NCBI GenBank assembly: GCA_951406725.2
Contig: OX597819.1
Location: forward strand, 120,156,001-120,220,000
Source: Octopus vulgaris
Lineage: Eukaryota
DNA length: 64,000 nt
Direction: 5' to 3'
Position 1 is the first letter of the stretch. Every line of letters begins with the position of its first letter. Under the pieces are notes generated by a model that had not been told where the DNA came from, did no database searches, and saw only the letters and a list, made by a program, of their open reading frames with translations. The position numbers and the translations under genes are program-made. Shown piece after piece: positions 1 through 64,000 of the stretch.

Positions 1-226
1 ATTAGCAGCTACAGCACATATCTTTATTTTTAGCTTTATCATTATCGCCATTACCACCACTACTATTATTATTACCATTATTACTATTTCCATTTATTAT
101 TAAAAAAATGTGTAAATGTTCTTTATTTTCAATTTTTGTTATTATTATTGCTGTTGTTGTTGTTGCTTTTGCTATTATTATTACTATCATTATTATTATT
201 ATCATATTTATTATTATTATAAGTAA

Positions 227-263
<37 letters not shown>

Positions 264-282
264 TGTTGTTGTTGTTGCTGTT

Positions 283-354
<72 letters not shown>

Positions 355-357
355 ATT
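1..357. repeat. Compound trinucleotide low-complexity tract (ATT/GTT/AGT)n
   Basis: Visible runs of att, gtt and agt; explains the poly-I/S/C ORFs. Confidence 0.95.
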
Positions 358-1429
358 AATATTCATACGATCGGTATTGTTGTTGTTCTCATCGTGTCGT
401 CGTCATTCGTTAAGCATAAATCAATACGATTATCACAGCTTGTTTATCAAATTAATTTACAATTTCGGCGTAAATTCAGAATCGGGTGAATATTTCTTGT
501 GGTGTTGTGTTTGTGAGTAGAAGGAGTAGAAAATTATAAACATTTAAATAAGGCATAAAAATAAACTCTGAAAAAGTAATGAATTATTCTTCTCTTGTGT
601 ATTAAATTGACATGAATCCATACCTTGTAATCGTTTGAGGATTATTTCTTTCATCGCAAAATTTATATTGTTAACTCCAAAAATTCAACGCCTACGTTAA
701 GAGGAACTAACTATTCTAGCTCGAAAATATTAATAAAATATCTTTTAAAAACACTTACTGTTTATATATAAATTTTGTGTTACACCGACAGTTATCTCTG
801 GCTGAAACAATTCCAGTAGACCCGAGATATTTGCCTGTATTTACTGGAAATTTTAGTGCAGCACAAAAAAACTTCGTATACGACAACCGCCATTATTATA
901 TCAGTATGTTAATCTTAATAACCTAAATATCTCCAATACTATCTGTTCTTTGAAAAAAATAATGTCAGTTTATTCCACTGAACAAAACAAAAGTCCTTTA
1001 TTTTCTTCCATGTTCTGTCACGTCTAAATTATTTTATTTTTCTTTATTGTATTTCGTTGTTCTGTAATATAAACCCATAAAGATGCAATCGGGATGTTGA
1101 AAAAAAAAAGAACATTATCTTGATGAAGTCGTGTATTGTGAATATAATGATATGAAAGTTTTCCTATTTTTATACGACATATTGTCTCGTTTATTTCGTT
1201 GCCTTGAATGCGCATAAATGTTGAAAAGTTAATACATCAACAGATAGAAAGAAAAATTTTTCCACGGTACTTTTCCTTCCAAATAGTTCAGTATTTCTAA
1301 TAAAAATTCATTAATATACTTAACATTTTTCAGGTATTTGTTATCTTTTACTTACAGATGTATATACATTTCGCATACATTTATTTCCATTTTTAATGCT
1401 TTCCTCAATGTTTATAAATTTTGTAATCC

Positions 1430-2600
1430 AGATCTACAAGATGCCTTCACTGCTACAGCACAAGGGAAATATGATGAATACTGAGTACCTACACTTGGTA
1501 TCAACAATAATTACCAGGTTTCTAGCATTCGAATTTTCAAACAAATTTACCCACGTGTGGATTCCATCTGCCTCTCGTCCACTGCAGCATTCTAACGACA
1601 AGCTTTCTTCAGGGACAAAAAGATACATTACTTCATTATACAACAACTACCGCTCTAGAGACATCGCGAGAGCCTTACATTGGTGTAACTCTTACAATTG
1701 CCATCACAACGTTGCTACTTATACGCAAATTTCCGACAAGGTATCAAAAGGAAAACGGCATTCAACTGATTGTCCTAAAATACCGTAAATCCTCGAGTAT
1801 AATCCGCATTTTTTTCCCAAAATTTAAAGGTCAAAATCCCTAGTGCGTACTATATACGTGGTTAAAAATGAAAATTATTTTCTAAGCAATGTCCGAGTCT
1901 CTATTTGCTGTCCGGCAATTTTTATTCAGACGCATTTTGAGATGTCGGGTGCGAAAATATCTTAAGCTAAGCCTGAAATCATTGAAGTCATAAAAGAATC
2001 ATCCATAACTTGCAATAAGCAACATTTATTAAACGTTATTACTGTTATTACTGTTATTTCTTTAGTTTCTGCAAACAAAATGCACAAAAAAGCTACACGT
2101 TTGCATTATATTATATATACAATAATAATATAGGACGTTATCGTATACAGTTTTACAAACCAAGGACGGTATATATACCTCCTTGACTCAAGTTAGAGAA
2201 GGGGTGCATATTATACAAAAGGTTTAGGTTTTTCAGAAGTACAGCCCCCTAAAAATCACCTGCATATTATTCTCAAGAGTGGACTATACTCGAGGATTTA
2301 CGGTAAGTCTTGTCTCAAATACATATTGCCATTCCACATTCTTTAACCACCCCTAGAGATGCCTTTCCCTCTGTGAATTTAGCTAGTCTTGTATCACCTT
2401 CTCTCAGGTACTGCAGATCCACACGTCCTCTCTAGTCATCCATAATTTGTCCTCAAAACTTAAAATCCCGCACTAACCTCTATGCCCACACATTATTCTC
2501 CTATCCATAAATTCTCTGCAAATCTCTCACTTCATATATTTTTCCTGAACCCCTCCAATGACAAATATATAAATGAAATCCAACCGCGGTGACGCTACTA
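1430..2600 (+). mobile_element. Highly decayed non-LTR retrotransposon 3' remnant, split by a MITE
   Basis: Frameshifted fragments such as LASLVSP, SLRYCRSTRPL and KSRTNLYAHTLFS loosely resemble jockey/CR1-group ORF2 C-termini; weak. Confidence 0.3.
1783..2303. mobile_element. Tc1/mariner-pogo-type MITE
   Basis: TIRs CCGTAAATCCTCGAGTATA(A/G)TCC at both ends, TA on each side (1781-1782, 2304-2305), no coding capacity. Confidence 0.9.
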
Positions 2601-2771
2601 GTAACAGAACACCGGCGAGAATTGCTAGAACATAACATTCTTCTAGACAGAACTTGATATGTTGCAATGTTTTAAAACTTTCATCATTTTAGGTTCTTTG
2701 AATACACGGCAGATCTCAATCTGTCAAAGAAACCTTTCTGAATCCCCATCTTTACACTTATAAACAATACA

Positions 2772-3203
2772 CTTTTTACTCTTTTACTCTTTTACTTGTT
2801 TCAGTCATTTGATGTGGCCATGCTGGCGCACCGCCTTTAGTCGAGCAAATCGACCCCAGGACTTATTCTTTGGAAGCCTAGTACTTATTCTATCGGTCAC
2901 TTTTGCCGAACCGCTAAGTTACGGGGATGTAAACACACCACCATCAATTGTGAAGCGATGTTGGTAGGGACAAACACAGACACACAAACATATACGCACA
3001 CAAATACATACATACAACATACATACATACATATATATATATACAACGGGCTTCTTGCAGTTTCCGTCTACTAAATCCACTCACAGGGCTTTGGTCGGCC
3101 CGAGGCTATAGTAGAAGACACTTGCCTAAGGTGCCACGCAGTGGGACTGAACCCAGAACCATGTGGTTGGTAAGCAAGCTACTGACCACACAGCCACTCC
3201 TGC
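2772..3203 (-). mobile_element. SINE type A (tRNA head, CORE-like segment, internal microsatellite, AAAAGAGT tail)
   Basis: Reverse complement of the copy at 24866-25293; A/B-box-like TGGCTGTGTGG and GGTTCAGTCCC. Confidence 0.9.
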
Positions 3204-3344
3204 ATTTAAGCGCTGACAAATTAGAAATATAATTCGTTTTGTTAACACTCAACAAGACTTTGCAAGTTGATTATTTTTGTTTTTTTTTTTATTGTATCCA
3301 GTTGTTGGACATCGGGTTTAATCGAACAAGTTGACTTCAGTACC

Positions 3345-3806
<462 letters not shown>

Positions 3807-3819
3807 CTTTCTTAGAGTT

Positions 3820-4283
3820 GCTTACTTATCTTTTAGCAGAACCACTAAGTTACGGGAACCTTAATAAAACAACACCAGTTGGCAATTGGTGATGGGGACA
3901 AACGTAAACACAGAGGCATGAATACGCATAGATATGTAACCACAGGTGGATGGTTAGCGATTTTTCCTTATTTTTCCTTCTTTCTCGATAGACTTTTCTC
4001 TTTCCGACGAAGAGCTATGCTCGAAACGTTAACAATTCTCTCTTTCATCGAGTGTCAAATTAATACATTTCTTGTGCTCATCATCACATTTCGTTTATTT
4101 CATTTCATTTTAGTTGTTTTTTTCTTTGAACCGACTATATATATAAACGATGGGCTTCTTTCACACTTTCACATAAGTCATTGGTCGACGCAGGGCTATA
4201 GTAGAAAACGATTTCTCAAGAACTGAAAACGAAACCGAGTGGTTACAAAGGAAGCTTCCTAACCACAAAGCTATGGTTGTGCC
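3820..4283 (-). mobile_element. Degenerate SINE type A interrupted by a PLE-like fragment (~3940-4135)
   Basis: ctaagttacggg...ggggacaaac and gggcttcttt...gggctatagtagaa blocks flank an unrelated insert containing CCGACGAAGAGC-GCTCGAAACGTT. Confidence 0.6.
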
Positions 4284-4992
4284 TAATTCCTAACCTTAGA
4301 GTAGTATTTTTCCATCCAAGTATTTCATGCAAGATATTAATGAAGCACTGCATGACATTAAAGTCATACGTATGGCAAATAATAGACTGGTACATTTGCA
4401 GGAGAAATTAGCGACAGAAGTAAACAGATAAATTGTTAACCTTCAAATCATGCTCAGTTAAACTCTCCATTCTTCAGTATTTACTGCGTCACAGTCGGAA
4501 ACATCACACAAAATTCGTCTCCGTAAATATACTTGTCAAACAGTCAATGTTGTTTCCAATTCAATGTGCTCCTTCCTTCAGCGTATTACGGAGATTATAA
4601 ATAATTCTTGAATCAAAAATGACACAAATAGAAATCTCTCTATCACGGAATCCAATAATCTTTTTCTAAGCCCTATTGAAGTGAAGTTTCATTCTGCATC
4701 ATTCCATACCTTTAAACCCACCTCTGAAGCAAAATTTAATGCCTACATTTCGATGCTGGAGTTGCCAATGCACCATACAATAATAGTCTTTGCATATTGA
4801 ATTTATATGAATATAGGCGAAATTGTGTATGTTTTATGAGAGTAAGTAAAATATATGTTTTATTGCGCAGATTTATTCGCATTCTCAGGACATGGTATCC
4901 TGAGCATGACTTTAAAATACACCTGGTAGTGGATTCTTGGTTTGAGATCTTCCGTGTTTTAAGGAGTGTGGAACCACTTCTTGATCTCTATT

Positions 4993-5554
4993 GTTATTTA
5001 TTTATTGCCCACAAGGGCCTAATCATAGAGGGGACAAACAAGGACAGTCAAACGGAATATGTTGATTTCATCAACCCCAGTGCGTAACTGGTACTTAATT
5101 TATCGATCCTGAAACGATGAAAGGCAAAGTCGACGTCGCCGGAATTGGAACTCAGAACGTAATGGCAGATGAAATACCTATTTCTTTACTACCCACAAGG
5201 GGACAAACACAGAGAGGACAAACAAGGACAGACAAACGGATTAAGTCGATTATATCGAGCCCAGTGCGTAACTGGTACTTACTATATCGATCCCGAAAGG
5301 ATGAAAGGCAAAGTCGACTACGACGGAATTTGATCTCAGAACGTAGCGGCAGACGAAATACCTATTTCTTTACTACCCACAAGGGGCTAAACACAGAGAG
5401 GACAAACAAGGACAGACAAAGGGATGAAGTCGATTATATCGACCCCAATGCGTAACTGGTACATATTTAATCGATCCCGAAAGGATGAAAGGCAAAGTCG
5501 ACCTACCGCTACGCATTTCGCCCGGCGTGCTAATAGTTCTGCCAGCTCGCCGCC
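4993..5554 (-). mobile_element. SINE type B, three tandem ~183-bp body units
   Basis: Head GGCGGCGAGCTGGCAG (RC at 5554); repeated gtcgactttgcctttcatcctttcgg..gtcgata..aagtaccag core, which from memory resembles the MetaSINE domain. Confidence 0.9.
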
Positions 5555-6499
5555 TTTATTGTGTTTAAGTTGCTATCACTGCAATGCGGTCGGCCACGAC
5601 AAAGAAGGCCAATCATAATTATTTGCTACTTCAAGTCTCTAGGTTGGTCAAGAATGTTCAAAATGAAATTCATTAGACCAGTATGTGTAAGTTTACTTAA
5701 AGTGTATCAACAATATATTACGGTTTGTTCGAAGCACCCAGGTTGTATATATATATGCAGTTTAAAATTCCTTGAATGAAGATGACAGCTGGTAAATAAG
5801 CAATCATTACTACAAGTTAAAGCAACGAATGACACGGACAAAGAAGCACAACTGAAGTTCATTAACACTCAGTTATTCTCCAATGTATACACTAACCTAA
5901 ACAGCGGTTTTTATGATGATTCACAGAAGCATCGTAATCACACAAGCCTCCTTACGTAAGTAAATAAGTTTATATAACAAAAGTTTAAATCGTGTTCAAA
6001 TTAAATGCGCACAATCACGAGTGGTCCATCGTACTTCACACAAAACAAGACAATTTTGTATAATACATATAAAGTGTGAAATAGTTCACGCTGAGTTTTC
6101 ACGAATTATGTTAATTACGATGTCAAAATCTGAATGGAGTTTCTTTTCTAATATTTGCGCTTCTCTTGATGAAGAGATAATTAAATACGATAAGCATTCA
6201 AAAGACAATTCTTCACATAATATGTTATTATTTGATATTATCCAGACGCGAAAATTAGATTCTTTCAACAGCAAGAACAATAACCGGATAAACTTTGCGA
6301 AATTGCCCAGACAATAGACTTAAAATATTGCAGAATTATAACAAGATTGTACAATACTGAACTTGAAGTTTGATGTCATGGCAGGAGGTAAGAGTAATGC
6401 TTTTGAAATCCATATATATCACACAGCATAACCATTTAATGGTATTTAAACCTACCCTGAAATATCAACATACCAAGACACATATGCACACGCATTCAC

Positions 6500-6571
6500 G
6501 TAGACATGATGCGCGTGTGTTTGTGTATACGTGAGTGTGTGTGCACGAGCATGTGTAGGTGCATATGTATG

Positions 6572-6615
<44 letters not shown>

Positions 6616-6813
6616 CGCGTGTGTGTATATATGTATGTATATGTATATAGATGTTGATATATATGTACTTATATACATAAGATCATATACATGTATGTAT
6701 ATATATATATATATGTATGTATGTATGTATGTATATGTATATATATATATATATGTATATAGAAGTGGATATAGATATAAATATATAGTTATATACATAT
6801 GATGATATACATG

Positions 6814-6851
<38 letters not shown>

Positions 6852-6888
6852 CGTATGTAAACACGCGCGCGCGCACACACTCACACAT

Positions 6889-6929
<41 letters not shown>

Positions 6930-6965
6930 CAGACGTATATTTGTACGCGTGTATGTGTGTGCGTA
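6500..6965. repeat. Compound (TG)n/(TA)n/(CA)n microsatellite
   Basis: Direct inspection. Confidence 0.95.
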
Positions 6966-7373
6966 ATTCTTTGTTCATCGTTTAAGGAAAGAAAATCATG
7001 CTGGTGTTATAAACAACATATGTATTGCGAAAATTTATAACATATTTCACAAGATACTGGTTGCGCATAAACAATATCATTCAGGAAATTATATACCAAC
7101 TAAATTTACAGGATATCAGATCTATATATTAAACATTGTTGAAATTTTGAACATAAGCCTGCATTAGAAATAGAATATGTCAGCTTTAACACAACATTCT
7201 CCCACAGAACATATATATAGTCGTAAAGTATGAGTTATCTCCCTTAAATCTATCATATAATCCAGTACTATCTGAATAGTTCAATCACTGAAGTTTCATA
7301 AATGTAATCAATACAGATTTCTATCTCTGTAACTAGATAAATATACTTTTGGTATGTCTATGCCGAAGCTGCT

Positions 7374-7734
7374 GATGTTGATGTGGATATTGAGCGAAGC
7401 GGTCTTCTGTAGTGAGAGAAGTCCGAAACGTGGTCCTTTGCTATTCGTAAAACCCGCAGAAGAGAAGGCAGGTCAACCCCCGACACCGAGAGTATCGACG
7501 GACGGATGAATGTGCATCCAGGCTCAGCGTTTGCGTAGGAAGTCGGGGGACAAGAAACAGGAAGAGAGAGTGAGAGAAAGTTGGAGCGAAAGAGTACAAC
7601 AGGGGTCGCCACCACCCCCTGTCGAAGCCACGTGGAGCTTTAGGTGTTTTCGCTCAATAAATACACACAACGCCCGGTATGGGAATTGAAACCGCTAGTC
7701 CGCTGCCCTAACCATTGGGTCATTGCGCCTCCAC
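7374..7734 (-). mobile_element. Full-length SINE type C with 13-bp TSD
   Basis: TGCCGAAGCTGCT at 7361-7373 and 7735-7747; tRNA-like head GTGGAGGCGCAATG..GGTTAGGGCAGCGG. Confidence 0.9.
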
Positions 7735-8062
7735 TGCCGAAGCTGCTCAAGCTGGTTCAACCAAAGAATATAATATTTACTGTATGATCACACAGGTTTT
7801 TTGCTAATCGAAGTATTACGCCGAATAGGCAATTTTAGGGAGGTATGGTGTAAACCATGTAAACACTAACAGTACTGAATAATTTTTTTCATTTGTGAAA
7901 TAGAATTGGTGTATAAACCATGTTCGGACAACTTTTAAGAAACGTAGAATTCAAAGATGCAGATGGAGAAACATTCACATATTTTCAATATTACGCAACA
8001 ATAACAAAAATCCATGTAAAGCTTAAGAAATTGAAAGGATAGAAGTATGTTTAAGAGCAGAT

Positions 8063-8315
8063 AATAATAAATAAATGCGCCCTTTTAAAGCATGACCAGG
8101 CTCATGGGCCCGGCTTCCCGGTTTCAATGGCGTATGTGTTCCCCAGCTGGACGAGACGCCAGTCCATCGCAGCGTTACTCATTTTTGCCAGTTGAGTGGA
8201 TTGGAGCAACGTTAAATGAAGTGTTTTGCTCAAGAACACAACGCGTCACCCAGTCTTGGAATCGAAACCACAATCTTACGATCATGATGCTGACACCCTA
8301 ACCACTAAGCCACGC
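8063..8315 (-). mobile_element. SINE type D (tRNA head, CORE-like body, tail shared with type C copies)
   Basis: RC reads gcgtggcttagtggttaggg..ggtttcgattcc..gctgcgatggactggcgtc..gaaaccggg..cccatgagcct, followed by an (ATTT/ATT) tail. Confidence 0.8.
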
Positions 8316-9142
8316 GTAGGATTTCTTATTTAATGGAAAGGAGCTGTGTATTGGCCAACCTTGAGATAATAGAATAGAACCCATCAATTTTCTGGGGTTC
8401 TTATTGTGAAAATCTGATAATTTAGGAAAATTATTCATGGCTATAAAAATACAACCATAATTATCAACATAGACATGCATATATCGTTATCATTCGGGTA
8501 AGGTAGCATGGGCGTATCCATTGTTTTAATTGCTGGGGTAAAATTTTCCAAATTAAATATCTTATGTAAATAAAATTAAAAGAGGCAACACAGCATGAAA
8601 AAATACTGTCCATGCTCATCAGTGGTGTTTAACTTACTATCACTGCAATGCAGTCGCCCAAAACAAAGAAGGCCAATCATAATTATTTGTTACTTCGAGT
8701 CTCTAGGTTGGTCAAGAAAGTTCAAAATGAAATTCATTATTACAGTGTGTGACCTAAACACTTGAAAGGAAATGAAAGGGTCTTAACGTTTCAGACGCAA
8801 GTGATTCATCCGAAGAAATGTATACAACGGAATGCATTGTAGGCTGGTAAAGTGATTGAGGGACAAATACAATGCATAAAAAAATAAAACCACAATCTAC
8901 AAGCGTAAATGATTATCAAGCTGTCTTCGGGAGAACTTTACATATTGATATTGTATTCAAAGAATTCAAACCAAGAGGTATAAATAGCCTCAAAACTAGA
9001 CGTCTAAATGTCCAAGATACTACCGATTTTATGCCAAGCAAATGTTAATCTTAGTGAAAACGAAACGAAAACAAATGAAGGTAAACAAAAAGTCTTCTAA
9101 CACAGAGAAAGACGTTTAAAAACACTAGCATAAAAACGCATC

Positions 9143-9589
9143 GGATCTTTTCGGTTTGAACGGTAGTTTTTCTAGCGGTGTCATATGAAACTGTCACCCA
9201 TAATTTTGACCCTAGTATCGATCTATTGCATTTCAATCTATTTTAGGGTTAGGGTTAGTTAATGTTAGTTAGGGTTAGGGTTAGGGTTAGGGGTGGGGGG
9301 AAGGATATATTTTTTTCTTCAGAAATGTAAATAAACCCAATCTGTTTCTTAAACGAGGGACATATTCATACGCTACAGAATGGGTTTTACCTCAATAGAC
9401 ATCACTGATCGATTGAAATTGCAGAAATTGAAGAAAAAAACAACAAATATCTTACAAACCATAGATGCTTCTCAATAAAGCCAAGAGAAAAAGATGTTTT
9501 ATAAACACATTCTACCAGTATACGAAGTTTAAAAGTGTTTAGTTACCTAGAAATTATGTTAAAAACTGCCGTTCAAACCGAAAAGATCC
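9143..9589. mobile_element. MITE with 8-bp TSD and internal TTAGGG repeats, copy 1
   Basis: TIR GGATCTTTTCGGTTTGAACGG(C/T)AGTTTTT; TSD AACGCATC at 9135-9142 and 9590-9597. Confidence 0.95.
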
Positions 9590-10329
9590 AACGCATCAAT
9601 CCTACCTACTAACATGGCCATTTTAATTCAGCATTAGCAATTACTAAATTTTATGTAAAAATAAAATAGGAATATGTTGTTCAGTATCAGGTCATGATCA
9701 CTTCTGAAATTTATGTTTATATTTCTAACAGTATTAATGGAGTACACATCATGCCATGCATTGTTTGTGTCTTTCGTTTGCTGTTCATTTCGTGACTCGA
9801 GAAAACCCGTTCCGATACAGTTATATCACGATCATTCATTTAGCCACTAAAAGACATTTATAAAGCAATGTGGGTCGCACATTTGTGACTTACATGCAAC
9901 ATTCCCTTTTTAGAAACAATTCGACACATATCTAAAATTTCACTTTCGATTGTAATGCTAACAAAATAAAATATGGCTGATAGCTTTGATAATACAGCAA
10001 CGTTTTCTAAGGTTAATATTTTAAGTATAAATTGTTTTGACGAACAAATTTATGTTTCTTGGGTTATGATGTTTTTGTTTGCCTCAGCTGTGAAGGCTTT
10101 TCTGTTTATTTTATTATATATTTCCACTTTCAATTCAATCCAATGTTATTGGAAGTATTTCTTCGTATTTCTCAGAACATATATTCCATCGCTAGTTTTT
10201 ATTCTTTGATAACACGAGTTCCTGCTTCTCTTGTATTAAACACGTTGAAGAGATTGTAAACGTAATATCCGTGTTCACATTAACAAAATATATACATAGA
10301 ATCTAAAAGACAGGCTATGGACTATATAA

Positions 10330-12555
10330 TATGCTACGCATCCAATCATTCCGAAGTCATCAGTTTGCAAAATAATTCAAACACGATAATATTCATGGGG
10401 TAAAAAATTTGGTAATTCCCCCAAATACTTAGCGGTATCTCGATAATGTCCATATTCTTGTGCTAGACAAAAAACAACAAATATCATCGATATCCACTAT
10501 AAAACCCAGGACTGTAACTTGGTCACCACCAATTTGCAAGTACCAAATTTCCATACAACAAAATAATTCAGTTACTCATATCAACAACAATAGCGTATTT
10601 CCTGAAGAACTGGAATCGTGTAGGAAATGGATGTATGGCTGTTAAGAATATTCGAATCACGGTAAATACGACTTAGTATTTGCCTGTATTGATTACCGAA
10701 TAGCATTTGATTAATATACTTCTCTGTTGGATACCAGAGACTCCACATAAATAAAACAGCGACAACACTAACAAAAGTACATCAAATGGCCTCTGATAAA
10801 TCGAAATAGCCATGTCCTTTTAATTATCTCTGAATAGAAGATAATTAAAACCCAGTCCTGTTCGTATGAAGAAGAATATTTTACTTTATTCCTGTATGAT
10901 TCCGCCTAACCCAGAACATATTAGCAAATATGCTGAATTAAACTACCAGTGGTTATAGATCTACAGCCAAAGTTATCAACATCTCTTTATATCGATGACT
11001 TAGAAATATTTATAAGTAAGAATACTCAGTCGGAAAGTCTACTAATAATTTGTTTCGTTGAAATTAGTATAACATTAGAAAATGCATCAAAGCTGATATA
11101 AGAAATATAGAATTATCTGAAAGTGAGAAAATTGAATCAGATATAAACATAGAGATCAGAGAATTAAACTAGAAGCACCCATATAAATACTTAGATGTAG
11201 ATGAAACTGATAATGTACAACACACGGAAATGAAGGAGAAAATTAGAAAAAAAAAAGTATTACACAAGAATCAGACTGAATATTAAAAACCCAAGTCAGT
11301 GCTCGAAGTAAAATAAAATAAAACATAGGTATAATACACTAGGCATCAAAGTTACAAATACTTGCATCACTATAATAAACTAGAAGTTAATTGAGTTGAA
11401 GAGTTTAGAGAGAACACAATAAGACACTATTAACAGTTTTCGAAAGCCATAATCCCGAAACCGATGTAGATAATATATGACGGGTGTACAAGATAAGTTA
11501 CTACAGTGATGTGAGAAAATTACTTAGAAGCAAAGAGAATGCAGAATCACAAAAGAAATAATAAAAGTGTAAACAAAAAAATGCATAAATTTGAATTACA
11601 GAAAAGTATTTAGACAAAGAATAGGATTTAGATACTGAAAACATTAAAAAATTGAAATAAGATCAAAAACAAAAAAGTTTCAACGTAGGGAAGAAAAACC
11701 AGTCTGCTGACGATAAGTCGAGAAAGACTAGCAAGAAACTAGAAATAATATTATGTCTCAGATACACGAGGATCAAAAAGAATTGTATTTTAGCTACGCC
11801 TGTATCAATGGCTAGTCATATGAACAAAACTCGGATCTTTTCGGTTTGAACAGCAGTTTTTAACATAATTTCTAGGTAACTAAAAAATTTTAATCTTCGT
11901 ATACTGGTAGAATGTGTTTATAAAACATCGTTTTCACTTGGCTTTATTGAGAAAATTCGATAGTTTGTAAGATATTTGTTGTTTCTTTCTTCAATTTCTG
12001 CAATTTCAACCCATCACTGACGTCTATTGAGGTAAAAAAAAAACATTCTGTGTCGTATGAATATGTCCCTCGTTTAAGAAACAGATTGGGTTTATTTACA
12101 TTTGTGAAGAAAAAAATACCCTTCGCCCCACCCCTAACCCTAACCCGAACCCTAACTAACCCTAACCCTAAAACAGATTGAAATACAACAGATCGATACT
12201 AGGGTCATAATTATGGGTGACAATTTCATATGACACCGCTAGGAAAAACTGCCGTTCAAACGGAAAAGATCCCAAAACTCGTTTTATAAATTGACAGCTA
12301 CTAACATCAGCAGATTTAACAATTTGTAGGTTATAACCGTCTACATCCTTTCTGGATACGCATTCTATATTCACTTGCTTTCAAGTCCCATATTTACAAT
12401 CTCGTTCAATCATCAAGTTATGTCCACAGAGAAACGTGCCATCACTTCGATGCGAAAACGAATAAGAACTGGTTAAACATTTAATAATTACGGTGCATGA
12501 TATCGACCAGTCCACAGTCAGCTTAGACATGCCAATCGAGACCGATAAGGGGTTT
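10330..12555 (+). mobile_element. Decayed R4/Dong-like LINE (RT to pre-endonuclease region), interrupted by a MITE
   Basis: Frameshifted motifs HINNNSVFPEELESCRKWMYGC, ACIDYRIAFD, LFYIDDLEI, YKYLDVDETDNVQHTEMKEKIRK and SLDMPIETDK. Confidence 0.75.
11833..12272. mobile_element. MITE with 8-bp TSD and internal CCCTAA repeats, copy 2 (inverted relative to copy 1)
   Basis: Same TIRs; TSD CAAAACTC at 11825-11832 and 12273-12280. Confidence 0.95.
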
Positions 12556-12701
12556 TTCATGCAGATATATATCTATACAGAGAGAGAGAGAGAGGGGGGG
12601 GGAGAGAGACATATACATATACACACATACATGTATACATATATACATATATTCTTCTATAGGACTATATGTATATATGTATACATGTATGTATGTATAT
12701 G

Positions 12702-12747
<46 letters not shown>

Positions 12748-12816
12748 TCTCTCTCTCTGTATAAATATATATCTGCATGAAAAACCCCTTATCGGTCTAG
12801 ATTGGCATATATATAA

Positions 12817-13033
12817 GGCGGCGAGCTGGCAGACTCGTTAGCACGCCGGGCGAAATGCGTAGCCGTATTTCGTCTGCTGTTACGTTCTGAGTTCAAATTC
12901 CGCCGAGGTCGACTTTGCCTTTCATCCTTTCGGGGTCGATAAATTAAGTACCAGTTACGCCCTGGGGTCGATGTAATCGACATAATCCGTTTGTCCCCTC
13001 TGTGTTTAGCCCCTTGTGGACAGTAGTGAAATA
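12817..13033 (+). mobile_element. SINE type B monomer
   Basis: GGCGGCGAGCTGGCAG head, GAGTTCAAATTC B-box-like motif, same body as 44058-44637. Confidence 0.9.
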
Positions 13034-13039
13034 CATATA

Positions 13040-13290
13040 TTCTTCTATAGGGGTCTTTACCGAGCCGCGACGTTACGGAATTACAGAACGTAAAAACACA
13101 AACACCGGTTATCAATCGGTGGAAGGAAACGAACAGACGTACTCAGCAGGCTTCCAGACAGTTCCCGTCTACCAAATTGTTTCATAATCGGCTGACCCGA
13201 CGCTATAGTAAACGACCACTGCTCGAAATGTTGCGCAGAGTGGGATCGAACCGAAGGTATCTAGTTAAATTGTGAGTTTCTTAATGCAGT
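13040..13290 (-). mobile_element. Degenerate SINE type A
   Basis: Residual gttacgg, cagtt.ccgtctaccaaat and gctatagta blocks. Confidence 0.6.
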
Positions 13291-14361
13291 TCTTCCTAAC
13301 CTAGCTACATACATATATAAGTATTTATAAGCATATATGCATATGTGTGTGTGAGTATCTATACATATATAAATGTGTGTCTGTGTTATGTGTCTGTATC
13401 TCTGCCTGTGTGTTTACGTGGAAGCCAAGTATAATGCCAAATCAGGAAATTGCTCACGGTCGACTACTTTGACTAAGTAAATTTTTCCATTTACTAGAAA
13501 CTATAATGTCGAATCAGGACAGAAACACAGCTCTAGAGGTTTGAATTGTCGTATTTGACTTGCAATAAAGCTTGTTTCCAACTATTTGGAAGGAGGAGAT
13601 GGAGAAGACGAGCTAGAAAAATTTTCTTGAGGAGAATGTCTATATTGCATAAAACATTTGTTTTCAGAAAGTTTATTCATAAATTCATAACTTCGAACAT
13701 TTTATTATTAGTTTCATAACAATACAAGCAAGTTATAAAGGATCTGCCAAAAATACGGAAACACAGAAGGTATCCCTTGTGCATTATTTTTACTAAAATA
13801 TAATTTGCATCAACATAAAGCAGAACTTGTAACCTTTAAACAGCAGTGGCTGTAAGAAAACTCATTTTGATGCACATCGTGTGTTTTTCCATTAAAAAGA
13901 GATTTTCATGCATAGGTTATATAATCGCCTTCTGTGCAGTTTGATGCAGTTATTGTCAGAAACATTTGACCCGGACTTTTACTTCATCTAGAAGTTTAGT
14001 TTTCTCTAAGATTCACTTCACTGTAAAGTATTGAAGAACTGTCAAGTAAAACTATAATATAAAGTTTCTGTTCTTACTATGCTGATGTATAGTTTTCGGT
14101 AGTGAAGTGTTAAATAACAGAATAGAATAAGAGGAGAATATAGATCTAAGTTTGCAGAACGCAGCGTAAATCAGAACTGAAATATATTTAGAATAAATTT
14201 ATAGCTTTATTATATATATATATGCACATATATGTGTATGTGTATTTGTACTAAGGTAAAATTCTGAGGTCCCATTCAATGGAAAGGTTATCGATGGGTC
14301 TATCTATCAATTCTTTCTACTTTTTGTCACTCTCTCTTTCTCCTTCTCTTTCTATATATAT

Positions 14362-14570
14362 ATTCTTTTAGTTGTTTCAGCCAATTGACTGCGGCCAAGC
14401 TGGAGCACTACCATTAGTCGAACGAATCCACCCAAGACTTGTTCTTTTTAAGCAAGTCACTTTTGCCGAACCGCTAAGTTACGGAGGGCGCAAAGAAACC
14501 AATATCGGTTGCCAAGCGATGGTGGAGGGACAAACAAGTATGCGTATGTGTACATGTGTACACACACACA
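14362..14570 (-). mobile_element. SINE type A 3' half
   Basis: gtttcagc..ttgactgcggcca.gctggagcac and gccgaaccgctaagttacgg. Confidence 0.8.
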
Positions 14571-14644
<74 letters not shown>

Positions 14645-14708
14645 ATTTTTTGCGTAATGAGATAAACAACGAAGGCTGTGTAGATATTAGAACATTTATA
14701 GATAGAAG

Positions 14709-14760
14709 GTCTTACAGCTGTTTCCAGGATATTTATTAATTATATCCCTTCATCGGAGAC
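14709..14760 (-). ncRNA. Type I hammerhead-like motif (U4C, extra A) in a (TA)n-flanked insert (14643-15038)
   Basis: RC: gtct-CCGATGA-a-gggatat..atatcctg-GAAA-cagctg-TA-agac; helix I gtct/agac, palindromic helix III acagctgt. Confidence 0.6.
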
Positions 14761-15037
14761 GGTGTACGAGGATGGTTAAGTCATAGTTAGTTTAGATAAG
14801 ATATAAAACAGAGAGTGAGGTAGAGAAAAAAAAGAGATACAAGATATGTAGGGATATTGAAGTTGCAGATCCATTTTTAGGCAAAATGGTATATATGTAG
14901 GATTCCAATATCTTATGAGTAAAATCCAAGAGAGTTTAAAATGGGTCCTTCCAAATATAGAGTTTATACACAATGTAAGTTTCCAATAGCTTATGAGTGA
15001 GACCTAGCAGTTTTTAAACTTGGTCATTCCAAGTACA

Positions 15038-15115
<78 letters not shown>

Positions 15116-15558
15116 TTAACATTTACTATAAATATCCCTACTCTTTCTATAGGCTACTTCTGACGTTATATCATATAACGTTTTTTCAAACAATATTAAT
15201 AGCGTTCAGTAAATCACTATACATATCCATCATTTTTTGCTAAAATGTCTTATTGACAACTTTCGTTTTTTTCTCTTCATTGAAGAGAATATTGCATTCT
15301 TTTATACCATTTATTCCTTAGGAATAATATCAGGGAAATCTTCGAAACATGTGTCGAAAGTAAAAGTATTTGATTTATACCTGCGTTAAACTCCATTTAT
15401 TTATTCATATATTATACAAAAAATTCCACGTAAACACGAAGTTTCTACCTTTAAATACAAGGAGTTATAACCTCTTGTGTGATTTTGGGTATCCTGGTAA
15501 CTATTTATTTATTTCTTCCGTGTTAATTGTTAACAAGGCAAAAATACACTCATCTATA

Positions 15559-15642
<84 letters not shown>

Positions 15643-15793
15643 GGGTTAAGCAACAAGTTACTTAGCCACATACCAAAAATTTAGAAATGGCAGTCAAAGA
15701 CCGCTTATTCCTATTTACTACAAATTTATCTCCACATATAGCATTTACATGCAAAAAGAAGGAAAAATAACGCAAAGAAACAGTCTTCGGTCA

Positions 15794-15852
15794 GTTGTAG
15801 ACGCGTTTCTGGGTTAGAATTATAAAGAACTCATTCCCGTCATCAGCACAAC
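15794..15852 (-). ncRNA. Type I minimal hammerhead ribozyme motif
   Basis: RC: gttgtg-CTGATGA-cggg..ccca-GAAA-cgcg-TC-tacaac; 6-bp helix I, GUC site; the first helix II pair is a C-A mismatch. Confidence 0.7.
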
Positions 15853-15959
15853 AATCCAATAAATTATAGATTTGTAAATGCTATTAACCTACCTCTTGCA
15901 TCCCGATCTCGCGCCATCGGAGGTAGCAGAAGATAGTCAGTATAAACCAAATCCATATA

Positions 15960-16470
15960 GACGAATGAAGTCGTATTTTCCCTCCAAGATTACCATGTGT
16001 GTTACAAAACAGTCCCGCAGAAAGATAACTGTGGTTTGTTATATCTATAATTGCAAACAGTTGCTCTCTTTGAGCTGATCTCAATGACACCGATCACAAT
16101 AGGTACCACACACACATTTGAATCTCTGTAAAGTCTTGTCTCTTCCAATACTAAGCATTAGTAATTTATGGCTGTCTCATCCTTTGTCTTCACAATATTC
16201 TGCTTTGCAAGTACAGTTATTACGATGAAGGTCCATTCTTTGGACTCCTTCCATAGAAAAGTGACATCTGGTCGTTTGTGTACAGCTATTTTCCTGAGTA
16301 TATAGGCATATTCCATTTGAGATCCACCTGATCTTTCTCTGCTGCTGGGATAGCTTGGTGCCCATACTAATTGTTCCGGTGTATTAACAATACCATTTTC
16401 TGATAACGTTTCTTTTTTATCCCTTGTAGGCCAGCTTTGAGCATCGAATAATTATATGTCTTATCATCTC
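15960..16470 (-). mobile_element. R4/Dong-like LINE remnant, restriction-like endonuclease region
   Basis: KRPDVTFLWKESKEWTFIVITVLAKQNI..VCVVPIVIGVI matches the RPD..D..VPIVIGALG pattern. Confidence 0.75.
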
Positions 16471-16540
16471 AAATGAATTTCCATATAGATTGCTCAAAGG
16501 CGATGCTGCTGTCTTGTACAGTCTACGCTTGATTAATAAA

Positions 16541-16597
16541 GATGATGAAAACGAAGATGATGACGACGACGACGACGACTACGACGACGACGATGAC

Positions 16598-16630
<33 letters not shown>

Positions 16631-16634
16631 GATG

Positions 16635-16666
<32 letters not shown>

Positions 16667-16691
16667 CATGATGATGATGATGATGATGATA
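16541..16691. repeat. (GAT/GAC)n trinucleotide repeat
   Basis: Direct inspection. Confidence 0.95.
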
Positions 16692-16849
16692 AGTTCTGTC
16701 GATTTCGACACAGTGCTTGAACGAAACTATGTGAAAATAGAAGATTAAAAGAAATAAAGCTGGCTCTATTCGCAATGGATGCATGAATAGAGTATGAATT
16801 TTGTAATGAAGGCATAATGGGGCTAATGATGATATTGGTTTTGCTTGAG

Positions 16850-17205
16850 ACTGGACAAAGGATGTCTGCTGATTACATGCATGGCAGTTAACATGATATT
16901 TGCCCTTAGGCAGGTTCAAGGAAAAGCACGTGAGCAGAATAGAGATTTGTACATGGGATATGTGAAAATGAATTGTAAAGCGCGCTGGAAAAGTTTGTCA
17001 AATGCTGGTCTTACTCATAAAATGAAAAAGTAATCGCTACTTTGTACGAAGGAATGATGATCAAAAGTTATATCTAAAGGCCAATGCTCAGCGGTATTTT
17101 CTGTTTCCAGGGGAACTATGCAGAGCAGTGTATTAGCTCCCGTACTTTACGCTATATTCTTTTCAATGATGACTTAACATTTTTCTTAATGATTGCTATG
17201 AAGGT
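16850..17205 (+). mobile_element. RTE-clade LINE reverse transcriptase fragment
   Basis: NMIFALRQVQGKAREQNRDLYMGYV and GTMQSSVLAPVLYAIFFSMM, compared with RTE DMIFxLRQLQEKCREQ and GVKQGCVLAPTLF. Confidence 0.85.
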
Positions 17206-17214
17206 GTGACATTT

Positions 17215-18078
17215 CAGATGTTTTGGGTTTTTTTCATATTGGGTGATATTGAACCCAAAACTCTGATGATAATAAGGATAACTTTTAGTTTCGACACTCG
17301 CAACTGCCACATCTTAGCGATCTCAATTCTCAGGTCTCCATATTTATCAATTTTATTCTATTTCTTTCATGATGATATGTTGATCTCCTGACATTGCTAC
17401 TTCGATTATTAGGCACACTTGTTTGTCCCTCCTAAAGGTTACTATATCCTGCCTTCGGTGCTCTAACACTGTCTGTCTGGAAATCAAAGTCCCAGAGAAA
17501 TTTTGTTTCCCCCCTTTCGTCCATTGCCTTTTTCGGTGTATGTTGATACCAAGCATCAGTAACCTCACATCTATACTTACGGCATAGTGGCCAGTGGAGT
17601 TTTGGGCTACTTTGTCTTGTCTACGCTTGTACTCTTTCTGCGCAAGTCTTTCACAAACACTAACAATGTTAGTCACACTTTCGACCCTCTTCCCACACAT
17701 TCTGCAGACGTCCGACGCACTAGTGTGGTATATATTCTTTTTCACTGAATTAGTATTCAATGCCTGGTCCTGGGCCGCGATGATTAGGCTTTCAGTATTC
17801 TTTTTAGGTCACTCTTCTGGAGCCACCTCCATGATGCTCCCTGCACTTCTAATTTATTGATTTCCCGGTGGAACTCACCATGTAATTCTATACAGAGTAA
17901 GGTTTCTTTTCTCTCCTTGGCTGTTCTTGTTCGGAATTTATGAGCACTCGCAAGTCCATTTTTGTTAATTTCTTCTGCACTAGCAGCATACTGTAGCAGG
18001 TTTTACCAAATAATCTACCATGTTTCTTCTCTCACCGCACTCCCATACGTTAATATGCCCCGTTCACCCTTATCTCTC
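17215..18078 (-). mobile_element. R4/Dong-like LINE 3' part (zinc knuckle plus restriction-like endonuclease)
   Basis: IAAQDQALNTN, CRMCGKRVESVTNIVSVCERLAQKEYKRRQDKVA and LEHRRQDIV..CLIIEVAMSGD..KEIE, with frameshifts. Confidence 0.9.
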
Positions 18079-18094
18079 TTCATGTAGAGCCTGT

Positions 18095-18308
18095 ATACAT
18101 TTGTCTGGGTTTGTCCTCCCACCATCGCTTGACTACCGATGTTGCTATGTTACATTTCCGGAACTTAGCCGTTCGGCAAAACAAAACCAATAGAATAAGC
18201 ATCAGGCTTACAAGAAATATGTGTTTGATTAAAGGCGGTGCTTCAGCATGGTCGCAGTCAAATAACTGAATCAAATAAAAGAGTAAAAGAATACAAGAAT
18301 AAAAGAAT
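18095..18308 (+). mobile_element. SINE type A 3' half
   Basis: aacttagccgttcggcaaa..ttaaaggcggtgcttcagcatgg..aaaagagtaaaag. Confidence 0.8.
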
Positions 18309-18337
18309 ATATATATATATGTACGTATGTGTTTGTA

Positions 18338-18405
<68 letters not shown>

Positions 18406-19293
18406 CATAGGCGTGTATGAATGTATGCATTGATATATGTAGGTAGGCCCCTGCGTAGTTATTCACCACTCATATTCTCTCTGATAAACAGAATCCATAA
18501 AAATAACATATGTTGCTTCGCTTTGTGCTCTTCTTTTTGTTCCCTTTTTACATCGAAGATACATTTCTTGATTTTCAACATTATTGATTTATAGTAAGTT
18601 CAGAGAAGAAAATTAACATAAAACATTCTGTATTTTGCTTCCATTTTCCCAAAGACAGATACATTCTTCACTTCATCGCTTTTAACATCACTCTTTTGAC
18701 AGGTGAATTCATTCCGTATTATCAACCAAATCGGATTACTATAAGGCGACAGTGTTGTCATTACATCAAACTTGGAATCTTCCACGATGCTGCTTTCCCC
18801 ATTCTATTCCCCAACTCTTCAGACTCTCTATAAGTAGACAGCTAGAAGAAAATAATTCATATAGCCTACAATGCGTACTGCGTGTATAGTTACATGCAAT
18901 TATGTGTTCGTGTGTGTATGGACGAATGTGACTCTATTTTTGCATATACATATGGTTATATACGTGTCAGTGTATGTATGTGTATATATATATATATATT
19001 CATATATATGTGTGTGTGCTTGTGTGCGTGTATGTATATATATATATATATATATGTATGTATATTCATAATATATATATATACATATATATTCATAAAT
19101 ATATATACATAGATATATACATATATATACATATATATATATGTGTGTGTGTGTGTGTGTATGTATATACGTACATACTGATATATATGTGTGTATGTGT
19201 GTGTGGATGGATGCATGGACAGATGGATAAGTGACTATTTTAGGAATGCGTGCATTGTTTCCATATTAGAGTCCTTTCTAATACTTAAGCGCA

Positions 19294-19366
<73 letters not shown>

Positions 19367-19934
19367 AATTACGTATAGTACTCGGTCCCTTAGAACGTCC
19401 AGTTTTATACAATTTTTCTAGTTCTCTTTTCGTACATAAATTTACATACCATCAAACAGTTTGTTTTGTGATGTAAATTCACATTAGTAAACACGTAATG
19501 CCGTCAACTTCGTTCAGTAGTTAACGTTGTTGAAAGCGTAACACTCGAAATAGCTTTCTTTTATTTAAATTCCGATTATATCTTCGATACGGTGGCGTAG
19601 TTAATATAGAAACTTTTCATACAAAAAAACATATCGTGACAAGCGGAATAATATCATAGATCTTTGTGTATTTGTAAATGCACTTATATATCTATGTATG
19701 CGTGTATATATGTAATATTATATCTGCAAGGTATATGTGCCTGTGTGCTTACAATTTTGTCTGTGTAAGGAAATAACCAACAGCATCAACATCGACGAGA
19801 TTAAAGCATGTGTGACTTTATTGTTGCGTAATGATGCACTCATATAAATATAGACACGTTTATACATATGCATGTGGTACCATCAATTTTCTACGTCAGT
19901 AAATGTATACATATATACCAATTTGGTAATAAAA

Positions 19935-20626
19935 TGCAGACGGCTAGCTGGATGGATCACCCGAACTTTCAAAACAAGAGTAAAGGAGACATCGATGATC
20001 TTTGGCGGACATACGTTCTCAGCCGCTTAGACTATTGTTCCCAGCTATGGTCACCAAACAATAAAAAATCCACAGCGTAACTCGAAGCAATCCAACGAAG
20101 CTACACTATTAAAATCGTCTCGATGCAAGATGTCAGCTACTGGGAAAGACTGAAAGAATTAAAACTCTTCTCCCTTGAATGAAAGCGAGAGAGATATGCA
20201 GTGACACACATCAGAAAAATCCTAGAAGCTCTTGTACCAAACATTGGCATTGAAAGTTATTCAAACTGCAGAACGGGGTTTCACTGCATAGTACCAACGA
20301 TCCCAGCATCGCCATCAAAATACAGGATCAAATACTGCAACAACTTGGGCTTCAAGGGCCCACAGCTCTTTAATAGCCTTCCAAAATGCCGGAGTGACCC
20401 GCATGGTGTGGATGTAAGTGTCTTTAAGACAAATCTGGATCTCTTCCTGTTACAGGTTCCAGACGAGCCTACCTCACGGCGGGAAACACAGATGAGGGCA
20501 GCAGCATTAAAGTCCCGTATTTACCAAATGCCACATACTAGAGGAGGTTCCAAATAATGGTATAGCTCAGTCAATGGTGCTGCTCCAGTATGATCACAGC
20601 TTTGCAACTGAAACATTCAAACGAAA
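19935..20626 (+). mobile_element. CR1-group LINE 3' fragment with 3' UTR
   Basis: YVLSRLDYCSQLWSP, SYWERLKELKLFSLE, GPQLFNSLPK and FKTNLDLFLLQVPDEP; two in-frame stops. Confidence 0.9.
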
Positions 20627-20803
20627 ATATATATATACACATATATATATACATATATATTCATATATATATATACATTTGTAATTCTGATCTGACCTAA
20701 CATGGTCCATCAATATAAGTAACTAATTCAACTGATTCGTATGTATGTATGAATGCATGTATGTATGTATGTATGTATGCATGTATGTATGTATGTATGT
20801 ATG

Positions 20804-20847
<44 letters not shown>

Positions 20848-21614
20848 TGTCTGTCTGTCTGTATGTATGTATGTATGTATGTATGTATACATACATATGT
20901 ATATATATGTGTGTGTTGTGTTTATGTATGTACGTAGGCATGCATACATACATGTTTACATGCACATATATACATATATTTGTATATATATACACGCATA
21001 CATATAATTTACTTTATATGCATGTTTATTTCCATGCTTACAAATGCAGATAAAACGTAAAATTTTACCAAAACCAGAAATTCAATAACACTGTGTTTAT
21101 TTCTTCTTTTTGGTCATAAATTTATTCTACGTTTTACTGGTTTAAAGACAACGAAAGTGTACTACCATGTTATTGTTTCTCTCTACCTATACTCTGGCGT
21201 TCAGAAGTGTCTTCCTAAGAAATTTATATTCAATAAAAACACTGCTAAGTTTCCTCTCTTATTCACACATACTCCCACCCTCACACACCTTCCCTTACTA
21301 TATATATATATATATATATGAGTGTGAGTGTGTGTGTACTTATGTTTATATATGGGTGTATGTGTGTGTGTGTGCTCCATTATATGTTGTATTGCGTGCC
21401 GTGTATTATCCACACGGTACACAACGCAAGTTCGTTCTATCACGGCACAATACGAAACTTAAACCAGCTAAGATTTAAATATTGTGTTCATATATACACA
21501 CACATACAATAAGGATAGCAATCCCGTTAATGATAATTATCGGGTAGTCAGCATGGAAAAAAGGAATTTATAACAGTTTATATATTAAATTAACAATTAT
21601 AATATATATATTCA

Positions 21615-23278
21615 TCTCTTATTATAAAAGGCAGATTTTATCTGCCTCCCTTTGTAACTTATAGAAATCTACAATATAGGATTTCTTCAATTACAATTTA
21701 CCTAGCATTTTTAAAAGTAGAATGCATCGGGTCATGCCAGGTCCAGTTTTTAAAATTTAAACTCCAATTAAGCAAAATTTACAGAAAACTCACATTCTGG
21801 TGTGTATGTCAAATGCTTTTCTTAATGTGGTTTACACCACACGCACACGCACACACACAGTGTGCAACGAATAAAATGAAAGTAAATAGCGACAGAGTGA
21901 TTTGAGGAAGACTAAACTGAAAGTATTTAAACCACTACTCAAAAAATAAAAAAACACAGCAAACAGAAACAAATAAATACATAACGATTTACTCCTCACA
22001 CAATTTCTTCAATTAGAGTTTACCTAAGATTTTTCAAAGTACTCCATTCGGTCATGCCATAATATATTTCTTTCAATTTCACCCCCAATTAAGACAAAAT
22101 TCGAGAAAACTCAATATTTTAACATTTCACTCCGAAAGCATTGATGTACATGTGTGCGTGCGTGAGTGTGTGTGTGTGTGTGTGTGTGTGTTTGATGGGT
22201 TGTGCGACACAGAAAGTGTGGTGTGTAAGTGAAGTGCTTTTGTTAGTGTGTGTAAAGAGACAGACAGAGTGAAAGACAGAAATAACTGAACTTTTTTTAT
22301 TCACTTTTTGTAGTGAGTGACTGAGAGAGAAAAGAGAGAGAGAGGTTATGTATGTATATATGTATGTATGGCTTCAGTGACACACACACACAAAAACACA
22401 TACCTACGTACACCTAAAGCACGCACGCACACACACAAGCGGAGCGCGAACTTCAAAATTTTGGTAGTATTAATTTGCGAGCGTACTTCTAAGCGCGCGT
22501 AATTGAAAGTTTTCACTATGATATCATCACGTGCGAAAAAATTCGAAGGGTTTTGAACAATTGAGATACAGATGTCTCGCCTGTATTGAAACTATTGCTA
22601 AGCTGCTGTAATTGCTTAATTAAGACTTTGTTTAAATTGAAAGGGGCAAATATGTGACGAGGTTGAAAAAAAATACCCCAGAAAAAAAAATGTACTGCTG
22701 GTATTTATATAATTCACTACTATTTTGCTACAATGTCATGAAAAAGAAAAAATGTAGGTATGTAAATCGAATTCGCCACCCCCTTTTCCCCGTTCGCGTT
22801 TGTGTAAAAAAAATTATTATTTAAGTTTTAAAATTATTTACTTTGTTCAAAAAATATTAATATTAATTAATCTTCAAGAATTATTTAATTTTATTCTGTA
22901 AAATAGTAATTAATTCATTTATCTGTAAATCCGCGAGGTTGTTACTCAGGCACCTAGAATGGTAACCTTCAACTAACACTATCTCCTCCGAGACCCTGCG
23001 GCGCAAGTTGACCAAAATTGAGTGTATGGTAGAAGAAGGGTTGCTCTTCCTTCCGTAGAACATAAAATTCAAATCGGACCATGTTAACACCAAAAATTAT
23101 TTACATCAAAAAGATGCTTTTTTCTATGAAAATCCCTATTTTTTACGATTTTTTCACTGCTGTGTCGCCATTTTTCGGTGTATTTCGACCAGAAAAATGT
23201 TCACAAAATTTTTACTTTTCAAAATTACAATTCCAGCGGGTCGAAACAAACCCGGGCAACGCCGGGTGATACTGCTAG
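21615..23278 (+). mobile_element. Non-autonomous Helitron
   Basis: Starts TC(TCTTATTATAAAA) after A; ends with GC hairpin CCCGG-GCAACG-CCGGG, short spacer and CTAG before T; internal ~110-bp repeat (21682-21791 and 22003-22112). Confidence 0.8.
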
Positions 23279-23282
23279 TATG

Positions 23283-23549
23283 TATATAAAATATTAGAAA
23301 AAAACACCTTTTATTAATTCAAAATGAATAATTAAATTACACCATCTAGAAAACTACATATAATAGAAAAGTTAAAATTAAAATAACAATTAAAAAGTAA
23401 AGATTAAGTAAATTACAAGAATAATGTAATGTATAAAATAGGTATTTACCTATTTTATACAGTACATTATATGTAATTTTCTAGATAGTGTAATTTAATT
23501 ATTCATTTTGAATTGATAAAAGGTGTTTTTTTTCTAATATTTTATATAT
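23283..23549. repeat. AT-rich long inverted repeat with a ~60-bp asymmetric insert in the left arm
   Basis: aaaatattagaaaaaaacacctttt.. is mirrored by ..aaaaggtgtttttttctaatatttt; centre gtataaaataggta-t-t-tacctattttatac. Confidence 0.85.
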
Positions 23550-23640
23550 ATTATATTGTGTGGAATTTAATTTAGTATTTCTAAATTAAATTCTTTTTCC
23601 TTGTAAGTTTGGATTTTATTCCCTCAAATAATAATTATAT

Positions 23641-23709
<69 letters not shown>

Positions 23710-23802
23710 TTAATTTAGCATATATACATACATAAAAACATACATGCATACATATATATGCACATATGCATATACGTATATATATATATATATATTTATA
23801 TG

Positions 23803-23847
<45 letters not shown>

Positions 23848-23888
23848 GCAGATTGAAACATAGATAGACGAACAGACACACAGGAAAG

Positions 23889-23959
<71 letters not shown>

Positions 23960-24865
23960 CATTTGTATATGTATGTATGTAAACGTTTTTATGTAAAGTT
24001 ATATTCATGTCTAACAAGGCTTGAAAATTTGGGGAAGGGGCAAGATTTTTCATCGAATCCGGAATTTGAACTTACAACGTAAAGACTGGCAAAATTACTC
24101 AAAATATTATATCTGTCGTACTGACGAGTCTGTGAACTCGCAGCTTTAATCCTAAGTTATAAATTTTACCCTATACCTTTTGCAGAATATATATTCATTA
24201 TTCGCTAGCAAGAATAATATCGATAATGACTTCGAAATTTCCGCCTTCTTAATCATCAACGGGCCAAGGGTCATCTTGACTTTTAAGTCACTGTTAAGTG
24301 AGGAATTTCTGGAGAAGGTGTAGCTTCTTTCAATTATAATTATGTTGTAGAACAGACTGTGATTTATAGGTTTAACAGAAAATTGTTATTGATTGAATTT
24401 AGGTTCGTGTTATCATTCAGAAATTATTCTTTGTAATTAGGTGTGTCTAATTAATTCTGTCAGCTTCACATTATGTGATTCATTCTGCGTGTTTCTCAAT
24501 AAAACGTAGCTTGACGGAAGGGTTTATATCGTCAGCAAACGTGTCATTAGATTTAGCTTTTGTTGGTTTTATTTAGATACAAATATGAGTTTTAATCTTT
24601 TATTTTGGGAATGTGGAGGTTAAAATTCAGATTTCAGCCCAGTATTTCAACCGTTGTAATCAAATGCGTATTTATTTGAGTAAGACTTCAGGTCATGAAG
24701 TACTTCAGGATTAACCAAAGAATGTAAGTAGATAGCTTAAATATTCATCAAATTTCTTTACTAGCTGATGTTATTACGGAGATTTCAGCTGTTTCTTTCG
24801 GGGAGGTTGAGGTTATCAGTAAAGCATGTCATGGTGTTGTTAGTACAGAAATGTATCTATCTATA

Positions 24866-25293
24866 GGCGCAGGAGTGGCTGTGTGGTAAGTAGCCTGTCT
24901 ACCAACCACATGGTTCCGGGTTCAGTCCCACTGTGTGGCACCTTGGGCAAGTGTCTTCTACTATAGCCTCGGGCCGACCAATGCCTTGTGAGTGGATTTG
25001 GTAGACGGAAACTGAAAGAAGCCCGTCGTATATATGTATATATATATATATATATGTATGCGTGTGTGTGTTTGTGTGTCTGTGTTTGTCCCCATAGCAT
25101 TGCTTGACAACAGATGCTGGTGTGTTTGTGTCCCCGTCACTTAGCGGTTCGGCAAAAGAGACCGATAGAATAAGTACTGGGCTTACAATAGAATAAGTTC
25201 CGGGGTCGAGTTGCTCGATTAAAGGCGGTGCTCCAGCATGGCCGCAGTCAAATGACTGAAACAAGTAAAAGAGTAAAGAGAAAGAGTAAAGAG
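24866..25293 (+). mobile_element. SINE type A, near full length
   Basis: GGCGCAGGAGTGGCTGTGTGG head, GGTTCAGTCCC, CORE-like CACCTTGGGCAAGTGTCTT, (A)nGAG(T) tail repeats. Confidence 0.92.
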
Positions 25294-25726
25294 TATCTGC
25301 TGCTTTAATGTTCACAGACGTAAGTAAGAATGAAGGTTGGTTGGTTGGCTTGTCAGCGGTTTTCTATCAAGGAGTTAATTCTTCAAGATATTATTAGGTT
25401 ACTATTTTAAAAGGTACTATTTCAAAAGGAGTCAATTTTGTAGGGTATGTGTGTTATATATTTCTGCAGCTCAGTTTTGGGTGTAGATATTTTACAATAT
25501 TCTTTTCTCTTCTAGACACAAGTCCGAAATTTTTGGGCGGGGCCAGTCGATTAGATCGAACCCAGTACGCTTCTGGTGCTTAATTTATCGAACCCAGATA
25601 ATTTATAATATATTATTCTGACTCATGAACATATGCAAAAGGGTGGCATTATATATAATATGTGTACATCTAATTATGAAAACAATATAATTAAAATTAG
25701 TCAAACCAAGTGTTTGTATGTGTCTC

Positions 25727-25760
<34 letters not shown>

Positions 25761-25899
25761 TGTGTTTGTGTGTGTGTGCGTATGTGTGCGCTAGTGTTGT
25801 TGCATTGAAAAATTTGGGGGAAAATTTTAGATAATTTCCACAGTACCTGCTAATGTAAACTTGTAATGGTAATATTTATATATATTATTGGGTGTAGTT

Positions 25900-27330
25900 A
25901 GTTTGTGGTGAAGATCAGGGGAGAAAAGGTGGTGAGATATTTTCGTGTTTAGTATCAGCAAAATTCTCTTCCATTCAAATGTTTTCGTCTTTTGAAGATT
26001 TGCGTAAGCAAGAACAGACTAATTCACAATATATAAGAGACTAATTCAGAATTTGATTCCTGGAAATGAGAATGGGATAAGATAAATTTGTTTCTCTTTT
26101 GCTATGGTTTTAAGACAGACAGTACTTTCCAATTATCGCTAAGCAGAACATTGTTTATTTTCATGTCCATTGACGTTCGGATAGTGGAGTATCACTTCAT
26201 CCAATTTCGGTTTTGAAAAGTTTGTCTGTGTTGTTTGTAACGTGTCTTGAATTGGTTTGCTGTAAACTATATATATGCAGGTCCTGTAGTTGGGGTAGTG
26301 TTCAATATTGCAATTGTGCTATAGACGATATTGCTTTTGAGAAAATGATTTTGAGAGGGTTGGATGAAATGTTTCCGAAGAGTCAATTATTACTGTTATG
26401 TGTAGTTTAAGTTCTCACAGATTTTGGTGGTTTTAACTGGATGCATTTTATTCCAAGTTCTTAGTTGGGGAATATGATAATTTTATGTTATATTTGTTCA
26501 TTTCCTCGTGATAAGTATGCTTTGAGGTGGTAGTGTTTTAGAGTTTCATGAAAACAAATTTTAATATTGTTATGGAGACTTGTATATCAAAGAGGAATTA
26601 AACCATATAATTTCCCCTCTTTCTATTCTTAAAGTTTTATATTCATTGTGAATGTATTATAGTCCATATACTGTACTTTTTCGTTTTATGGATTTTGCTA
26701 TATGGATTCATTAGAAGATAAAAAATGGAAGCCTTACAGATATGTTCTTTACTCGGGTTTATAATTATGCTTTTGCGATTGTCTATGTATATACTGTACT
26801 GGGTACTGGAAATTTTCGTTATCTTGCGTTATTTTTCTTTGTAAGAGTCTCAGACGTAGGAAGCATCAAGAAATTTGATTTTACGTGTGTTTTAAATGTG
26901 ATGGGAAAGCATTAGTTGTAATGTAGTTTTTTCTTAAATTTATCGGGTTCATGGGTTGTAGTTTCTTAGTTGAAGTAGACACTCATTCCTGTAGAGACTG
27001 CCTGAGATGAATGGAGACTTACTGTGTAAATTTGCTAATATTTAAATGCTGACGATTTCGCTTACCTCTACTGAGTCCTTTGATCCCATTTCCGTATTTG
27101 TAATATTGTCTTTATTTTAATAACCTCTATTGTGGTTATTGTGTTTGTCAACCTCAAAGCAGCCATGAGAATAGGTTTCGTTATTGACGCGTAATAATCT
27201 TTGACGTCAAACAGGAAGGAATGGTATGCATCTTTGTTAAACCAAACTATTACTTCACTTGTGTTAAGTCTTAGGGATGAAGTCAAATTTACTTTTAATT
27301 TTGGCCAGAATTTATCTACGATTTTTTTTT
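25900..27330 (-). mobile_element. Decayed Penelope-like element (RT plus GIY-YIG)
   Basis: NTSEVIVWF..FLFDVKDYYASITKPIL (PLE RT) and NIVYS..FKTRYKQHRQTFQNR (GIY-YIG region). Confidence 0.75.
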
Positions 27331-27991
27331 TTTTTTGATAATTTATTTGGAATATGGTAGATATTTTGGTTTCGGCGCAAGAGTTTATATAATTTATGTG
27401 TTCGAGATTGTGTTAAAGAAAAAAAACAGCTATAAGCAGATTCTTTTACATACCAGAGTTTCATTTGTCTTGCCCGATTATACAATCACATTTGGGCTTG
27501 TTCTATGTTATCAAATTTTCTGCTTCCACTCTTTCTGTCCGATGAGGGCTTAACTCACCGAAACTTCAAAGTCCCTGTCAATACACTTCTTGTTAAGAAA
27601 TAGTTAAAACAAAAACTTACAGTGTGTTTTCAGATGTTCCTCTGCTTGTATTGCCTGATGAACATTATCATACAGGGGCTTTCTTCTGCCACTAGAAATT
27701 CATGTGGAAATCTGTTAATATCCGGGCAAAAACAGCTGGAAATGATGCGCTGAAACAATTCTAGCGATATGTAGCAAAACATGTATATATGTGCGTATAT
27801 GTGCGCGCGCATGTGTGTGAGTGTATCTGTGTGTGTATATGCATGTATTTATGTGTGCATATATGTATGCATATATGTATATATACATGTATATATGTGT
27901 GTATACATATATATGTACATATATATATGCACACACTTACATACATATATAGACACACACACGCACATATCTAACTATATACACACATATA

Positions 27992-28032
<41 letters not shown>

Positions 28033-28308
28033 TCATGGGACATACCAAATATGTCTAACGGCTGGAAATAACAGTCAAAAGTGTCATTTAAATCGCCAAA
28101 ATACACTGATAATAACTAGAGATATCAACGGTTGATTGTCCTTTGATTAATTATAATTCTTCAGCTATTTAATGCTTTTGGTGGGGCTTGCAATCTCCTA
28201 TATTATTGATTCAGTTATTTTTATTTTCTAATTGTTACACTAAATAATACCAGAGTCAATCGTATCTTCGCAACTTATTTTTTCTCGTGAATTGTTTGCT
28301 CCGTATTG

Positions 28309-28391
<83 letters not shown>

Positions 28392-28429
28392 ACATATATA
28401 CTGACAGTATAAAAATAGCAATACTTGAC

Positions 28430-29138
28430 ACTTTCCTCTCTTTTGTCAAATCTTTCCATTCTGTCCTCCACTTCTGCCCTATTTCTCGACATTTCAGTCA
28501 GTAGTCATCACTCCACTCTCACCACCTCCATCCACTAAAAACACACAGACCCCCACTCATACATCAACTTCTCCTCCCCCACCTTAAACACACCAAGCTT
28601 TCCATCCCCTATTCCCTATTCCTCTGTCTATGCAGGCTCTGCAATGACGAGCATGAGTTTGAGACTCGGCCTCAACTCATGGCTCGCCACTTCATCCTAC
28701 GGGCATATCCCCTCACCAATATCCACACCGCCCTTGACAGAGCACATTCCGTGGACCTTGTTCTCTCCACTCACCCCCACCCCACCTGGTCCCCGCCGTC
28801 ACCCATCTCCCGTTTCCCCTCACCTACCACACCACCACCCTACCTCTCCAACCATTCTCCGATTTTTCCGGCACTCCAATCCGACCCTCCACTCCGAACA
28901 TCTCTAACTGACCCCTCCCCTCCTTCAAGCGGGCTCACAACCTACGAAACTTCTTGGTCCACAGCTTCTTCCCTAACCCAACCTCCCAACTCGGCTCGTT
29001 TCTCTGCTCCTGCCCACGCCGCTGCACTTGCCCTTACCTCTCCAACACCACCCTCCTCACTGGCACCCATCGTCGACCCTATCATATGACTAACTCCTTC
29101 ACCTTCACTTCTGGCAACGTCACCTACTGTATCTCTTG

Positions 29139-29169
<31 letters not shown>

Positions 29170-30075
29170 CCTCTCTCTCTCCTCTATACATCGGTCAAAC
29201 GGAACGCCGCTTGGCTGACTAGTTCACGGAACATCTCCGAGACATCCGACTCGGCAACAACACCCGGTCTCGTGCCATTTCCGCTCTACAGGTCATTCTT
29301 TACAACATCTGTCTGTGTTCGGATTGTTCTTGCACAGGGGTCATCCGGACTACCGTCTTCACCATGATGGGGGATTAATCTTCTCTCTTCGCTCCTTTGC
29401 GCTACATGGGCTCAACTCTCCTCCTCTCTCTTCTCTTGTCCTGACACCTAATTCCTCCCACCCACGTCTCCTCGCTTGCTCTGACACCTACTTCCCCGCT
29501 TCACTCCTACTCTACTTCTCTTTTCCACCCTCTCCCTTCATCGTCCCCCCTCCCTCGTTATCGCACCCCTACACATTTCAACCCACCATCCCTATACATC
29601 CCATCCAACCCAACCCCATCCCTTATACCCACCATTCCTTCCCCGCTCACGCTTCCCCCCACACTAGCACTGACCACTTCCCAGCATCCACACCATCATC
29701 CACACACCTACACATGCCCACACGCACATGTCAACGTGACCATCCCCCTTCCACACGCACATACACACTCTCACATACACATGCAAGCGCACCTTCATTT
29801 TGGGATCACCACTACTTTATTGTCTCCCTCTTCTTCCTAGCTCTCTTGTGTAACTCCTCTGACCGACATTCGCCATGATAGATTGCTCGCCACTAAACCT
29901 TTTTTAAATTTCCTCTCTCCTTTTATTTCTGTGTTCCTTTTTGTTGATGAGCGTAGGCTCGAAATATAAAAGACTTTCTTACTTCCCGAGCGTTAAACTA
30001 ACACATCTGTTTGTTGTTTACACATCCGTCTTCATTTTTTGTTTGTTTGTTTTTTTTTCGTAAATTCTCTCTATA
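28430..30075 (+). mobile_element. Decayed Penelope-like element 3' half with terminal hammerhead-like relic (~29937-29972)
   Basis: FLDISVS, KHTDPHSYI, SIPYSLFLCLCRLC, NVTYCISC and LYIGQTERRLAD.FTEHLRDI; then gagc-gtag-gctc-GAAA near the 3' end. Confidence 0.88.
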
Positions 30076-30167
30076 TCGATACATAAGTTGAAAGGTATAA
30101 TGAATAAACGCTCTAATTGGTCAACACAACTTTATAACACCCCCATATTATTATAAATCAAATATAA

Positions 30168-30237
<70 letters not shown>

Positions 30238-30985
30238 TAAAACATCAGGGCATGCAAACGTAAAACCCGATAGTATATAATATACACATATATATGATTA
30301 AAAGGGAATAAAACCTCAAAGGGTAATATGAGTGAAGTCGAATGAAGAAAAATATATGGATTAAATTAATGTACAATAAAAGCGACTAAAAATTTAAGGC
30401 AGTGAAACCAAAATAATATTAATATAAATATGAAGGGCAAAGTGATAACCAGAAAAGAATCTGTTCAAATGCATTTCTACGATTATTTGAAAGGATCTTG
30501 CCTCACTTTGTCAATGTAAATCCATTAAGGAAATCAAACGGTAATGATATTTTCATCAGGAGAAAACTTACGAAGGTGTCACATTACTGTTTGTTAAAAT
30601 GTTCCAAAACGTTGCATGGAAATAAAATACATAGCGTTCAATGAGAAAAGTAATTAGACAGAATTTAGTGGATTCAAGTGAGGATTAGTCCATTGTCCAT
30701 TTCAATAATTAACTTAAGAGAAAGAATCTGCTACAGGTTCCACTTAACTTCAATTCTAGATCAAGGCTGAGGCGGTCCTCTGAAATATCTCTTTTTAATT
30801 TTACCCTTATTTTTATTTTTGTATTTACTCAAGAAGGTTTAGAAAAACAAGAGGGTTTACAAAAGGGGAGCACATCACAAAATTCATTGAGTTTTGGCTC
30901 ATAACATTTAAGAATTCAGTACGATTTTCTCAAGAATAACCTACACTTGCTTAAAGTGGGTGGGGCTTATATATATATATATGTA

Positions 30986-31275
30986 GTGGAGGCACATGAC
31001 CTAGTGGTTAGAGAAGCGAACTCGCGGTCGAGGGATCGCGGGTTCGAATCTCAGACCGGGCGATGTGTGTGTTTATGAGCGAAAACACCTAAGCTGCACG
31101 CGGCTCCGGCAGAAGGCAATGGCGAACTTCTGCTGACTCTTTCGCCACAACTTTCTCTCACTCTTTCCTTCTGCATCTTGCAGCTCACCTGCGACGTACC
31201 GGCGTCCCGTCCAGGTGGGGAACCTATACGCCAAGAAACCGGCCCTTATGTGCCAGGCATGGCTCGAGAAGGAAC
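30986..31275 (+). mobile_element. SINE type C inserted in (TA)n
   Basis: GTGGAGGCACATGACCTAGTGGTTAG head, GGTTCGAATC B-box, body shared with 7374-7734 and 49590-49901. Confidence 0.9.
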
Positions 31276-31818
31276 AGTATATATATATATATATATATAA
31301 CTTGCAAAACTTTATTACCTTTTTCACAACACAGTAAGTCTTACCCATTTCTTTTCTCTTAGAAGTAAGGGAGTTGAATGTTTACCTTCTTCCCGCTTCA
31401 CCTCACCAATAGTAACTAACCAATTATTACAGTTTCCTTGAATAACTGATCCGCGCCCAACTTATTCTTAAGCATATTCTGTTCTGCCAAGCTAAGATAC
31501 CATCATCTATTTTTCTTTTTTTTTTATCTAATTCATTATCACGTTTAATAACAAATATGCTTGGTGTGTCTTTCTAGTGTTCTATCTATTACTTAAGAAT
31601 ACTCTCTTAACTTCTGTATGATTTTATCTCCTTACCCTCGGGAGTCTCTGTCACATATTAATTCCTCGCTTCTCTGTTTCTTCTGTGTTTATTGATTTTT
31701 TTCATTTATTTTTTTTTTTTCTATTTTCCATTCTTTTATTGAAATTTCACATTATATATCACTATCTACATCGAAAATGCAAAGTCTTTCTCAAACACGA
31801 TCACACTATCTTCTGCAG

Positions 31819-32102
<284 letters not shown>

Positions 32103-32768
32103 GACCCTTTCGCTCGTTTTCTCTGTTTCTTTTTCATTCTTCTCTCTCTCTCATATTTTCTTTACCGTTCTCCTTACAAACATACATAGATTCTATTGCA
32201 CCAAATCTTGGAAATCGCTATATTTTATTTTCTGCATTGTTTTCCCTCTCCTTGTCTGTTTCTGTGAGTCAACCTACTGTACAGCATCCATCTGGCACCG
32301 CACATTCTCAAACTGTTTATTCTATCTATTTCACTATATCTTCCTTTCTCTTTCTCTCTCTCGCCCTCTTTTTCTTTCCCTTCATTCGCTATATCTCATT
32401 CCCTTCGCTTTTACGTCTATCATCCAATTCCTCTCTGCCTCTGTTTCCGTCTATTGCCCTCTTCCATTTACCCAGTTTTTTTTTTTCTATTTATCATCTG
32501 TCTGTAAAACTTTTATTATATTTACTATGCTATATGTAAATATGTGAACAATGAGAGAAAGCAATACCTCAACAAATAAATCGACCGTCTGCCATTAAAT
32601 ATATCGTTCTATAGTATGTAACCGTGGCCATATATTAGTTCATGTATTGGGATGTTAAGGCAGAATGTCATGGAGATGACAGTGATGGGGATGGTAACTA
32701 TTCCTTCTCGCTCTTACTCTCTCTCTCTCTCTCTCACTCTTTCTTTCGTTCTCTTTCTCACTATCTTA

Positions 32769-32810
<42 letters not shown>

Positions 32811-32813
32811 CTA

Positions 32814-32870
<57 letters not shown>

Positions 32871-33448
32871 TTATAGGCAATAATAAATCTCTGACCAATG
32901 TGTATGTATGTATTTATATACACAAACATGTATATATATATATATATATATCCATATTCATGTCCGCAGTAGCCATGCGACTGAAACAAGTTAAGGAATA
33001 AAAGAATACATATATAGAAACACATGTACACAAAAAACATTTCTTTTCTATTTTTTTACGCGCGCGTTTCAGTTATTTGATTGTGGTGATGCTGGGACAC
33101 CATACTTTAGTCGAAGAAATCGACCCCAGGACAATTGTAGACAATGAAATAACTGGGTAACGTAAATAATATTTCTTAATACGACGGGCAGAAAGCAAAT
33201 ATGAACATTTTACAGAAAATAAGGAATTGTATGGGATAAAGTGAAATTTGTCAGTGAACCAAACAGCCAGTATCGAAGGAACGAGAAGAAAGTCGTTAAC
33301 AACAGAACACCTCAAAACCGTTGCAAAGGTAAATGAGAAATTTTGGGGGAAATTTACTAAGGGCACGGATTGTGAAATTTTTGAAGTTACTTCTGTCAGT
33401 AAATTATGAACTTACTTTTATCAGTAATTCTGTCAACAACAAAAAAAC

Positions 33449-33975
33449 ACGAAATGTTGCAAAAGTATATAAAAAAATTTGTCGGTAAATATATATATAT
33501 ATATTTCCTTACAAATTTATATATATATATATATGACAACCGATGCTGGTGTGTGTTAACCTAGCTGTTCGGCAAAAAAAAAAACCCATAGAATAAGTAA
33601 TACACTTACAAAGAATAAGTCAAGGGCTCGATTTGTTCGCCTAAAGGTGGTGCTCCAGCATGGCTGCAGTCAAATGACTGAAACAAGTAAAAGAATAAAA
33701 GAATATATACATATATACGAAATGTTGCAAAAGTATATAAAAAAATGTGTAGGTAAATATATATTTATATATATTTCCCTACAAATTTATTTATATATAT
33801 ATATATATGACAACCGATGCTGGTGTGTGTTAACCTAGCTGTTCGACAAAAAAGACCCATAGAATAAGTAATACACTCACAAAGAATAAGTCAAGGGCTC
33901 GATTTGTTCGCCTAAAGGTGGTGCCCCAGCATGGCCGCAGTCAAATGACTGAAACAAGTAAAAGAATATATACAT
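33449..33975 (+). repeat. Local tandem duplication (~268-bp unit) containing a SINE type A 3' end
   Basis: acgaaatgttgcaaaagtatataaaaaa..gactgaaacaagtaaaagaata occurs at 33449 and 33717. Confidence 0.9.
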
Positions 33976-34146
33976 ATATATGTACATACATACATATATA
34001 TTTCCCTAACTTCAGCCAACGAATATCGTCAACGTACAAGACAGCTATTATGCTCCCCAACAAACACAAAAAAACACCACGTGGACTCTGTTGAGACTAT
34101 TAAGAAACAATTATGATATGTTTTATTACACTTACATTTTTAAAAT

Positions 34147-34194
34147 ATTTTTGATAAGGTTCGTTTTTTCAAGAAGAACCGAAACTTGTAAAAT
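34147..34194 (+). ncRNA. Type I hammerhead-like motif, U3-A8 variant
   Basis: attt-TTGATAA-ggttc..gaacc-GAAA-cttg-TA-aaat. Confidence 0.6.
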
Positions 34195-34309
34195 TTATAA
34201 GAATATTAAAATCTATCTTATATAGTGGCGTTTTCAAACTTCTTTTTTATAAATATATAACCACTCGTATACCAACTACACTTATTATATATATATATAT
34301 ATATATATA

Positions 34310-35310
34310 CTAGCATTATGACCCGACAACGCCGGGTCATACTGCCAGTGCATGTATATATGTGTATATATATATGTGTACATATTACATGTACTTCTAT
34401 ATATATATATACATCTACACATAAAATACAAAACACAAAGTTATATCTTGAAATCGCTAGTGATAACAATACTAAAAATATAATACAGACAGACTGAAAT
34501 TGTAGGCCTGTCTCTTGCAATTTCGATCAATTGCATCTTGTCCTCCCTCTTGTACAGAAGAGTGGCTATAATCCAGCCTACCTCTACTTCTGGGGGGATA
34601 TTTTTAATTTTTATCCGGGACGTCCTACGTCCCAGATATAAAGGTAAAAATAAAATATTTCCACTTTGCAAGGTTCGAGTCGAGTACTCCCTTGCACGTT
34701 CCGTTGACTTGAACTTTGCTTCTATTGTGGCGAATTTACCGCCTCTGGTTAGATACTTGATATCTTTCATAGTCGCACCAAGATACTTTTCAATGATGCT
34801 TTCCTCCAGGTGTTCAAATTTTTTTTTCTCTACATTGTATACTTTATAGACAATAGTCTTTTCTTTAATTTTATTTTTTATTTCGTTTGGTGGTGTTATC
34901 CTAGATTAAAGTGAAAGTATCTGACATAAAATAGAGAAATGTTTTTGTTTCACTTTTAACACGTTACACTGAAATAGTGGAGAAGATATGATATTGCTAT
35001 GGGTTCGCCCTAGGCAAGAAGTTGAAAATTTTTTTTTCCCATGAAACTACATGGACCCTAAGTAAGGCATGTGTAAAATTTGAATGAAATTGGTTGTGTA
35101 GTTCTCAGGTTTTAGGGAATCATAGTGAAGAAGATATGATATTGCTGTGGGTTCGCCCTAGGCAAAAAGTTAAAAACGTTTTTGCCGATGCCACTCCCCG
35201 GACCCTAAGTAAGGTATGTGTAAAATTTGAATGAAATTAGTCGTGTAGTTCTCAAGTTTTAGGGAAACACACAGACAGACAGACACATATTCTCAGTTTT
35301 ATATATATAT
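34310..35310 (-). mobile_element. Probable non-autonomous Helitron (or two adjacent Helitron fragments)
   Basis: RC 5' end TATATATAAAACTGAGAAT..GTCTGTCTG; ~150-bp internal tandem repeat (34976-35268); RC 3' end hairpin plus CTAG|T at 34310. Confidence 0.55.
34441..34900 (-). pseudogene. Frameshifted coding fragment, possibly LINE ORF1-like
   Basis: Complex, non-repetitive peptide KEKTIVYKVYN..LTRGGKFATIEAKF..YLGRRTSRIKIKNIPPEV resembles the RRM-like region of L1/Tx1 ORF1; inference. Confidence 0.45.
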
Positions 35311-35484
35311 AATATTGGAAATATATAAATATATGCATATATACATACATATATGTACATACCGAGATATATATGTATATATACATGCATATATCGGTAC
35401 AGGAAATCAAAAAAGGAAGAGGACAGAATGAGAAACGAGACATTCAACATAAAGAACACTCCCTTCATCAGTTGTCACCTATAC

Positions 35485-35558
<74 letters not shown>

Positions 35559-35564
<6 letters not shown>

Positions 35565-35756
35565 TATATAGAAGGAGCTTCTACAGGACTAGAACTGTTT
35601 CATTCAAGAGAAATCTTCAGGAAGCTTCCTGAAGATTTCTCTTGAATGAAACAGTTCTAGTCCTGTAGAAGCTCCTTCTATATAATAAATTAATTTTACT
35701 CTGCTATGTATTGAGTACCTTATTTACTGTGGTTAACCCCGAATCAACCCGGGACC

Positions 35757-35760
<4 letters not shown>
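35559..35760. mobile_element. (TA)n-flanked insert starting with a perfect 132-bp palindrome (35559-35690)
   Basis: Exact reverse-complement symmetry about GAAG|CTTC (35624/35625). Confidence 0.85.
35623..35673 (+). ncRNA. Type I hammerhead ribozyme motif (mirror copy on - strand at 35576-35626)
   Basis: agcttc-CTGAAGA-t-ttc-tctt-gaa-t-GAAA-cag-ttctagtc-ctg-TA-gaagct; 6-bp helix I, 4-bp helix III, GUA site; helix II is weak. Confidence 0.72.
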
Positions 35761-35798
<38 letters not shown>

Positions 35799-35799
<1 letters not shown>

Positions 35800-36427
35800 A
35801 GGGTGCGGTGAATACATCGTCGTCTAAATTACGCCAAAATGAAAATATATATATCTTAGAATACTAAATAGTAAATTTATTCAATAAAGTCGCCATTGGC
35901 TTCAGCCATGCCCTCCAGACGAAAACAGAATCTCCTGCAACTTTTCTGGATGTTCTCCTTGTTTAATTGGTGTTACAAATTTTGTTGGTCCCTTGCTTAA
36001 TTGCGCCCTACACAATAATCAAGGGAGTTGTAGTGTGGCGATTTAAACGACCAGATTTTAGGTGAATTGGGTCTGAGGCCGTGTGGGAAGACGAATAAAA
36101 GCACAACACCCCCATCACTAATCATCAAGCTAAACGTCATGATGTTGACTGTATGTTTGATTTTTATCACTCTCGGTACGTATCTTCATATTGACACCCA
36201 AACGCTCTGAAATATTCGTACTGGAGGTTCCGGTGCGAATGCCAAGCAGTACAGCATGTCGTTTCTAAATTTTTGGGACAGTGAATTGCGTCATGTTGCT
36301 GTTTATCTCACATACGGTGCCCAACTGAACCTACTATACTGTGTAGGCGACAAAATCAGAAACAAACAATGCACATGCGCCAAATTGAAAATACAAAATG
36401 GCGACAATTTACTCCTCGCACCCTTTG
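35799..36427 (-). mobile_element. Internally deleted Tc1/mariner-superfamily element
   Basis: Imperfect TIRs CAGGGTGCG..; RC peptides WSFKSPHYNSLDYCV (WPPNSPDxNPLDY) and CRRFCFRLEGMAEANGDFIE-stop. Confidence 0.8.
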
Positions 36428-36536
<109 letters not shown>

Positions 36537-36559
36537 ATATATATGTGTGTTTGTGTGTG

Positions 36560-36810
36560 TACGCCAAAGCTCTATCTGCGACGATTTCATCTCAATCGAA
36601 GGAGAAGGGCTTTCTTCGTCCGGGTTGCGGATCCGTGGAATAAGCTGCCGGACGAGATGGTGAGGATGCCGACGACCGCTCGGTTCAAAGTCTCCCTTGA
36701 CCACAAGTGGCCTGAACTCTTTACATGAACACCACCCTGTACATAACTCCATGTCCCCCTACATGGCCTTGCTTTTTGCTTTTTGAGCCAAAAAATTAAG
36801 TAACTAACAT
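36560..36810 (+). mobile_element. CR1 LINE 3' end (5'-truncated)
   Basis: [41 protein letters not shown]-stop, followed by a short 3' UTR. Confidence 0.85.
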
Positions 36811-37159
36811 ATATACATATATAGTTAGATTGATTGATTGATTGATTGATTGAACCTGAAGTTTCGTTTTGACTTAGCGACTCCATTTTCACATCATTAC
36901 GATCACCATACGTAAACCTCAAATTTTTTCACTCTAGATGTAGATGGACAAGCAATAATATTTTTTTACATGAGACGTCACATAAAGATATTACATAATG
37001 TAAAAAATACCTTTCACAACCGTTTCTTATAGTGAATTCTTGTTCTGCTGAATCACTCTACCTCGATTAAAAATTTGGAATGGAGAATATGACCAGGTTG
37101 TACAATATTTAGTTACTTGTTTGGTCTATTCATTAGCATCTGCTCGCTCCGTATGTATA

Positions 37160-37165
37160 AGTGTG

Positions 37166-37212
<47 letters not shown>

Positions 37213-37264
37213 GTGTGTGTGTGTGTTATTGCACGCGCGTTTGTGTAAATAGATAGATAGATAC

Positions 37265-37327
<63 letters not shown>

Positions 37328-37585
37328 AAGATGGATGGATGGATGGATGAATGAATAGAGAGAGAGAGAGTTGGGTGGATGGACGGATAGACAGATAGAT
37401 AGATAGAGACAGAGAGAGAGATGGATGCATGGATGCATGCATAGATAGATAGAGAGAGAGAGAGATGGATGGATGGATGGATAGGGCGAGAGAGAGGGAG
37501 AGAGATGGATAGATGGATAGATGGATAGATAGATACATACATACATACATACATACATACATACATACATACATACATACATACA
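37160..37585. repeat. Compound (TG)n/(GATA)n/(GACA)n/(GGAT)n/(CATA)n microsatellite
   Basis: Direct inspection. Confidence 0.95.
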
Positions 37586-38529
37586 TAGAGGTGTATTCAT
37601 GTTCGAGTGCAATATTTATTGCATAATTCAGCAAATAAATTTATCTGCACTGTATATCCTACAACAGAGTACAGATACAGTATAGAGGACAGATATCAGA
37701 GTTTAGTATTTTCTTTTCCTTGCTTCTAAAGAGTAGTTCTGCTGGTGGTTAAGCTTCTTATTGAAGGGAAATTATGCAAGACAATGCAAGAATTCTTTTT
37801 CACTTTTTTTTCTCAAAGATTCCTTTTTTTTTTATATTTTCCTTTTCACTTTGTTTTGTTGTTTTTTTTTACTGTATGTCTATCTCTGTGGTAAGTCAGT
37901 AGTGGAATTACATAGATTTTTCAAGTTTACAATGGATATTATATTCAACATGAATGAAGACGGAGCTAAAATGACTTGATAAGCTTTATACTAAACGTAA
38001 TCCGCCGGGAACAAATATCGTTTTCCATGGCAGTTCTTGAAGATTTATTCTCCGTCCGATTGACAATCGTAAATCTACCATTGAATGGAAACTTCGATCC
38101 ATTACCAAGATATATCGAATTCTTACAGTCTAATCCGTTGGAATGGGATAATTTCTCTTGTTATTTATTTTTTCTTATCATAGGCATACGTTTTTCTTCC
38201 ATTTATATTTTTTACCTATATCAACTCATAATATACGCTACAAAGATAATATAAGCTTAATTACAGCTGGATTTTTTTTTCTTCTGGTTTTCTTTTAACA
38301 AACATCAGCAGCAAAAAACAACTGCGGTAGTAGCAGCAGTAGTAGCTATAGCAATAACAATAACATTAGTTTTATAATCATTATTACCATCGGTATTTTG
38401 ATTGAAAAGTAAGCGCAACAGAAGCAGCAGATGGAGCCACATGGTGAGAAGAATATATGTTGATTTCCTTCACTGGTACAAAGCTTCACATTTCTGCTAC
38501 GTGTTTTGTTATATATTGGTTCTAAAACG

Positions 38530-38733
38530 ATGAGCTGGCAGAAACGTTAGCACGCCGGGCGAAATGCTTAGCGGTATTTCCTCTGACGCTATGTTCTAAG
38601 TTCAAATTCTGTGTTCGACTTCGCTTTTCATCATTTCGAAGTCTATAAATTTAGTACCAATTAAATACTGGGGTCGATGTCATCGACTCATCCCCTACCT
38701 CAAAATGGCTGGTCTTGTGGCAATATTTGAATC

Positions 38734-38806
<73 letters not shown>

Positions 38807-39216
38807 GTCGACACCCTATATTCTGAGTTTAAATTCTGCTGATGTCGACTGTGTCTTTCATCAATTCGGGGTCGATAAAAGAAGTGCCTTACATCCTTTT
38901 GGGGTCGCTTAAATATGTACCAGTTACGCACTGGAATCGATGGAATCGACTTAATTCCTATGTCTGTCCTTGTTTGTCCCCTCTATGTTTAGCCCCTTGT
39001 GGGCAATAAAGAAATAAGAAACGTTAGCAAGATGGACAACATGTTTAACAGCATTTAATCCGTCTTTAAATTGAGTTCAAATTCCGTGAAGGTAGTCTTT
39101 ACCTTTTATCTTTGAGGGTCGATAAAATAAGTAAATGAGTCTCGGTTGAACACTTGGGTTGATGTAATCGACCAATGCCCTCCGCCAAAATTTAAGCATT
39201 GAGCTTATAATAGAAA
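38530..39216 (+). mobile_element. Cluster of SINE type B units with an (ATT)n tract
   Basis: gagctggcagaaacgttagcacgccgggcg head and repeated body cores. Confidence 0.85.
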
Positions 39217-39457
39217 GGTTTGGTATTGATGGTGTTGGGCATCGTCGTCATGTTCTTGTCGTCGTTGGTGCTGTTTATTCCCAACTGAACTTTCATTAAA
39301 TACATTTATTACGAAAAACCCTCCGGCTAGGACCGCTTATATTCAAGCATAACATATTTCAGACTACATTATCCAATCGAATTTTTCTTCATATTCTATT
39401 TTTCTTTTTATAAAAGACTGTACAATGTAATTAGAGAGAAGTTTGAATGCTATTCTA

Positions 39458-40023
39458 TTGGGTTGTTCGGAAAGTTCATGCCGATTTATAGTAGCTTACT
39501 TTTCGATTTATTTTAGAACATGGTTGAGTCCATAAAATAGGATTTGACTGCACCGCCATTTAGAGCACAGTTTAAGCTATCTTTTCGTGGAAGAATGTTT
39601 ATGTTCCTATAACCTGTATTAATTATGTAACCCTTTAAAATGGAAGATAAGAAAGTTCATTTTCCGCTCTTGATGCTTTGGAAACTAGACAAAAATTTCT
39701 GAAGCTCGGCTAGGATGTGTCACCCCACCCTCCATATTCACCAGCTGTTGCTCCTTCGGATTTCCACATATTCAGGTCTCTGCAGAATAGTCTTAATGGT
39801 AAAAATTTAAATTTCTTGGATGACGTAAAAAGATACCTTGATGAATTCTTTGCCATGAGACCACCTCAATTCTGGGAAAAGGGTATTTTCAAGTTTAAAG
39901 AAAGATGGAGATGCATTGTGCAACGAAATGGTTCATATTTGGTTGATTAAGAATATAATGGCAAGTATTTATTGACCATTTTCTTTCCTTTAAAAATCGG
40001 CACGAACTTTCCCGACAACCCAA
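39458..40023 (+). mobile_element. Internally deleted mariner element
   Basis: TIRs TTGGGTTGT(T/C)..GAAAGTTC(A/G)TGCCGATTT, TA flanks; MEDKKVHF N-terminus fused to PHPPYSPAVAPSDFHIFRSLQNSL C-terminus. Confidence 0.95.
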
Positions 40024-40249
40024 TAGAATACAGAACAAATGTATTCTCTTATTGCAACATACGCATATCATTGGTCATTAACGTGGCTGAAGAAACAAAG
40101 TCAAACCGTGTATTACGTCATCCGAAAAGCCCTTCGCGAATTCGGCAGTTTTGTCTTGAAACATGTCATATAAGAATTGTAATTTTTGCACAGCTGATAT
40201 GTTGGTATCTCCTGCAGCACGGTAATGTCCTGTTTACATCTCACACCAA

Positions 40250-40430
40250 AAATTCGTAAACGTTTTACTCTTGTTAGCCCTAATCAAGGTGAAACATGGA
40301 TAACCAAAAGTTGAATATCCATTACGTAATGCTTTTCTTGTTTAAAATTTGTGGTGTGAAAACACTGCAGAGACGTATAAAATCATTTATGAATTATATA
40401 GCTACCGAAGCATTAAGGATGGTGAAATCT
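40250..40430 (+). mobile_element. Degenerate mariner transposase N-terminal fragment
   Basis: MDNQKLNIHYVMLFLFK resembles the mariner N-terminal HTH start. Confidence 0.5.
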
Positions 40431-40661
40431 CTGTTATTTTATTTCTCTTGTAGTCTACTCTTCGAAAATATATTATCCAACATATTGAATGAACCACTCT
40501 AGAATAATTTTGCTCCAATGTTTTAACTGTAATACTAATGAATGAAAAACCTGTTTTTCTACGTCTGTCTTTATACACTTTCAGTAAGGTATCTCTCCAA
40601 CTGGAATGAACATGTATCCTTTTCTTACACCTTATACATATGTCTCTGCAGAAAACCCAAC

Positions 40662-40872
40662 AATTTTTGAAAAATTTTTGGGTAAAATTTTCGGTGCTAA
40701 TTTTCGAAAAAGGTTTGTTGAAAATTTTTGGGTAAAATTTTCGGTGATAATTTTCGAAAAATTTTTGTTGAAAATTTTCTGTGAAAATTTTCTAAAAATT
40801 CTTGAGGAAAATTTTCGAAAAGTTTTTTGGTAAAATTTTTCGGTGATAATTTTCGAAAATTTTCGGTGCTAA
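40662..40872 (-). repeat. Orphan mini-array of the AAAATTTT satellite
   Basis: Same words (ggtgataattttcg, gttgaaaatttt, cttgaggaaaatttt) as the arrays beyond 51696. Confidence 0.92.
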
Positions 40873-41161
40873 ATATATATATATATATATACATATATAT
40901 TTACATACATATATATGTACATATATATATATGTGTGTGTATATATATATACACACACTCACACGTACACACACATATATATATATATATAGCTATATAT
41001 ACATATATCTATATCTATATATATACATATATATATATACATGCACACACGCACGCATATATGACAAATTAAACGTGCGGCTTATTAGTAATTATAACCT
41101 AAAAGCATAATTAATGGAGCTCGTATATTAATGTGAACTCTGTTAATTTTCCCTATATATG

Positions 41162-41197
<36 letters not shown>

Positions 41198-41295
41198 GTT
41201 AATCCAAACAAGAAAACACAAAAAAACACAACAACGCGAGGACGTGGAACAAATATAGTATTATTGAACGCTCAGAAAAGAAGGGAAGAAGGAGG

Positions 41296-41330
41296 GTTTA
41301 ACGTTTCGAGCGGAGCTCTTCGTCGGAAAC
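41296..41330 (-). ncRNA. Minimal hammerhead-like motif (U4C, extra A) in a PLE-type terminal fragment (41198-41410) next to (TA)n
   Basis: RC: gttt-CCGACGA-a-gagc-tcc-gctc-GAAA-cg-TT-aaac. Confidence 0.6.
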
Positions 41331-41457
41331 ATAGGAGAAGGAAAGATCCAGAAAAGGGAAGACAGAGGAAAAAAATCGCCAACGGTACACACGAGGTCAC
41401 ATTTTGAATAGGTATGCCTTTATATTTCTATATATTTTAAATGCGTGTATAATTATG

Positions 41458-42732
41458 TTTTGATACGGACATGCTTTATACGCGTACGTCTGTGTAGTCC
41501 TATTTTTGTGTGGACGAGCATATTCCTATGTGTGTATATATACGGTTCTTATATGCTTCAAATTTTGCCCCTTTCTCTTTTTTATCTCTTCCTTGCCTTT
41601 CACCCCTAAGAGTTCTTTTTAGTCACATAATCTTTCTTAATTAATAAATATCCCATTTTTTTGAGCCGGTTTCCCTTCATTGAAGCCAGATGGAAATTAC
41701 TCACACCTTAGTTTGCAGGAGCCACACCATCTATAAATTTGAGTATGCAGCTAGCGAAATGAAACCACACCGCTATCTACTTCGTTTAGGTAATCTGTGA
41801 ATAAGGGCCCACCACTGGCGCTTTACCAGTTCCACATTCCTCACCCTTAGTTTCATACTTAAATGTATGTTTCATTCCGAGGCCACCTTTATTTTTCATT
41901 TTTCACCACGGCATATAATTTCAAGCTGAACTATCGAATGTATCTGGTGAAAAAGACACCCGACACCCTTGAAGCATTTGTATGTAGACTTACTTTACTT
42001 GTACTTGTGGCGACATTCACCTCGGGCGGGTTGAGTCGGCTTCTTCTACTCATGGAAAAAGTTTCGTGGGAATATGTGGATTTCACAAGCGGTCCCCAAT
42101 AATCCCGCATGTGAAGACATCCTGTTTGCCGCAGATTGTCCGCAGACGCAGGGACAGAACGACCGAGAAGCCGCCGGTTGCCGAAGGTAGACACTCCGAG
42201 GATTTTTGGCCCTAATACCACTCGGTGTCAGACCAATCCGTCTTGGGTGACCCTACCAGGAACCGAAGTTCCCGACGGCATAGCTCTGACACTACCCGTT
42301 ACCAGCATCCCCACCACGGCGAGGAGGGGATGGACTTTGGGAACGTATGTAGAGTAATAGGTAACGCGTGTTTCTTTTGAACCAGTTCTAGTACTCGACT
42401 ATTTCTTCCATTCTTTTTATTTTACAGAGATAATTATCTCATAATAGCAAAATTTGTTGATTTCGAACTGAAGATGCATACTTTATCAGCTTTTCCGAAT
42501 TTCATTTCTATTTTCAATATAAGAACGAAGTGCATTTCATTCATTGATTAATAAACTCTGTTGATAAATTACCGATTCCTTGGCACTTTCTATCAAGCCT
42601 GGTCTATACTACAGACTAACCATCTAGAACTAACAAGAACAGGCTAACCATTCAGACAAATCATATAGAAGGGATTAATTCGAAGTTTCTGCTTGCTCGA
42701 CTTCACCAGACACGCTGAAAATTCGAATTCGG

Positions 42733-42739
<7 letters not shown>
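41458..42739 (-). mobile_element. 1.28-kb dispersed element with an RTE-5'-like structured motif, copy 1
   Basis: Collinear reverse complement of 60725-61969 plus 54146-54192. Confidence 0.75.
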
Positions 42740-42801
<62 letters not shown>

Positions 42802-42964
42802 GCCTTTTAACCTACAAATTTAACACTGCGACACAGCATTATATATCTTTCTATCTCTCTATCTCTCTATCTCTCTTATATTCTCAATCTCTCGACCTCT
42901 CTTTCCCTCTATTTCTCTTTCTTTCTCACTCTCTCCCTCCCTGTCTCTCTGCATATCTAGTACG

Positions 42965-43014
<50 letters not shown>

Positions 43015-43137
43015 CGATTGGTCAAAATGATGATGACGTCCCGCTCTGCTTGACTAAAGCCACCTAACGAAACGATTGGTCAAAACGTTGATGACGTCAC
43101 GCTACGCTGGACTGACCACCTAACAGGCATTATAAAA
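43015..43137 (+). promoter_or_regulatory. Putative Pol II promoter: duplicated ATTGG plus CRE module, then TATA box
   Basis: Two ~58-bp units with GATTGG and TGACGTC(A) (43034, 43092); TATAAAA at 43131. Confidence 0.5.
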
Positions 43138-43471
43138 CCGAGCAATTCACAAGACTAACTAGAACCACCCAGCGAACACCTACCATGGGTCATCACAATT
43201 GCTTAAGGTAAAAATGAATTCCTCGCTCTTTCGGAAACATCAATCTTCTGTATTGACTGCTTTCCACCACTTTGATCTGTTTTTTGTATTGAATACGTAT
43301 CGCCACCGTGGGCCACTGCATCGAACACTTTGAACATATAGCATGAATGAACTTACTTCAAACTATATATCAACTATACATGAACTCTAAGATGTCTGAC
43401 TCCGTTGTGTATTATAAATGAATTTCTTGTGTTTGACGGCATGAGCTGTCTTTTTTTATATATAACTTTTT

Positions 43472-43506
43472 TTGATAAAGTTCATTTCAGGAACTGAAAC
43501 ATGTTA
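43472..43506 (+). ncRNA. Hammerhead-like motif, U3-A8 variant
   Basis: TTGATAA-agttc-atttcag-gaact-GAAA-catg-TT; palindromic helix III, poor helix I. Confidence 0.45.
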
Positions 43507-43571
43507 TAATGTATATATAAAAATTAAAAATTGTATAATATAGCAGCATTTTCGAACTTCATTTTTTACAA

Positions 43572-43619
<48 letters not shown>

Positions 43620-44057
43620 CTATGTATGTATATATATGTACATATCTATATATGACGTATTATATATATATATATATACATATATACATATGCATATATA
43701 TATATCCATATTGTATTAGATATGCAGAGAGACTGGGAGGGAGAGAGTTAGAAAGAAAGAGAAATAGAGAGATTGAGAATATAAGAGAGATAGAGAGATA
43801 GAGAGATAGAGAGATAGAAAGATATATAATGCTGTGTCGTAGTGTTAAATTTGTAGGTTAAAAGGCTAATTTGCTATGTATGAAATATACCATCTTCAGT
43901 ACACATACTGATTGGATTTTTTTTTTGTAATGCGCGAGGGAGAAAAACCATACATCGACCTCTGATAATTAATTCCTTCTTCTAACAAGAGGCCTTGTTT
44001 ATTCCAACTCCTGTACGTGTTTCAAAAGTAATAATGTTTCTCTTCATTATATAAGAA

Positions 44058-44637
44058 GCGGTGGGAGCTGGCAGAAACGTTAGCACGCCGGGCGAAATGC
44101 GTAGCCGTATTTCGTCTGCCGTTACGTTCTGAGTTCAAATTCCGCCGAGGTCGACTTTGCCTTTCATCCTTTGGGAGTCGATTAAATAAGTACCAGTTAC
44201 GTACTGGGATCGATATGATCGACTTAATTCGCTTGTCTTTCCTCGTTTGTCCCTTCTGTGTTTAGCCCCTTGTGGGTAGTAAAGAAATAGGTATTTCGTC
44301 TGGCGTGACGTTCTGAGTTCAAATTCCGCCAGGGTCAACTTTGCCTTTCATCTTTTGGGAGTCGATTAAATAAGTACCAGTTACGTACTGGGATCAATAT
44401 AATCGACTTAATCCGCTTGTCTTTCCTCGTTTGTCCCTTCTGTGTTTAGCCCCTTGTGGGTAGTAAAGAAATAGGTATTTCGTCTGCTTTTACGTTCAAA
44501 TTTTGCCGAGGTTGACTTTGCATTTCATCCTTTCGGGGGTCGATAATTTAAGTACCAATTGCGTACTGAGGACGATCTAATCGACTGCTCTTCTTTCCAA
44601 ATATTTCGGGCCTTATGCCCAGAGTAGAAAAGAAAAT
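44058..44637 (+). mobile_element. SINE type B trimer within one 12-bp TSD
   Basis: ATTATATAAGAA at 44046-44057 and 44638-44649; one head and three body units. Confidence 0.92.
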
Positions 44638-44895
44638 ATTATATAAGAATCATAATTAATGAATCACTGGTTGACTGAACGATACAGTATAGGAAGGGGG
44701 ATGCACAATGAGTAAGATTTACAGCACTTTTAATTTTGAGGAAAAAAGGGTGTTTACAAATGTTCCCTACTTTACGAAACTATATCACCAAAGCAAATGA
44801 TTTTTTTAAAATTCATTAAAAGCACAATAACATAATCTGAACTTTATTACAGAAAATTATCTTCCTTATCTTTGCACCTATCAAAACAAATTTAC

Positions 44896-45179
44896 CAGGG
44901 GCAAAATGAGTAAGACAGGATAAGGCAAATTTGATTTTTCAGTTCTTCAGAATTACATCTGAAAAATACTGATATAGATCTATATCCATCGTTAGACATT
45001 AGAAAGATGAAAAATGCAACAAGATTAAAAGTATCTTGGTCAAATGAAATAAGATCATGGTAAAATGGCACATGATATAGCACACTGGACAAAATCAAAA
45101 CGCTGAACAGAAAATATTCTCTGTAGTTTCTTCCCGATCTTCTGGAATGGCTCTTTTCATGATATATTTACGGTCCATA
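44896..45179 (-). pseudogene. Two exon-like segments, probably a gene relic
   Basis: Acceptor tttcctctctaatttcttcag then MDRKYIMKRAIPEDREE..stop; separate 63-bp AG..GT segment at 44896-44958 (CNSEELKNQICLILSYSFCP). Confidence 0.3.
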
Positions 45180-45244
45180 CTGAAGAAATTAGAGAGGAAA
45201 TCGTTGAAATAAGTCATCCTAATGTTGCCCCTATTTAGACATCA

Positions 45245-45648
45245 TTTACTCTATTACTTGTTTCAGTCATTTGACTGTGGCCACGCTGGAGCATTGCCTT
45301 TAGCCGAACAAATCGACCCCAGGACTTATTCTTTGTAAGCCTAGTACTTATTCTATCGATCTCTTTTGCTAAACCGTTAAGTTACGGGGACGTAAACACA
45401 CCAGCATCGGTTGTCAAGCGAGGTTGGAGGGGGGGCAAAGACAGGCACACAAACATATACACATATGCATATATATACATATATACAACGGGCTTCTTTC
45501 AGTTTCCGTCTACCAAACCCACTCACAAGGCTTTGGTCGACCCGAGGCTATAGTAGAAGACACTTGCACAAGTTGCCACGAAGTTGGAATGAACCCGGAA
45601 CCATGTGGTTCGTAAGCAAGCTAGTTACCACACAGCCAATCCTACGCC
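45245..45648 (-). mobile_element. SINE type A
   Basis: Full head, body and tail match to 24866-25293. Confidence 0.9.
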
Positions 45649-47242
45649 AAGAAAATTAGAAAATTGAAAATTATGAAAATAGACATTAGCGTAGGAAAAC
45701 AATTCACTTGGAATGTAACAGAGTAAAGAATATTGATCGTCAACATCAAAAATTATACAGATATTTTATTAGCAGCCTCAATTACAATTTCTTCAAAGTT
45801 AAGGAAATTTTCCTTGAAAAAATAAAGTACCTGTTACCTGACGATGTTTGAAACTCTCTCAATTTTAACATCAACTATATTGACCAACTTTTACTCACAC
45901 AGATCCTGATGCAGTACAAAACGAAAATGCAAAACTTGCAATTTAATACTTTCAAACTGGTAGGGAGAAAATAACGAGAATTCAGAGATAACTCGTCTTA
46001 CTCCAGTTACCAATTTTGTCTCACACACTAATATATAAAATTCTACTTTGGTATTTCTTCTCGATTACAAATCTATTTAATTCGTTACTATGCATTCAGT
46101 TAAGTTGCTTCATAAAGAGAACTGGAAATGGTTCATTTATTTATCGTGTATCTACATGAAATTGACTTCACAGTACTTCCGCTTTTAGAATGGATTCGAC
46201 CACATTACTGTAAATCAACGAACGAAATAGTTTCTTTAGTTTTTCAGTGCTACTGACAGATGTAACATATATTTCCTATTTATATAGTTACTTGCTTTGA
46301 ACGAGGAGAATTTTAAATATGGTAGTTAGTGATAAAACGTAATTTTCTTTCCTCTCTGTATTTATCCGATACCCCTACTGATTTGGGCCACAATTTAAGT
46401 ATCGATAGAATAAGTAACAGTCATACATAGTGGTCGACTCTATTGTATATAATTACTTTTCCTCTTTCCATTAAATTGGTTTTGTACCCTGTCAAGAGAA
46501 ATCAATAGCAAGAAGTAAGAATGTGATGGCGATATTGAAAATGATGATGACGATGATGATGTTTAAAATGTAAAAGAAGGAAATACAAGATATTTCTCTC
46601 TATATATTTAACCATGAGTATATGGAAGCTTGTAGTCTGTCTTCAATTGTTGGCATGCCACTTATTTGTCTACGAATTTGTTTTTAATACTTTGTGAATG
46701 GCAATTAACCAACGGGAAACACACAGGAATTGGAAAAAAAAATAAGAACAGCAGCTAACAATAAAATGCAAAAAAGAAAAATGTAAATAAATGTGTTCAT
46801 TCATCTAGTCTGGGTGTTAGACTAATGTCTAGAATGTCAGACTACAGAGAATCAATTTAAAAACATTGCTTAACAAGCAAGTATTTGAACGCAACACTGA
46901 CATACAAATATTTAAAATAAAATAACAAAAATAGCCTGAGATGAGAAACCAATGGTTTGCTATAAACGCAAAAACAATAATGTGAAATGTAATAAAGCGG
47001 CATCAAGAATTTGGCAACCCTCCTCCGAACATGTGGCGCCGTTGGAGAAACCCAACGATTACAGATAGAACCATGTCAAAAGATTTAATATGAAAATATC
47101 AGATTACTGGGTATACATTGCAGATTTGGGCTAAAATAATATCCTCTTCATTTATAATGTAAAAATCTTCAACCCTCTCTCGGTGGACGTCGACTCTGAG
47201 TGTTCAAGTGGTTGAAATGGTGCAGCCTTTTATTATTATTAA

Positions 47243-47428
47243 GAGAGAGTGAGAGAAAGTTGGGGTCAAAGAGTACAAAAGGGGTCACCATCACCCCCTA
47301 CCAGAGCCTCGTGGAGCTTTCAGGAGTTTTCGCTCAATAAACACACACACAACGCCCGGTCTGGGAATCGAAACCACGATTCTCCGACCGCGTGTCCACT
47401 GCCCTAACCACTGGGCCATTACGCCTCT
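47243..47428 (-). mobile_element. SINE type C 5' part
   Basis: gagagaaagttgggg..cgctcaataaacac..gccctaaccactgggccatt. Confidence 0.85.
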
Positions 47429-47499
47429 TTCATGGCAATTTGACTAAAATTCTTCCGATATACTCTCATATACATGCTCTGTGAATGAAAGTGGGTAAC

Positions 47500-47890
47500 C
47501 GTAGACATAGCTGTGAGGTTAAGAGGCTCGTTACGCAACCACGCCGTTTTGGATAAAACTGATAGTGCAGCACTTCGGACATGTGTTTTCTATTATAGTT
47601 CTGTGTCGACCAAAGCCTTGTGAATGGATTTGGTAGAGAGAAATTATGTGGAAGTTTGCCGCGTGTGTGTATGTGTGCGTGTATGTTTATAAATATAACT
47701 ATGTGTATATATGTGCGTTTGTGGGGGAATGTGTGTTTATGTGTATGAATCTATACATGTAACATCTCCACATCGTGACAGCCGGTGTTGGTTTGTTTCA
47801 TTTCTTATAAGTTAGTGATTTGGTGAAAGGGTACGAGGTCGATTTGTTTCACTAACTTGAGCACCAGTCTAAGTACCAGGACAAGTAAAA
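47500..47890 (+). mobile_element. Old degenerate SINE type A
   Basis: gaccaaagccttgtgaatggatttggtaga block and degenerate head. Confidence 0.65.
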
Positions 47891-48987
47891 GCAAATATGA
47901 TGTTTGAAAGCATACCTAATGAACTACAACAGATATAATCGACTTAATCCCTTTGTCTGTCCTTGTGTGTCCCCTCTGTGTCTAGCCCCTTGTGGGCAGT
48001 AAAGAAATATGAAAGAGAACCGAACCTGGGACTTCGTGATTTCTAAATGTATCTGCCAACCAAAATGCTATAGAGATATTAAATAAAACGGTAGCAGTGA
48101 ACATTTTTAGCACGTTGTTCTGCTTAGAATACAAGTAGCTATGTTTGCATCTCAACGGCTGGACTTCTTGTTTTCGTAAAACGAAATGTTGAAAGGTTCA
48201 CAGCAGGTATTGTTGAAGCATATGACAACAACCCAGCAGAAGTAATCTCCAGTTATATTAAACAGCAGATCGTACATATATATATATACATTTAGGTTTC
48301 AGCCACTTCTTTTATACAAAAATATCAGTGATTAAATAATGCTACGTGTACCAAATTATGGTTGCTTTACGCATATCTTAATCACGAGACACATTTAAGA
48401 AATTCCGGAACGAAAACAAAACTGGGTACATTTAGCGAAAAACTCATGTTTAATGGATGGATTCAGCCTGCTAATGAATTGAATATGATATTAATTTCTT
48501 GTCAATAACATACTCGTTATATTTTATGTAGTATTTATTTTTCCTCCTTATATAAAATCATTCATTCTGAGAAAGCAAAACAATTTCATAGGCTTCGTAA
48601 CTTGATAAATATTATTTCCCTCTTTCCACGTGTTCATGCTCTCCAAAATAATAAAAAACAATCTTTACAAAAATATTTTTATATAAAAAAAAAATGAACA
48701 TTAATCAAAATATATTGTCTGCTTCCATCGTTAAAGATCATTATCCTCATTGTAATTACTATGGACCGACGAGTAATAAATTGCAAAACTTTTGTCTGTG
48801 TACAGTAGGAAAGAAAATCGATATCTCGTCAATAATAACGGTAATTCTATTGACGAAATATAGTCGTACTAAATTGCACCAAAATTTCCTTAAAATTACC
48901 CCCTACCGCATAAAAATTGATGAATATACGAGATAATTAATCATGAATATATGTCATCCCAAACAACATTCAACGACACATACCTAA

Positions 48988-50900
48988 TCAAGCTAGCTCT
49001 AGCAACTCTTCCTCTGATGTTATCTTCTGTTCCAAACACTTAACTATCATAGCATATTGGAAAACATTCGCCCAGTGTTCTTCCGACCACCTAGAGATTA
49101 TCCTAACAGTGCACGCCACGTTAATGTCGAAAGAAAACATTTTATAAACTTCAGAAATACCTAATGGTTTGACTTTTAGTAGGAAACAAACATGTTCAGA
49201 ATTCAATGGCATTTCTATTTCTGGCATAGACACTACCGTAGAGCTCCGCGCTCTCTGTTTTCGGATTGAAATTACTTGACATTCCCGCAAATACGTAGAA
49301 ATATACTCTTAATTAGATAGCAACATAGTGACACCATAAAAGGAAAGTCTAGTAAACATGCTTTCAACGCCAGATATGAAATGAAAGATGAGGAAAACTT
49401 ATCAAATGGTTTTGTGTTCGCATGGAGCGAAAGAAAATATTTTAATCAAATTTTGCGTTGTATTAGTGTTAATAAGAGAGATGAAAATGAAATGCAAACT
49501 TAATGTGATTTGCCATTTATGTAATGAGGAATAGTCCAAAACGAGTCATTTTTGTAGTTGATGTAATTTGCAATAATTTTTAATTTTATTTATGATCCCT
49601 TTTCAAGCCTAGACAGGCTCATGGGCCCGGTTTCCTGGTTTCTATGGCGTATGTGCCCCCCCCCCCCCAGGTGGACGGGACGGCAGTCCATCGTAGCGTT
49701 ACTCAAGAAACAGGAAGAAAGAGTGAGAGAAAGTTGGGGCGAAAGAGTACAACAGGGATCGCCACCACCCACCGCCGGAGCCTCGTGGAGCTTTAAGTGT
49801 TTTCGCTCAATAAACACACACAACGCCCGCTCTGGGAATCGAAACTGCGATCCTCCGACCGCGAGTTCGCTGCCCTAACCACTGCTTCATTGCGCCTCCA
49901 CAATTGGAAATATACAGCCAAGAAATAAAAGTGGTTTTATTGATTTTCAACGGAAAATAATACAAACATTATCTATATGCATTTGCACTTTAATCATGAT
50001 ATTTCATCAATTCCTCAGAAATCTTACTGCAAATAGCTCCTACTAAATCTGTTTACTTGACTCCCTACTCACAAAGTCGTTACATTCAACAGCATAAACA
50101 TAGCTCACATAGTCGTGACAAAATTACCCTGGCTTATAATTCTATCTTCGCATATCACTGATTCATTCACCACTGATTCACAAAACACGGTACGCTCATT
50201 TGTGACCCATGTTACGCTCACTACAATTTTTTCTCTGGCAAAAAAATTCGGTGATCAGTCAAAGATATCGTATAGACTAAAGGGAATTCCATCATCCATC
50301 CAAAATGCGGAGGACAATTTGGGATCTCGCATCGAAACCGGTTTTCTCCATATGCTCTATTATTCGTTTATCAAGGATTTATTTAATACGGTTTTCTCTT
50401 GGAACCAATCACCCGTGATAAACAAGGCTCTATTTATACAAAGCTCTCTTATGCACAACACATGTAGGCTACACAGCTCACAGCAAAAAATGCTTAGGCG
50501 ATGCACACACATAGTTTGAGTAATCACAGAAGCAAAATTTTGATTATCAAAGCAATGTGGGAAAACTATATATTAGAGGAATCAAAGACGACACCAATTA
50601 TGTTCCGAAACTCTCTCAACAAGCTAGAATTATTAGAATGTATAATGAAATAAGATACTATGAATGCGTAGGCGTTATTTTCTATATACTAGATATGTTT
50701 CCTATCACTTGTTGAAGCAAGCGTATTTTTTTCGGTTGAAGAAACAAATGGTAGAAAATATCATTTTCATTCAGCATTCGCAGGCGTTCACTATATTGAT
50801 TTTTTTTATAGAGCAAAAAGGGTTTGTCAAGGTTACTTGTTTTATCATGTTCAAAAGAAGTGGAGTTCTGGTCGATCACGCCCTTTTTAGAATTTTTTCC
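48988..50900 (-). pseudogene. Possible decayed coding segments (48988-49290 and ~50660-50900)
   Basis: Non-repetitive protein-like ORFs with a loose resemblance to the C-terminal part of NAT16-like acetyltransferases; speculative. Confidence 0.2.
49590..49901 (-). mobile_element. SINE type C
   Basis: Head and body as 7374-7734; tail as 8063-8180. Confidence 0.9.
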
Positions 50901-51089
50901 TGAATTGATCTTAGGAACTCAAACATCGATCATATCGATGTGGTTAATGTTCTTGTTGAACGGTTGCAGGCGCCAGCTGCATGAACAACATAGGGAGTTC
51001 TAGTGGAACAATGTTGCAGAGACAAAGGACTAGGTGAAGTAATGTATGAGTAAATAAAATACGGGTGATGAGAGGCAAAAGGACGAGTG

Positions 51090-51518
51090 GGATCTTTTCA
51101 ATTCGAATGGCAGTTTTTAACATAATTTCTAGGTAACTAAAAAATTTAAAACTTCGTATACTGATAAAATGTGTTTATAAAACATCTTTTTCTCTTGGCT
51201 TTATTGAGAAAATTTGATATTTTGTAAGATATTTGTTGTTTTTTTTTCTTCAATTTTTGCAATTTCAACCAATCACTGACGTCTGTTGAGGTAAAAAATA
51301 TTCTGTGTCGTATGAATATGTCCCTCGTTTAAGAGACAGATTGGGTTTATTTAGATTTGTGAAGAAATAAAGATACTCTTTCCCCACCCCTAACCCTAAC
51401 CCTAACCCTAACCCTAAAACATATTGGGATGCAATAGATCGATACTAGGGTCATAATTATGGGTGACAATTTCATATGACACCGCTAGAAAAAACTGCCG
51501 TTCAAACCGAAAAGATCC
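51090..51518. mobile_element. MITE with 8-bp TSD and internal (CCCTAA)n, copy 3
   Basis: TSD GACGAGTG at 51082-51089 and 51519-51526; five CCCTAA units at about 51388-51417. Confidence 0.95.
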
Positions 51519-51695
51519 GACGAGTGTTTTGGGAATGCCTGAATAATAGTGACACTAGCCAGTAGGCTTGTGAAAAAATGCGAGGAAGAATTTAGGAAAC
51601 TACCTATATTTTGATATAAGGATGAAGTTATGGATATCTGTTGCAAAATTACATTCTCTAGCATAATTTTAAGTACATAGAACGAGGGCAGAACA

Positions 51696-54145
51696 AATAC
51701 TGCTTTACTACTACAGTCAAGATGCCTCGCCAGATTCTACTATCGACGTTTATAGACTTCAGCATATGGAGCATATTAGTTAATTTTTCGAAAGTTTTCA
51801 CAGAAAAATTATCAACAAAAATTTTTCAAAAATTATCACCGAAAATTTTTCCTGAAGAATTTTTCGAAAATTTTCAACGAAAATTTTTCGAAAATTATCA
51901 CTAAATATTTTGCCCAAAAATTTTTCGAAAATTATCACCGAAAATTATCACATAAAATTTTTCGGAAATTACCAAGGAAAATTTTGCTCAAAAATTTTTC
52001 GAAAATTTTCACCGAAAATTTTCACCGAAAATTTTTCGAAAATTATCACCGAAAATTTTCCTCAAACATTTTTCAAAAATTTTCACCGAAAATTTTCAAC
52101 AAAAGTTTTTCGAAATATTCCTCAAGAATTTTCACCGAAAATTTTCAACAAAAGTTTTTCGAAATATTCCTCAAGAATTTTTAGAAAATTTTCCCCGAGC
52201 TAAAAATAGATTTGTTATTCGAAAAATTTTCGGTGATAATTTTCGAAAAATTTTTCTTGAAAATTTTCGTTGAAAATTTTCGAAAACTTTTTGGGTAAAA
52301 TTTTCGGTGATAATTTTCGAAAAATATTTCGTGATAATTTTCGAAAAATTTTTGTTGAAAATTTTCGGTGAAAATTTTTGAAAAATTCTTGAGGAAAATT
52401 TTCGGTGATAATTTTCGAAAAATTTTTGTTGAAAATTTTTGTTCAAAATTTTCAGTCAAACTTTTCGAAAAATTCTTGAGGAAAAATTTTTGGTGATAAT
52501 TTTTGGTGAAAATTTTCGACAAATTAACTAATATGCTCCATATGCTGAAGTCTATAAACGTCGACAGCAGAATCTGGTGAGGCATCTTGACTGTAGTAGT
52601 AAAGCAGTATTCACTCTATATATACACAGAAAGCAGCCACCTAAAAATCTATTTTTAGCTATAACAAATCTATTTTTAGCTCCGGGAAAATATTCGAAAA
52701 ATTCTTGAGGAGTATTTTCGAAAAATTTTCGGTGAAAATTTTCGAAAAATTTTTTGGTAAAACTTTCGGTGATAATTTTTCAAAAATATTTGGTGATAAT
52801 TTTCGAAAAATTCTTGAGGAAAATTTTCGAAAAATTTTTCGAAAAATTTTCGGTGATAATTTTCCAAAAATTTTTATTAAAAATTTTCGGTGAAAATTTT
52901 TGAAAAATTTTTGAGGAAAATTTTCGGTGATAATATCCGAAAAATTCTTGAGGAAAATTGTCGAAAAATTTTTGTGTAAAAGTTTCGGTGATAATTTACG
53001 AAAAATTTTTGGTGATAATTTTCCAAAAATTTGTTGAAAATTTTCGGTGAAAATTTTCGAAAAATTCTTGAGGAAAAATTTTGGGTGTCGACGTTTATAG
53101 TCTTCAGCATATGGAGCATATTAGTTAAGTTTTCGAAAATTTTCACCAAAGATTATCACCAAAACTTTTTCAAAATTAGCACCCAAAATTTTTCAGCAAG
53201 AATTTTTCGAAAATTTTCACCGAAAATTTTCAACAAATTTTTCGAAAATTATCACCAAAAATTTTTCGAAAATTATCACCGAAAATTTTTCACAAAAATT
53301 TTTCGAAAATTTTCAACAAAAATTTTTCGAAAATTATCACCAAAACTTTTTGGAAAATTATCACCGAAAATTTTACCAAAAAATTTTTCGAAAATTTTCA
53401 ACAACAATTTTTCGAAAATTATCATCGAAAATTTTCAAAAAAAATATTTGAAAAATTTTCACCGAAGATTATCACCAAAAATTTCTCAAAAATTATCACC
53501 GTAAATTTCACCAAAAAATTTTTCGAAAATTTTCCTCAGGAATTTTTCGAAAATTTTCCCCGAAAATTATCACCAAAAATTTTTGGGAAATTATCACCGA
53601 AAATTTTCCTCAAGAATTTTTCGAAAATTTTCCACGAAAATTTTCAACAAAATTTTCCCCGAGCTAAAAATAGATTTGTTATGGCTAAAAATGGATTTTT
53701 AGGTGGCTGATTTCTGTGTATATATAGAGTGAATACTGCTTTACTACTACAGTCAAGATGCCTCACAGAAAATTTTCAACAAAGTTTTTCGAAAATTAGC
53801 ACCAAAAATTTTTGGAAAATTATCACCGAAAATTTTACTTAAAAATTTTTGGAAAATTTTTCGAAAATTTTCAACAAAAATTTTTCGAAAATTATCATCG
53901 AAAATTTTTACACAAAAATTTTTGGAAAATTATCACCGAAAATTTTCCTCAAAAATTTTTTTTTAATTTTCACGGAAAATTTTCAACAAAAATTTTTCGA
54001 AAATTTTCAACAAAAATAATTCGAAAATTTTCAACAGAAATTTTCGAAAATTATCACCGGAAATTTTCCTCAAAAATTTTTCAAAAATTTTCACCGAAAA
54101 TTTTCAACAAAAATTTTTCGAAAATTATCACCGAAAATTTTCCTC
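51696..54145. repeat. Complex satellite block 1 (11-13-bp AAAATTTT words, ~160-bp spacer, internal inversion 52219-53085)
   Basis: Direct inspection. Confidence 0.95.
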
Positions 54146-55224
54146 CACAATAGGACTACACAGACGTATGCGTAGAAAGCATATCCGTATAAAAAAGAAA
54201 GCATATCTGTACGAAACGATCGTCGGCATGAATCAAAATATTCTTATGTATTTTAATATCTTCTCTTCCCCATTTTAAACAAAATTGTTGAATTCTATTG
54301 TATTTTTTTCGATAAATTCACAGCACATCATATAAAAGTATTATTTTCATATTCGCAAATTTACGCCTGTAAACCACCAGCAAAATCTGAAGAATCAATA
54401 TTAGAAATCGCTTTTTGGAAACCTCCAAATTAAGTGTGTGTGTGTATGTATATACATGCTTGCATATATGTATGTATGTACGTATATATGTATGTATAAA
54501 GGCAGGTGATCAAACGTATATGTATAGTTACGGAAGCGTGTGTACATATAGAAGAAAAGGAAAAAATAAAACAGTAAAACCACACACCTACACAAATGCG
54601 AGGGTTTAAGGGTCGTTGTACGAACAGAAAGAAGACACATGAAACTATATTGGCAAAAAGATTTAGGAAAAAATGGGAAATGGTAATCTAACGCAGCTGT
54701 ATATCGTGTATGAAAGGATGATCGAGTGGGCTATTATAAGTGGGTGCATAAATAAGTACGAGGATTGCAGAATGGCATAGATTAGCAGGATATAACATGG
54801 TACTCTAGAGAAAGATAAAGTAACCGATGTAAGAATTGAACTGTCGAGAACGAAGCCTATTCGAGGAATATATGCTTAACCTGATCCCCACTTCGCTACA
54901 TAGTTAAGACAACTAGATGAAGTCTTGCCAAGGGAATTTTATTATTATACTAAATAATATGAAATAGATATAATAAGGAACTATATTCAATACATGTAGC
55001 AATTTGTACATAGGCTTATGTGTGTTTATAAATTTCATTCCTATTCACCAAATAAAGACATCGTCAGGATTTTTGTTCTACGATTCTTGCATTTCAAACT
55101 GGCTGAGCTCTTGATAGAGGAATTTCACAATGCTTACAACAGTTCTTCACGTTCTGACATTCTGACTTCATCTCATTTTCGCTTTGCATTTGCCATTGGC
55201 CTCGGAATCGATATAATCGACTAA

Positions 55225-55680
55225 AAAAAAATGCACTTGCTCGTTCCTAAGGTTAACCCTCCAGTTCGTGGCCAAAGCTTGGCCTTGCGCCACCAGTATA
55301 GGGTTCTCTTTCTCTATTTTTTTAGGGTTTCATTCATCAACCAACAACCCCTTTGTGGCTACATCGAATTGTTTGTGTTGTTCCTTCTTGCGTACTTCTT
55401 CTTTATGTCCTTTTTGTACTTCTTCCTTTGTTTTTTCCTTTTCTCATCTGCTCTCAATTACTCCATCGTTCTTTACTGTCTCCAGCATGGTTTCCTTACT
55501 TTGGGTAGGTATCATATTAAGAAATCGAGTTCTAAAGGCATGCAGTCTTTCACACTTATCAGTCTTCTTCCTCCATTTGCTCTCTTTATGTATCAGTGTC
55601 TGCACGTGGATGATGGGAATCATGCATCGTTATGAGCTTTCTTGACTTCCTGTCCATCACCTTTATCTTCTCCTCTGTCC
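55225..55680 (-). mobile_element. R4/Dong-like LINE fragment truncated at the satellite edge
   Basis: WTEEKIKVMDRKSRKLITMHDSHHPRADTD, KRANGGRRLISVKDC and ILVAQGQALATN. Confidence 0.85.
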
Positions 55681-58600
55681 ATAATTTTACCCATAATTTT
55701 ACCCAAAAATTTTTCGATAATCTTCACCCAAATTTATCACCAAAAATTTTTCGAAAATTATCACCGAAAATTTTACCAAAAAACTTTTCGAAAATATTCC
55801 TCAAGAATTTTTAGAAAGTTTTCACAGAAAATTTTCAACAAAAATTTTTCGAAAATTATCACCGAAAATTTTACCCAAAAATTTTCAACAAACCTTTTTC
55901 GAAAATTAGCACCGAAAATTTTACCGAAAAATTTTTCAAAAATTTTCACCGAAAATTATCACCAACAATTTTTCGAAAATTATCTACGAAAATTTCAACA
56001 AAAATTTTTCGAAAATTATCACCGAAAATTTTCCTCAAAATTTTTCAAAATTTTCACCGAAAATTTTCAACAAAATTTTTCGAAATTTTTCACCGAAAAT
56101 TATCACCAAAAATTATTTGAAAATTATCACCGAAACTTTTCCTCAACAATTTTTCGAAAATTTTCCACGAAAATTTTCAAAATAATTTTGCGAAAATTAT
56201 CACCGAAAATTTTCCTCAAACATTTTTCAAAAATTTTCACCGAAAATTTTCAACAAAAATTTTTCGATAATAAACACCAAAAATTTTACGAAAATATTCC
56301 TCAAGAATTTTTCGAAAATTTTCCGAGCTAAAAATAGATTTGTTATGGCTAAAAATCACGAAAATTTTTAGTGGCTGCTTTCGTGTATATAGAGTGAATA
56401 CTGCTTTACTACTACAGTCAAGATGCCTCGCCAGATTCTGCTGTCGACGTTTATAGACTTCAGCATATGGAGCATATTAGTTAATTTTTCGAAAGTTTTC
56501 ACAGAAAAATTATCAACAAAAATTTTTCAAAAATTATCAACGAAAATTTTTCCTGAAGAATTTTTCGAAAATTTTCACTGAAAATTTTACCAAAAAATTT
56601 TTCGAAAATTTTCAACAAAAATTTTTCGAAAATTATCACCGAAAATTAACATCAAAAATTTTTAAAAAATTATCACAGAAAATTTTACCAAAAAGTTTTT
56701 CGAAAATTTTCATCAAGAATTTTTCGAAAATTTTCAACAAAAATTTTTCGAAAATTATAACCGAAAATTTTGCCAAAAAATTTTTGAAAAATTTTCACCA
56801 AAAATTATTACCAAAAATTTTTCGAAAATAATCACCGAAAATTATCACCAAAAATTTTTCGAAAATTATCACCGAAAATTTTCCTCACGAATTTTTCGAA
56901 AATTTTCAACAAAAATTTTTCGAAAATTATCACTAAATATTTTGCCCAAAAATTTTTCGAAAATTATCACCGAAAATTATCACAAAATTTTTTGGAAATT
57001 ATCACCGAAAATTTTGCTCAAGAATTTTTCGAAAATTTTCACGGAAAATTTTCAACAAAAATATTGCGAAAATTATCACCGAAAATTTTCCTCAAACATT
57101 TTTCAAAACTTTTTCGAAATATTCCTCAAGAATTTTTCGAAAATTTTCCCCGAGCTAAAAATAGATTTGTTATTCGAAAAATTTTCAGTGATAATTTTCG
57201 AAAAATTTTTCTTGAAAATTTTCGTTGAAAATTTTCGAAAAATTTTTGGGTAAAATTTTCGGTGATAATTTTCAAAAAATATTTGGTGATAATTTTCGAA
57301 AAATTTTTGTTGAAAATTTTCGGTGAAAATTTTTGAAAAATTCTTGACGAAAATTTTCGGTGATAATTTTCGAAAAATTTTTGTTGAAAATTTTCGGTCA
57401 AAATTTTCGAAAAATTCTTGAGGAAAAATTTTGGGTGATAATTTTTGAACAATTTTTGCTGATAATTTTTGGTGAAAATTTTCGACAAATTAACTAATAT
57501 GCTCCATATGCTGAAGTCTATAAACGTCGACAGCAGAATCTGGTGAGGCATCTTGACTGTAGTAGTAAAGCAGTATTCACTCTATATATACACAGAAAGC
57601 AGCCACCTAAAAATCTATTTTTAGCTATAACAAATCTATTTTTAGCTCCGGGAAAATATTCGAAAAATTCTTGAGGAATATTTTCGAAAAATTTTCGGTG
57701 AAAATTTTCGAAAAATTTTTTGGTAAAACTTTCGGTGATAATTTTTCAAAAATTTTTGGTGATAATTTTCGAAAAATTTTTCGAAAAATTTTTGTTAAAA
57801 ATTTTCGGTGAAAATTTTTGAGGAAAATTTTCGGTGATAATATCCGTAAAATTCTTGAGGAAAATTGTTGAAAAATTTTTGTGTAAAAGTTTCGGTGATA
57901 ATTTTCGAAAAATTTGTTGAAAATTTTCGGTGAAAATTTTCGAAAAATTCTTGTGGAAAAATTTTGGGTGTCGACGTTTATAGACTTCAGCATATGGAGC
58001 ATATTAGTTAACTTTTCGAAAATTTTCACCAAAAATTATCACCAAAACTTTTTCACAAATTATCACCCAAAATTTTTCAGCAAGAATTTTTCGAAAATTT
58101 TCACCGAAAATTTTCAACAAATTTTTCGAAAATTATCACCAAAAATTTTTCGAAAATTATCACCGAAAATTTTTCACAAAAATTTTTCGAAAATTTTCAC
58201 CGAAAATTTTCAACAAAAATTTTTCGAAAATTATCACCAAAACTTTTTGGAAAATTATCACCGAAAATTTTAGCAAAAAATTTTTCGAAAATTTTCAACA
58301 ACAATTTTTCGAAAATTATCATCGAAAATTTTTTAAAAAAATATTTGAAAAATTTTCACCGAAAATTATCACCAAAAATTTTTAAAATTATCACCGAAAA
58401 TTTTACCAAAAAATTTTTCGAAAATTTTCCTCAGGAATTTTTCGAAAATTTTCCCGAAAATTATCACCAAAAATTTTTGGAAAATTATCACCGAAAATTT
58501 TCCTCAAGAATTTTTCGAAAATTTTCCACGAAAATTTTCAACAAAATTTTCCCCGAGCTAAAAATAGATTTGTTATGGCTAAAAATAGATTTTTAGGTGG

Positions 58601-59472
58601 CTGATTTCTGTGTATATATAGAGTGAATACTGCTTTACTACTACAGTCAAGATGCCTCACAGAAAATTTTCACCAAAAATTTTTCGAAAATTATCACCAA
58701 AAATTTTTGGAAAATTATCACCGAAAATTTTGCTTAAAAATTTTTCGAAAATTTTCCTCAAGAATTTTTCGAAAATTTTCACCGAAAATTTTCAAGAAAA
58801 ATTTTTCGAAAATATCACCGAAAATTTTACCCAAAAATTTTTCAAAAATTTTCACCGAAAATTTTTCGAAAATTATCACCGAAAATTTAACCCAAAAATT
58901 TTTCGAAAATTTTCCTTAAGAATTTTTCGAAAATTTTCACCGAAAATTTTCAACAAAAATTTTCGAAAATTATCACCGAAAATTTTACCCAAAAATTTTT
59001 CAAAAATTTTCACCGAAAATTTTCAACAAAAATTTTTCGTAAATTATCACCGAAAATTTTACACAAAAATTTTCACCAAAAATTATCACCAAAAATTTTT
59101 GAAAAATTATCACCGAAAATTTTACCAAAAAATTTTTCGAAAATTTTCAACAAAAATTTTTCGAAAATTATCACCGAAAATTTTACCCAAAAATTTTTCA
59201 AAAATTAGCACCGAAAATTATCACCAAAAATTTTGGAAATTTCTCACCGAAAATTTCTCCAAGAATTTTTCGAAAATTTTGAACAAAAATTTTTCGAAAA
59301 TTATCACCGAAAATTTTACCCAAAAATTTTCAATAAAAATTTTTCGAATATTATCACCGCAAATTTTCAACAAAAATTTTTCTAAAATTATCACCGAAAA
59401 TTTTACAAAAAATTTTTGGAAAATTATCACCGAGAATTTTTGGAAAATTATCACCGAAAATTTTACCAAAAA
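55681..59472. repeat. Complex satellite block 2 (inversion 57174-57968)
   Basis: Direct inspection. Confidence 0.95.
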
Positions 59473-60079
59473 ATATATGCGTGTATGTGTAGGAGTGTTG
59501 AATCTTAAAGGCCAGCTAAGGAGAATCATATGTGTTACCAACCATGAAGAACAAATCAACAATATAAAGAAATAAAATATCAATCTCTTTAAAACGGCAG
59601 CCACTTTAAGGTTACGAGAATCACCATCCCACTACATTTACGTATTCAAAGCACTTTGAATACGTATATAGGCTTTGTGACTACTACTAAATTAAGGTCA
59701 CGACAGAGAAATAGAATGTTCTTGAAGCCGAGGATTTTAAATTTACAGAGACAATATTTACATATCACCTGAGGAAATACAACTAGACCTCGTAATGCAG
59801 GGAAATAGTTTCTTAATCAAGTACCTGCACATCTGGAGAACTACGTTGCGTGCAAACAATTGTAGTGATTAAAAAATAAATGTTCAACCGTACTCTTCTT
59901 GTTGACTCCAATTTTTTCAATTATGTATTCACACATGAGAGATGCCCAAATGCAAACCTGGAAATACATATAATACTACTACTGGAAAGTAAAGTTTAAA
60001 TGTGAAAGTGGACGAGCGAGCTTTATACTGTATTCTACTATGTTCTTAACAGAATATACTATAATTATATATATACATA

Positions 60080-60210
60080 TATAAGACGGGCTTCTTACGG
60101 TTTACGTCAACCAGATATACTCACAAGTCTTTGGTCGGCTCGAGTCTATAGCAGAAGACACATGCCCAAGGTGTCACGCAATAGTACTGAACCCAGAACC
60201 TTGTGGTTGG
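60080..60210 (-). mobile_element. SINE type A head fragment
   Basis: gacgggcttctt..ctcacaag.ctttggtcggc..gaagacac.tgcccaaggtg. Confidence 0.8.
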
Positions 60211-60724
60211 GAATACATATATATTTAAATATATCTGTATATATACACGGCAAGATGTGTGTGTGTGTATACGTGATTGTAGTTCATGCACATCCACAAA
60301 TTATCACGCATGTCGCTCAAATTTTAGGAGGACATTTGCAAACATCCTATCTTGGTTTTGTCAACTTATTTTTTTCCCGAGGCACCCGCGGATAGCGGTA
60401 AAAATCTATTTTCAGCCATATCTTTTTCACGGCGTCTAACAAAAAGAAAAACAAGATAAAGAAAAGTGGAAGAAGAGAGGCAGAGAGTTTCACGGGAAAG
60501 ACAAAGTGAGAGAGGGAGAGAGAGTAAGTGACGATGTTCATAAAATATAAAATGTAAAATGTTTTTGTCTTTTCTTAAACACGAGATATAGTGTTCAAAT
60601 TCAGGATGTTTTTGAAAGACACTATATTTTATACTCATAGTATATATACTTTGTCACACAACAATTACAATATATTTATTTTAAATCATTTATTTATTCG
60701 TTCATCTTTCTCCCCCCCCCCCCC

Positions 60725-61969
60725 TATGAAACCGAACTCGAATTTTCAGTGTCTGGTGAAGGCAAGCAAGCAGAAACTTCGAATTAATCCCTTCGATATG
60801 GTTTGTCTGAATGGTTAGCCTGTTCTTGTTAGTTCTAGATGGTTAGTCTGTAGCATAGACCAGGCTTGTATAGAAAGCGCCGATGAATCGGTAATTTATC
60901 AACAGAGTTTATTAATCAATGCAAGAAATGCACTTCGTTCCTATATCGAAAATAGAAATGTAATTCGGAAAAGCTGGTAAACTATGTATCTTCCGTTCGA
61001 AATCAACAAATTTTGCAATTATGAGATAATTATCTCTGTAAAATAAAAAGAATGGAAGAAATAGTCGAGTACTAGAACTGGTTCAAAAGAAACACGCGTT
61101 ACCTATTACTCTACATACGTCTCCAAAGTCCATCCCCTCCTCACCGTGGGGAGGGGGACGCTGGTAACGGGTAGTGTCAGAGCTATGCCGTCGGGAACTT
61201 CGGTTCCTGGTAGGGCCACCCAAGGCCGATTGGTCTGATACCGAGTGGTATTAGGGCCACAATCCGGCAGACGGGACTCTGGTAAAAATCCTCGGAGTGT
61301 CTTCTTCGGCAACCGGCGGCTCCTCAGTCGTTGTGTCCCTGCGTCTGCGGACAATCTGCGGCAAACAGGATGTCTTCACATGCGGGATTATTGGGGACCG
61401 CTTGTGAAATCCACATAATCCCACGAAACTTCTTCCATGAGTAGAAGAAGCCGACTCAACCCGCCCGAGGTGAATGTCGCCACAAGTACAAGTAAAGTAA
61501 GTCTACATACGAATGCTTCAAGGCTGTCGGGTGTCTTTTTCACCAGATACATTCGATAGTTCAGCTTGAAATTATATGCCGTAGTGAAAAACGCAAAATA
61601 AAGGTGGCCTCGGAATGAGACATACATTTAAGAAACGAAATAAGGGTGAGGAAAATGGAACTGGTAAAGGGCCAGTGGTATTCCCTACTCACAGATTACC
61701 TAAACGAAATAGATAGTGGTGTGGTTTCATTTCGCTAGCAAATTTATGGTGTAGCTACTGCAAACTAAGGTGTGATTAACTTGCATCTGGCTTCAATGAA
61801 GGGAAACCGGCTCACAAAAATGGGATATTAATTAATTAAGAAAGATTATGTGATTAAAAAGAACTCTTAGGGGCGAAAGGCAAAGAAGAGTTAATAAGGG
61901 GTAAGGGGGCAAAATTTGAAGCATGTAAGAACCGTATATATACACACATATGTATATGCTTGTCCACAC
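60725..61969 (+). mobile_element. 1.28-kb dispersed element, copy 2, cut by satellite at 61969
   Basis: Reverse complement of about 41508-42739. Confidence 0.75.
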
Positions 61970-64000
61970 CGAAAATTTTCAACAAAAATTTTTTGAAAAT
62001 TATCACCGAATATTTTCCTCAAAAATTTTTAAATTTTGACGGAAAATTTTCAAGAAAAATTTTTGGAAAATTTTCAACAAAAATAATTCGAAAATTTTCA
62101 ACAAAAATTTTTCGAAAATTATCACCGAAAATTTTCCTCAAAAATTTTTCAAGAATTTTCACCGAAAATTTTAAACAAAAATTTTTCAAAATTTTTCACC
62201 GAAAATTATCACCAAAAATTTTTTGAAAATTATCACCGAAACTTTTCCTCAACAATTTTTCGAAAATTTTCCACGAAAATTTTCAAAAAAATTTTGCGAA
62301 AATTATCACCGAAAATTTTCCTCAAACATTTTTCAAAAATTTTCACCGAAAATTATCAACAAAAATTTTTCGATAATTAACACCAAAAATTTTTCGAAAA
62401 TATTCCTCAAGAATTTTTCGAAAATTTTCCCCGAGCTAAAAATAGATTTGTTATGGCTAAAAATAGATTTTTAGGTGGCTGCTTTCTGTGTATATAGAGT
62501 GAATACTGCTTTACTACTACAGTCAAGATGCCTCGCCAGATTCTGCTGTCGACGTTTATAGACTTCAGCATATGGAGCATATTAGTTAATTTTTCGAAAG
62601 TTTTCACAGAAAAATTATCAACAAAAATTTTTCAAAAATTATCAACGAAAATTTTTCCTGAAGAATTTTTCGAAAATTTTCACTGAAAATTTTACCAAAA
62701 AATTTTTCGAAAATTTTCAACAAAAATTTTTCGAAAATTATCACCGAAAATTAACATCAAAAATTTTTTTAAAAATTATCACAGAAAATTTTACCAAAAA
62801 GTTTTTCGAAAATTTTCATCAAGAATTTTTCGAAAATTTTCAACAAAAATTTTCGAAAATTATAACCGAAAATTTTGCCAAAAAATTTTTGAAAAATTTT
62901 CACCAAAAATTATTACCAAAAATTTTTCGAAAATAATCACCGAAAATTATCACCAAAAATTTTTCGAAAATTATCACCGAAAATTTTCCTCACGAATTTT
63001 TCGAAAATTTTCAACAAAAATTTTTCGAAAATTATCACTAAATATTTTGCCCAAAAATTTTTCGAAAATTATCACCGAAAATTATCACAAAATTTTTTGG
63101 AAATTATCACCGAAAATTTTGCTCAAGAATTTTTCGAAAATTTTCACGGAAAATTTTCAACAAAAATATTGCGAAAATTATCACCGAAAATTTTCCTCAA
63201 ACATTTTTCAAAAGTTTTTCGAAATATTCCTCAAGAATTTTTCGAAAATTTTCCCGAGCTAAAAATAGATTTGTTATTCGAAAAATTTTCAGTGATAATT
63301 TTCGAAAAATTTTTCTTGAAAATTTTCGTTGAAAATTTTCGAAAAATTTTTGGGTAAAATTTTCGGTGATAATTTTCAAAAAATATTTGGTGATAATTTT
63401 CGAAAAATTTTTGTTGAAAATTTTCGGTGAAAATTTTTGAAAAATTCTTGACGAAAATTTTCGGTGATAATTTTCGAAAAATTTTTGTTGAAAATTTTCG
63501 GTCAAAATTTTCGAAAAATTCTTGAGGAAAAATTTTGGGTGATAATTTTTGAACAATTTTTGCTGATAATTTTTGGTGAAAATTTTCGACAAATTAACTA
63601 ATATGCTCCATATGCTGAAGTCTATAAACGTCGACAGCAGAATCTGGTGAGGCATCTTGACTGTAGTAGTAAAGCAGTATTCACTCTATATATACACAGA
63701 AAGCAGCCACCTAAAAATCTATTTTTAGCTATAACAAATCTATTTTTAGCTCCGGGAAAATATTCGAAAAATTCTTGAGGAATATTTTCGAAAAATTTTC
63801 GGTGAAAATTTTCGAAAAATTTTTGGTAAAACTTTCGGTGATAATTTTTCAAAAATTTTTGGTGATAATTTTCGAAAAATTTTTCGAAAAATTTTTGTTA
63901 AAAATTTTCGGTGAAAATTTTGAGGAAAATTTTCGGTGATAATATCCATAAAATTTTGAGGAAAATTGTTGAAAAATTTTTGTGTAAAAGTTTCGGTGAT
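61970..64000. repeat. Complex satellite block 3 (inversion from 63278; runs off the window)
   Basis: 62431-64000 shares rare variants with 56323-57900. Confidence 0.95.

What the first reader, a model, noticed from the sequence alone, without database searches (positions are those of the whole stretch)
42208..42335. Multi-stem structured RNA motif of RTE-5' type in a non-coding 1.28-kb element: ribozyme candidate
Seen (minus strand here; plus strand at 61128-61258): a 5' hairpin (catcccc/ggggatg here; cccctcc/ggagggg in copy 2), then stem gtgtcaga/tctgacac (G-U-compatible change in copy 2), internal loop GCUAUG/AUUGG, stem ccgtc/gacgg (one mismatch in copy 2), and a junction with gggaac-UUCG-gttcct (cUUCGg tetraloop), GGUA, ggg-N3-ccc and AA. 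From memory, not a search: BovB and fish RTE 5' ends have GAGCYAUGCCG..UAGGGYCACCCAAG..GGUC with different but still pairing flanking stems. Known: some non-LTR 5' ends are self-cleaving (HDV-like), but I could not fit this motif to the HDV, hammerhead or twister folds. Inference: a deeply conserved, possibly uncharacterised RNA domain for 5' processing, capping or translation initiation.
Basis: partly seen in the sequence, partly recalled or inferred. Interest (0 to 1): 0.75.

Follow-up and report, generated by a model that had tools for sequence, protein, structure and literature searches.

The report
RTE ribozyme with conserved P4 junction

Summary
The structure is real, but it is not a free-standing new ribozyme. 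It lies at the 5' end of a ~360-385-bp internally deleted RTE-type LINE (target-site duplications, CAAGTA tail, about 1,200 first-look candidates in the genome). The '1.28-kb element' is a local triplication of one insertion. Intact family members fold as an HDV-like double pseudoknot (P1, P2, P3, P1.1, U20/G25, C75-N-R-A78), and copies start at the first P1 nucleotide. The copy at the given coordinates has lost 25 nt holding the catalytic C and the P2 partner, which is why HDV did not fit. In five families from metagenome records the fold covaries (22 of 47 pairs change on both sides; 92% paired versus 33-51% in slid controls). The P4 domain is 65/65 identical between two own subfamilies whose cores and coding regions differ, and persists across LINEs with 30-45% endonuclease identity. 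HDV-like RTE ribozymes are known; this P4 module matched no Rfam family and I found no description, but key papers were not held. Earlier scan notes report other RTE HDV variants (L3 hairpin) on other DNA. Cleavage is untested.

The parts
41988..42345 (-). Copy 1: internally deleted (bipartite) RTE-type LINE derivative, family A; 5' UTR joined to the last ~10 codons, the stop and the CAAGTA-type tail
42346..42352 (-). 5' target-site duplication (7 nt; up to 9 with microhomology)
   Evidence: sequence
41981..41987 (-). 3' target-site duplication
   Evidence: sequence
42339..42345 (-). P1 5' strand; the family's G1 is missing in this copy; predicted cut site just 5' of G1
42326..42333 (-). P2 5' strand; its partner is deleted in this copy
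42313..42325 (-). P3 (2 Watson-Crick pairs plus U-U) and 7-nt L3 with U20- and G25-equivalents and the P1.1 5' strand
42299..42312 (-). P1 3' strand (42305-42312), P1.1 3' strand and J1.1/4
42208..42298 (-).
42207..42208 (-). Point of a 25-nt deletion that removed the P4 3' base strand, J4/2 with the catalytic C, and the P2 3' strand
42050..42207 (-). Rest of the LINE 5' UTR, ending just before the ORF start
61118..61502 (+). Copy 2 of the same insertion (TSDs 61111-61117 and 61503-61509)
61118..61282 (+). Complete HDV-like fold in copy 2: catalytic-C equivalent 61268, A78 equivalent 61271, P2 3' strand 61273-61282; 3 extra nt at about 61151-61153 between P3 and P1, G1 missing
41500..42737 (-). 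Local duplication unit (the '1.28-kb element'): old ~70%-identity dispersed repeat flanks with the insertion; three copies within 30 kb (second at about 60727-61970, third beyond the window)

Best explanation
The motif is the enlarged P4 arm of an HDV-like double-pseudoknot fold at the exact 5' end of an RTE-type LINE family and its short two-ended derivatives, and intact family members likely self-cleave just before their first nucleotide to release the element from read-through transcripts, while the copy at 42.2 kb is predicted to be dead because it has lost the catalytic C and half of P2. Shown: boundaries, LINE parent, pairings, covariation, start at P1. Inferred: cleavage, giving an uncapped 5'-OH RNA that the LINE protein reverse-transcribes to the end. 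The three-way junction in P4 is most likely a recognition module on that uncapped RNA. My split for its role, all inferred: docking site for the element's own protein 0.35, translation start of the single ORF 0.3, folding or stability aid 0.2, DNA promoter or other 0.15.
For: Element: dispersed copies with TSDs and CAAGTA tails; 1217 and 1223 first-look candidates. Long copies share the same 5' end and run into APE endonuclease (PF03372 E 4e-12) and RT (PF00078 E 1e-34), ending in the same tail after about 3.3 kb; the closest homologue is one 1035-aa APE-RT protein at 70%. Fold: on an unfitted MAFFT alignment of 9 hand-picked metagenome loci from 5 families, 91.9% of cells pair and 22 of 47 pairs change on both sides, including P2 8 of 9 and P1.1 AU 4 / GC 4; slid controls give 33-51%. 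RNAalifold, given no structure, predicts the three-way junction with 7 of 20 pairs compensatory. A model built without own-genome sequence finds only the two window copies (E 7e-14 and 3e-10) and all 15 family-H loci given, end to end. Own families A and B: 93.8% paired, with compensatory changes in P1, the P4 base and the side hairpin. U20, G25, C75 and A78 equivalents are present in 20 of 20 hand-picked A/B copies, and C75 and A78 in 9 of 9 non-own loci. The 5' end tracks P1: in a sample picked by a downstream query, 15 of 27 dispersed A copies start at G1, 12 are shorter and none share sequence further upstream; family B, with a 7-bp P1, starts one nt later (11 of 29 with the full strand). 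P4 inner domain: 65 of 65 nt identical between the A and B majorities versus about 14 differences in the first 48 nt and 205 of 319 invariant columns in the coding region; APE identity between carriers is 30%, 37% and 45%.
Against: No cleavage data. Family A departs from the norm. P1 is 8 bp, against 'typically 6 or 7' (PMC3774820). The bottom P3 pair is U-U in 20 of 20. P2 is only 4 bp plus 3 bp and shows no two-sided change within this genome. J4/2 has 5 nt. No Rfam HDV-type model matched any copy or relative. Covariation between A and B alone is weak (5 pairs; 141 of 500 shuffles reach it), and so is that within family H (11 pairs; 37 of 500). The metagenome set was fished with a pattern from the P4 core, so its P4 sequence conservation is circular; only the A/B comparison (B found through the coding region) is not, and it could reflect a swap between subfamilies. 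Three near-full-length LINE contigs picked by protein alone had no match (0 of 10 loci searched; their 5' ends may be missing). MFE z-scores of the P4 domain are unremarkable in 5 of 6 sequences. RTE-clade assignment rests on architecture, not on a tree.
Confidence: 0.8

Rival explanations
1. The HDV-like fold is real, but in this lineage (families A and B) it no longer cleaves. It serves as a structured 5' leader or an internal promoter, and the sharp 5' end is a transcription start.
For: 8-bp P1, U-U in P3 and weak P2 in family A. L1Tc's 77-nt ribozyme is also a promoter (PMC3185411 discussion). An extra 5' G in family A could be a copied cap (recalled for L1, no call).
Against: The extra G in A is matched by an extra C in the P1 3' strand, and B has neither, which fits pairing rather than cap copying. 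C75 and A78 are kept while the two bases between them differ between A and B. The U-U pair is shared with family H. R2 ribozymes tolerate P2 and P3 mismatches.
Confidence: 0.13
2. The three-way junction is itself a separate, new catalytic RNA (capping, branching or ligating).
For: Unpaired junction and loop bases are nearly invariant; no Rfam match.
Against: In every family examined it sits inside P4 of a complete HDV-like core, which already explains the 5' end. No second junction or processing site was seen in the copies.
Confidence: 0.04
3. A chance fold in a GC-rich repeat, or the head of a tRNA-derived SINE.
For: MFE z-scores are modest.
Against: Cross-family covariation; the same 5' end on full-length LINE copies; no tRNA in 4 of 4 loci scanned.
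Confidence: 0.03

Closest known systems
HDV-like ribozymes at the 5' ends of RTE-clade LINEs (Ruminski et al. 2011, not held; seen only as cited in PMC5786205 section 23, PMC6765202 passages and PMC13725137 passages)
   Same: Same host clade, same position, same double pseudoknot; proposed release from co-transcripts and help in translation initiation.
   Different: Here P4 carries a sequence-conserved three-way junction shared by at least eight families. I could not check whether the 2011 paper or Webb et al. 2009 already drew such a P4.
drz-Agam-2-1 (PMC4908430, first quarter and passages read)
   Same: Large HDV-like ribozyme with a peripheral domain.
   Different: Its studied domain lies in J1/2 (P1.2) with a 12-bp P2; here J1/2 is short and the domain lies in P4.
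L1Tc/NARTc ribozyme (PMC3185411, passages and first part of the discussion) and R2 ribozymes (PMC3774820, sections 12, 15, 16, 18, 19 and passages)
   Same: Cut at +1 of the element; kept in non-autonomous derivatives; 3-bp P3 and 1-2-bp P1.1.
   Different: Other clades. In R2, P4 is described as highly variable or absent, whereas here it is the most conserved part.
Bipartite ORF-less non-autonomous RTE LINEs such as RTESINE1/2, WALLSI3 and Bov-A (PMC5786205, passages and section 23)
   Same: 5' UTR joined to the 3' end by internal deletion; retains the true 5' end.
   Different: A different family; whether Repbase or Dfam already lists it was not testable.
Twister variants on Perere-3, an RTE-clade LINE (PMC8501958, passages)
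   Same: RTE-clade LINE with a 5' ribozyme.
   Different: Different ribozyme class; no twister match here.

Membership tests
HDV-like ribozyme | Nested double pseudoknot P1, P2, P3, P1.1, P4 in the right order | tested here: met
   for the families. Not met by the copy at 42.2 kb (P2 3' strand deleted).
HDV-like ribozyme | P1 of about 6-7 bp starting at the cut site | tested here: inconclusive
   7 nt in families B to H by eye; 8 bp in family A. The tool counts for P1 in A5 and A7 are off register in some rows.
HDV-like ribozyme | 3-bp P3 with U20 and G25 in L3 | tested here: inconclusive
   U20 and G25 in 20 of 20 A/B copies. P3 is fully paired in families C and D and in E when read in register, but the bottom pair is U-U in A, B and H.
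HDV-like ribozyme | P1.1 of 1-2 bp | tested here: met
   CA/UG in A and B (95% of cells); AU 4 / GC 4 in non-own loci.
HDV-like ribozyme | Catalytic C75 and A78 in J4/2 | tested here: met
   C kept in 26 of 27 dispersed A copies, 9 of 9 non-own loci and 13 of 15 H copies; present in window copy 2, deleted in copy 1.
HDV-like ribozyme | Element 5' end at the first P1 nucleotide | tested here: met
   DNA depth falls from over 10,000 to under 300 upstream of 61110.
HDV-like ribozyme | Mg-dependent self-cleavage giving 5'-OH and 2',3'-cyclic phosphate | not testable with these tools
   Needs a bench assay.
Rfam HDV-type families | Score above gathering threshold | tested here: not met
   No ribozyme family among listed matches ([150 of 350 rows shown], 5, 79, 80).
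RTE-clade LINE | Single APE-RT ORF, about 3.3 kb, microsatellite tail, TSDs | tested here: met
   the ORF is broken in the copies read. Clade description from PMC8501958 passages and recall.
RTE-clade LINE | RT phylogeny places it in the clade | not tested
   No reference set available; no tree was built.
Bipartite non-autonomous LINE | 5' and 3' ends of the LINE only, no small-RNA head | tested here: met
Hammerhead, twister, pistol, hatchet | Rfam model match | tested here: not met

The most novel reading that the evidence does not exclude
A widespread subclass of RTE LINEs carries, inside P4 of its HDV-like ribozyme, an undescribed three-way-junction RNA module under tighter constraint than the catalytic core. 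It would be the handle by which the uncapped, self-cleaved RNA recruits the retrotransposon protein or the ribosome, and would explain why RTE LINEs spawn two-ended derivatives that keep the whole 5' end.
Probability: 0.45. Interest if true: 0.65.

Novelty: new variant of a known kind. Interest (0 to 1): 0.45.

Why it matters
HDV-like ribozymes on RTE LINEs are known, and P4 is usually treated as variable and dispensable. A P4 module kept across LINEs with only 30-45% endonuclease identity gives a small, sharply defined target for two open questions: how uncapped LINE RNA is translated, and how 5' ends are recognised during insertion. It also explains why Rfam models miss these ribozymes. RTE 5' UTRs are being tuned empirically for gene insertion (PMC13708176, passages), so knowing which part does what would be useful. 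The copy at the given coordinates is itself a dead relic.

Tried and rejected
Rfam scans of the window (only simple-repeat miRNA-type matches among the 150 of 350 rows shown), of 41900-42500, of 8 loci and of L154 found no ribozyme family. The PDB sequence search of the endonuclease found nothing. The pattern scan of viral contigs gave 1 hit (L183), which the model does not match, so I treat it as chance. The protein scan of viral contigs gave 0 of 86 stretches. The protein scan of prokaryote genome contigs gave 12 loci; 10 were searched with the model and 0 matched; L209 and L211 were read by eye at their 5' ends with no motif. Expression: no RNA holder listed. Four runs guessed to be RNA hold family-like contigs, which shows neither transcription nor ends. 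A back-joint across P4 (61265 to 61155) also stands in DNA runs, so it is not evidence for a circle. The 61268 to 61166 joint was not listed in DNA, but the thresholds differed (30 versus 10), so no verdict. A T excess just before G1 is explained by target sites and was rejected as evidence. L168 and L176 (family C) show no LINE ORF downstream and are probably short derivatives. Paper searches that found no description of the P4 module: (0 papers). Ruminski 2011 and Webb 2009 were not held; one search fetched an unrelated paper. No supplements were read, and those two papers' figures and supplements may already show this P4. Earlier-findings look-ups by sequence and by P4 words returned nothing.

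Full report
1. Observation. The described stems are present on the minus strand at 42208-42335 and on the plus strand at 61128-61258. The inner 76 nt fold as described (z -3.0; copy 2 z -1.4). The core pattern occurs twice in the window and never in 100 shuffles. The copies are 91% identical over about 1.25 kb, and copy 1 lacks 25 nt that copy 2 has at 61259-61283. No Rfam family matches the region.

2. The element. Searching the 2.8-Gb own genome with either copy gives about 1,200 first-look candidates, 40 scored each time. Earlier scan notes call this genome an octopus; I did not test that. Dispersed copies match only about 360-400 bp, with target-site duplications and a CAAGTA-type tail. 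In the window the element is 42345-41988 (minus) and 61118-61502, with a 7-nt TSD. The flanks have three near-identical copies within 30 kb and otherwise about 70% matches to an older repeat. The '1.28-kb element' is thus one insertion duplicated locally. Longer copies keep more of the middle. Full-length decayed copies begin at the same 5' end, encode an APE endonuclease and a reverse transcriptase, and end in the same last codons and tail after about 3.3 kb. Their nearest database relative is a single 1035-aa APE-RT protein (70% over the RT). This is the build of an RTE-clade LINE (PMC8501958 passages; clade inferred from architecture, no tree). The short form is a bipartite non-autonomous LINE of the kind described in PMC5786205 (section 23).

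3. The fold. Intact family A copies read, 5' to 3': P1 strand, short J1/2, P2 strand, P3, a 7-nt L3 with U at position 1 and G at position 6, P3', P1', a UG that pairs with CA in L3 (P1.1), a short joiner, a 99-nt P4 domain, then G-G-C-A-G-A and the P2 partner. This matches the HDV-like layout and the roles of C75, A78 and U20-G25 in PMC4908430 and PMC13635239 (passages). In a sample chosen by a downstream query, 26 of 27 dispersed copies keep the C and 25 of 27 keep the P2 partner. The first search, made with the deleted copy, selected 27 copies that all had deletions there, so that set is biased. Copy 1 lacks the catalytic C and is predicted inactive. Copy 2 is complete but has 3 extra nt between P3 and P1 and lacks G1, so it is probably impaired too.

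4. Comparative evidence. (a) Subfamily B, found through the coding region and expanded, has a different 7-bp P1, a different L3 and C-C-A-A in J4/2. On 10 A and 10 B hand-picked copies (of 57 dispersed copies held), 93.8% of cells pair, with two-sided changes at the top of P1, the P4 base and the side hairpin. The tool undercounts P1 because of a misplaced gap; by eye B pairs 7 of 7. The number of covarying pairs alone is not above shuffles (141 of 500). (b) A pattern from the P4 core hit 31 metagenome stretches: 23 of one family (C) and 8 of four others. I aligned 9 of the 31: 4 from C, plus every other locus with an intact 5' end except one duplicate. On this unfitted alignment, 91.9% of cells pair and 22 of 47 pairs change on both sides, against a shuffle mean of 9.7 and 33-51% paired when slid. 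P2 and P1.1 lie outside the search pattern and covary best (8 of 9 pairs; AU 4 / GC 4). The P1 count there is unreliable, as 4 of 9 rows are off register; by eye P1 pairs 6-7 of 7 in each family. L173 and L182 have an APE ORF directly downstream (Pfam weak, E 1e-4 for L173 and none for L182). (c) A model built from those 9 finds exactly the two window copies and, end to end, 15 of 15 loci given from a third, older own family H (410 candidates). H fits the same fold at 84% with little internal covariation. (d) RNAalifold on 10 sequences predicts the junction unaided.

5. The 5' end tracks P1. Family A has an 8-bp P1, and 15 of 27 unbiased copies start at its G1; 12 are shorter and none extend further. 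Family B has a 7-bp P1 and starts one nt later (11 of 29 show the full strand; this sample was biased to long matches). About 16 of 20 distinct family C stretches start at their P1 with unrelated flanks. HDV-like ribozymes cut at the first nucleotide of P1 (PMC4908430). The extra G of A is matched by an extra C in P1', which argues against a copied cap.

6. The P4 module. Between the A and B majorities the inner 65 nt are identical, while the first 48 nt differ at about 14 places and the coding region has 205 of 319 invariant columns. Carriers of the module have endonucleases only 30%, 37% and 45% identical. Helix pairs and the hairpin loop vary, whereas the internal loop, the junction strands and the 3-bp hairpin hardly do. 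For the metagenome families this is partly circular, because the pattern demanded those bases. R2 P4 regions are described as highly variable or absent (PMC3774820). Not every related LINE shows it: 0 of 10 protein-selected contigs matched, only 3 of them near full length and possibly cut at the 5' end.

7. Mechanism. Shown: element, parent LINE, fold, covariation, start site. Inferred: a read-through transcript folds, cuts before nucleotide 1, and the uncapped RNA is copied by the LINE protein from the CAAGTA tail to the 5' end, which gives the sharp boundary. This is the role proposed for RTE ribozymes in PMC6765202 and PMC5786205 (passages citing Ruminski 2011). The P4 junction most likely binds a protein: the element's own (as the R2 5' pseudoknot does, PMC6765202 passage) or translation machinery (PMC13725137 passage). 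Against activity in family A: the 8-bp P1, a U-U pair at the base of P3 (shared with B and H), a short P2, and short P3 helices being mutation-sensitive (PMC9901934 passage).

8. Novelty. HDV-like ribozymes at RTE 5' ends are known, and the scan has noted other RTE variants with an L3 hairpin on other DNA (unchecked notes). A conserved three-way junction in P4 was not found in Rfam, in eight paper searches or in earlier notes. The two papers most likely to show it were not held, and no supplements were read. Papers seen: passages or named sections of PMC6765202, PMC3774820, PMC3185411, PMC4758252, PMC13708176, PMC5786205, PMC4908430, PMC8501958, PMC13635239, PMC9901934 and PMC13725137; abstract only of PMC6007223. 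Verdict: new variant of a known kind; interest 0.45.

Noticed in passing
L004-L030: Copies selected for likeness to the deleted window copy all carry deletions around J4/2 and the P2 3' strand, with many different end points; this may be a hotspot where reverse transcriptase skips across the pseudoknot.
   Followed up: partly
L026, L034, L046, L052: Several copies carry tandem restarts of the first 15-60 nt at their 5' end, as if the reverse transcriptase jumped back onto the 5' end of the RNA.
   Followed up: no
L184-L203: A third, older own family (410 candidates) has a canonical core and is about 80% identical at the 5' end to a metagenome LINE (L173), closer to it than to family A; horizontal transfer or an old shared lineage is possible.
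   Followed up: partly
L110 and L118: Family B LINE copies with an inverted 3' end joined to the start of the ORF, i.e. inversion-deletion forms.
   Followed up: no
window 61265/61155: A joint that returns from the 3' base of P4 to the P1 3' strand stands in both RNA-guessed and DNA runs: a genomic copy with the P4 region duplicated in tandem.
   Followed up: partly
window 35585-35664: Near-perfect 80-nt palindrome (alignment; the miRNA label is below threshold).
   Followed up: no
window about 51700-64000 and 40400-40800: Large AT-rich, palindrome-like satellite array that surrounds copy 2.
   Followed up: no
window 28500-29500, 17353-17808, 20183-20557, 27068-27412, 34441-34905: Other decayed retroelement protein fragments seen in the ORF list; not scanned.
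   Followed up: no
L209-L214, L216, L217, L219, L220: Eukaryote-type LINE ORFs sit in prokaryote genome assemblies, most likely host contamination.
   Followed up: no
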